DNA of 64,000 bases from Vitrella brassicaformis CCMP3155 (Eukaryota; Protista; Chromerida). The stretch covers positions 1-64,000 of the forward strand of contig CDMY01000477.1 in NCBI GenBank assembly GCA_001179505.1. Reading direction: 5' to 3'. Position numbers and translations under genes: made by a program. The notes under the pieces are model-generated. The model worked only from the letters and a program-made list of their open reading frames with translations. It was not told where the DNA came from and did no database searches. This document shows, one piece after another, positions 1-64,000 of the stretch (within the stretch, counting starts at the first letter, position 1; the number at the start of each line of letters is the position of its first letter).

Positions 1-1317
1 TACACGTACACACACTCACTGGATGAATGGAAGGGATGTCATAGGGTACACGTATACACACTCACTGGGTGGATGGAAGGAACGTCATAGGGTACACGTA
101 GACACACTTACTGGAGAGATGGAAGGGACGTCATAGGATACACGTAGAAACTCACTGGATGGATGGAAGGGACGTCATAGGGTATACGTACACACACTCA
201 CTGAAGGTCAAAGGGTACACGTAGACACTCACTGGAGGGATGGAGGGATGGAAGGGACGTCATAGGGTACACATACACACACTCACTGGATGGATGAAAG
301 GGACGTCATAGGGTATACGTAGACACTCACTGGAGGGATGGAGGGATGGAAGGGACGTTATAGGGTACACGTACACACACTCACTGGATGGATGGAAGGG
401 ACGTTATAGGGTACACGTGGACGTCATAGGGTACACGTAGACACACACTGGAGGGATGGAAGGGACGTTATTGGGTACACGTACACACACACTCACTGGA
501 TGGAAGGGACGTCAAAGGGTACACGTAGACACTCACTGGATGGATGGAAGGGACGTCATAGGGTCACACTCACTGGAGGGGGGTACACGTACACACACTT
601 ACTGGATGGATGAAAGGGACGTCATAGGGTACACCGTACATACACTCACTGGATGGATGAAAGGGACGTCATAGGATACACGTACACACTCACTGGATGG
701 ATGGAAGGGACGTCATAGGGTATATGTACTTACTCACTGGAGGGATGGAAGGGACGTCATAGGGTACACGTACACAAACTCACTGGATGGATGGAAGGGA
801 CGTCATAGGGTACACGTACACACACTCACTGGGATGGAAGGGACGTCATAGGGTACACGGATGGAAGGGACGTTATAGGGTATACGTAGACACACACTCA
901 CTGGATGGAAGGGACGTCATAGGGTACACGTACTCACTGGAGGGATGGAAGGGACGTCATAGGGTACACGTACACACACTCACTGGAGGGATGAAAGGAA
1001 TGTCATACGGTACACGTAGACACTCACTGGAGGGATGGAAGGGACGTCATAGGGTAGAAGGGACGTCATAGGGTACACGTACACACACACTCACTGGATG
1101 GATGGAAGGAATGTCATAGGGTACAAGTCCACACACACTCATTGGAGGGATGGAAGGGACGTCATAGGGTACACGTACACACACTCACTGGAGGGATGAA
1201 AGGAATGTAGGGTACAAGTCCACACACTCACTGGAGGGATGGAAGGAACGTTATAAGGTACACGTACAAAGGGTACACACACTGGAGGGATGGAATGGAC
1301 GTCATAGGGTACACGTA
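1..1317. repeat. Minisatellite, unit ~40-50 bp (GGAAGGGACGTCATAGGGTACACGTACACACACTCACTGGAT-like), about 30 degenerate copies
   Basis: The core GGACGTCATAGGGTACACGT recurs throughout; the ORFs at 456-674 and 787-1071 are translations of the repeat. Runs off the left edge of the window. Confidence 0.95.
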
Positions 1318-1570
1318 CCGCCTTGGCCCGCTGTGTGCGCATCGAAGGTGAGCTGCCAAAATAGACTGATCGACTCCACTCCACGTGTCTCGCGTCTGTG
1401 TGTTCAGAGCAATCGTTGGGCCCCTTCTACTTGATCCAAGATTCCCCGGCGGCCCCGAAGGTACGTACGTGAGGGGCAAAAGAAGAGGCTTATCAACATT
1501 CATTCGCTCATGTCTCCTTCTCTTCTCCATTTTTGTCTCCGCATATTTGGCCGCTTCGGCGGCCACCGAG
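1318..1570 (+). repeat. Module R1, copy 1 (~250-bp intron-exon-intron unit)
   Basis: ccgccttggcccgctgtgtgcgcatcgaag|gtgagc...tgttcag|agc...gccccttctacttgatccaagattccccggcggcccc...ggccaccgag, near-identical to 4163-4425 and 6226-6466. Confidence 0.9.
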
Positions 1571-2382
1571 AGGAAGCTCGAAGGCAGAGGACCAACATGG
1601 AGGAGCGGCGTCGCAAGGACCAGGAGGAGGACAACAAGCGACAGGAGGTGACATTGTCCCCCACCCCTCACACACACACCCACACATACACACATACACA
1701 CACACACAGATGGATCTCCGACTCTCCATTTCCGCCATCCCTCTTTGGCTGTGTGTTGTGTGTGTTGTGTGTTGTGTGTTGTGTGTTGTGTGTGTTGTGT
1801 GTAGGTGTTGAAGAAGCAGCAGCGAGACGACAGCCACGGCGAGGGAGGAGTAACGGGTGCAGCAGCAGCTCCAGCTCCCGCAGCTGCAGCTGGGGGCAGT
1901 GGTGGCGGCAAGGCACCCATCAAGCGCAAGAGCAGGAATCAGCGGCGGAAGGAGAAGAAAGAACGGCAGAGGGCGGCAGAGGAGAGGGCGGCACTCGACA
2001 CAAAGCTATGGACATCTGATGCACACCTGCCGTGTCTCTCTGCAGGAAGGCCAAGGAGGATATCGATCGCCGTCTGCATTTTATATTTCTGAGGCTCTCT
2101 CGTGACTGACATGGATGACTCCGATGGTTATCCACTCCCTGAACAGTAAGAGGCCACCACCTGGTGTGAGAAATGTCGAGGTCTGCGTGTCTGTCTGTGT
2201 CTCTCACCAGCGCTGCGTTTTCGGAAGAGAAGACGAGATGGCCGGCCGAGACAGTCGGGGTGCTGGAGATGATGCAGTTCTCATTCAACTGCCCGGCTTC
2301 CCTCTGCCGACACCCCGACGGCACTGTCCGCCCCGACCCCGACAGCACCCACTGAGGGCAGGGCAGCCACTTCCTGGTTGGC

Positions 2383-2460
2383 CACTATGTGGTGTTGGGC
2401 GTGTCGCCCTTTGCGAGTAGGGAGGAGATCAAGGCGGCGTACAAGAAAGCAGCCTTCTGG
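2383..2460 (+). pseudogene. J-domain (DnaJ) N-terminal exon fragment, copy 1
   Basis: HYVVLGVSPFASREEIKAAYKKAAFW followed by a gtaagc donor; the continuation is hidden by the gap at 2495. Confidence 0.7.
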
Positions 2461-2847
2461 GTAAGCGGAGCGATGCATTGCATGCTGGAGGGATNNNNNN
2501 NNNNNNNNNNNNNNNNNNNNNNNNNNNNNNNNNNNNNNNNNNNNNNNNNNNNNNNNNNNNNNNNNNNNNNNNNNNNNNNNNNNNNNNNNNNNNNNNNNNN
2601 NNNNNNNNNNNNNNNNNNNNNNNNNNNNNNNNNNNNNNNNNNNNNNNNNNNNNNNNNNNNNNNNNNNNNNNNNNNNNNNNNNNNNNNNNNNNNNNNNNNN
2701 NNNNNNNNNNNNNNNNNNNNNNNNNNNNNNNNNNNNNNNNNNNNNNNNNNNNNNNNNNNNNNNNNNNNNNNNNNNNNNNNNNNNNNNNNNNNNNCGACGA
2801 GGGGCTGGTAAGTAAGTGGGGCATGCACGTGGGTCGTTAGTTAGTTA

Positions 2848-3535
2848 AGTACACGACTGTGTCCATGTGGCTCGTGATTGACTGCAGGGTGTGTATGAGG
2901 AGTACCGCCAGAAGGTCATGTTCTTGTGGCGGAGAGAGGTCATCGAGGACTTGCCGGTAAGTGCAGACCGCCTCAATCAGTGAAGGAATATATGACACAC
3001 ACACACAGCCGTACACATACGCGCCACACACACGTTCTTCTCCACATATCTGTCTGTCTGTCTGTCTTTGTCTGCCGACATCCACGCAGGAGATAGTCAA
3101 GAATTGGTTCCTGAAGGACGACCAAGAGGTCCCGGCCGCCGTGCTGGAAGCCGCCGCTGCTGCGGTCGAGATACCCACCCCGCGCCTGTCGACGACAGTG
3201 GCCACGACCAGCTGGAGCCCTCACGCCCAGCCATCCCACCGCTCGCCCTCCCAGGGCCCGCCGTGTCACCGTCGACCTCCCCCGGCCCCACACACCACCC
3301 ACAGCACCAGCACCAGCCGCACAGCAGCACGCCCCCACCGATGCCCCTTCGCACTGCCACCACACCCAAGGTCACAGCCCACAGCCCCGGTGGACCAGCC
3401 GCCGCACCCTCCACAGCCACACTCAAGACCAAGACACAGCAGCAGACACACAGCGGCAACGGCGAGACCGCTTGCGCCCGTCCACTCTGCATCCAACAGC
3501 ACACAGAAGCTGCCGGGTCAGATGACCTCCCCGTG
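2848..3535 (+). pseudogene. Orphan spliced coding fragments of unknown origin
   Basis: Exons GVYEEYRQKVMFLWRREVIEDLP|EIVKNWFLKDDQEVPAAVLEAAAAAVE joined by a GT-AG intron, followed by Pro/Thr-rich sequence; no start codon found. Confidence 0.4.
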
Positions 3536-4162
3536 TGTGGTGCCGTACACATCTTTGCCTGTGTGTCTGATTGCAGACTGCCAAGGAGCCCGTCACTCAC
3601 CACGTCCAGGCCACCAGCGTACGCAGATGACTACACGAGACACGACGTCACACGAGGAGAGCTTATGTATGTCCTCTGTTTATCGCTGTGTGTATCCATG
3701 CAGCCAGCCAATGTCGGATGCGTCGGCGAAACCTCACACACATCCACCCACTCACTCACAACATGGCCCCATCCAAGTGCACCTGCCTGCCTGCGTCTGT
3801 GGGTGTGCAGGTCGGTTCGGTCCCTGGTGGCCATGCATGTAGGCCGACATATATATACTGTGTTCACAGACAAGTGAGAATTCTCTGTTTTTGCAGATCG
3901 CCGTCTACATTTTATATTCGTCGGCATATCTAACAATCGATGCGCTGCCCCGTTCGCCCTCCCATTACGGAGTCGCCATTTGGCTGCCCATCTGGCTGCC
4001 CATCTGCCAGCCGCCTGCGAGTCGGCAGCGTGAGAAGCACCAAGACACCGCAATCCAATCGGTATGCACACACCCGGTGTGTCTGTGTATGTGTTTGTTG
4101 CTGGTGTGCAGATCGTTGTCTACATTTTATATTTAACCGACTGATGACGACACGCACCCGCA

Positions 4163-4425
4163 CCGCCTTGGCCCGCTGTGTGCGCATCGAAGGTGAGCTG
4201 TCAAAATAGACTGATCGACTCCACTCCACGTGTCTCGCGTCTGTGTGTTCAGAGCGATTGAAGGCCCCTTCTACTTGATCCAAGATTCCCCGGCGGCCCC
4301 ACAGGTGCGTAAGTGAGTGAGAAAGGAAGAGGGTCATCGACATTCGCTCATGTCTCCTTCTCTTCTCCATTTTGTCTCCGCATATTCGGCCGCTTCGGCG
4401 GCCACCGAGATCGACGAAGTGCCGC
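4163..4425 (+). repeat. Module R1, copy 2
   Basis: Direct match by eye to 1318-1570 and 6226-6466. Confidence 0.9.
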
Positions 4426-5072
4426 ACAGGAGGTCGAGAGGAAGGACAAGCCGCGGTGGGCCGACTACGAGGATGATACAAGTAGGTATACAGACAGACA
4501 GACAGACAAAGGGAAACAGACAAAGGAAACAGACAAAGGGAAACAGACAAAGGGAAGCAGACAAAGGGAAACACTCGACACTGTGGAGGAGGCCTTCTCG
4601 CAGGCACAAGAAGCGGCATCGCAAGGACGAGGAAAAGGACAAGAAGCGGCAGGGGGAGGTGACATTGTCCCCNNNNNNNNNNNNNNNNNNNNNNNNNNNN
4701 NNNNNNNNNNNNNNNNNNNNNNNNNNNNNNNNNNNNNNNNNNNNNNNNNNNNNNNNNNNNNNNNNNNNNNNNNNNNNNNNNNNNNNNNNNNNNNNNNNNN
4801 NNNNNNNNNNNNNNNNNNNNNNNNNNNNNNNNNNNNNNNNNNNNNNNNNNNNNNNNNNNNNNNNNNNNNNNNNNNNNNNNNNNNNNNNNNNNNNNNNNNN
4901 NNNNNNNNNNNNNNNNNNNNNNNNNNNNNNNNNNNNNNNNNNNNNNNNNNNNNNNNNNNNNNNNNNNNNNNNGAGGGAAACAGATCAAGGGAAAGAGACA
5001 GACCTTAGACGCAATGTACCTGTGAGATATTTGTGTGTGTGTGCAGGTCGGTGCAGTTCCTTCCTGGTTGGC

Positions 5073-5289
5073 CACTATGTGGTGTTGGGCGTGTCGCCCT
5101 TTGCGAGTAGGGAGGAGATCAAGGCGGCGTACAAGAATGCAGCCCTCTGGGTAAGCGGAGCGATGGCTGCGATGCATTGCATGCTGGAGGGATGATGTGA
5201 CGCGGATGGCGCCGTGCGTGTGCACCGGTGTGTTGGTTGCAATGGGTGTGCTGTCATTGCATTCGATGCAGGCTCATCCCGATAGGGGT
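5073..5289 (+). pseudogene. J-domain fragment, copy 2, truncated just after HPD
   Basis: HYVVLGVSPFASREEIKAAYKNAALW | intron 5151-5271 | AHPDRG; helices III-IV are absent. Confidence 0.75.
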
Positions 5290-5319
5290 TTCTTGAAGGA
5301 CGGCTATATGTTTGGTTGC

Positions 5320-5838
5320 CACACCAACAGACATCGTCACGGCGGTGCTGAAGTACCATGTTGTGAGGGGCGCTTTCGGGGTGCGCCGGTGCGGGAGCTC
5401 GCCGCGCAGAGCGGGGGTGCGCTGCCGACACTCGAGGGGTCCACACTCCCCGTCCTCGCCGATGGGATCGACGACATCACTGTTGGTACGTACGTTGATT
5501 GATGCATCCGTCCAGACGACCAGGCTCAAGGCCCTGCTGGCGACGTGCAGCATCGGCCTGGCAGCTGGAGAGGCCTACACCGTCTTCGCCTTTATACAGA
5601 CGACCAGATCAACCAGCTGGACGCCCGCCTCATCGAGAGAATAGCGACCGACGAGGAGCTGGCCAGGGCAGGGATTGCCACACCCACAGACATCCTGACG
5701 TCCGTGCTCAAGTACCATGTTGTGAGGGGCGCTTTCGGTGTGCGGGAGCTGGCCGCGCAGAGCGGCGGTGCGCTGTCGACACTCGAGGGGTCCACACTCC
5801 CCGTCCTCGCCGATGGCATCGACAACATCACTGTTGGT
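5320..5838 (+). pseudogene. Two tandem fasciclin (FAS1) domain fragments
   Basis: YTVFAF...ATPTDILTSVLKYHVVRG...LSTLEGSTLPV resembles the FAS1 H1 and YHVV motifs. Copy 1 (5320-5485) has a frame disruption (gtgcgccggtgcggg); both copies end in a gtacgt donor. Confidence 0.7.
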
Positions 5839-5849
5839 ACGTTGACATG

Positions 5850-6290
5850 ATACACACCCGTATACACGCACACACACACCATACACATCTTCGCCTGTGT
5901 GTGTGTGTGTGTGTGTGTGTAGTAGGTCGTTGCAGTCGGAGGCCTTCGAGCAGATCGTGGGTCGCAAGGCGGACTTGATGGGGAGGGACATCCCCAACCT
6001 GAAGACCGAGATCATCCAGAAGGAGCGGTACGCCTGACGGGCTGTGGGTACTCATCTGAGTTTTCCCATGTCTGCTGTGACTCTCAGGAGATCCTACGCC
6101 TGCTGAAGGCCAAGAAGGAGGCCCTCTTGGTGTGCAGATCGCTGTCTACGTTTTATATTCGATCGACTCATGACGTCTCTTCCACCGCACTGCCTTCCCA
6201 CTCCAATGATCCGCAAAGGGTATGTGACCTGTCGAAATAGACTGATCGACTCCACTGCACGTGTCTCGCGTCTGTGTGTTCAGAGCGATC
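5850..6290 (+). repeat. ~440-bp module with an inverted copy at 20110-20560
   Basis: Intron + exon SLQSEAFEQIVGRKADLMGRDIPNLKTEIIQKER + intron + exon EILRLLKAKKEALL + motif + start of R1; aligns by eye with the reverse complement of 20110-20560. Confidence 0.9.
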
Positions 6291-6466
6291 GAATCCAAGG
6301 CCCCTTCTACTTGATCCAAGATTCCCCGGCGGCCCCACAGGTGCGTAAGTGAGGGGCAAAAGAAGAGGCTCATCAACATTCATTCGCTCATGTCTCCTTC
6401 TCTTCTCCATTTTTGTCTCCGCATATTCGGCCGCTTCGGCGGCCACCGAGATCGACGAAGTGCCGC
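6226..6466 (+). repeat. Module R1, copy 3 (5' part differs)
   Basis: Direct match by eye to copies 1 and 2 from aaatagactgatcgactcc onward. Confidence 0.9.
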
Positions 6467-8550
6467 CTGAAAGTCACCGAGGTCGCCCTTTGTAGAGCAT
6501 ACAGACTGACAGACGATGATACAAGTAGGTATACAGACAGACTGACAAACAGATAGACAGACTGACAGACTGACAGACAGACAAAGGGAAACAGATCAAG
6601 GGAAAGAGACAGACCTTAGACGCAATGTACCTGTGAGATATTTGTGTGTGAGTGTTGTGTGTGTGCAGGTCGGTTCGGTCCCTGGTGGGGCAAGGGGTGT
6701 TGCAAGGTGGGCTGGATGGGTGGATGGGAGAAGAGAGAGACACATGGATGGATCTGTGTATGGTGTGCGTTTCTGTGCCATTGATGGATGGATGGATGGT
6801 GTCCGTTTCAGGCTACGATTCAGCTGACAGACCTCAAAACGGTCAGGATGATCAAGCCGTCCTCCCTGTTCGGCCAGCAGGCTGCTCGCAACAACCACCC
6901 CATGGTCCCTCCCATCGCCCCGTCCTTCTCCACCCATTCGGCAAAACACAGCTCAAGTACTCGCTCAGTGTCGGCACCACCACCACCACCAACAGCAACA
7001 ACCGGCCCATCGCCATCCTGCCGCCGCCCAAGACCAAGCGTGCTGCCATTCCCCCACCCCCATCGCCCTTCGGTGGCAAGAACAGCGTTGGCGTTGGCGT
7101 GTCGGTGCAGACGAACGTGTCGCGTGTGGTACGTGGTGGGTCGCGGGGGCCCATCCGTGTGATACGTATCCAGCGGTCAGTGCCCTCGATGATGCCTCGA
7201 TAGACGGATGGACGGATGGGTGGACCCGCTGTCCCATGTGTGTGCATGCCACGCCATGCCAATTCACTCATTCACGCACCCACTTGCTGATTTCTGCCTC
7301 CCGAGGCAGACAGACAGACAGACACCCACCCCTGACACACTCCACACCGACGCGGAGACAGACAGAGAGGGCACACCGTTTTGCACCCACCCACCCACTA
7401 CACTCACTAGTGGCGTCTCCTCTTCATGCCTTTCTGCCTACGATGCATGATTGACTTCTCCCTCCCTCCCTCCCTCCCTCTGTGGGCCGTCCGTGGAGTG
7501 TATTTGCACATCTCTCTGTGTGTCTGGGCCGGCCGGGGGGATCTGTGGCTGTGGGTGCTAGTCACTGAGTGAGTGGTGTGTTCTGATGTTTTTGTACATG
7601 CGCGACGATGAATGAAACAGAGCGCATGAGGCACACACGCGTCCATCCATCCACCTTTCATCCATACAGTGAGTGCACTGTGTGTATGCTGCACACACCA
7701 TCGCCCCTTCTCTCCAGAGTTTTCTTACGTGGGTCTAGTCATGTCGTGGTGTTCTTTTCTGTCGTCGTCGGTCTATCGGTCCGTTTTTCTCCATCTTTTT
7801 TCTCATCGGGTGGGCTGTTAGTCAGGGGAGCTCAGTGTGTCGTTGTCGACTGCGTTGGTACCTTCCCACACCGCCTTACCACAGCTAGGTGGGTGCACAA
7901 AGGGATGGATGGATGGTCGGTTGTCTGGCAGGCACCACACGCGGCACCCATCTCGCATCCATCCGACGAACCAGGCAGCCAGCCAGCCAGCCAAAGTCTT
8001 TGTCCGTCCGTCTGTCTGTCTATTGCGGCATACAACACCATGCGCACACCTACATCTGCCAGGACGAAAGGAAGACAGGAAGCACTGAAACGTGATTACC
8101 AATCGCTGTGTACATTTTATATCAGTCAGGCTATTGCCTTGATTGATCACGTGCAGGTTGTGTTGTACACAGTCGTGCAGGACAGAGACAGTAGCATGAT
8201 TAGACGTACACAGCGTGTTCAAAAGAGAGACACTTCCTGAACAACTTGCAAGTCATGTTTGATGGACGGACTTGCATCCTTTTGTCTTACGGCTCGCACG
8301 CACTCATTTCCATGCGGTATTAATTGGCAGTACATGTTGGACGTCAAGACGAAAGGCCAACGGATCTGGCGAGGGGCGGGCGGAGTAGAAACACGCTCCC
8401 AGGGGCACCAAGCCTTAGGCGAACTAGGGCAAACAACGCCAGCTTAAGCCTTAAGACTTAGCCAGATCTCGGATCGCGTCCCCCGCGCGGATCGCGCATT
8501 TGGGGGCCCCGCACGCTTTCTCTCCGCCCGATCTGTTACCAAACAAAAGG

Positions 8551-10690
8551 ATGGGCGCGTCGTGTAGCCGTCGGCTCGGCGCTCTACTGCACATCGGAGG
8601 TCGTGGCCGTATCTCCCCTCCTCCGCCCACCGCAACCGACCAAGAAATCTCCACTGGTCGGACCAACAATACCAACCGCACAGCAAGGAGTGCCATAGCG
8701 TCGCCCTCCGCACTGCAACGCCCTCTGCTGGACGAATATGAGCTCCAGCACATTGTGGGGAGGGGCCAAACGGCCGTGGTGTGGCGTGCCCGGCATTATG
8801 AGTCGGGGGAGGAGAGGGCTGTCAAGCAGATACCCAAGAAGAAAGGCACCAGCGAGAAGCTGACGGCTTACTGGGAGCGGGAGGTCGCCGCTCTGGAGCG
8901 GTTCTCAGGCGTGGACCACGAGAATGTGATCTCGATGCATGAGAAGTTTGAGGACAGTGACTTCTATTACATTGTAAGGGAGCGGCGAGGGGCCCTTTGG
9001 CTTATGGGTTTATGTGTTTATCTTCCGTTTTGCAGGTGTTGGATCTGTGTCTCGGTGGTGAGCTATACTACCCGGTCCGGCAGCAGCAGTTCAGCGAGAG
9101 GAGAGCGGCAAAGATTATGTTCCAAGTGTTTCAGGCGAGAAGTGCCACGAGCATGACATCATACACAACGGTGGGCCGAATACGAGACGCAGACCTTTGG
9201 CCCTCTCAGATACAGCCCTGCGAGGGTGGTTCTACAGACATCAAAGCCGAGAACTTCCTCTTCGAGACTCCTTTGCCCGAATCACCCGTCAAGCTGATGT
9301 AAGCGCCCTCATTCCATTCCTCTCTCCCGTGTGCACATTCCTGTCCTGTCTCATATGCAGCGACTTCGGCTTGTCCGTCATCGACACATCCCCTTCCCGC
9401 GCGGCTGTCAAGCAAGAGGGCGGCTCCTCCCGAGCCCCCACCCCTTCTCTGCCCACGGCAGCCAACACATCGGTGGTGCCGCAGCCTGACGAATCTCGCT
9501 CACAGACGCCAGCAGACATGCGCCATCCCCCAGCGTATGCCTGCAGACTGCATCAAGCCGGCGAGGAGATACCAATGGGCGACAATGCGCATTATATCGC
9601 GCCTGAGGTGTTGAAGGGCATCGTCCGGAAGGAATCGGATATCTGGAGTGCCGGGGTGAGTTGGTTGCTGGGTGGAAAAAGCGCGTGGTTCATCTAATTC
9701 CCGTGTGGAAAGAGCAGGTGTTGATGTGGTTCTTGCTGAGTGGAAGCTACCCGTTTGATGGCCCTTCCGCCTCGTCTATACGTGAGGCCATCGCCAAAGG
9801 TACAGGAGCCCGCAATGCAGCTCCTGCGGATGCCGTCTGTATGTCTCGCGTGTGTGTCTCTCGTACGTGCCTGCCAGAGAAGTACGCCTTTGGCAGTGAA
9901 TGGAAGGACGTCAGCGACACGGTGAGACACACAGCAGAAGATGCGCAAGGCCTGAGTTGACTTGGCCTCGTCTCTGTCACTCCACAGGCGAAAGACTTCA
10001 TCCGAGCGTTGCTGGAGGTGGGTGCTGGCCATCATTTCACCCCCTGTGCATTCTGTATGTGTCTCGTGCTGCACTGCCCTTGTCCATCCAGCCTTGGTAC
10101 GAGTGGCGTCCCTCCGCTAGCGACGCACTGCAGCACAAGTAACCAGAATGTACCAACCAGAACATGCACACGTGTCTCTCCCTTCGGTTGCATTGCAGGT
10201 GGTTCATCCAGTGGCACTGCGTCAAGCAGCCCATCATGTCCGATGGCCCCTCACCCAGCGCCACACCAAACACGTCGAGACGGCCCCTCTTCGGCATCAT
10301 CGCCAGGGCCCATCGATGCGTGTGCCGTCCGACAAGAGAAAGAGGCAGCAGCGGTCTGCCCTGGGGGACGGCACACAGCAGGGTGAGGGCGGCCGGGAGA
10401 GCGCCCGAGGTTCAGCCAAGAGCATCCAGACGCTGAGGCCCAGCCAGATAACGTCGCTGTATGTTGGGAAGATGACCGCTTCCATGGCCAACAGCATCGT
10501 CGGCAGACACATGCCCGTGCCGGCCGCCGAGAGCAGCACGAGTCCGAGTGGTACGTCTGAGGACTTGCGTGTGTTCTTCGACTCGTCGCTGCCGCACCTG
10601 TCGTCCCCGCCCATTTCCACTCCCGTCTGCGGCAGCCACAGACCATCAGTCGTGGACGACAAAAGGGGGGCCTGGCCTGACATTTGACCA
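8551..10690 (+). CDS. CAMK-group (CDPK-like) Ser/Thr kinase, multi-exon, with an apparent frameshift near 9137; possibly a pseudogene
   Basis: MGASCS N-terminus; GRGQTAVV, RAVKQ, EREVAAL; spliced HNDIKAEN (intron 9171-9237), IDFGL, YIAPEVL, DIWSAGV, SGSYPF, AKDFIRALL. No EF-hands seen; 3' end uncertain. Confidence 0.85.
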
Positions 10691-10909
10691 TGGCATGCCT
10701 GCCTGCTCACGTGTATAGTGCTGGTGCAGCGTGGGTGACGAGCCTGTGTGGACGTGTGTGTGTGTGTGGAAATGCCTGTGTCCGCGACCGCGCCTGTGTT
10801 CGTCGGGAAGGTGCTGCAAAGTGCGCATCGAGAAGTAAATGGAAGCATTGAGCACCAGACAGGCACAAGTCTGTACACGCATCACTTGTCCACCGAACCA
10901 CAAAGCAGT

Positions 10910-12043
10910 CTAGTAGAACCACTCAGCGCCGCCCCCTGCCTTTTCCCTTCACTCCCCCGACAGCGAAAATGCTCGACGCCTTCTTTCGCTCTGTCTTGGC
11001 CTTGAGCTGCTGCCTGCACCCACCAACACACACCATACCACACCACACCAACCAAGAAATGTCCATGTGTGTGTATACATGGACGGATGCTGCTTACTGT
11101 TTTGCCTTGTTGGCCTGGGAGAGGTTAGTGTGTTTGCCGACGGACAGCTGCACCCCCAGCTCCCTCTCCTTCTCTCGCAGCTTCTGGAGCCGATCTTTCT
11201 CGTTCTTCCGCGCCTTGACCAGAATGTTGTAGGGAATCTTCGGACCCTTAGCGGCCTGCACACATACACGCGCAGCGAATGCGAGTGATAGCCTCTATCC
11301 GTGTGAAGCAGGTGTGTGCGTACCGAGCCCCCCAGCGCCCGTATCTTGGCCGCTTCGTACTGCCGCTGCTGCGCTTTGTCCAGCTCTGGATATGCTGCAG
11401 CACCACAACCACCACATGCGACTAGTGGTCCAGAGAGATCTCTCCATCTGGCTGTCCCGACTCACCCAGGTCTCGAATTTTCCTCAGTGTGTCATTGAAC
11501 TCATGGTTGTCCTTCGATGCCGTTGCAGCCTTGCCCTTCCGGCGCCCTGGGAGGGGGGAGGATGAAGCCGAGCCTTTGCCGAGCATCTTGGATACAGACG
11601 GGTCCTGACACACACAGACAGCCGCGAGAGTGCGCACCGCACACCTGCGCAGGTAGACCTACTGCACAACTGCACAACCGGGCATCGCTCACCAGAAACG
11701 CCTTGAGCTCATCTTTGGACGGCCGTGAAGGGGCTGCTGCCGAGTCGCTCGGCTTCGATTGGGCACCCTTGCGCCGCACTCCACCGAAGAACTCGTCTCC
11801 CCTCTGCTCATCTTCGCTTTTCACAGCCGATGACTCATCAGCCGGAGCCTTCACGCCAGCTGTTTCTTGAGCCTTCTGACGATTTGCCGAGGCACGGCGA
11901 TTCTCAGCGTTGCTGCCGCGGGAGAGAGATCTCTTCTTGGTCGTGGTGAGGGCGTCGCGGGTGCTTGTGGAGTCTTCTGGGGCGTCAAACGACGCTAGGA
12001 ACTGCTCGCCGAAGGCCTGGAGCCGCTCATCTACATCGTCCAT
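10910..12043 (-). CDS. C1orf131/Faf1-like (DUF4602) small-subunit ribosome biogenesis protein
   Basis: Spliced protein MDDVDERLQAFGEQFLASFD...YEAAKIRALGAR...KGPKIPYNILVKARKNEKDRLQKLREKERELG...GGAEWFY*; the RALGA-K-P-K-YN-L pattern recalls this family. Confidence 0.55.
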
Positions 12044-12219
12044 TTTTCCCCCTCCCAATCTTCGGAGCTCGCACTTCGATCAGGTGAGAAGAAGCGCATT
12101 TTGTGTGTTACAGACGTTACGGAGGCTCTATGTGGGCTTGTGCAGACGTAGTGGTGATACTGGGACCTTCCTAAGAGGCTGGAGGGAGTGATCGACCTCC
12201 CAGTCGGCGCAGGGTCAAG

Positions 12220-16515
<4,296 letters not shown>

Positions 16516-17661
16516 CGGCAGGACTGTGGTGATGGTGGTGGTGGTGGTGGTGTTGTGTGCACAGACATTCTTCTAGCACCGATTTCTCTGTGTATGGCCG
16601 CCCGATTGTATCCATCCCTTCGCTGAGTGGCTGGCCGGGGGTATGCGCGTGTGTCTGCCTGTACACAAATACTACTGGTATAGATGGATGGATGGATGGT
16701 GACACAGACAGGGATGTGCCCGCGGATCGATCGGTTTGCTGTGAGTTTTCATACAGGGAAGTAATGTAAGGGAGGTCGGTGGCTGGGTAGGTGCCTCTGG
16801 ACAGGTTGATGGATAGATGTGATCGGCGGGGCGGGTAAGACAGACAGACAGGCAGGCAAGCAGCGGACAGTACGGGGGGTGACAGGATCGATTGCCTGCA
16901 CTTAACGAGCATTGAGAGGATCAGCGACAGATATGAGTCTCAACTCAAACATTCCCATACACGCACGACACACGCACGGCATGTGTGACACGGAGACATC
17001 TATCGGTTCGAAGAAAACACCAATATATAAAATGTAAGCAACGATTGATCAGGTCACCTCTTCCCTGGCGTCTGTCGAATGAAAGGACGAGACACACAGG
17101 TATAAAATGTAGGCAGAGATGTCCTCTCCCGTCCCCTCTTCTCCTGACACCGCTGGTTCCTGCTCTTCCGCTTGCGGGGCGCCTTGCCGCCACCACTGCC
17201 CCCATCTACCCCTGCTGGAGGTGCTGCTGCATCCATTGCGCCCCCCTCACCCCGGTGTGTGCCGCCCTCGAGCTGTACCTTGGGGGCCGGCTCCTCCTGC
17301 TTGTCGTCCGCTGCTGCTCTACCTGATGCTGCTGCTCTCCGTGCTGCTGGATGGACATGCGGCCCGCCTCGCTCATGTGGATGTGGTCGTGCAGCCCATA
17401 ATGTCGGTTGCCGTGGTCCTCCTCCTGCATCGTGGCACCGGGTGCCTTGGCGTCCTCTTGCGAGGCGTGCTTGCGCTTGCCGAACAGCAGGCCGCCCATC
17501 AGGCCCGTGCTGGCCGAGGGTGTCTTCTTGTCGATGCTCTTGCGGCCAGCCGGGGATGTCTTCTTGTCGACTGCACACACACATACAGTACAGACAGACA
17601 GACAGACAGACAGGTGTGTGTGTTTAGGGGGGTTGTGCGGCCGGCCGGCCAAGTACAGTCA

Positions 17662-18296
17662 GTACCTCGGCGTCTCCGGTGTCGACTTCCTCGAGGAGGG
17701 CGGCCAGGGTGTTCTGCATGGCCTGCTCGACGCGCGAGAGCCAGGCGCTGAGTTCGGGGTCGTCAGAGATCTTGACAGCAGACTTGAAGTGCACCACCTC
17801 GTCCTCGCGACAACTGACATGGATCGACATCGATACGTACGGCCACGTCACGTGTGTGTTGGCTTGGGTGGTGTTGGCTGGCTGGCTGGCGTGGGGTGGT
17901 CTGGTCTGGGGCACCGTACCTCATGCCGACGATTTGGTCCGGGTCTTCGGTGTCGACTTCGAGGGCGGTGATGCCGGCAAACATCTTGTTCAGGTGCCGC
18001 TGCACCATCTTGACGTCACGCGAGTTGAAGATCATCTCCACCAAATCGGCGTCGCCTGGATGGAGGAACGAAGGAAGGAACCCACACACACACACACACC
18101 CCACACACGCACTTATTGGGAGGGGGGGGGTGGGTGTCTCGCAGACTTGCGTACGTACCGACGAAGTAGAATCTCGCGAAGTTGGATCGCTGCTTCTCTA
18201 GGTAGTCGCCGAGGGCCTTCTGGATCTTGGACAGCAGGTCAGACAGGTTCTTGGACAGCAGGTCAGACAGTCGGTCCAGACTCTTCTGAATGCCCC
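17662..18296 (-). pseudogene. Cytoplasmic dynein heavy chain fragment (linker/DHC_N2 region), 3 exons with introns retained
   Basis: [15 protein letters not shown](NLSDLLSK)[22 protein letters not shown]|[32 protein letters not shown]..|REDEVVHFKSAVKI..LSAWLSRVEQAMQNTLA; contains a 24-nt internal tandem duplication. Confidence 0.85.
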
Positions 18297-20109
18297 CTTG
18301 TCGCTGCTTATCGATGAACACAGCAAGCTGCTGCAGCGAAGTGCTGGGGCGGCAAAGACACACCAATATAAAATGTAGGCAGAGATATGACTCGATCCTC
18401 TTCGCCGGCAGGGCGGGGGCCTACACATGGCAGAAGGAGATGGTAGAAGAAAAGGATACTGCTCCTTTATCTACCTTGGCTGTTTTATCTATTGCTGGCT
18501 GCCTGGTTGGTCGGATGGATGCGAGATGGGTGCCGCGTGTGGTGTTCTTCATCCGTCGGGCGTCGGGGGTGCTGCAGGCGACGGCGACCTCCTCCTGGCA
18601 GAGGGTGGGGGAGTGGGCGCGCGTGGGCGTGGATGGGGGGTCGAATCCCTCATGCGGGAGCTTCGCCGCAGCTGCTGGGGGGGGTGATGGTCCCGTCACC
18701 TCCACTTGCAGGTCCTGCATCATGGGACGCAGACAGACACGAACCGCACAAACCCATTCATGTGTGGTGGAATGAATCGTCTGTGCGCGTAGGTGCATGG
18801 ACCGACCTTTATGGCTGTCGGCGGCTCCTCCCTCGCAAAGTACTTGGTCCACTCGAGCAGCGGCCGGAACCCCACTGTCTTGCGACCAGTGGGGCCCTGC
18901 CGCATGCACGAGCGGAGGGCTCGGGCGGGCGGGCTGGGGTGCCTGGCGGCCTTGCGTCGGCGCTCCCGCCTAGCGGCGTTTTTGGCCGTCCTCTTTTCGC
19001 TCCCCAGCCTCTCCTCCTCCGCCCTCCTCCGCTCTCTCCTCTCCTTTCGCCGCTGGTCACGGCTTTTCGGCGGGGCTGTGCTGCCTGTCGGCTGGTGGTG
19101 GTGGTGGTGGTGGTTGCTGTGTGGGGTGTCGATGGCGCCCCCGGCCTCGTCGCTGCTGGCGTCGGCGGCCTCAGGGACGGCCGTGGAGTCGTCCCTCTCG
19201 TCGCCCTCCTCCTCTTCCATGCCCGGCATCTCGTCCTGGTCCTCCTGGTCCTGGCCAGGCTGCTGGTCGGCTGCATCGGCCGGCGCGTCCTCCTCGTTGG
19301 GCTTCTCGTCGACGTCACCGAAAATGTCCGCATAGACATTCTGATAAGGGAGATGCAGACAAACGGTGAAGACCACACACTATGTGGCTGGTTGGTTGTT
19401 TGTCTCTCTCTCCCTGTGTGTGTGTGTGTGTGTGTGTGTGTGGTGCCAGCTCGCTTACGGTGAATGGCTCGGGCTGCATGACGGGCGGCAGCATGACAAG
19501 GACCACCAGGTCGGGCTCACGATCGTCGACCTTGCGCTGCTTGTCGTCCAAATAGTTGTCCAGGTGCTCGCGGGGCTGCATGTATGTGAACCGCCGACGG
19601 CTGCCCTTAAGCTGGGATGGCTCGTTGTCGGCCTTGAGGCGTACAGCAGCATCGACTGCCAGCCACCAGCCACCCGAGCGCTGCTGCGCTGCCCGGGGCC
19701 CCAAGAGCCGGTCGTGCACAGATGTCCCCTGCTGCTGGTGCTGGTGGTGGTGCTTGGGTGGCCGCGACGAGCCGTCCGTCTGCGCCTCGAGCTCACTCAG
19801 CAGCCCCTCGTAGCCCTCAATGAGCGGCTGGCCCAGCCTCTGCGCCAAGAGGTTGTGCCTGACGATGATCTGGCGCATCACTTGGGGCACCTCTGCAGCC
19901 ACGTCGGGGTTGTCGGCCACCCGGATCTCCTTGTAGAGGTACTGAGGGGTGAGCTGCTGCGTCTCGGCAGTGGTGGGCGGGAGCAGCTCCTTGAGCTTCT
20001 TGCTGATGTCCTGCACCAACTTCATGATCCGCTCCTTCTCCTCGGGCGGCACTACGTCGCCGCGGGGGAGGGTCGTGGGCCGAGTGTCAGCAGGCGGCCG
20101 ACATGCAAA

Positions 20110-20560
20110 CGGCGACAGATCTGCACACACAGACGCGAGACACGTGCAGTAGAGTCAATCAGTATCTTTCGACAGCTCACAGGCCCTTTGCAGATCATTG
20201 GAGTGGAAAGGCGGTGCGGTGGAAGGGACGTCATGAGTCGATCGAATATAAAATGTAGACACCGATCTGCACACCAAGAGGGCCTCCTTCTTGTCCTTCA
20301 GCAGGCGTGTGCTCTCCTGAGAGTCACAGCAGACATGGGAAAACTCAGATGAGTACCCACAGCCCGTCAGGCGTACCGGTCCTTCTGGCTGATCTGGGTC
20401 TTCAGGTTGGGGGTTTTCCTCCCCATCAAGGCCGCCTTGCGACCCACGATCTGCTCAGAAGGCCTCCGACTGCAACGACCTACTACACACACACACACAC
20501 ACACACACACAGGCAAAGATGTGTACGGTGTGTGTGTGTGTGTATACGGGTGTGTATGTG
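20110..20560 (-). repeat. Inverted copy of the 5850-6290 module, with a 1-nt insertion in the exon
   Basis: The reverse complement reads ggaggccttcTgagcag versus ggaggccttcgagcag at 5938. Confidence 0.9.
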
Positions 20561-21076
20561 TACCTGGTGATGTCCCTCGATTCGCATTTAAATGACACCG
20601 GTATATAAAATGTAAGCAACGATCAGGTCATCTCTTCCCTGGCGTCGGTCGAATGAAAGGAGAGAGAGAGATACGCTGATATGAAATGTAGGCAGAGATG
20701 TCCTCTCCCGCTGGCGGTGGCGGCGGCGGCAGCGGGTGGGCTTTGGAGGGGTGGTCCTCGCCGCCCTCCTCCGACACGTCTGCCGGCAGAGCTGCAGCTG
20801 AAGCACGCTGCATCTTGCGCAGAAGCAGCAGCTCTGCCGGCCCGAAGAAATATTTGACTCTATACATTGCTGTACCATGGCCTGCTTGGGCCGCACATTT
20901 CCGGGTATCTCCCTCTCCATCAAGGCCGCCTCGTCAGTCACGATCTGCTCGAAGTCCCGCGACTGCAACGACCTACACACACACACACGCACACACACAC
21001 GCGCGCGCGCGCACACAGACACACAGGTAAAGATGGGTACGGTGCGTGTGTGTGTGTGTGTGTGTGGACAACGTAC

Positions 21077-21261
21077 CTGCAGGACTTTCTCGAGGAACTT
21101 GTCAGTGCACTGGAGGTGTCGCAGTCTGCACAGCCGCTTGATCTCGTCGGTGAGGATGTCCACAGTGAACCGCTTCCTCGAGGCGCGGTAGAACTCCAGC
21201 ATGGCGTTGGTCAGGGCGTCGCTGTGGTTGCGCAGACCCAGCAGCATCGCTCTCGCCGTAC
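21077..21261 (-). pseudogene. Single exon fusing two non-adjacent cytoplasmic dynein segments
   Basis: RAMLLGLRNHSDALTNAMLEFYRASRKRFTVD (resembles the end of AAA3) fused in frame to ILTDEIKRLCRLRHLQCTDKFLEKVLQ (resembles the segment just before the AAA2 P-loop). Confidence 0.7.
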
Positions 21262-22363
21262 CTGCACGCACCAGGATACAGCACAGCAGAGAGACACGGC
21301 AGGTGAGCATCAGATGGCTCTCATTGGGCTCATCTTCATCTCAGCATGCATCACGTGGGAGCCCGCCTGACTGCCTCGCTGCGACGCCCAGGTGCCTTTC
21401 CGGCGCCCACAGACACGCCCTCCCATGCAGCCCTCCACCACCATGCAAGGAGCCCTTCACCGAATCCCTCACGGCCTCGCTGCGCTGCCTCCACGCCCCT
21501 CGCACCACCTCCTGGAAGACCTGCTGCTCACCATTCGAGTATGTGCGTTGTATCGACCAGTCCTCGCAGTCCGGCTCCTTCATCATAGTCGATAAGCGAC
21601 AAGAGCACACCACAGAACTTGCGAAATTGCAGACCACAGAACTCGTGAAATAGTCGCTGAAAACTGTTTCATGGGTATACATACTGTAGTGGGGCTGCAG
21701 AAGGTTGGTATGTCTTGCGTGGTGGGGGTCGCGGGCCTCGCCGCCTGGCCCAGTCAGTCCTAGTAGTAGCCATGTCCGGAGATCAGTGACGTGAAGTGGT
21801 CCCCCTCGTTGGTCATCAGTCCGTAGTCGTCTGTGGGTGTAGTTCGGGGGTCTTGTCGACGTAGTCGCCGCCGCAGGCAATGCATGTGTCGGGGGGGGGA
21901 TGAAAGGGCAGGGGCTGGATAGTGGGGGCTTCATTTCTTCCCCTTGCCTGCACACAGACACGCCACACGCACAGAGACACAGGCGGAGGCGTCAGTCATC
22001 ACTTCGCCGCGGCATGCAGCGATACCAAGAGATCTACGTGCGTCTGTCTGTCTGTCTGTCTGTCTGTGCACAGTATGTACTGCATGTGCGCGTGCTGTGC
22101 AGCCGTCCGCACCCTTTTCCTTGGCCTTGGCCTTCGGTTTGGGCTTCGCCTTCTTGATGGGCGGCTTGCTCACGATAGTGATGGGCGTTCTGGGGGATGC
22201 GGCCTCCTGGGCGTGTGTCTTGACCATTTTTCCTCGCCTTGTCGAACCAGCCCGCGTCCGCCACACCTTTTTTCCTGAAATGGAAAAGAGTTGTCTGTGA
22301 AGCAGCAAAGGCAAAGTTAGTGCACTATCAACACCTGATTCTTTGACTAGCTAGAATACTTCA

Positions 22364-22720
22364 TTCACCTGTTGAGGACTCCGTCGAGATAAGGAGACGG
22401 CCATTAAGAGGAAGAACCAAAGTTTCATCATCTGCAGACAGAATTGGCCAAAAGGAAAGGACGTGATCACACCATCCATATACCACACCGCCATCGCCGC
22501 AGGCGACAACCACTCATCAAGTCCATCGCCAAGTCACCAACAAATGTGAGGTGTGCCTAAGGCGACGGGCTCCTAATTTCATGTGCAGGCGTCATTCGCA
22601 TCACCGCACACAAGCGCACCACACCACGTCACCACACACATGAACTCACTTGTTGAGGACTCCGTCGGGAAAAAGAGACGGCCATGAGGAGAAAGAACCA
22701 AAATTCCATCATCTGCACAC
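22364..22720 (-). repeat. Duplicated ~77-bp exon-like unit (22364-22440 and 22644-22720) upstream of the chimeric locus
   Basis: Both copies read tgcag|atgatg...ttctt...gccgtctc...gacggagtcctcaaca|gtga on the - strand, with acceptor and donor sites. Confidence 0.75.
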
Positions 22721-23432
22721 AAGCATGCCGACAGGGCACAGTGAGACCACCACAGGAATGAAACGGACTGTGCAGTCACCCTTGAACATCATGCACATGC
22801 CATACCGTCACCACCCAACACAGAGACAATGAGACGTGCACTCACCTGAGAGGATGTTTTGAAGACCAAAGAAGGCGTCGTCGCAGTCAGCTGACGCCAG
22901 GCAGGTGTCAGGGAGTCGCCAGCTGTTCAGCAGACGGCAGGGCGGCACCGCCTGAGGCCGCCTCCCTCGTGGCATGGCGGTGGAGGAAAAAAGTGGCGGT
23001 TTTCATCCGGACGAGTTGGAGGGGTGGAAGGGGATGGGGCGGACCACACGAGCCAAAAAGAAGATGAAAACAAAAAGAAGCGGGGCATCTGTGGCCGCAA
23101 GAAGACTGAGAAGCCGAGTGCGAACGAAAACTGTGAAAGTGGGATAAATTCTTGTCGCGAATTTTTGAATTTCTCGTCCCGTCTCCAATTCTCGCCGAGG
23201 GAGATCATTGCTTGCGTCATCTCTTCGGTGAGCAAAAGAGATGCTTGAGACGCCCAGTGGGCAACAGTGGGCCAAAAAACTGAGCTCGCATCAATTGCGG
23301 GACAACTCGCCTAGCAGTGCTGTGTTGCTGAGTTTTCCGCTGCCGTTATATTTCGATTGCTGTATTGGTGGCGAGGCAGCATGCGGTTGTTCGTAATGTT
23401 GGATCAGTCCGGATTCTGACTCGTCTGTGATT

Positions 23433-26346
23433 ATGTCGAAGCGCCACCATTACGATTTCGACGACGACATCCTGCAGGTGATCCCTCTCGGTGCCGGATG
23501 CGAAGTCGGGAGGTCATGCATCTTCCTCAAGTTCAAGGGCCGCACGGTGCTGCTCGACTGCGGCCTGCACCCGGCACACACCGGCATATCTGCCCTCCCG
23601 CTGTTCGACAACGTGGATCTGTCGTCGGTTGATCTCTGCCTGGTGACGCACTTCCACGTGGACCATGCGGGCGCGGTGCCCTATCTCCTCACCCAGACGT
23701 CCTTCAACGGCCGCATCTACATGACCCAGCCCACCAAGGCCATCTGCCAGCTCATCTGGCAGGACTACTCACGGGTGTCGCGGTACGCCATGAGCTCGGG
23801 AGAGGGCAACAGGTCCGGCCTCTTCAGCGAGGAGGACATCACGGCCGCAATGGAGCAGTGCTACACGATGGACTTCCACCAGCAGATGGAACACAAGGGC
23901 ATCAGATTCACTGCCTTTGGAGCGGGCCACGTACTGGGCGCCTGTATGTTCTTGGTGGAGATCGCTGGCGTGCGGGTGCTCTACACGGGTGACTACTCTA
24001 GGGAGGAAGACCGGCACATGCCCCGGGCAGAGCTGCCGCCCCTCCATGTCAGCTAAGGGCCACTCATGGACCACGCTGACTCGTGGCAATCAGTCACCTG
24101 TGCGTCCGTGTGTGTGTGTGTTGTCAGGTGAATGTGTTGATATGCGAGTCTACATACGGCATCGCCATTCACGAGCCGCGCAGGGAGCGTGAGATGAGGT
24201 TCCTCAAGGCCGTCCACTCGATTGTGCGGCGCGGCGGCAAGTGCCTCCTGCCGGTCTTTGCCCTCGGCCGCGCACAGGAGCTGCTGCTGATGTTGGACGA
24301 GTACTGGGACGCCAATCCTGACCTCAAGGACCAAGTAAGGGGCAGCTGCGTGGATGACAGATGTACTGGCTCGTCTGGATCTCTCTGCGTGTGTGCGTGT
24401 GTGTGTGGTCAGGTGCAGATCTTGTATGCGTCGCCGATAGTGTTCAAGTGCATGAAGGTCTTCGAGACCTTCATCAACTTCTGCGGCGAGCCTGTCAGGC
24501 AGGTGAGCGGGGAGTGGGCGATGGATTAATGCGACACAGCCACTGATGTGTCCGTTTCGATCTCACCAGGTAGCGGACCAGGGTGTGAATCCGTTTGAGT
24601 TCAAGTACGTCAAGACCATCCAGCGCATCACCGAGGGATACAGAGACTGGGTCTACCAGCCAGGTACGCCACACAAGAAACACAAAGTCACCGGCCTATT
24701 CGCATGTGATGCTGTGTGTGTTGTTCGGCAGGTGTGCCGTGTGTGGTGATGGCCGCCCCAGGGATGCTGCAGAGCGGACTGTCGCGAGACCTCTTCGAAG
24801 CATGGGCACCCGACAAGTGAGGGCGTGTCGACACACACACACAACGAACGCCGGTCTGACGAGCGCGTCGTGAATGCACGAATGTGGGTTATGTGTTGCT
24901 TCAGGCGGAATGGTGTGATCATGACCGGGTATTCCGTCAAGGGCACCCTCGGCTCACAGCTCAAGTCAGAGCCTGTCGAGATACAGAGCCAAGACAAAAG
25001 CGTCCAAGTAAGGCATGCTTGAAGTTGCACACGTGTCAGTTCACGGATGTCCGTTTGCTGTGTGTGCAGGTGAGCTGTTCGGTGGAGTTCATATCCTTCT
25101 CTGCCCACGCCGACTTCGAGCAGACTCGTGAGTTTGTGGAGCAGCTCAAGACCCCAAACGTGGTGCTCGTGCACGGAGAGAAGGACGCCATGGCCAGGCT
25201 CAGGAACAAACTGCAAGTGAGAGAGGGGCGACACACGGAAGAGCAAACAGTCCATAACACAATCTTCATTCCCCTCTTGTCGTTCCTCCCTCCCTCCCTG
25301 ATTGATTTCTGGCATGCAGGAGTTGCATCCCTCCCTGACGGTGATGACGCCAGACTTGGTGCAGAAGGTCGACCTGGAGTTCCCCCGTGACAGGCAGGCC
25401 CTGGTCGTCGGCAAGCTGGCACAACAGCTGGAAGACGCCACCGCAGAGCCGCCCAGTAAGAGGCTGCAGCCCATGACCAATGGACAGCAGCCGGCACCAG
25501 CAGCAGCGGCACCATCAGCTCATGTGGAGGGTGTGCTGGTGGTCGACAAGAAGCAGGAGCCGCTGCTGGTGCACCCGGACGAGTTGGCACTCTACAGCGA
25601 CGTTAAGGTGTCGTCTTTGGAGGAGGTCTTGCGGGTGGACTTCCCACTGTCTGGTGAGCTGCTCGAGGGCGCCTTGAGGGACCTTTATGAGGACATTGAC
25701 GTGACTGTGGATAAGGACGTGAGGGAGCTGCTGGTCAATGGCGCGGTGCGGGCGAGAGTCGACACTGCAAAGAAGACGCTCGAACTGAGATGGAAGGTAG
25801 GTATGGGGGCGGAATAGATGGATGGATGGATGGATGGATGGCAGCCGACACGCCATGTGTATGCCTGGTGTGTATGCGTGTCTATGGTACAGGGGTCTCC
25901 GCTGAACGATCTGGTTGCGGATTCCATCTCGTTCACGGCACTGGAGCTCATCAAGAAGCCGACGCCCCACCAGGCCCTGCAGTGGGCGGAGAGGGGCGGC
26001 GACGACGAGGGCCGCATATTCGATGTGGTGGAGTGTTACGTGCGGGAGAACTACAGCGATGTGGAGGTGGACAGGGAGGCGCGGCAGATAGACATGGAGG
26101 CGGAGGGCAAAGTCAAAGTCCACATCGACTTCCCCAACAGAAAGGTCCGCTTCATCCCATCCACACAGCACGGGGGGCTCTTTTTCGTGGGCATGCATTG
26201 TACTGACTTTGTGTGTGTGTGTGTGTGTGTGTGTGTTGGTGACCCATTCATGACAGGTCGAGTGTGAGCGTGCTGAAGTGGCGGTCAAGGTGCGCCAGGG
26301 GCTGAGGAGGTGCGAGGCCGCCATGATCCCTATCTCATCCGCATAG
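23433..26346 (+). CDS. CPSF3: Cleavage and polyadenylation specificity factor 73-kDa endonuclease (metallo-beta-lactamase/beta-CASP)
   Basis: [88 protein letters not shown]; C-terminal [11 protein letters not shown]. Confidence 0.97.
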
Positions 26347-26552
26347 CCAGAACAGATGGATGGACCGATAAAGGGGCTGATTGACGCGGTCAGTGTGTAT
26401 TGTGGGTGCATCGATTGTGTGTGATGTGACGCCGACTAATGAGTCATGTCACCCAGATAGAAAACTTCATAAGATTGACAGATCTCCGGCCATCGACGCC
26501 AGCACCTCCGCGCAGACGTCTCACTGAGAGGCGCTGGAGCGGTCGAAGAGGC

Positions 26553-26617
26553 CAAAGAGGAGAGGAAACCTGAAGAGGCAGCCTGTGTGGGTTTCCTCAG
26601 GTTTCCTCTCCTCTTTG
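26553..26617. other. Perfect 21-bp inverted repeat (hairpin) with a 23-nt spacer
   Basis: caaagaggagaggaaacctga (26553-26573) is the exact reverse complement of tcaggtttcctctcctctttg (26597-26617). Confidence 0.9.
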
Positions 26618-26947
26618 CAGAAGCCACACCGCACAAAGCAGAAAGGTTGCAGGTTCGGTTCGTGGAGCTCGCGTCTTGTAAACGTGGGAAACGTCCGTCT
26701 TGTAAGTGTTGTACTGTGGAGGCGCGACGCGTGCAGTGGGAGACATCGGTAGGTAGAGACACTACACGTATATCTGCAACGTCTGTCCGAGTCAACATAC
26801 GTTTGTACAAACGGGCGGTTCTGCGACCAGAGCACTACTACTTTCGGGTCAGAAACGAGTCTGGGGGATGGTAAACGAGTCTTGTAAACGGAGTCCGGAG
26901 GGTTTTCGCATCACCGCAGCCCTTTCTTCAAGGACCCCTTCCTAACC

Positions 26948-28508
26948 ATGCCGCCGCCCCTCTGCCTTTTGTGCCAATCCACCAACACACACACACAGAC
27001 CAGCAACGTCGTGGTGGGGATGGCCGAGTACAAGAAGGCGGGCCGGGAGATCTGCCGAGCCAAGTGCTGCGATGCGACCTACCACGTCGTGTGCATCGAC
27101 AAGAAGCTCCAACAGCCACAGAGCGGCGGGCGGATGACGTGTTTGGCGTGCAAGGTGCGCTGGCCGATGGGAGAAGAGACGCGTGGCTGGATGTGTCTGT
27201 GCCATGGATGGATGGTGCCATTAGGCCGCGATTGAGGTGACGGATCTCGTACCCATCAAGATGCAGACCGCAGGGCTGCTCCATCAGCAGATTCTCAAGC
27301 ACCTCAAAACACCCACTACTCCCTCTCCCTCGCCCGCTGCCGCCACGGGTCTCATCACTCCCAACCTGCCATTGCCGTGTCGCACAAACAGCAGCAGCAG
27401 CACAACCATCACCACCACCAGCCGCAACCATTGCAACAATGGCAAGACCCTGAGGTGGATGGCAAAGCAGAAAGTGCCGACCGTTGTGGTGGGTGTTGCA
27501 GAGGGGCAGGGAGAGGGACAGGGGCCGCCTGGCGAGCCGATGATGGGGTCGTCCGTCAGCTTTGCAACAACTCCCGCAGACCAAGTACGCAGGATGGACG
27601 CCTTGGCCGTCGGTTTGACCCTGATTTGCGTTGTGTTGTCTGTCTCGCCATCCGCGTCAGGTGTGTGTTCCATCTGTCTTCCCTCCGAGCACTTGCCCGT
27701 CCATGATGCCCGTGTCATTGGAGGTCCTCCGTGCCGTAATGCCCAACCTGAAGATGTTCCGGCAGACCGACAACACACCGAGCAGCACCGAGACACTCAA
27801 CGACACAGCCGCCCCCTCCCAGTCCACACGCAAGGATACGATACCGACGGCGACCAGGGAGGGGGGCAGGGAGCGATCGCCCCACAAGAGCAGGGAACCG
27901 GGGCAGATCTCCTCCCCCTACAGCGTGGAGGGGGACAAGAGCGAGGGGAGGCAGCTGTTGTGGCGGCATGAGACGAGTGCCAACAGCAGAGGAGCCCGTC
28001 ACAGTCGCAAGGCGGCTAAGGGACCGATGACTGTGTGGCGGGAGAAGAAGGGGCCGTCCACCAGCATGCCAGCAGTGCCGCACACCCGCCCGAAAGAGAC
28101 GGAGACACCCCAGGCCAAGAGACCTGACGACTACGAGGCGGCCCTGTTGCACGCAGGCGGCGAGACACCGGCTGGCGGAGGGGGACGGGTGGCGGCCCAG
28201 CCGCCTGTCCTTGCATTGCCCATCAGCGCAGAGGCCCAGCGCATCTTCGCCGCCCGCACACCATTCCCAGTACGTTAGAGCAGGGAGACACACCTAGACA
28301 CACACAATCCGGTATATGCGGCAGACGAGGGGTGCTTGTTCTGTTGCGGTTGTGGTGCGCAGGTTCGGCGCGATGGCACGGGCGGCATTCCGGAGGAGAT
28401 GCCGCCTCCCTGCTTGTGCACAGAGTCGTGGGTGTCCCAGCTGGTTGGCGAGTGACAGACAGACATTCCACAGCTTCCATACATGTAGATCAGATCGTCC
28501 ATCAATGC
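26948..28508 (+). CDS. Protein with an N-terminal PHD-like (C4HC3) finger and low-complexity remainder
   Basis: CLLC...CRAKCCDATYHVVC...MTCLACK, then a GT donor; downstream S/T/P-rich exons; 3' end uncertain. Confidence 0.55.
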
Positions 28509-28817
28509 TTCATTCACGAGTGAATGAATGGTCTGTCCGTCAAGGCAACTCCATGTCACCCACACCCACACCCAGACCCATCGACGCGTTAATTCATGCA
28601 CGTGAAGCACGTCAGCACTGTGAGTGTACCATCCGTCCACCCCTTCATCATCCCTTCATCAATGAATGCACCATTCGATCACAAATACGTCTTCCTTCCA
28701 ATGGTGGGCGGCCGGACGCACAAACCCAGCCAGCCACCTGCCATGCCACCCCTTCGCCCCGCCCTCTCTCTTGATCCATCTGTGCTGGCAGGGCCGGCCA
28801 TTCATCTCTCTGTTTGT

Positions 28818-31800
28818 CTATCTTGTGATTGCTGTAGCGGCTGCTGCATCCCCCGCGGTGGCCGACGACACGAACACAGGTGTGAGCACCATCGTGACCG
28901 TGGCCACCAACTTGATCAACACATGTACCGATGGACCTGCACACCATACCAAGACACCAGAATGTCCATACGTCCACCATATGAATCTCCCTGCTTACCG
29001 GCAGTGTCTTTTGATGGGTCTCCCACTGTGTCGCCCACCACGGCGGCCTTGTGGGTGTCGCTGCCCTTACCGCCAAGCGCACCTAAACATAACATACGCA
29101 GACATTCGCACATCACATCCATACGAGTGCACACACTGGATAGACAGAACGGCTCCGCACCTCACCTGTCTCGACGTATTTCTTGGCGTTGTCCCATGCG
29201 CCGCCAGCGTTGTTGAGGAACAGCGCCATCAAGATACCTACACACATGACACACACACACACACACACATGTATGGCAAAAAGGCTCTCCCCCTCTCCCC
29301 TCCCTCTCTCTGTGGCCCACCGCACCGGTGGATGTGCTGAACATGAGAAAGGACGCAATCACCTGCGCACCTGCAGGCACCAAGACAGACAGACAAGCAA
29401 CAACCAAGCCACTAATTGACCAGCACTGTGAGGGCTGTCAATGCCGTCGGGTGGCTCACCGAGGAAAGGCTTATTCCAATACGACCCCAGCAACCTGCAT
29501 CAAGGACAGACAGACAGGCAGCCATGGACACCTGTGTGTATGGTTTATGCATACGTCCCGAATGTACCTAAACACAAATCCCACAGCCAATGGCGAGAGG
29601 ACGGAGAGCAGCCCGGGCTTGACCATCTCACGCAGCGCTGCACGGGAGACTATCGCCACACATGCTGCAGCCATGAGAGCAACACGCACGAGTTGAGTGG
29701 CGTGCGGACGTCTGGATCGTATGTGCGTACTTACTGTGGTAGTCAGGTTTTTCGGCGAAGTCCATGATCCCGGGGCACTCTGAGAACTGTCTCCTGACCT
29801 CCTTGACGACCTCCTGTGCGGCCCGGCCGACCGACTCCATTGCCCAGCTGCTGAAGAGGAACACCATCATCGCCCCGATCAGCCCCCCTATGAACACTGA
29901 ACAGAACAGCCACATGCACCGCACCCGGACAGACAGACACGCATAGCATAAGAAGGAGGAGGAACATCTGGTTGAGTGTGGGGGCGTAGGTACCTTCAGG
30001 TTGGGCCAGGTCGACCACTTCGAATGTCTTGCCCGTGTAAACCGTCACCTGTGCACCCACACCCACACCACACATAGGTCCACACCAATGTTTGCGGTGT
30101 CTGCCGGCGCGCACCTCGTCCAGAAACGCAGAGAATAGGAGGAAACACGCGAGTGACGCGGAGCCGACTGAGAAGCCCTTGGTGTTGGCCTTGGTCACGT
30201 TGCCCACAGCATCCAGACGATCGGTGATGGCCCTGCACATTCACACACACACACACACACAGGGCCAGAGGTGAGGTGCGAGCGAATTAAGACAGGCAGG
30301 GTGTGTCTGTCCGTCCGTTGGTTTGTTTCGTTGTACCTGACTTGTTCGTCCTGTTGGCTCATCTCGACGATGCCGCCCGCATTGTCGGCGATGGGACCGA
30401 AACTCGACATGCTGACCGATGGATGGATGGATGCCACACAGACAGATGGATCAGTTGCTTGGTGGGAGGAGGGGTGTTTACCTGAGGACGAAGACGGCAG
30501 TGCAGAGCATCCCCATGGTGGCCACTGCCGTCCCGAACAGCCCTGCCATCGTCTTGCCCGTGCCTAAGATCTCCGTCCCCACACCTACACACAACACACA
30601 GCACTCAGTCGGTGTCTGCCCACGGCCTGCCTGCGTGCGTGCCCGACTGACCGAGGTAGTAGGAGATGATGACAGCGACGGAGATGCAAATCACAGGGAG
30701 TGCTGTGCTCTCCATGCCCACCGATATGCCGGCGATGATGTTGGTGGCGGGGCCTGTCAGGGAGGCCTCGGCGATGCGCTTGACCTGTGGGTACTCGTAG
30801 TCGGTGTAGTACTGCGTTATGATCACAAACAGGAAGGCGCACACCATCCCCACAGCACCGCACCCCGAGAAGTGCAGCCACGCCCTTGGCTGGTCCTCGA
30901 AATACAGAAAATACCTACATGCACCCAATCGGATGGATGGATGGATGAGTGTGTGGGGTGCGGTGGTGTGAGCTGACTGACCTGCAGAGTCCCGCGAAGC
31001 CAACGATGCTCATGATGCACGTGACCATGTACACGCGAATCATGATCTTGAGAGGGTCCTCGGGGGCCCCCGCCGCGCTGTCTGCGTCGGGCAGGCCCTT
31101 CTTGGTCCGCACCAGCAGAATGCCGATCGACGACGTCACCAAGTCCATGCAGTGCACACCCAGGGGGAACAACACGAACCCTGCCGCGGCGGCGTCCGGC
31201 AGCTTGGCCTCGTCGGCCAGGGCCCCTCCCAGGATCATGGCACTGATAATCTCGGCAGCGATGCTCTCAAACAGATCCGCACACTGACCCGCACAGTCGC
31301 CCACATTATCGCCGACGAGGTCGGCGATGACGGCGGGGTTTCTGGGGTCGTCCTCAGGGATGCCGGCCTCCACCTTGCCCACCAGGTCGGCCCCCACGTC
31401 TGCACCCTTGGTGTAGATGCCGCCCCCCAGCTGCGCAAACATGGCCACCAGGGACGCGCCAAAGCCGTAGCCGACGATCAGCAGCGGCAGCCGGACAAAG
31501 GGAATCGCCGGGAGGAAGATCCGCAGGAAGAGGATGATGGTTGAGATGCCACCCACGGCGAGGGCGACGTTGACGACTGAGCTGATGGCGCCGCCTCTGA
31601 AACACAGCTGCAGCGCCTCGTTGTAGCACCTTCGTGCAGCAGACGCCACCCTGATGTTGGCCCGCACGGACACCCACATGCCGGAGTAGCCCGCGAGTGC
31701 GCTGCAGAGTGCGCCGACGATGAAAGTGAATCCTGTGAGGAATGCGATGCCGTAGGTGGAGAGGTACTGGATCTCGCCAGGGCCGGCGTTGCTGTCCTTG

Positions 31801-32424
31801 GCCATGTAGATGAGGATGATGACGAACGTGAAGACAAACGATATCTTGACGATAGTGCCGTACTGCACGGCAAAGAAACCCTCAGCGCCCTCGCGAATGG
31901 GCTCGGACACCTCGCGCATCGCAACCGTGCCCCTGTCAGCCAGCCAGGCCATCCAAAGGCATTACAACGTGTGCATGTGTGTGGTTGGTTCGTTGCTCAC
32001 TCACTCGTCGAATGCACTGAGCCATGAGAGAAGCCATAGTGAGAAGAGGATGGCGCCGATGGCGATGAGTATGGCCGCCAGGACGACAAATATGGCGAAG
32101 TCGGAGCATATCAGCCACAGCAGGAACAAGACGCCGAAGAACCCGCCCGTCACCGTGATAGTCAGCGTCGACCGAGCCGGCAGGTCCAAAGCATTGTACG
32201 CCGACACCTGACGCAACGCACACACACAATCACCACACCATGACAACCCACCGACCCAGTCAGTCCATCGTGTGTGCGTGCGTGCGGACGATTCTCTCGA
32301 TGTCGGTTTCCTTGGCCTTTTCGCTTTTGCCGTAGAAGCCGACGGTGCTCGTGTGTGGTCCGCCCGCAGAGTAGTGGCCGGCGTGAGTGTGGTAGGGAAG
32401 CAACTCACGCTGCTCACTGCTCAT
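28818..32424 (-). CDS. H+-translocating pyrophosphatase, type II (K+-independent, AVP2/VP2-like)
   Basis: [111 protein letters not shown]. Confidence 0.96.
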
Positions 32425-32869
32425 GTTGCCACTACGATGCATTGACTAACAGTGACCGTCGACACGTCACAATCAGTCTCCACCGCACAAACTCTGGTGA
32501 AGCCGCTGGAGACCAGAGAATTGCTGCAGAAACACACGCAGAGAAAGGCGATGGTGCAGAAGGTCTGTGTGTTTGTGTGTGCGTGTGTGCATCACACCTC
32601 TCTCAGGAATGACGGTTCCTCTTCCAACAGGTGTCTGTCGAAAACCACACCAGCAGGCAGGAAGGTAGATCCCCGCTTCACCAGGATGCGCTTCTAAGCA
32701 GATCTGCTTTGTTTGTTGAGGTGTCGGCGCCTGCCGCCAGTAGTTGCTCCTTCTCCACAGCGCCTTGCCCTCCACCTTCGTCGGGTTTTAGTGCTCTCGA
32801 CCCTAACACAAACCATTGGTCTCAACACAGTGTTTGATGGTCTGTTACTTAATCCACTGAGGTCGTTCG

Positions 32870-33049
32870 TTCTCAATATGTGCACCGTCGCTGACATGAT
32901 TGGCGTCGACCAAGCAGCTCCTTGGTGAAACGCCAGTCAACCATCACATCAGCAGCTGCACCCATACTGATCAACGGCGGCTCACTCGTTAACTCACCCG
33001 ACTCGCTCATGCACATCTCATTGACTAGGGATGGAATGAGCTTTGGTTC

Positions 33050-33080
<31 letters not shown>

Positions 33081-35393
33081 GGCAGGGCACTACTAGACAG
33101 ACCGACACAGGCAGAAAGCAGCCAGGGACACACACTGGCCATGCACATGATTGACAGACAGGTGGATGGGATGAATGTACAACTAGACAGACAAAGATTA
33201 TGGCCGGGGCCAAAAGCTATCTATCTACCTACGCGGGCGGACATTACATGCATTAGGCACACACATACACACCACACACACACCACACACACACACGCTG
33301 CCGTCCGTTCCTTCTGGCTGCATCCATGCCACATGGACATGCTGACATGACCGGGTGGATGGATGGGTGGGTGGCTGACCACACACTAACCGCTGCACAC
33401 ACAAACTCTTTAAGACGCGTTGTCCTTCCTTCCTCCCTCCTCTCTCCTCGCCCTAGCGACCCACACACATACACACTCACTCACAGATCTACACGTACCT
33501 CCCTGGCTACCTTGTCCGGGCCAATGCATTGCCCCCGCCCCTCTCTCCCACCCACCCACCCATCTCATACACACACACATCCATGGGCGGGCTACTCAGT
33601 TGCTCTGTCTGTGTCGGTGCGTGCTCCGAGCTTCGACAGGAGCGAGATGATCTGCTCGGCGTCCACCGTCTCAGCCTTCTGCGAGGGGGACGACTGGGCC
33701 GCCTGGGCTGTGACGGGAGGAGAACCACTGCTCGTACTGCCGCTGGCCTGGTCCCCACTGCTGCTGCTGGTGGTGTTGTTGTTGAGGAACGGCTTGTCCT
33801 TCCGCTGATGCTTCGGGATCTGACACACATACACGCACACACATACTGAGCGTCGAGACAGATGGGTGGGCAGGGTGTCGGTGGGTTACGAGGTTGAGCT
33901 TGGCGGATGAGGGTGGTGGCGCCACGACCTGTGTGGCCAGCAGATGGGAGCCCTGGGACTGATCAAACAAACGGGGAGGCGCTATCTGCAGCCACACACA
34001 CACACACACACACGCATCCAACTATGCGTCAAAGATCATTGATGTGGGTGGCCCATTGGGGTAAGGTGTGTGTGGCCGATGGTTGACCTGTTTGGCGAGG
34101 TGTGGCGGTATGCCGCGTAGGTCGACGCCCGGCTCGGCCGGCGGCAGCTGCATCGGGGGGTACGCTGTGGGGGCCGTGGTGGGGTCCATCATCGGAGGCA
34201 TCATCTGCCCACCGGGCTGACGGCTCATGGCGCACAGAAGCGCCAACTCCTGACAAAGCAAGTAAACACGCACACGTGTATGTATGTGGATGAGCGCTCA
34301 TCGTCGAGGTGTGGTGTGCATTACCTCCCGGTTGGTGCCCTCAGCGACGGTGCGTGCGAGGTTCTTCCTGATCTCCCTCTCCAGGGCCGGCGACCAGTCG
34401 GCGGGCGACAGCGGCACACCCATACCCATGCCCATACCCATGCCGCCCGCCTGCTGCGGCATCATCATCATCCGCCCTGACATCTGGCCCATCACATCCG
34501 CCGTCAGGGGCGGGCTGTGGGGGTCCATCATGGCGTCCCATGGCTGCTGCTGCTGCTGCTGCTGGTGTGGGAGCGGCGGGACGGCGGCCATCATGGGGAC
34601 TGATGAGGTCATCATGGTGGTGTTGCCAGGGGCCGCACCCTGCTCCACCCTGATGGCCTCGTCCGTCGCTGCCCTCGTCTGCGCCGCCTGTGCGTGTGTG
34701 AGGGGCGGTGAGGTGAGGGACACCGACCGCTCGCCAATGGATCCCTCCTGCGGCTGCCGATGGCCTGTCGTGGTGGTGTTTGGTGTGATGGGGTGGTCGT
34801 CCCGCTGCTCGGTGGAGCTGCTGCCGCTCGACGACGAACACGGTCCCCCGTCGCTCGACCCAGGGTCAGTCGACGTCAGCAGCGCAGCAGCACGCTGAGT
34901 GTCGACGCCCTGAGCACATACAGTCACATCCATCCAGGGTGGAGATCGGAATCTTCTACAGGTGGTTGTCCTTTGTGCGATGGGGTCTGTCTGGCCAGAC
35001 CTGCGCCTTGAGCGCCTCCAGGCTTTTGTATACGGTGTCCATCTGCTGCCGCAGACCTGTACACCACCACACACGTCCATAGCCATGCACACATCACATG
35101 CACCACGCGGCAGTGTCCATCTCTCACTCTCTTTCGGACCTGCGAGTGCGGCTTCCTGTCTGGCCTTGAACTCCTGGAGGCTCTTCTCGAGGCTCTGCTG
35201 CTTCTCCTCCAGCCGGCACTGCTTCTCCTCCAGCGACGCACGAAGCGTACTCAAACCTGCACACACGCACACACACGCGCACACCAACAGATCCACAGTC
35301 CACGTGAGATGCATGGAATTGCTGGCGGATCTGGCAAGGTGGCGTACTTGCGTGTGCGTCAGGCATCGAGCCCTCTTTGTGCTCTTCTGCCAT
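32870..35393 (-). CDS. Hypothetical protein: N-terminal coiled coil, then Q/M/P/S-rich low-complexity sequence
   Basis: MAEEHKEGSMPDAHA|SLSTLRASLEEKQCRLEEKQQSLEKSLQEFKARQ splices in phase; several further GT-AG-bounded coding-like exons; 3' end uncertain. Confidence 0.55.
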
Positions 35394-35453
35394 CTCCCTC
35401 TTCAAACCTTACAAATGGCTTCAAGCTCGCAAACGCCGCTCCCTTTGGCAGCC

Positions 35454-35761
35454 ATGAATTTCTGCCTGCCTGCACTTGCCATCGTGGTCTCGTGCGGCCT
35501 GTCAGCCGAGGGCTTCGCTCTGCGGAACCATGGCGTGATGATGAGCACACTGGAGAGGCGGCCGGCTGTCGACAAGATCTCCCGCAGGGACTATGCCGAC
35601 TCAACGACAGCCATCGCAGCAGCCTCCCTGCTCGGCCTGGCTGCCGGCCCATCGACCGCAGCGGCAGACATCGACTTGATGAGCGCAAAGGTACACACAC
35701 GCAGGGCGCGGCAGGCATGTGTGCCTCCCATTGGATGCTCAATGACAGCTGCTGGGCCTGT

Positions 35762-35799
<38 letters not shown>

Positions 35800-36514
35800 T
35801 TGTGCAGAGATCTTACTTCAGATACGTTCCGAGGATAGAAAAGGTCATACAGGCAGTGTGGCACGGCACACTCAGACGCGGGCAACAGTAACTGTCTGTC
35901 TGTCTGTCTGTCGTTGATCTGTGTGTGTGTCAGGGCCGTGACATGTATGTGTTGGATTTGCGGCCAGCGATAGAGAGTGAGAACTGGCAGGCCGTTCAGT
36001 CGTTCTTCGAGGTGCGCAAGAACGACAACACCTACGCCAGCTACTACCTCACCCGGCCAATGGAGATCTGGAGCACCAGCTTCAGCGAGAAGGGCACGGG
36101 GGACCGAACCAAACAGCTTCAGTCCATCGCTAAAGAGTTTGAGGACGGTACACACCAACACACCACACGCATCACGACGCCTGGTTGATTCTGCCTGTCA
36201 TCACACCTGTGTCGTCTTGTGTCATGCATGGTGCAGCTCTGGACAAGATCAACGTTGCGTCGGGTGGCAAGTCGACTGCCTCCTCTGGCGGCCTGTTTGC
36301 CGGTTTGTTTGGCGGCGGCGGCGGCAAGTCTGAGGACAAGAGGCCGCCCAAGACCCGGGCGACCGAGGCGTGGAGCGAAGGCAAGGCGGCCTTCAACAAG
36401 TACATTGCACTGGCGAACGAGGGCATCTCGGCTGAGCTCAAGCCGCTGGAGGCCATCCCGGACGACTTGGGCAAGTACAAACGGGCTGAGGCCCGCCCGG
36501 AGACCACCTTCTAG
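35454..36514 (+). CDS. Nucleus-encoded thylakoid-lumen protein, possibly PsbQ-like
   Basis: Signal peptide MNFCLPALAIVVSCGLSAEG followed by F; transit region; twin-arginine SRRD plus hydrophobic Ala-rich stretch ending AAA-D; mature part RSYFRYVPRIEK|GRDMYVLDLRPAIESENWQAV...RPMEIWSTSFSEKG...AFNKYIALANEGI over 4 exons. Confidence 0.75.
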
Positions 36515-36852
36515 GCCACTGGACGGATGGCGTGTGGTGTGGTGATGCGAAATGTGCTCTGTCTGTGACCGACTGGGGCGTGATGCGATGATACATAGCG
36601 AGGGAGAGAGATTGCAGTGAGATGCTGCAATGAAGACGACGATACGATGGCTGTGAGAGCACTGGACGCAATACAATGACGATTGAATGGGCGGAGTCGA
36701 TTCGCTTTGAGCGGAAGCACATTCGCCTCAACTTGGGTCGAAAGGGTGTAAACGGAACGCTGAATCCACTGGCGCTGAATCGATTGAGGTGCCTCGACGC
36801 GAAGGGCCACACAGTGCGTGAGATAGCATCGCATTTCTTGTCCGTTCCAATC

Positions 36853-39602
36853 ATGGCTGACGTCATAGATCTTGACGATTACGAGGATGTGCCTGGCGGC
36901 GGTGCGCCTGCAGCACCGCAGCCGATGCCGACCAGTAGGGCAGCACTCTACAGCAGCCTCTACACGTACGCTGCTTCAAGTGACGGCACCACCACACGAA
37001 TGCCAGCATTTCAACACACAAACAGCGCCTCTGTCGATGTGTGTGTGGTTGCAGTCATCTGGAGAGGATAGAGGAGCTGAGTGATCAGCAGAATGGCAAC
37101 GGCAACAAGGACGACGGCAAGGCCAAGGCCGGCAAGAAGAGGAACAACGCCAGCAGGGCCAAGCCCAAGAAGGCCAAGAAGCCCTACAAGTCCCTGCCGT
37201 ACCATGGTGGTGACGACTATGATGACGACGACTATGGCGATGAGGACGACTACGATGAGGAGATGCCGCTGCCTCCGCCGGCGTGGGGGGGAGGGGCACC
37301 CATCAAGGGCAAACCCAAGGGCGTCGGATACGGTGAGCGAGCTGGGCTGATCATCTACGTTGGCCAAGACCATCACAACAAATGACGCTGCGCGGGTGTG
37401 TCGTGTTGTTGGTGTGCTTGCCTTGCTGGGTGGCTGTGTTGTGTCGTGTCAGGCTCCGACTTGGCGCACGGCCAGAGGAAGATCTGGAACGCGCAGGAGG
37501 CCGAGGAGCGCCAGAAGGAGTTCGACACACAAATCACCACAGTAAGCAAATATATATGCTGCAGGGCCTTGCAGGAAAGGACACACATCGCCTGATGTCG
37601 TTCTCTCTGGTGTGCAGCATTTGATAGGATTGGCGGCGGTGATAGAGGAGCTCAAGTCCAAGACAGCCGAGGAGTCGGCGGCCGCGTCGGAGACTGGCAG
37701 TGGCGCCAATGCGCCCGCCGCTGCCCATGACGTCGTGGACCTCGACGATGACGATGAGGAAATGGCGGGCCCGGCCGACGGCCCGGCGCCCGCTGCTGCT
37801 GCTGCCGCTGCCGCTGCTGCTGCTGCGTCGTCTTCTGCAGCATTGGCCAAGCCGCGAAGAGACCCCCTGGAGAGACTACAGTCCAACCTGTCAGTCCATT
37901 CATTCACGACGCACACACGCCACCCACACGCCTGTCTGTGTCCGTCATCACAGTCAGTGATTGTGTGGTTGGTTGCTTGGTTGGTTGGTGCACATGTGTA
38001 TTGTGTGTGTGCAGGAGCAAGTCTGGTTTGGAGTCGTGTTTGACGGACTGGCTGAAGATATCCTTCACCGAGATGTGCGAGCGCATTGACTTCTACTACA
38101 CTGTTTTTCAGGTGACAGACAGTGACAAACTGGTTGCACAGGGATGGAATGGAGATGGACGGACCCCTCCCCTCCCCTCTCCTCCCCTCCGTCTGCTGTG
38201 TGTGTTCACCGATCGGCTGACAGATGATGAAATCGCTGGCCTCTCTCTCCAAGTTTGTCGAGGGATGGGACTCCCGCCTCTGGCGCGCCATCCAGTCCCT
38301 CAAGACAGAGTAAGACTCCCCCCCTCGTCACACACGACACAGAAGACACAGAGCACAAATTGGCTGTTTTGGTCATTGCTTTCCCTTTGTCAGGGCCTCC
38401 ATCTTCCACAAGAGTGTCAAGGGTCTCGAGGCCGACGACAAGCCTGCCGAGGACAACGCTGCAGGCTCCGCCGCGGCAGCAGCAGCAGTGGCAGCAGCGG
38501 CAGGAGGTGAAGATGTCCCGAAGAAGAAGAAGCGCAAGAAGCAGAAGGCCGCCCCCGCCGTGCCCAAACCCCCATACGCCTTCCATCCCAACATGCAGCC
38601 CCCATTCATGGGGGGCAACATGTGGGGCATGCCATACGGGCCATATGGGCCACACGCAGCGGCAGCAGCAGCGGCTGCCGCACCAGCGGAGCTCAATGAG
38701 CAGGAGAAGCGACAGCTACTTAACTACAAGTATGCCAGCACACCTGCCTGAAGAAACATGAACTGCATCCATCTGTGTGTGTGTGTGACTGGTTTGTGTG
38801 TGTCAAGGGAGTTTGCGGGTTTGGTGATCAGCGTGTTGGACGACCTGCTGCCCCACATGCCCACCCCGAAGGCCAAGGACCCACCAGCCCCGGCCGGCGC
38901 ATCCGAGGCGGCGGCTGACGGCTCCCCCGGCCGCAAGAAGGCCGCGGGAGTGAGGAAATCGTCACGCCTGAACAAGGGGGATGACCCAGAGGGTGGCGGC
39001 AAGGGTGCGAATGTGGGTGGCAGGAAGCGCAAGAACCAGGGCTGGTTCGGCTTTGGGTCGGGGGCTGGGAGTGGGAGTGGGGGGCAGGGCGAGAGCGCTA
39101 GTGCTAGTGCGAGTGCAGCAGCTGGAGGAGGGGCGGGGGGTAGCGAGCCGACGGAGGAGGAGTACCAGCAGTTGATGAAGGGCCACCTGGTGGATAGCTA
39201 TGACATCATGCACAACCACCTCTATGCCAACCAGTGTCGACAGGAGCGGTAAGTAAGGAGGTAACCACACAGACGCACACACACACACATGTCCCTTGGT
39301 GTGTGTGGTGTGCGTATATATGGGTTCATTGCAGTGCCAACCCCCCAAGGCGTCAGATGCGTCTGGCCACCGAGATGGGCGGGCTGCCGTCCCTCCTCCC
39401 ATGCTTCACATCCTCGTCGGTCTTCGTGCGATTTGACAACACCAACACGGCTCTCTGGAGGTACGTGGGTGACCAAAGAGACACACAGACGGGCAACTGT
39501 CACTGTAAATCACCGACACGACATCACATCACATCACTGTGTGTCGCTTGCCTTGCTGCGGTGTCGGTGTGTGTTATCAGGGCACTCATTACCGGTCCAG
39601 AA

Positions 39603-39639
<37 letters not shown>

Positions 39640-40686
39640 GAGGGGACACGGCACATGCGTGTTGTGTTGGCTTTGGGTCAGTGAGTCATATATTTTCTCG
39701 TTGGTCGGTCTTCTGCTCTGGTTGGCATGCAGACACGCCGTACGACTCGGGCTGCTTCGTTTTCGACATCTATTTCCCGCCACAGGTCCACACATACACA
39801 CACACACAGACGCGGCCATTGATCTGTGTCAACTCAACCAAGTGTGTCTTTGCTTCCTCCCTGCCTCAGTACCCGGCGGGGCCGCCACAAGTGCTGCTGC
39901 GGACCACTGGCGGCGGCAAAGTCCGATTCAACCCTAACCTATGTAAGCTGACCTGACGGCTCGCCTCGTGTGTGTGTGTACAGGCATCTGTCTGCCCTCT
40001 GCTGTGTGTTTGTGTGGTTTCAGACGAGTGTGGCAAGGTGTGTTTGAGTCTGCTGGGCACATGGGCGGGCGGTGCCGGTGAGGGCTGGGACCCCCAGGTG
40101 TCCAAAGCACTGCAGGTCTTGGTATCCATCCAGGTACACAAACCACACACGCACACGGACAGATGTTCACTGACTGGGTGGGCGGGCGGCTCACTGCTGA
40201 CTCCCTGTGTGTGTGTGTGCATCGCTGCAGAGTTTGATTCTCGTAGCTGATCCCTACTTCAACGAGCCCGGCTACCAGAGCCAGATGGGCACCCCCAGAG
40301 GCCAGCAGTAAGCTCTCGTCAATGAGGAACAAAGGAGCACTGACTGCACCACAGGTGTGCATTGTGGGTGTATGTGTGTGTGTGTGTGCTGTCTGTGTGC
40401 AGGGCGTCTGCTGGGTACAACGAGAACATTCGCTGTGGCACCGTCAAGTACGCCATCCTCGAGACACTCCAGGTGACATACCCTCCCGGCAGACATCAGA
40501 CACACCATCCCTGTATGTGTCTATGTGTGGTGTGTGCAGCACCCCCCTCCCGAGTTTGCGGCGGTGGTGAAGGCGCATTTCAAGCAGCGGAGGGCGCACG
40601 TCATCAAGACCTTGGAGGGGTGGGCGAGTGGCAGGGTCTCCAAGACGGACGTCAACAAAGTCAAAAGCCTGCTAGACAAACTCTGA
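36853..40686 (+). CDS. Ubiquitin-conjugating enzyme E2 with a BIRC6/UBE2O-type UBC domain and long N-terminal extension
   Basis: [95 protein letters not shown]; catalytic Cys present. Confidence 0.92.
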
Positions 40687-42321
40687 CGGACGGAGGGACA
40701 GAGCGGGGGACAAGGAAGGGATGGGGTGGGGTGGAAGGGAAGGTGGTAGCTGCCAGACACACCGCGTGTGAATGTGTGTGTGCGCACTATGGATGGGAGG
40801 AATTTGTGGAGGGATCCATGTCACTTGGCTTCATGTTCGACTCGACCTACATGAGTGAATGAGTGCGGTTCATACATACGTATGCGGCAAATCACGTGAA
40901 TGTCCAGCGAGCCACCAACCTGTCTGTCTGTCTGTCACCGGAAATAGCGCTTTAGCGCTTTTGCCATTCCCAGCAGGCAATGAAAACCACGCCGGCCGAA
41001 AGCCATACATACTATACACTCTGAATTGTGCAGCCCCGTACTCATACACACACATACACACATACAGCTGTCCCCCTGAGTGTCATCCATTTGCCCGCCA
41101 GGTGCTTGGCGGCTCCCTTTCCTCCCGGGCTCCCAGCAGTAGACACCTCCCCCCCGGCGCCCGGATGTGATGTTGTCCCTCTAAAACCCACAGCATGCAG
41201 CGCAGCCAGGCATCCGTGGACACAACGAAAAAGATCACAGGACAGGGCGGTGAATGCGCGCAGATGTGACTGGGCTGACGAATTGAATTGGGGCCACGTC
41301 CGGAGCGTATTTATGATGCATAGATAGTGATAATTAATGAGACCCTCCCTCCCTGTCTGTCTGTCTGTCTGTCTGTGTACGCACTGGCCCAGGCATGGCA
41401 ACCCATCGATCCTTCCCATCTATGTGTGTGTGTGCGTGTGTGTGCGTGGCGGCAAGCACCGAAGCAGGCCGACACAATTCGCAGCGGTCTGCCTGTCAGT
41501 CGCTATGGCGCCTGTATGGGCGTGTGGGGCATCCATCCATCCATCCCTGGTCTATGTGGGGATGGCTGTCTGGCTGGAGAGCTGCATCAGCCAGTCAGCA
41601 ACTACAAAAAGAGCGCGCCATGTCTGTCTGTCTGTCTGTCTGCATACACGAACGGAGGGAGGGAGTGTGTACGTATCCATCCATCCATCCACTCATCAAC
41701 CAATCAGCCGCTTCGTGTGAGCGCTACCAGGCCAACTAAGCAAGCCGTCAGTCAGTCATCACCAGCCACCCTGCCTACCTGCCTACTTACCTGCGGCACA
41801 CGCAAAGCCGCCCCCCACCAAGTCAGTCAAAACGCGGCCATCCCCTCCCTGCTCACAGCTCTCACACACAACACAAACACACACCTGCGCTCCCACCAGC
41901 TATCGACACGCAAAACTTCGACCCTCCCACCTCTCACATAGTCGGCCATCACGAGCACCCCCCCCCCNNNNNNNNNNNNNNNNNNNNNNNNNNNNNNNNN
42001 NNNNNNNNNNNNNNNNNNNNNNNNNNNNNNNNNNNNNNNNNNNNNNNNNNNNNNNNNNNNNNNNNNNNNNNNNNNNNNNNNNNNNNNNNNNNNNNNNNNN
42101 NNNNNNNNNNNNNNNNNNNNNNNNNNNNNNNNNNNNNNNNNNNNNNNNNNNNNNNNNNNNNNNNNNNNNNNNNNNNNNNNNNNNNNNNNNNNNNNNNNNN
42201 NNNNNNNNNNNNNNNNNNNNNNNNNNNNNNNNNNNNNNNNNNNNNNNNNNNNNNNNNNNNNNNNNNNACCCCCCCCCCCCTCTCTCTATCTCTCTGTGTG
42301 TGTTGTGTTGTTGTGTGTGTG

Positions 42322-45300
42322 TCAGATGTCCTGTAGGTTGAGGTCTGCCTCGACGAGTGCGGGGTCGTCCTCGTTGGCCCTGGTCTTGAAGCCGTAGTTC
42401 TCCAGCAAATGCAACATACCGCTATTCTGGCGGGGGGAAGGGGGGGGAGGGTGAGGGCACAACACACACACACACACACACACACAAGGTGGCAAAAGTG
42501 AGGCGACGCGATGAAATGTGCTGTGCGTTGGTGTGTGGGGTGGGCAGGAGGGCGCCTACCTCGTTGAGGACGAGTGCGTGGATGCGCTGCAGACCCTCCA
42601 TCCGGGCTATCTGCACACACACCCCCCACAAGGCACACATGGCATAGACACACGCTTGCACGCATCGCATATATGCTGGCTGCACAGCATACGTCCATGG
42701 CGTGGCTCATGAAGAGGCTTCCGAGGCCCTTGCCCTGGAAATCATCACGCACCACCAACTGCACACACCCAACACAACACACGCGTGGCCACAGATAGCT
42801 CCTGTCCTGTCTGTGTGGGTAGGTGCCTGCCTTGAGTTCTGCGAGTTCGAGTTTGTTGGGGTATCTGTGGAGGCGCAGCACCCCGGCGATCTCCTTGTCG
42901 GTCAGGTCCACAGCCAGCAGACATATCAGACGGGCGTAGTCCGCATTGCACACCCCTATCTGCACACACCAACACCCAAACAAACAGGAAACATCTCACG
43001 ACACGACAGACATAGGGCGCGGCGCCTCCGTGTCAGGCAGGTATGTATCGGCTGACCAGCCGCTGGTGTGCGGCGCGCTCGTCCAGCGACACAGACGACA
43101 GATACCGCTGCCTGCATGCGCCGCACACACCCAGAGGTGTACTTGCTGCGTGTGTGGGTGTGTCTTTTAGTGTGCTGACTTGATGGTTTCTGTGGAGAGT
43201 CGTGCGTGGAATCGCTTCATCAGGGCCTCGTCCTCAGCCCGGATCGGCCGAAACATCACACGCGCACCGGACCTGCACAACACACCACACACAAACAGAC
43301 AGAGAGAAAACGGAAAGATTTCTCTCTGTATCTATCGTCTCGTCTGTGCGCATGGCATGTTGTTTCGGTTACTTGAGTGTCTCCTCTTTGATGTACTCGG
43401 CGGGGTAGGGCCGGATGGCCAGCATGGGCGGCGCCTCCTCCTTGGACCTGCATGCATACGACCACGCACACGAACACACACACATATGGGTGAATGTGTA
43501 GACGCAGCTCACATGACAGACGTGTGCACACGGATAGGTACCGTACGTACCTGAGTGCCACTCTTGCGTCGAGTGCGATGATGTGTTTGTGTGAGACGAG
43601 GAGGGGGTTGATGTCACACTCAGACACCCACGCCGACAACTCAGATATCATCTGAGTGAATGAATGGACACATACATACACCCACGCACACACACACAGA
43701 CAGACAGACTCACGCCACGCCTCTATCTGTATCTCTCTCGCTGCCTCTATCTCTGCCTACACACGCACATGCATGCCATGCGAAAGTACCTCTGAGAATC
43801 TGCAGACAACTTGTCCGAGGGCGTCCATGTTGACAGGGGGCTGGCCCCGCACACCCAGCAACGCGCGGTAGACCTTGGTCTCCTACACACACCCCACGCA
43901 CACAGCCGGGTCGATCGATGGATGGCACATGTGCCTGCCTGCAGACCTCCATGAGTCGTTTAGCGAGTGTGGTGTTGAGTGGCGGCAGGCCGAGTGCCTT
44001 GTCGCGGTAGACCTCCACCAGCGACCCGCCGCTGCCGAACAGCACCAAAGGGCCGAACTGGGGGTCCAGCGAACTCCCCAATATGATCTCGTAACCCTCG
44101 TGGATGTTGATCATCTGCTGAACCGTCACACCCTGCACACAGACAGACCCATGCACACGTGTGCACATTGACTGACTGACACGGGTAAGTAAGGATGGAG
44201 GTCTGTGGAGGTGGTGGTGACAGGTGGCTTGGCTTGCCTGAAAGTCCTCTGCTTTTGCCTTCTGGGTGACCGACGTCTTGATGGTATTGAACGAATCTAC
44301 CACCTGCCATGCCATGCCATGCCATGCACACACACATGGATCAGTGCCGTCACTCATAAGACACGCATGTGGATCTGTGCTGTCCGTGTGCGTACGGCCT
44401 GTTTGCTGTTGATGTTGAGCTTGACGCCGCCCACGTCGCTCTTGTGTGTGATGGTCTCGCTGTTCAACTTGACCACTACCGGATAACCCATCTACACACA
44501 GACAGACAGACAGACGAACGGAAGCTCTTTTTGTTCGTCAATCGGGGTGACTTGCCGTGCTGACCTTGTCCGCAGCATTGCCTGCCTCCTCTGCTGTGCC
44601 GCACACGACGGTTTGCACGCATGGGATCTCATACGCCGCCAACACCTACATGGACACACAGAGAGAGATCCGTCCATCCATCCATCTTTGGGTGGGTGGG
44701 CAGTGGGACTAGGTACCTGTTTGGATTCGTTTTCTGTGAGTACGTCCCTTTTCTCCTGCTGCGCTCGCTCCATGATGGCCTGGGCGATGTCGCGGGCAGA
44801 CAGACCGCTGGGCTTGTCGTACACCGCACCCAACACCAACGTCGGCGTCTCGTACATCAACTACATACACACACACACACACACGAAGCCCTCACCCTTG
44901 GTCGATGGCCCTGCCCCGTTCCTGTCTGTGTGTGTGTGTGTGTGTGTGGTTACATCTAGGTTTCTGGACTGTTGCCAGATTTTGGCGAATGTCCGTGCAG
45001 CCGCATCGGGGTATGCGAATGTGGGGATGCCGGCCTCGTTGAGGATGTGTATGCCCTCCTGCACCTCCCCGCCGCCCATCCAGGACGCCAGGATGGGCAC
45101 CGGCCGGGAGGAGCCCGCGAACTTGCTGGCGAAGGGCGCCAGTTGCTTTGCCGTACCAGTGGCATCCGTCACATCCTGATCGACAGTTGATTGATTGCAT
45201 CAGGGAGGGAGTACATCACATCCATTGGGTGTTGGGAGGTTGGAATGCACCCACCTGTGGCGATAGAATGACGAGCACTCCGTCAGCGTTGTGGTCTTCC

Positions 45301-47296
45301 ATGACTATCTCGAGCGTCTTGGCGTACGCCTCGGGGCTCGCGTCACCCAACACATCCACCGGGCTGGTACACACGCCATACACACACGGTGGTAGACGCG
45401 AGTTTGGGTGCAAGGCCATGGGGGGCAAGCAGGCAGGCGCACTTACTTTGAGTGGCTCCAGGCGGGTGGCAGGACCTCGTTGAGTTTGGCTATGGTGCTC
45501 TCGTCCAGCTCAGCCATCTTGGCGCCGGCAACCGCCTGTGGGACACATTGGTCCACATGATACACACACGTGGATGGGATGGACGAGTGACTTGGTGCCA
45601 CGAGTGCTGTCAGATGGGTACCACGGCGTCTGTGGACAGCACCCCCGGGCCACCCGCATTGGTGATGATCAGCAAACCTTCACAACACAGACACACAGAT
45701 GCGAAAGTATCTATCACGCAAACATGCCATCGTGTGTGTATGGTGAGTGCTCTCTGACGCACGTCACATACCTCCTCCTTGCGGCCTCGGCTGTTTGCCG
45801 AGCACCAGCGCGCAGTCGAACAACTCGCTGATCGTGTCAACCCTATACACACACCACACCACACCACAAACACAACACATACAGTTAGTTGTGTGGCATA
45901 CGCTGGTCATTGACACTGGCAAAACTTACAGACCTGAGGACGCCGACTCGTTTCATGGCGGCTTCGAACGCATCGTCGCTGCCTGCGAGTGAGCCCGTGT
46001 GGCTGGCCGCCGCTTTGGCGGCCGCCTGTGTGCGGCCAGCCTTGATGACGATGATCGGCTTGGACAACGCCACCTGAACACATTATGTAGACAGACAGAG
46101 AGGGACGGGTGGGACAGGTAAGGTAAGACGCATGTCGGCTGAGTGGTGACTGACTGACCTCTTTGGCTGCCGAGAGGAACCCTCTCGCGTCGCCGATGGT
46201 CTCCATGTAGATCAGGATGGAATGAGTGTGGGGGTCGTTGCCTTGACGTACATCCACACCAGGTACACCGCACACAAATGGTGCCTCTCTGTCCCTCCGC
46301 CCTGTGAGTGTGTTGCCTGCCTCCCTGCCTGTCTGTCAGTTCCTACCGAGGTAGTCGATGAGGTCGCCCCAGTTGACGTCAGCCATGGAGCCTATCGACA
46401 CGAATGCGCTGAATCCGATCTTCTCCTTGAGCGACCAGTCCAGCACCGCCGTGCACATGGCACCCGACTGGCTGATGAACGCTATGTGACCCGGCAACGC
46501 AAAGGACGCCGCAAACGTCGCGTTCAGACCGTCTGACCAGCCAACACATAGACACATATATGTGACACAGACAGGATCAGCCAGTCAGCACGTTAGTCCC
46601 CTCTCCTCCCCATTGCCTGCCTACAATTGGGGTTCATGACGCCCAGACAGTTGGGCCCGACGACGCGAATGCCGCCCTTGGATGCCTCCTCGAGCACCTC
46701 TCTCTCGAGCGCCATGCCAGGCTCGCCCAGCTCCTTGAAGCCCGCTGATATGACGATGGCCGCCAGCACCCTCTTGGCGGCGCTCTTGCGGATGACGTCG
46801 GGGACCGACTTGGCAGGTGTGACGATGACCACCAGGTCGATGTTAGTGGGCACGTCGGCGAGCGTGGCGTAGCACGGCAGACCCATCACCGACTTGCGCC
46901 CGGGGTTGATGGGGTACACTGTGAAGGCGAAATTCACGCTGAAGTTGCCCTACATCCATCGACACACAGACATCAATGAATGGATGAATCAGTGGGGATC
47001 GCTGGGCGGCATGTGCATGTGCGTGGGTACCGTACCTGTATGAGGTTCTGCATGAGCGTACGGCCCACCGATCCCTCCCTCTCTGTGGCACCGACGACCG
47101 CAACATAGCGCGGCTCGAATATCGCGCTCAACGACGACCTGCAGCCCATGGCATGCAGTGCAGAGCGGGCTCAGTGATCGAAATATAAATACTATCCATT
47201 CACTTGTGCTTGCCTGGGTTTCTGTGTGTAGTCCTGTGATGGGTCGAATATCTTCGACTTGGCTGGCGGCACCGCCATGCTCATCGTCTGAGGCAT
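42322..47296 (-). CDS. ADP-forming acyl/acetyl-CoA ligase + ATP-grasp + C-terminal GNAT fusion (Pat/PatZ/YfiQ-like family), about 25 exons
   Basis: [144 protein letters not shown]. Confidence 0.93.
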
Positions 47297-47718
47297 CGAT
47301 TCGCACACACCCTGACCGACACGACAGCCGTAACGAAGCAGCAGACAGTCGACAATCGATTGCCCCTTTGGTGTTCTGCGTACCTATCTCTTGACTGTGT
47401 CAGGCTGTCCGTCTTTGCGTGAGGATACTCAACCGAGAGCAAGAAGAGCCTGGCGAAAAGCGCAGAAAAAGCACGCCGTTTCTCTCTTTGCCTTGGACGT
47501 CCACGGATCCATTCGACGGCCGGGAGATCTTAGTCTGTCAGCAAGGCGTACCTGTGCCTCAGGCTGGGCAGTCGGTAGATCTCTTCAAGATTCGTCGCAT
47601 ACAGAGAGCGTCACCAACGTGCCGATTGTCGAAACAGCAACCGAAACGGACTTGACCCAAAAAGATGCGCGATCGCGCGGGCTCGAAACGCAAGGTGATC
47701 TGAAAAGGGCGCGTTCAG

Positions 47719-49020
47719 GATGCTGGACGCTTATGTGGTTCTCTATCTGTTGCTGTTGACATGCCAGGGCATCGCCATCGTCATCGCAGCCTCCGGCCAG
47801 TGGCGTTTGAATCGCACTTCCCCCGGATTTCTGGGTGTGTTTGGTATCGTTTCGGCCATTGTGGCGATGGGGAACTCGCGATGGCAGGGCGACGGAAGAG
47901 CCGTGTGGATTGCTGCAGGGGCTGCAATTTGCAACGACGTGTCGTTGGGGCTGCTCTGGTAGAGGCACACTGATGATGAGTCTGCACTTTTCACCCATTC
48001 CGTCTCTTCAGGCTCAAGTACGCCATTGAGATGAAAGACAAGAAGACGAGCAGACCGACAGGGAGAGGAAGGCGGTTGCTGGGAGGCCTCGCCATCGCCA
48101 CATCGTTCGTTGTGCTGCATGTCATGAGAGTTCTAACGCACATGGAGCACATCTATGGCGGCGTCATCCTGCTGCTGATGTCAGTCATCTTCTCGCTCAG
48201 CGGCACTGTTGGCTGCATTCCGGTCAGGAGTGACGGAAACCCACTGCAAGACGTCAGTCACACAAGCAAAATACTATCTGTGAATCAACACTCAACTCGC
48301 AGACAATATGTGTAGGGATTGGTGGACCCCAGGAAGGCTTGTTGGCGGCGAAGCGACCTTCCACCTGTCCTGCTGTCGCTGTGCTTCTCCGCCTTCACGG
48401 TGACTATTGCCATCGTGTCTTTTGCCATCGCCGGCCGAAAGACGACCCCCTACAAGCGGGTGTCATATTGGAGCATGGCCAGAAAGTACACATGTGAGAG
48501 CGAGTTCACTGCATGGGTGCGCTGTTCCACACGCCTTTTGTACGTGCAGGTGTTGAGGCTCGCTGCCTATTTCGTGATGGTTCTAGTCCAGCGACAGCAT
48601 GCGGCGCACCTGCTGGCCAGCGAAAAAAAGGAGGTCCACTATGATAGCGCTCTGGGCAGTGGTGGTTTGCTGTCTTGGCGACAAAGGCAGGTCTTCTCTT
48701 TCTTCGCGTCATGCTGCGTGTCCTTCCTGGCGCTGTTTCTCTTTGCTGAACTGGGAATGTCTCCCGAAGACCACGTCAGCCGGTCGGGGGCGCTCTACGA
48801 GACCTTTCATCAATCACTCGTTGATCACTCGTTGTGGGCACATTTTGCCCTCATTTGTGTGTGTACTGCTCGGGCCAAACGGACGAGGAGCAGTTTGATT
48901 GATGCCATCAATGGTAGAAACCCCTCTCTTTTGCCAGCAGTGGATGGATGGATGGCTGCATCGTGTGTGTGTGTGTGTTTTAAGGTGCGTGCCCGTACAT
49001 ATGTGTGCTTTGTGCGGTCG
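47719..49020 (+). CDS. Hypothetical multi-pass membrane protein
   Basis: Several hydrophobic helices in GT-AG-linked exons (YVVLYLLLLTCQGIAIVIAA; LLGGLAIATSFVVLHVM; VLLSLCFSAFTVTIAIVSFAIA; VFSFFASCCVSFLALFLF); ends uncertain. Confidence 0.45.
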
Positions 49021-49449
49021 ATGAATGAATGAGTGAGTGATGGCATGGATGGATGGATGGATGATGTATGTGTCGAGGGCGTAGAGAGGGCCCCCTCCCC
49101 CCAAGACGCATTGGTGGATCCATTAGACGGCCGGTGTGTACGTCAATTTGGCCTCCAGCGACCGGCTGCCTGCCTGCCTGGCTGGCTGATGAATGCTATG
49201 TGTGTACGGGCGGGCGGACTGAAAACATTCATGTGTTCATTTCGGATAATCAAACGTCTCTCGGGTCTCTCAGCCACACACACACGCACACACACGAACC
49301 AACAGGCACATACTGCACACTGCACACACATCATCCCGCCATGATCAGTCTGTCGTCTGTCCCTCCCTCTCCTTCGCTCAGCTATCTGGAACGAGGTGAG
49401 CTCCAAACGCTCAGCTCACGTCCCTGTCTGTCTGTCTGTCTGGCGGCTC

Positions 49450-50770
49450 AGCTCCTGAAGTGCCTAGAAGAACCGGTTGGTGTCTATTGGGGGCTCGCAG
49501 AGGTCGTGGGTGAGGGCGTTGGCGGCGGCCGCCGATCGGGGGTAGGCCGCCCACCACGTTTGTGACACACAGATGCTTACAAACATGCGATTGTCCATCC
49601 ATCCATGCGTGTGCATGTCTGTCATCATCAGAGCTGACACATGGACACACCAGTCATCTCATCCATTGTCCGTCTGTCGGTCTGCACGACCCCAATTGCA
49701 TCGGCGCGTGACTTGCAATTCTTTCTTATGCACTGATGGTAACTCAACGAGCCGCGAAGTGGTAATGCGCCGTTTCCTGACAGAACAAAAGACGGACAGA
49801 CACACACACCCCAACACACACACACATGTACACACCCCACACGCGAATAGTGACCCGCACACATGGATGTGCATTTCATTCCTCACCTTGCTTGCACGGA
49901 ACTCCTCGGCCGCTCTTCTGGCCGCGTCCACGTCACCGTTGAACGCGCTCGGGTAGAAGCACTTGGACCTCTCCTTCCCGTCCACGTGGTACCGAGCTTG
50001 CCAACAGCGATTGTAAGGATCCCACCTGACCCCTGTCACGTCGCTGTGCGGTACTCCCTCCTTCGCCTCGCCCTTGCCGTTCTTGCGCGGCCCATGCCCG
50101 GCCCACATCACGCGAGCCGCTTCCTCAGCGAGTGCCTGATAAATAAAAACGTCATTTGTCTCCCCTCATGCCAACCCATTACGCGTCTGCAAGCTACCCA
50201 CCTTGGCCTGATCGAATGTGACGGTTCGCGTGATTTTGAATTGCTTCTCCTTGATCCGGCCTCGGAGGTGGTTCGGTGGTTTGGCACGCCACGCATTGCT
50301 GCCCTTGTGGTACGACACTCCGGGCACGTCAGACTGATACACAGCAGGCGCGACGACGGTCAGGTCCTTGGGTTTGCCGTCACTGAGGGGGTGTGGTGTC
50401 GGCTGGCTGGCGTAGCTCCGATGCTGCCCGTTGTGGCGGAGTGCCATGTCGCACTCGGCTCGGGGTGGCATTACTGAACACACAACGCAATGCACATGAG
50501 CAAAGAGTCAAGGACGGCCGGACGCCTGACTCACGCGCTGCAGTACCTATCGGGTCGTCCATGTGTTTGGCCTTATCCAGCTTGCGCGGGTTGTCAGCTA
50601 AGCGAGCACGGTCTGCCTGCAGATCAAACACAACACGCATGTGCCAGGTGGCGGCCCTTTGTTTTCTGGCTGGACCGGTGTGCTTTACCTTGAGTCTCAG
50701 TGCGATGGATCCGTCCATGCTCTCCGCCACACCACCGTCGGCTGTCACACGACCCTCCTGCACACCACGC
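49450..50770 (-). CDS. ApiAP2-type transcription factor with tandem AP2 domains (5' end probably in or beyond the gap 50807-51106)
   Basis: SDVPGVSYHKGSNAWRAK...EKQFKI...FDQAK|ALAEEAAR and SDVTGVRWDPYNRCWQARYHVDGKERSKCFYPSAFNGDVDAARRAAEEFRAS. Confidence 0.8.
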
Positions 50771-51207
50771 AACAAGCACCCCACAACACGCCCCCCCCCC
50801 CCCCCCNNNNNNNNNNNNNNNNNNNNNNNNNNNNNNNNNNNNNNNNNNNNNNNNNNNNNNNNNNNNNNNNNNNNNNNNNNNNNNNNNNNNNNNNNNNNNN
50901 NNNNNNNNNNNNNNNNNNNNNNNNNNNNNNNNNNNNNNNNNNNNNNNNNNNNNNNNNNNNNNNNNNNNNNNNNNNNNNNNNNNNNNNNNNNNNNNNNNNN
51001 NNNNNNNNNNNNNNNNNNNNNNNNNNNNNNNNNNNNNNNNNNNNNNNNNNNNNNNNNNNNNNNNNNNNNNNNNNNNNNNNNNNNNNNNNNNNNNNNNNNN
51101 NNNNNNCCCCCCCCACACACACCATACAGATCACACCCCACAACACACCCACACACACACACACACACACAGACACACACACATCCCATGGAGTCACGCG
51201 TTAGCAT

Positions 51208-51992
51208 TCAGGTGGATGGAATGCCGACCATGCTGATGCTCGAGCGGGGGTTGGAGAGGTAGTAGCGGTTGCCGCGCTTGACGAGGAAGCTTGAAGCCAC
51301 CAACTGATCCAAACAATCTGGGAACGGACACGCAAACAGGGAGAGGGAGTGATGGATGTGAGTGGGTGGGAGTGTGGGTGTGTGCCGTTGCGAACCGTCC
51401 ATCTGTCTGCGTGAGAGAGCAGGGAAGGCCTTCAACAGATTCTTCTTGACTGCACTCACATACACGAGCAGTCAATGGCGGTCTCTGGCTGTCTGTGTCT
51501 GTGTGGTCTCGCTGCACTCACCGCACTCGCTGTGTCGCTCGCAGAAGCCGCGAACTTCATCCAACATCGACAACTGAAACATCACACCACAGACACGTGG
51601 GCCGACAACATCAGACCGTCATGTCGCATCACACCTTCTCATCCCAGAGCCTGGCACGGTTTGTGTGTGTCTTTGTGCCCTTGGCGCCCGCCTTCTTGTT
51701 CCCCGCCCCCCCCCGCAACAGCCGTCAGTTTCTGCTTCTTTGCTTCGCCCTTGGCGGCACCAGCCTTCTTCTTAGATGCGGCCACGTCGACGCCCCACTC
51801 GTCGTCGTCCTCATCGCTGCTCTCGGGTGCGTCACGCCCCTCCCGCCAAGGGCCGTCTGGGCTGTGCGCTCGCTTCTTGCGGTTGCGGGCCTTCTGCTGT
51901 CGGTCGTTTGCGATCTCTGGCGCGCCTGCAGGTCGTGTGTCACTCCTGCTCGACGAGAACTCTAAGTGGCATGGCCGTGGCGCACTCGTCAT
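51208..51992 (-). CDS. Small hypothetical nuclear protein: charged low-complexity N-part, possible winged-helix-like C-terminus
   Basis: RQQKARNRKKR..ESSDEDDDEW..KKKAG..KKQK exon; downstream exons with gtgagt/gtatgt donors give LDEVRGFCERHSECETAIDC..CLDQLVASSFLVKRGNRYYL*. Splice model not unique. Confidence 0.4.
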
Positions 51993-52903
51993 TGCCACCG
52001 TTGAGCAGGCGGGCGTGGCAAGCCGGCTTTTCAAGCTGGGTGTCTTTGACGTTGTGTTTGCCAGTAGGTGCATCACAGAGAGGTCATAGAGAGCAGCATA
52101 TGCACTCTGTCTGTGTCCTCTCCCCTCAGCTAAGGGAAGTCCCACCGAGGCCGTCCGGCATCTTCTCATCCGTATGGCCAAAAAACTCCCCACGCGAATA
52201 GTGGTAAGACAGCAAGATCACGTACGGCATCCACAATAACGCACAGGCAGCGGGCACATTGCCTGTGCAGGTTTTCCACATGGGTGACGGCGACGCCCAT
52301 GGTTTGGATATCGCCCTCACCCTCGCTTCCCAACTGGAGCAGCACGGAATCGAGATCGGCTGGCTCACTGTATCGCGCATGCAGATCGAGAAATGGAAAA
52401 AGAAGGTATGCGCGGAAAACGGTATCTCACTTGCATGGCTTCGCTGGGTTTATGTCTGTTTGCGTGTGCGCACACTGACTCAGTTTGACTTGCAGTCGAA
52501 GGGATGCAGCGAGACTGACATGAAGAAGATCAAGAGTCTGCTGAACGGCCCAGGTGACGGTGCGTCGCGAGACGATCAACGAAGGTGGTTGCAGAAGAAA
52601 AACACAAAGGTGACGACACAGGAGATGACACAGGCCTGAATCAGAACCAAACCTCGATGCTGACTGTGCTTGCACAGCTGTGGCAATCCCTTCAGTACCA
52701 GATTGAGGCAATCGAGAGTACGGGGAAACAGATGAAGCTCGATGTAAGAATGTCAGACACCAATGGAGGCCAACCGGCACACAGACAGTGACTGGTGATG
52801 TCCTCAGATGGTGTTCGACCGTGTGGACACAGAGGTGCTAAGACAGGTGTTTCGGGAACTGCTGGAGAAGAGGCTAGGGCTAGACGTGAGCATGATGGCA
52901 TGA
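51932..52903 (+). CDS. Divergent Spo11/TopoVI-A/JetD-type TOPRIM-domain protein; start codon and 5' exons not identified
   Basis: Six exons joined in phase by ~65-80-nt GT-AG introns: ALVIATVEQAGVASRLF..FA|TKGSPTEAVRHLLIRM..IV|VFHMGDGDAHGLDIA..GWL..|..SETDMKKIKSLL..|LWQSLQYQIEAIESTGKQMKLD|MVFD..*. Confidence 0.7.
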
Positions 52904-53739
52904 ATGGACAGGCTGTGTGATTGTGGTCCTCGGCTTTTGGCTCGGTCGAAACACGTTATCACGTGAATCGGACTTTTTCTCAAGTATCAGACTTGCGTGT
53001 CTTATTATTTTCAACCAATCAGACTTTTCATGTTTGCTCAATGGACACGCCAATCGATTGAATGCGTCTCGTATGTGTGTGTGTGTGTCCATCAATCCAT
53101 CCATCTCATCAACCCTCGATCTCCCTTACTCACACAACATATACACATACATACCCACCCACCCACCCACCCACACACCACATGCATTACGCATTCGTTC
53201 AACCGCACCCAGCTGCAGATGACCCCTTGAACACATTAATCAGATGACAGGCATGGCTATCGAGGCATGAATGCCGAGCCGCCAGTCATTCGTGTCAATC
53301 TAATGGGTGGCAGTGTCTATCTATTGTGCTCCTCGGCTTTTGGCTTGGTCGAGACGATGGCGGCCATGTGGTCGTTGCCGCCAAGGTGCATCGTGACGGC
53401 CATCGTGTCGCCCGGCCGGTGGCCCTCGAGCACGTAGACACGGTTGTACCGACGGTCGTCACACATGTGGAAGTAATCCTGTGGAGTGGACACACAGACA
53501 CACAGACAGGCAGACAGACAGACAGATGCGTGTGCCCATGTGTGTGTGTGTGTGTGTGTGTGTTCGATACCTTCGTCTGAGTATGTGTGTTGGTAAGGGT
53601 GTCCTTCTATTGCACGTTCCTCTGCTCTGTGCCCATCCTGGTGCTTGCCAGTTCATTCAACCGCAAAGAAGAAGAAGTACGCATGTAATAACATCTCAAA
53701 GAAGAAGACACATACAGGCGCGCGCATCACATACCTGTG

Positions 53740-56700
53740 CGTGTGCAGCTCTCGGCAATTGTGGCCAACTGCAAGATCCAGGCCGTGCGCGCATTCAGGA
53801 GGGGACAGAAAGAGGGCCAGCACCTGGGAGATGAATCTTCCGTCGCCGACGACATCGCTCGCGCTGTCATTCGCGACCGGCGACTCCAGCCACCCTTCCT
53901 GCAGTGGCTGTCGGAGCACATGTGGATTGGCAACCTCGTGTTCGATCTTACGATGTTTACAAGCATGTCGTTCTCAAACGCATACGGAGACCACGAGGAG
54001 CAAGATTTCTGTCAGATCGGTTTTTCGCAGCGTAATCTCGTCCACTGGCACCCGGGAGCGGTTATCTTGGACAGGGTACTCGGAAATGTGCAGGCGCAGG
54101 CCTTTACTGGGGCTTACGCTTTCCTGATGCTGGCTTTGATCCTGATGCTGGCTGTGAGAGACGGCTTGCCTCCCTTCATCTGGTTCCTCCTGGCCTACCT
54201 GATCCGCTTTGCCTTTGACATGACAATTACTTCGAGTTTATTCTATTTGTCGTCACTCGGTCACTGCGACGACGCCAAAGGCGCACTGGCTTCGATCCTG
54301 CCGTTCTATGCAATGGCAGGCTAGAACATCGCTTGCACGAGCTGTTGGTGATGCTGATGGGGCTGTCCGTAGCCTTCTCGGCCCTTTTGTACATGTAAGG
54401 AGCAAGCTGCCCGGTGCTATGTGTGAATGCCAAAGCTAGAGTGCTAATGAGTGTGTGTCTGCAGTTCTGTGCTTAAAGCGCTTGAAGATGAGACGACAGC
54501 ACTAGTCAACTGCCACAAGGTGAGAGGATACGGTGATACTGCAGCAACGCAACTCTGTCGCTCGTGCAACAGGAAGAGTCGTTCTCGCGTTTTGCAAGTC
54601 GATTATTCCACTCCTCTACTTTGATCCTCTCTTCTTTTCCAAGACGGAGCGCGCAGTCAGAGTAAGCCCGCCTTGTCAGTGAATCGCAGGTGACACGGCG
54701 TTTCCCCTCCGTCTTTGTCTCAGGGGCTACTTATGCTCGTGGTCATGCTGGCTTACCACATCAAGACGCAACCTTACCTTGGGAGGCCTCGAATCAACAA
54801 CCTTAGGGCCGCCGTATACGCAATCGGTAAGTACAGACACACATGGACCACATGCATGCTGTGGCATCCTGGCGCTTCGTTCCTCAGCCTTGACGGCATT
54901 TTTCGTTACCTTACCCGCCGTGTTTGCTACGCGGATGCCGGGCAGCTCTCGGATGTACAGCGAGACGTGCCTTCCTTTTGTCCTCTTTCCCTCAATTGGC
55001 ATCCCTTTGGCGGTGTTGGTTTTTTGCCTGAATCACCGGCGAGCGAGGCGAGGAGATACGTCGGCCGTGGTGCGGCAGGTGCTGGACGGGGACTTCTCTG
55101 GCGATCGATCTGTGGCGGTGGGCTTCTGTCTGTCAGAGAAATTCAGAGCTATGATGTGCCAGGGCAAGCTGAATATGGTCGATCGCCACGCCTCAGCACG
55201 CTCACTGAGGCGCTCGTTGACATACACTGAAGGGCTTGACGGGGTCTCGCAGCCATGTACCTCCGAAGTGGAGCCACCTCGCCCTCCATCTGCCGTCCCT
55301 GTCATGTCTCCGGCCTCGCCACGCCGCCCTCCCCCAATGCTCCCACATCAGCCTGAAGATCAGATGGTTGAAACAGTAGTCAACGTGCAGCAAACATTAC
55401 GAGGGACGGAGAAGCGCGGGCTGCGGCTGCAAGAAGCGCCTCGCCTGAGACATGAAATACCTTCGCTGAGGAACGCTGTCCACAGGGTCGTGTCTCTTTT
55501 ACGGCTGCTGAAGTCTTTAGATGTGGTCCTTTTATATCGGCTCGGTGTGAGTAGAAAGGAAATCTGACTCATTCTGAACGAGTGGTGCTCATCCAGTCTC
55601 GTTGTATTGCTTTCAGGTCCGTACACTCATGAAGCACCGGACGCCGTTGCAGGTGGTGATTGAGAGCATTCCGGTGCTTCCTGAGAGAAGCCTCAGCGTC
55701 CTCCTGAGGTTTGCCGGTTCACATCGGTAAGGACGGGAGGCAAAAGACATACAATCCTGACTAGCCGGCATCGCTTTGTCCGCGGTCTTTCAGGCGATGT
55801 GCGGCAGTTTTGCGGAACGGTCTGTTCCCCTGCCTCATCAATGACGTACCTGCGGAGACCTTGCAGCTTGCCGACCAGCTGATGTCTCTTTCGAAACGAA
55901 GAAGGGAGAGACTGGTCCAGGTGTCAGGGCCGGGACGGGAGAGGCTGTTGCAAAACCTGATGGATACGCAGAACAATGACAGTGTACGGTTCTGCATCGC
56001 CATACCCAAGACAGCTGACGTCGTCAATGTCGCTGTGGTGCTCGCGACAAACGACAAGACACCACCGCTACTCTCATCCATGGACCTCCACATTTTCCTC
56101 TCTCACCCTTCGGCTGCCCTTGCTGTTGGAGACGCACTGGAGACTACAGCTCAACAGCTCCGCTCATTCGTCAGCGGCCTCAAAGACCGGCATCGAGGGG
56201 CGATCAAGACACGCGACTCTATATCAAGAGCGTTTCAAAGCCCAAGTGGCCACTCCATCGGTGTGGGTGGCCTGGCCGCGGCAGGTGTCTGGCGCATCGT
56301 CGGGCAACAAGTCGTCAGAACAATTGAGCTCCCAGGCGGACGCGGAGAAGGGCGTCCACTTCTCGAAGGCCACTGATGAGCTTTCAAGACGGTCTTCAGT
56401 CACCCGCAGTCTCCTCAAGGCCGCAACTATCCTCTCCACTCAACCCAATCCTGTCCACTCAACTATCCTCTCCACTCCGCAACTACCCACCGGAGCAAGA
56501 GAGACACGACGGGGTCACACACGAGTACCTGCCTCTGTTGCTTCTCAGAATGGACCCGGTCCACCTGAGTCCTCCAGCACCCATGCTCAAGTTCCAGCTC
56601 AAGTTTCTTCCTGTGACGATGCCTCTGTTTCGGGCACCACGAAGCACGAGGGCCGCCGATGGAGCGTTTCTGCTTTCCCACAAGGGCCAACCACGACTGC

Positions 56701-57955
56701 GAATGGCGACACTGAGTCGAAGATGCGCAGTCAGAGCGAAGAACCTACACTTCGAAAGCAGACATCGGCCCCGGCTGACCACAGCGCACCTCCGAAGCGA
56801 CAAGCGGGCAAGAGAAGGCGAGCATTCCTTGCTGTCCGATTTGCTGTCAAGATGAGGCTTTCGAGACAAGCCGGCAGGAGGGAGAATGATGCAAGAACGG
56901 ACGAGAAGAATGACCAAGACGACCGTGACGACAGTGAAGATGCCTCAAATATGAATGCTGAGCGTCCAGCGACCAATGCTGAGGAGGACACCAACAGCCA
57001 GCCAGCCGCTCACAGTCTTCACACCAGCCCTTCGATGGTCGGACGGTCCCCCTTCCTTGCCGCTAAAATCAAAATGCTATGTGGGCTTCTCCCTGCTGCC
57101 TTCTCCAGCCTTGCCGACAACGTCTTGATTGTTGAGGGTGATCCAATGACCGATCCCTCCCTGTCAAAGGCAGCCGCCACTCTTCATGATGGTGCATTCA
57201 AGTGGAATCGGCTATCACAGCGATGCATTTTGGCCATCGCCCGCTTCATCGAAGTGGCTCTTTTCATACGGTGTCAAGGGGAACAGGGGGAGAAAAACGA
57301 TGGATGTGCTGGGCGACAGGATGCCGTCCGCATACACTTCCTCGAGGGGCCGGTTGACATCGAGGGGCTGACCCCGCACTTGTGGGACGAACCTACACTA
57401 CCGCGTTCAAGCTCTCGGCGACAAAGCCAGCTGTCACATACAGGTGGGTCTGCACTACTGTCAAAACACACCAGCAAACAATTGACTTTTTTCTTCATCG
57501 CCTTTTCTGACCAGGTGCGTTTGAGGACGATTCGTACACGGCCATGTCGAGCCGGCGATCATCTGCAGTTTCTCACTCAAGAAGGTCGTCTGCAGCCACG
57601 TCCAGGCGTGAGTCGCAAACACGACGGATGTCCATTTTCTCCGACCCAGCTGCGTCCCGCCGTGCCTCTGCCCTCAACAAGCGGCCATCCATTCTGTCCG
57701 AGCCAGAGCCAAGCTTTCTCCCACGGGCGGCCATCGATTGGCGTGAGCCTGGCCAGGCTGAGGGAATCCATTACGGACTCGAGGAAGCGAGACGAACTGA
57801 GTCTCTTGAATCGCATCATTGCCCACTTTGCGCATGCACAGAGGAACAAGGGCGCATGGACCAGCAGGTAGCCGCCGAGCAGAGTATCAATGACACGACG
57901 CGGAGGAGTTGTCTACTTGTTCTCGATGTCACTGCAAAAGTGCATTGGTCTGCAT
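53740..57955 (+). CDS. Large hypothetical multi-pass membrane protein with a long cytoplasmic C-terminal region
   Basis: Hydrophobic exons (AYAFLMLALILMLAV, FIWFLLAYLIRFAF, LLMLVVMLAYHIKTQPY..RINNLR) followed by long ORFs 55810-56376 and 55976-57871; exon structure only partly resolved. Confidence 0.45.
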
Positions 57956-58097
57956 AGTCTGTCTAGCTGCCCTAACACTGAACTCTCGTGGACACAATGG
58001 ACCTGAAAAAATTGATGCAATCCAACATCTCTTCTAAGCTCGCAATGAGCAGCCGATCGTGGATCTGGATCTTTCCCGAGGTGTAGGTGAGGGAATC

Positions 58098-60763
58098 ATG
58101 CAAAGTGTGATGTCATATCTCAAGTCCGTGTCGGACGCGACGCAAACCTCACTGGCCAACGCCTTGGCGGAGCTAGACCATCCCCCTCCCCGCCCGCCGC
58201 GCTCCCCTCGCGGCCTCATGGCCATCCGCCCCTCACTGCTAGTCATGGAGTATCCATCGGCACCGCTGCTCGGATCTCTCAGCCAGCAGCTGAATGAGCG
58301 GTATCGGCACTCTTACCTGGTCATCAACATGAGCGAGCGCAAGTACGACACGAGCACGTTTGCTGGCGAGGTGCTCGAGGTGCAGTTCAGAGGCCTCCCC
58401 AGCCCGCCGCTGGGACTCATGCTGGAGCTCTTCATGTCTATCACAGCATGGTAGGGTAGCTCATGCACTCGCACATCATGACACACACGAGTGTGTGATG
58501 TGTTTGTGTGTGTCATTGGCTCATCCAGGTTGACGTCTGACGAGTCGAATGTGGTGGTGGTTCACTGCTACAAGGGCTTCAGCAGGTCGGCAGTCTTCCT
58601 CTCATGCTTCATGGTGAGCCACGGAGGGGAGGGATGGGTGCAGGGCAGCACAGCAAACGGTGCCTGGGTGTGTGTGTGTGTGTGTTCTATAGGCGTGGTG
58701 TGGTTTGGTGAGCCATCCGGTTGATGGTCTTCAGGAGGTGTGTGAGAAGATAGGGCTGGACGAGGAGCACCAGATCCTCCCCTCACAGAAGAGATACCTC
58801 ACATACTTTTACCAAATACAAAACAACTTCATGGTCAGTCTGTCTATAGACACCACCACATGCACCCACCAAGTTGATTGCGTTGTGCACTTTTCTTCCT
58901 GCTGTGTGTGCGTGTGCGTGTCGTATCTATCAGCCCGACTACAGCCGTTTGTGTCTGCGGCGGGTGTTGCTCAACGGCATCCCGCTCATCGAGGCGCCCC
59001 CACTGCGGCTGCAGAGGCACGCACAGGACCGGCCGGCATTCAGACCCTACATAGAGGTCAGTAGGCTGACCCACCACACCACACGCTCACAAGACGAGCA
59101 ACACCCGGAGCCTGTCCGTTCTTCCTCCTTCCAATCAGGTGTGGCAGGCAGGCCAGCTTCTCTACTCGTCGCTACCAGACAAACAGCAGACGCAGCAGCA
59201 GCAGGCGTCAGATGAGCAACATCCGTCTGCCGAGCAGCAGGCGGAGGGTGACGCTGCCAGCGGTACAGCGGCTCCCAGAGAGGGGGAGGAGAGCCGTCAC
59301 AGCGCTGCCGATGCCCATGCGGCTGAGTGCGACCTGCCATGGTACTTCGAGAGCGACGGCACTGTAGCACTGGACATCCCTGCCAAGCTGGCCGTGGCCG
59401 GTGAGAGGGAGAAAGGGTCCATGTGTGTGTTATGGAAGCATGGATGCATCAATGTGATGCGTCTTCGGGTGTGTGTGTGTAGGCGACATCCTGATCCGAG
59501 TGCGCCACATGGGGTCGAACGGGCAGAAGGTCTCTGTCTTGAGGGCGGCGTTCAACACGGCATTCCTCCCTGGTAACAACAGATCACAAAAGCATCGGCC
59601 CACAGGCATTCAAATGTTTTCTCTCCCTCGCAATGATCAGAGGGTTGTCTGAAGCTGGGTCTGCACGAGCTGGACGGTGCCGCACACGATCCCAGATTCC
59701 CACAGGATTTCTTCATGGACATCATACTGGAGGTGCGACACGCTCACACCCCACACGCACCCGTGGTTTCGTCATTCTGTCTGTTTGTGGTTCGTGTGGT
59801 GTGTAGAAGGCGACCAGTGTGGACGACCCGAGTGAGTCTGAGGACCTCCAGAAGCTAAAGGGTCTCTTCGTGGCCGCCAGGGAGAAGGCCGCTGCCATGC
59901 GGGAGGGTCAGAAAACGAAATGAAAAAGAGACACGGACACACATGGGGCTTCCCAGTGATATGGTTCCCCTTTTTGTTTAGAGTTCGCTCGGCGTCGTTC
60001 TGAGGATGAGCGGCGAGAGCGCGAGCCCCAAATGATGGCCGCGGCGGACCAGGAGTCCACCACCCAGCAGCAGCAGCAGCAGCAGCCAGACGCGCAGCCG
60101 CCCCCCCACCGTCCCCGCCCCCCTCCCTCTCCAGGATCGACCAGCTCGTCTACGCCGCCCCCAGCACCAGCAGGAGCCCCAGACGATAGACAGCCCGGCA
60201 GCAAGTGGGCCTTCCCGCCCATCCTGTCGTCCTTCGACACGTCTAAGGCGGTGGATCGGCTGCATAGGCTGCAGGAGGGTGTGCGTGAGGGGCTCAAGGG
60301 TGCCGAGGAGCGCATCAGGCAGGGCAAGGAGATGGCCGAGCACCTCTCGGCCCACGTCCACTTCCCCACCTTCCACTTGCCGCAGATCGGGGGGCAGCAG
60401 CAGCAGCAGCAGCAGGAGCCCGACCAAGGTGACGCGAGAGAGAAGGAGAAGAGGAAGCTGCCGTCATTCGGCGGCGAGGAGGTGGAGGAGTTCAGTGTGT
60501 CGTGGGACGATGAAGCCGCAGCCAGAGCAGAACCGCAGACAGCCGGCCAGCCAGAGCAACCAGAGGTCCCCGCTGCTGCAGAGACCGCCGAGCAAGAGAA
60601 GAGGCCTGCTGCTGCTGCTGCCGAGCATCCATCGGAAGCGACTGGCGAGGCGCCCTTGTTGGTGCCGTATGGTGTAGGCGTAGAGGGTGCGAGCGCGGGT
60701 GCGGATGCCTCTGGTGTGGGCGGTGGTGGGGCAGATGAAGAGGAGGAGGTAGCGTGGGATTGA
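58098..60763 (+). CDS. PTEN/tensin-type phosphatase domain + tensin-type C2 domain + acidic disordered tail
   Basis: YLVINMSERKYD, WLTSDESNVVVVHCYKGFSRSAVFLSCF, PSQKRYLTYF, LRRVLLNGIP, RPYIEVWQ, GDILIRVRH, RAAFNTAFL, LDG..DPRFPQDFFMDIILE. Confidence 0.85.
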
Positions 60764-61229
60764 CATGGATCGACGGTGGGTGTGTGGTGCCATGCCACCT
60801 CACCTCAGTGGGTGTAGGGGTGTGGTGGTGACGTAGCTGGCTGGAGTGGCCTTGGTGCGTGGGGCAGACTCCGGGTCCGGTCCGTGTGTGTGTGGGTTGT
60901 ATGGAGGGGCGTGATTACTGACTGAATGGCCTGACAGACAGGTGGCATTCACACGTCACCATCACATCACTCTGGTGGTGTCGTGGCTGGCTGGACCGGT
61001 AGATAATACACAAGACGGTACAGTGAGTCGTGCCGTGCGCACATGCGCACACAACAGCAACGCACACCCCCACACGCCGGTCTCTACATGAGATCCATCC
61101 ATCCATCCGTCAGCCGCCACTGCTCTCCCTCTCCGATCCAGCCATCCGATCCAAGTGATAGAGCTGCACACACACACACACACACAGCCACCAGTGCATT
61201 GCCACCTCGTCCACACACGAGATCCACCC

Positions 61230-63960
61230 CTGTCACAGCTGTGGATGCTGCCCTTACCATTGCCTGCGTCTCGACCTTGTTGGCATACAGCTGAGACAAA
61301 CGACATATATAAGATGCACGCACGGGGAATGTGAATGATGCGCGAATCTGTCTGCGCCTCTGTCCTCTCCTCTGCAGACTTAGGGTACATACGTACATAC
61401 CTGCATCTGCCCCGCCAGCAGGAATCCTGCCACATACACCGAGTCCTCCACACCACCCAGCCACCGAACCCTTGAACCACTGCCACTGCCGTCGTCAGGC
61501 ACACAGATGACGGCCACCCCCCCGCCCTCGATGCTGCCCTGGTCGTCATAGCACGAATCAAGACCCCACACCTGCAGGCACACACACACACACATCCAGA
61601 CACGCAGAGATGAGGGAATGGAATGCGTGTATGTGGGTGATGCATTATGTACGTGGTGTGTTGTGTGCTGGCGGACTCAGACTGAAAACTACTACTACTG
61701 AGGTCCTCTTCGCCTACCCCGAGACGTCTGATCAGTTGACCAAAGTCTCAGGGCTGGCTCGGTGGGCCCAATTGTGCTCATCACAGTCACTAAGTCGCGA
61801 TTGTGTGTAAGTGTGTGGCCAACCCCTAGGCCCCTCACCTGTCCCTCTTTCTGCCACTGGTCCACGTCAGATGTGGGGAAGGTGCGCTGCCTCTGCACGC
61901 ACGCACGGACAGAGACAGAAGCGCATTCACGCGGGGCAGAGTGTGTGTGCGAGGACCGGATGGCTGGCTGACCAGCATTTGTGTGAAAGCCTTCTGCCGC
62001 GCGTAGAGCCGCCGTCTCGTAAGGTAGCGGAGGATCGTCGGCAGGCCCTCCTGCATACAACCACACGTAAACACATACACGCACTGCTATGACGAGTGAG
62101 TGTGTGGGAGAATGCTTTTCTTCTCTACCTGCGCCAGTCTCCATTTGCACGGTGTGTATTCCTTGAAGTTGGCGTCGACCCGCTCAAAGACGCGTACTCC
62201 CAAGTGCACCCACTTGAGCGGCATGCGGCTCTCACACTAAACACATAACACGTTCCCATCAAGCACACCACACCCACAGAAGACGCCTTGTCTGCGTGTG
62301 TGAGTGACCTTGAGCAGCTTCGCAACCCCCTCGGTGATCATGTAGAGCTTCTTCTCCGCCCCGGTCCGCCGCGCCAGCTGCTCGCGAGGGAAACACTGGG
62401 CGGCGGGCAGCTGTGGCAAAGTGCTGCCCTCGCCTCTACTACCATCGTCGATCTCACCCCCTGTTTTTCTCAGCCCGTAGAAGGACATCACGCTCAGCCA
62501 ATCGGGGTCGCTTTCACCGAGCGAGGCGAAATCGTTTGCTACCCCTATGGGCCTCGCTGCTGGTGCCGCTGGCTGGTGTGGCTGTGGCTGCTGGGGATCT
62601 TCCTGTTCGTCCTGCTCCTGCTCGTCATCTTGTTCGTTACCGTCATTGGGGGGTAGAGGCTCGTCCGCCACATCCATTGGTGCGGGTGCGGTGGTTGTGG
62701 TAGCTGCCTTGCGTTTCTTGATGCCCTGCCTTCTGAGCGCCGACTTGCTGGTGCGCATGTGGGTGGTTTTGACGATGCAGCACACGAAGAACCCACCCGT
62801 GTTGTTGTGGTGCGGCAGCACGCGGACTGCATGCTCCAGGCCGAGCGTGGATGCGTCGTCGGGAGGGAAGAGAGACCCGCTGAGTGGAGAAGGAAGGCAT
62901 TACAGACAGATGCGGTTTTCGGCCTGTATGCCGACGGAGTTCCCCCTCACCTGTAGTCAGCTCGTTCCTTCTCTGGAATGTCGTCCATCGATGCGAACAG
63001 ACGGCCACATGTGCCATCATCAGCCGTCGCATCATCACCGCCAGATGGACGCTTCTCGGGAACCAGCCTACACCCAGATGCACACATGTGCCATGGTGCG
63101 TGTCTGTCTGTCTGTCTGTCTGTCTGTCAGGCGGCCTGGCCTCACGCTGACCATTTTATGATGCCCTGCTGCAGCCGTAGACCGTTGAGGTGAGGTGGGG
63201 GCACGATCTTGACGCTGTCGCGGTACCTGCTCACCGCATGGGCCACAACAGCCTGCAGACAGAGATGAGAAGAGATGTCCGTCCGACTGTAGTAGATATG
63301 TGGGTGCAAATGCCGTGCATGTATTGGTTGGTATTTATGTGTCAGCTTGCCTCGTCTTCGAGTGGGTTCAGCGAACAGGTCGAGTACACCAACCTGTGCA
63401 GTACAGCACACACACGCCAAACAAGCACAGCGATTCGTCCATCATGTCACGCTGAGAGTGTTGTGCGTGTGAGTGTGCGTACCTGCCCCCCACGTTGAGG
63501 AGCTGCAGAGCTCGAATGAGGATTGACAGCTGCTGAGAGTGAATGCCCAACGAATCACGCAACTTCCACCTGACCAAGACACACAGGCACAGGCACACAC
63601 ACACACACGCATAGCATACGATCCGATCCTCCTTTGCTCATGTCATGTGTAGAGTACGTACGTCCTCCAGATGTCGGCTTTTTTCCTCAGTGTGCCGTCG
63701 CCTGTGCAGGGCACATCGCACAGTATCCTGTCGAATCCTATGGGAGCCCCATCCTCGCCACACACGGCCGGGAAGAACTTGGCTGGACACCCCAGACACA
63801 CAACTCGGTGTCCATTGTATGGGTGGTGTGCAGTGTGTGCAGTGCAGTACCTACCATCGAGGCATGTGACGGCAGTGGCGGGCGAGGGTATTCTCTGCAC
63901 CTGGTGGGCCAGCATCTGGGCACGGTTCGCCTGCATGTCGTTGGCCAACACAAGGCCTGA
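61230..63960 (-). CDS. NSUN2: tRNA (cytosine-C5)-methyltransferase of the NSUN2/Trm4 family, 5'-truncated by the window edge
   Basis: [85 protein letters not shown]; 3' end approximate. Confidence 0.92.
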
Positions 63961-64000
63961 AACAGAAACCCGTGTGCCACCTGTGCGTCTGTCTGGTCTA

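Follow-up and report, generated by a model that had tools for sequence, protein, structure and literature searches.

In the 64-kb window of the Vitrella genome analyzed here (the whole stretch of DNA), a conserved 31-bp motif behaves as a mark of the downstream end of units, and not of the joints between the gene pieces of which these units consist. A pattern search of the 64 kb found 11 copies with 0 mismatches, against a mean of 0.02 matches in shuffled sequence. The copies scored 33–39 bits with a position weight matrix (PWM), and the next-best site in the whole window scored 7.9 bits. No decayed copies were detected by PWM, and no copy occurred in the other ~42 kb of the window. The first-pass annotation, which had placed 11 copies at the same positions and had seen no others in the remaining ~42 kb, was correct in both respects.

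The consensus is ATC-KBY-G-YB-TRC-ATTTTATAT-N6-GNMT. This sequence is longer than the ~21 bp first given, because position 28 is G in 9 of 9 independent contexts and position 31 is T in 8 of 9, which defines a 31-mer. Sixteen bases are constant across about nine unrelated flank contexts, and positions 4–9 and 22–27 are variable. The 31-mer has two sharp edges, with about nine different contexts upstream and about nine downstream. The copies at 17120 and 18386 (both on the minus strand) are identical at 28 of 31 positions over exactly the 31-mer and have unrelated flanks on both sides; in the pair 17045/20623, a faint similarity persists beyond position 31 (z 4.1). The two halves of the motif, left and right, remain linked and the core shows no trace of a crossover, which indicates that the motif moves as a whole. 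Within the blocks, the core showed 4 changes vs 8.5 expected from its surroundings, a difference that was not significant (P = 0.07). On the opposite strand, the motif reads TATAAAA; elsewhere in the 64 kb, TTTTATA/TATAAAA is present a single time. The motif was absent from metagenome contigs; two single viral-contig matches to a relaxed pattern, in AT-richer surrounding DNA, were taken as chance.

The copies lie in two blocks. Block 1 (1311–8132, plus strand) is a patchwork in which the gene pieces share one orientation and retain their introns; it contains two assembly gaps and is truncated on its upstream side by a minisatellite with a 44–46-bp unit (1–1310, no strand). Block 2 (17015–21340, minus strand) is a gap-free patchwork whose upstream limit lies between 21340 and 22400, where no motif is present. 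The copies of block 1 are all of type A: 2066–2096; 3897–3927, with an acceptor-like CAG directly before it; 4112–4142 and 6138–6168, each followed by a shared tail A; and 8102–8132, at the downstream end of the block. In block 2, the first copy is 20669–20699 (type C), upstream of which the cargo continues, followed by 20593–20623 (type B), 20236–20266 (type A, a paralogue of the 6138 copy), 18356–18386 (type C, like the 17120 copy over the 31-mer alone), 17090–17120 (type C), and 17015–17045 (type B), at the downstream end of the block. These copies are spaced by 76, 357, 1880, 1266, and 75 bp. A ~2-kb period had been proposed earlier; it skips the copy at 3897, spans two placeholder gaps, and is missing in block 2, and we do not retain it.

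Sequence comparison confirmed that three modules upstream of motif copies are common to both blocks, as had been claimed. The module at 5850–6284 (plus strand), which spans the motif at 6138, is common to 20557–20120 (93%) and partly to 21057–20903; that at 1838–1972 (plus strand) is common to 17251–17123, stopping 3 bp short of the motif at 17120; and that at 7933–7983 (plus strand) is common to 18544–18494 (98%). The last module lies 119 and 108 bp before the motif in the two blocks, and the DNA between is unrelated. Three module edges are located 3–11 bp upstream of the motif, several motif copies are parts of larger duplications, and the repeated modules diverge by 2–19% substitutions. In regard to the assembly gaps, both flanks of the gap at 2495–2794 are colinear with a J-domain gene, of which about 175 bp are missing, and a foreign piece (4574–4672) lies immediately before the gap at 4673–4972. 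A further gap (16035–16334) belongs to neither block and falls in the region of the JmjC gene.

Pieces of the Vitrella J-domain gene CEM35631, which is located on another contig (locus L002), occur in the window as seven intron-retaining copies that match at 75–98%. The copy at 2370–3545 (plus strand) corresponds to L002 10336–11411, crosses the first gap, and keeps its introns in a broken frame. The copy at 4299–4573 (plus strand) corresponds to the 5′ end of the gene (L002 9951–10234), with related copies at 1465–1571 and 6335–6683, and the copy at 4976–5317 (plus strand) contains exons 2–3 with their intron and is joined to a fasciclin (FAS1) piece via a 4-bp microhomology. All 12 exon/intron borders tested were retained and no spliced junction was found; retroposed or RNA-templated capture of these pieces was rejected on this basis. 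The two joints inspected have 3–4-bp microhomologies, an 18-bp templated filler derived from J intron 3 (5496–5513) lies between the two FAS1 pieces at 5316–5842 (plus strand), and pieces of the J donor gene occur out of order.

Domain matches also bore out the cargo named in the first-pass annotation (DnaJ, Fasciclin, DHC_N2, and DYN_lid), and comparison with PDB assigned the dynein pieces to cytoplasmic dynein; for spliced models, each exon was searched separately. The DHC_N2 piece (17690–18300, minus strand, limits approximate) comprises three exons plus their introns, and a 24-bp tandem duplication lies inside it. In a chimeric exon at 21077–21250 (minus strand), a dynein lid piece (3vkg 1474–1505) is joined in frame to what is probably an earlier part of dynein (weak match, 3vkg about 869–900). 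A resemblance of the module at 5926–6030 to the dynein tail was not confirmed. No homologs of the ORFs at 20591–21310 and 19318–20154 were found in a length-limited search that is uninformative on long donors, the ORF at 19459–20130 had no usable Atlas match, exact look-ups gave no match, and one match from the representative search was a spurious repeat protein (P0001/L001).

These data support, at the DNA level, the view that the blocks are patchworks of captured gene pieces. The blocks would have been built by repeated template switching between gene loci via short microhomologies, often intronic, and the outcome would be co-oriented, intron-retaining, and mostly broken gene pieces with most joints lacking the motif. 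The J pieces show this DNA-level origin, which the remaining pieces probably share. The Vitrella blocks share with microhomology-mediated template switching (MMBIR/FoSTeS, polymerase-theta type repair) the 3–4-bp microhomologies, the templated 18-bp filler, and the out-of-order pieces of one donor; however, such template switching alone predicts neither a conserved, oriented 31-bp mark nor a uniform orientation.

The motif is on the plus strand throughout block 1 and on the minus strand throughout block 2, which confirms the strand polarity described earlier, and it is always on the coding strand of the identified cargo. Both blocks end downstream at a motif copy, and the CEM35631 locus has a single sense-strand copy 160 bp past the stop, with no second motif upstream in the sequence read (the gap at L002 9123–9422 is outside that sequence). 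The downstream position is therefore held in 3 of the 3 loci seen, and these results indicate that the motif marks 3′ ends. The L002 copy reads ATT, whereas all 11 window copies have A/TC. None of the ordinary genes of the window carries the motif, nor do six neighbor genes in L002, one of them a NACHT-TPR gene. An acceptor-like AG is present ≤50 nt upstream of the motif in 6–7 of 9 contexts (P about 0.002 in a crude test), and the L002 copy lies 30 nt downstream of an acceptor-like site; the copy at 8102 is ~900 bp beyond the nearest plausible stop. The copies had been reported to lie at cargo boundaries, but only 5 of 46 mapped breakpoints were ≤12 bp from a copy vs 2.6 expected (P = 0.12), and ~89% of the mapped joints have no motif nearby. 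These numbers indicate that the individual pieces did not each recombine at the motif.

We tentatively favor, at somewhat less than an even chance, the view that a Helitron-like copying system uses the motif as its 3′ end, in a non-canonical form. In layout, the motif consists of 21 bp of signal, a free spacer of 6 bp, a short GNM, and a T, in parallel to the signal, spacer, nick motif, and target T at the 3′ end of Helitrons, except that a sequence signal takes the position of the hairpin. On this view, Helitron-like machinery acting in trans would copy units to new sites by a rolling-circle mechanism without target duplication, and the motif would be their conserved downstream end. The interior of a unit would be freely replaced by captured DNA, and insertion near or inside older units would give rise to internal motif copies comparable to the pseudo 3′ termini that maize Helitrons contain. 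The sense-strand acceptor bias, for which this model has no need, the joints, not enriched at the motif, and the faint 17045/20623 similarity past position 31 stand against it.

The search for canonical Helitron features divided the earlier interpretation as a terminus: a terminus-like mark at downstream unit ends is present, and a canonical Helitron end, with hairpin, CTRR, ATIR, and partner end, is not. No consensus fold was detected at the motif (z-scores +1.0 to −1.8). Helitron1 (HLE1) elements have a hairpin 10–12 nt ahead of CTRR/T at the 3′ end; the motif end reads GNM/T, and hairpin-CTRRT sites were only weak and at chance level. The two blocks and the L002 unit have no second word in common that could be a partner end or ATIR; with neither such a word nor a fold, the asymmetric terminal inverted repeats and hairpins of Helitron2 (HLE2/FoHeli, with T^T or TNAT^A as target) were likewise not observed. 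A/TC as the 5′ end of Helitron1, where TC follows a target A upstream of the cargo, was rejected, since the copies are downstream in both blocks and L002, giving the wrong polarity, and the L002 copy reads ATT. The first-pass annotation had also suggested a target site; no target-site duplication (TSD) was seen, and the search upstream of the copies, where the unit ends are undefined, gave no 8-mer and only scattered 6-mer recurrences. No Rep/helicase of a linked autonomous element was found among the 30 ORFs scanned.

Pack-MULE and Pack-CACTA elements are non-autonomous mosaics of co-oriented genomic fragments, as are the Vitrella blocks. Unlike in these Pack-TYPE elements, the copies within a block are direct and not inverted, there are no terminal inverted repeats, and no TSD was seen. 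Maize Helitrons have near-identical last 30 bp around differing captured interiors, 28.7% have several termini, and CTAG is damaged in 99% of the pseudo 3′ termini (PMC3288121). The Vitrella units are similar to them in their intron-bearing fragments from several donors, conserved last ~30 bp around variable interiors, and several same-direction termini, but they have no hairpin, CTAG, or recognizable 5′ end, and their internal copies are intact. Like the 3′ end plus target base of FoHeli1/2 of Fusarium (Helitron2), the motif has ATTTT followed by A, but it lacks the asymmetric inverted repeat and the hairpin 20–50 bp upstream (PMC5148889). An ATTTT end of the FoHeli type was rejected, because conservation runs 14 bp beyond ATTTT, which is therefore not the edge. 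In Helraiser, the 5′ end is indispensable and the 3′ end is loose (PMC4778049); the conserved end of the Vitrella units is the 3′ end, the reverse of this requirement.

A possible but less likely explanation is that the motif acts at the RNA level, as a signal (for 3′-end processing, termination, or stability) with which the last exon begins in a class of lineage-specific, fast-changing genes, whose 3′ ends were inherited by patchworks arising through error-prone break repair. This explanation accounts naturally for the strand polarity and the block ends, and the lone sense copy past the CEM35631 stop and its acceptor-like site, the acceptor-like sites in 6–7 of 9 contexts, and the microhomology and templated filler at joints away from the motif all agree with it; the non-significant conservation of the core fits passive inheritance. 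However, no ordinary gene in the other ~42 kb and none of the six L002 genes has the motif, the copy at 8102 is far beyond a plausible stop, and one 3′ signal on unrelated cargo without flanking homology is left unexplained. Sixteen fixed bases with a spaced GNMT also go far beyond what known poly(A) signals require.

It is improbable that the motif is an opposite-strand, TATA-type core promoter directed antisense into the gene pieces, with the blocks as single-strand small-RNA/silencing loci. TATAAAA with an upstream element at a fixed spacing and only one other occurrence in the 64 kb agrees with this proposal, every terminal copy would point into its own block or gene, and the three module edges 3–11 bp upstream of the motif are near the expected start site. 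However, the ordinary promoters of the window have no TATA box, the acceptor bias on the sense strand is left unexplained, and the enrichment at edges is not significant.

We consider it unlikely, more so than an antisense promoter, that the motif is without current function, whether as what remains of one short ancestral element or exon that segmental duplication has spread or as the beginning of a coding exon (IAVYILY). The copies inside larger duplications and the non-significant constraint test within blocks are in line with a remnant, but about nine unrelated flanks keep the same 16 bases while positions 4–9 and 22–27 vary. The repeated IAVYILY exon, which the first-pass annotation had named as its own refutation, does not fit: the third codon positions (3, 12, 15, and 18) are invariant and it is non-synonymous positions that vary, stops follow several copies within 1–10 codons, and the L002 copy is beyond the annotated stop. 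Rfam gave only microsatellite-driven matches below the gathering score and none on the motif, and a hammerhead ribozyme was excluded by inspection and Rfam. A likeness to the dinoflagellate spliced leader would fit neither the 3′ position nor the retained introns.

Bacterial integron arrays (attC) also have same-direction repeats downstream of cargo, as at the Vitrella motif, and same-direction copies here delimit units that range from 75 bp to about 2 kb. Cassette excision and insertion by crossover inside the motif, as in the integron-like cassette array proposed earlier, is nevertheless very unlikely: the halves are linked without a crossover in the core, there are no inverted arms, palindrome, or fold, the upstream end of block 2 has no copy, ~89% of the joints have no site, and the cargo is fragmentary and intron-bearing. 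Misassembly, to which the two placeholder gaps in block 1 could point, is barely credible given the gap-free block 2, the 2–19% divergence of the modules, the colinearity of the first gap's flanks with the J gene, and the copy on another contig (L002).

Patchworks of captured gene pieces are already known from plant Helitrons and Pack elements; a long, oriented 3′-end signal without hairpin or inverted repeats on such patchworks was not found in the literature searched. Vitrella is among the closest photosynthetic relatives of malaria parasites. It is conceivable, albeit doubtful, that Vitrella has a genome-wide gene-capture/exon-shuffling system with a single, hairpin-less 31-bp end, which would copy any upstream DNA to new sites next to older copies and in this way generate the fast-changing arrays of genes as well as some of the new annotated genes, e.g., CEM35631. 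As a mobilization end, the motif would represent a new type of terminus and a way for new chimeric genes to arise; as an RNA end signal or an antisense promoter, it would control lineage-specific genes in a class-specific manner. Whichever of these readings applies, the question can be tested directly with the motif defined as a 31-mer of 3′ polarity.

A pattern search of the whole window returned 11 matches to the motif with 0 mismatches (0.02 expected), and the PWM scored these copies at 33–39 bits versus 7.9 for the next-best site in the window, so that all 11 places listed in the first-pass annotation were recovered. Its strand polarity was also reproduced: five copies lay on the + strand within 2066–8132 and six on the − strand within 17015–20699, with a kinase gene, a minus-strand gene, and a JmjC gene between the two blocks. 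The kinase gene adjoining block 1 (8552–10700 +) has TD in the catalytic-loop exon where HRD is expected and unclear splice sites, and is possibly damaged.

The motif was 31 bp long and consisted of the 21-mer, six free bases, and a conserved G and T. Of nine independent downstream contexts, among them that of a copy on another contig at the locus (L002) of the annotated J-domain gene CEM35631, all nine had the G and eight had the T (nominal P ~1e-5 each, inflated by kinship among copies). Three subtypes were distinguished, and position 8 co-varied with positions 26–29 among the window copies, which indicates that the motif halves travel together. The minus-strand copies at 17090–17120 and 18356–18386 were identical at 28/31 positions and had nothing in common on either flank. 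Synonymous positions were fixed and non-synonymous ones variable; the motif is therefore not protein-constrained. Within the blocks, 4 changes fell in the motif against 8.5 expected, a constraint that is not significant (P = 0.07). Outside the motif copies, TTTTATAT occurred once in the window (55517–55547 +, G at position 28, left half poor at 4 bits), close to where an ORF region lacking Pfam hits ends; ~0.3 such sites are expected by chance.

L002 contained exactly one copy, on the gene strand (PWM 25 bits, next 3.8), 160 bp past the CEM35631 stop and 30 nt past an acceptor-like site; no motif was found in the read sequence upstream (gap L002 9123–9422 unread). Both window blocks terminated at a motif copy followed by ordinary-looking intergenic DNA, block 2 began with cargo and no copy, and the three modules common to both blocks in the first-pass annotation were each seen upstream of motif copies. 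The single L002 copy after the stop, both block ends, and the position of the modules indicate that the motif marks downstream ends. A tempting reading as an A|TC Helitron 5′ end is ruled out by this downstream position.

Several further features were observed around these units. A 51-bp piece (98% identical; 7933–7983 + and 18544–18494 −) sits 119 and 108 bp before the motif in blocks 1 and 2, respectively, with unrelated intervening DNA. A minisatellite with a 44–46-bp unit (1–1310), which may be subtelomeric, carries 12 exact copies of the reverse complement of a 14–15-mer from the tail after motifs 6138 (~6170) and 20266 (20236–20266 −; ~20220), and adjoins the same type of tail at 1311, where a motif would stand. 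A 76-bp direct repeat (87%; 22365–22440 and 22646–22721) lies upstream of block 2, ahead of a divergently oriented gene whose start is near 23430.

The motif is not the joint between pieces. The copies had been placed at or near cargo boundaries, and only 5/46 hand-mapped breakpoints lay ≤12 bp from a copy versus 2.6 expected (P = 0.12). The proposed ~2-kb spacing likewise fails, as it omits the copy at 3897, crosses placeholder gaps, and does not recur in block 2. Such gaps occur at 4673–4972 in block 1 and at 16035–16334 outside both blocks; a third (2495–2794) is flanked on both sides by J-gene sequence in the correct order with ~175 bp missing, which supports continuity, not reading frame. 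No TSD was found, no second end word common to the units was found, the motif had no consensus fold, and the ssDNA fold of the 50 nt upstream was not unusual.

Spliced gene models were searched exon by exon, and Pfam and PDB identified DnaJ, two fasciclin (FAS1) pieces, and cytoplasmic dynein pieces, in agreement with the cargo first described. In one exon, a dynein lid piece was fused in frame to a second, weakly matching piece that probably derives from an earlier region of dynein. A 24-bp in-frame tandem duplication was seen inside the dynein DHC_N2 piece (18225–18270 −), and the orphan coding-like long exons (19318–20154 − and 18723–19379 −) had no Pfam, Atlas, or length-matched homologue.

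The J fragment search led to CEM35631 (protein P0002). Seven window segments were copied from this gene or a close paralogue, and window pieces showed 75–98% DNA identity to contig CDMY01000859.1, in support of Vitrella brassicaformis as the source of the window. Much of the repeated scaffold first described in block 1 is thus simply the 5′ end of CEM35631. The portion of the gene (L002 10001–12015) that lies 3′ of position 11411 is not represented in the window copy, and it could be a patchwork in its own right, with the motif at its end; CEM35631 had no cluster mates at 90% identity. Exon/intron borders of the J gene were kept in 12/12 tested cases and its window copies contained no spliced junction, which indicates capture at the DNA level. 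The inspected joints showed 3–4 bp of microhomology, plus one longer splice-donor word common to both sides, and an 18-bp filler between the two FAS1 pieces was a copy from J intron 3. Microhomology plus templated filler is the pattern that template switching would give.

The motif does not show the end features that define HLE1, HLE2/FoHeli (PMC5148889; PMC11417382), Pack-TIR elements, and integrons, and is therefore not filed under any of them; at most, the system works like a gene-capturing Helitron. We tentatively regard the motif as a downstream end of non-canonical type in a Helitron-like copying system. This reading is favoured by three features: the motif is short and sharply bounded on both sides while its neighbouring sequence, upstream as well as downstream, falls into about nine unrelated contexts; it is absent from ordinary genes; and it has the signal-spacer-nick-T layout. 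Maize Helitrons, in which the final 30 bp are conserved and multiple termini occur, provide a precedent (PMC3288121). Counting against this reading, neither a hairpin nor a partner end, an enzyme, or an empty site was found, and the essential end of Helraiser is the 5′ end (PMC4778049), whereas the motif marks 3′ ends.

The main rival, an RNA 3′-end signal of lineage-specific genes, is somewhat less likely; it is favoured by the position of the L002 copy and by acceptor-like sites ≤50 nt upstream in 6–7/9 contexts, a count that uses a crude definition and includes three zero-distance cases possibly of common descent. An antisense TATA promoter at the motif is improbable. The mechanism stands between a mobile end and an RNA signal. 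No description of the motif was found in the literature search, and it was absent from the metagenome collection. The motif is a real 3′ mark of patchworks of gene fragments, 31 bp long, genome-specific, and undescribed.
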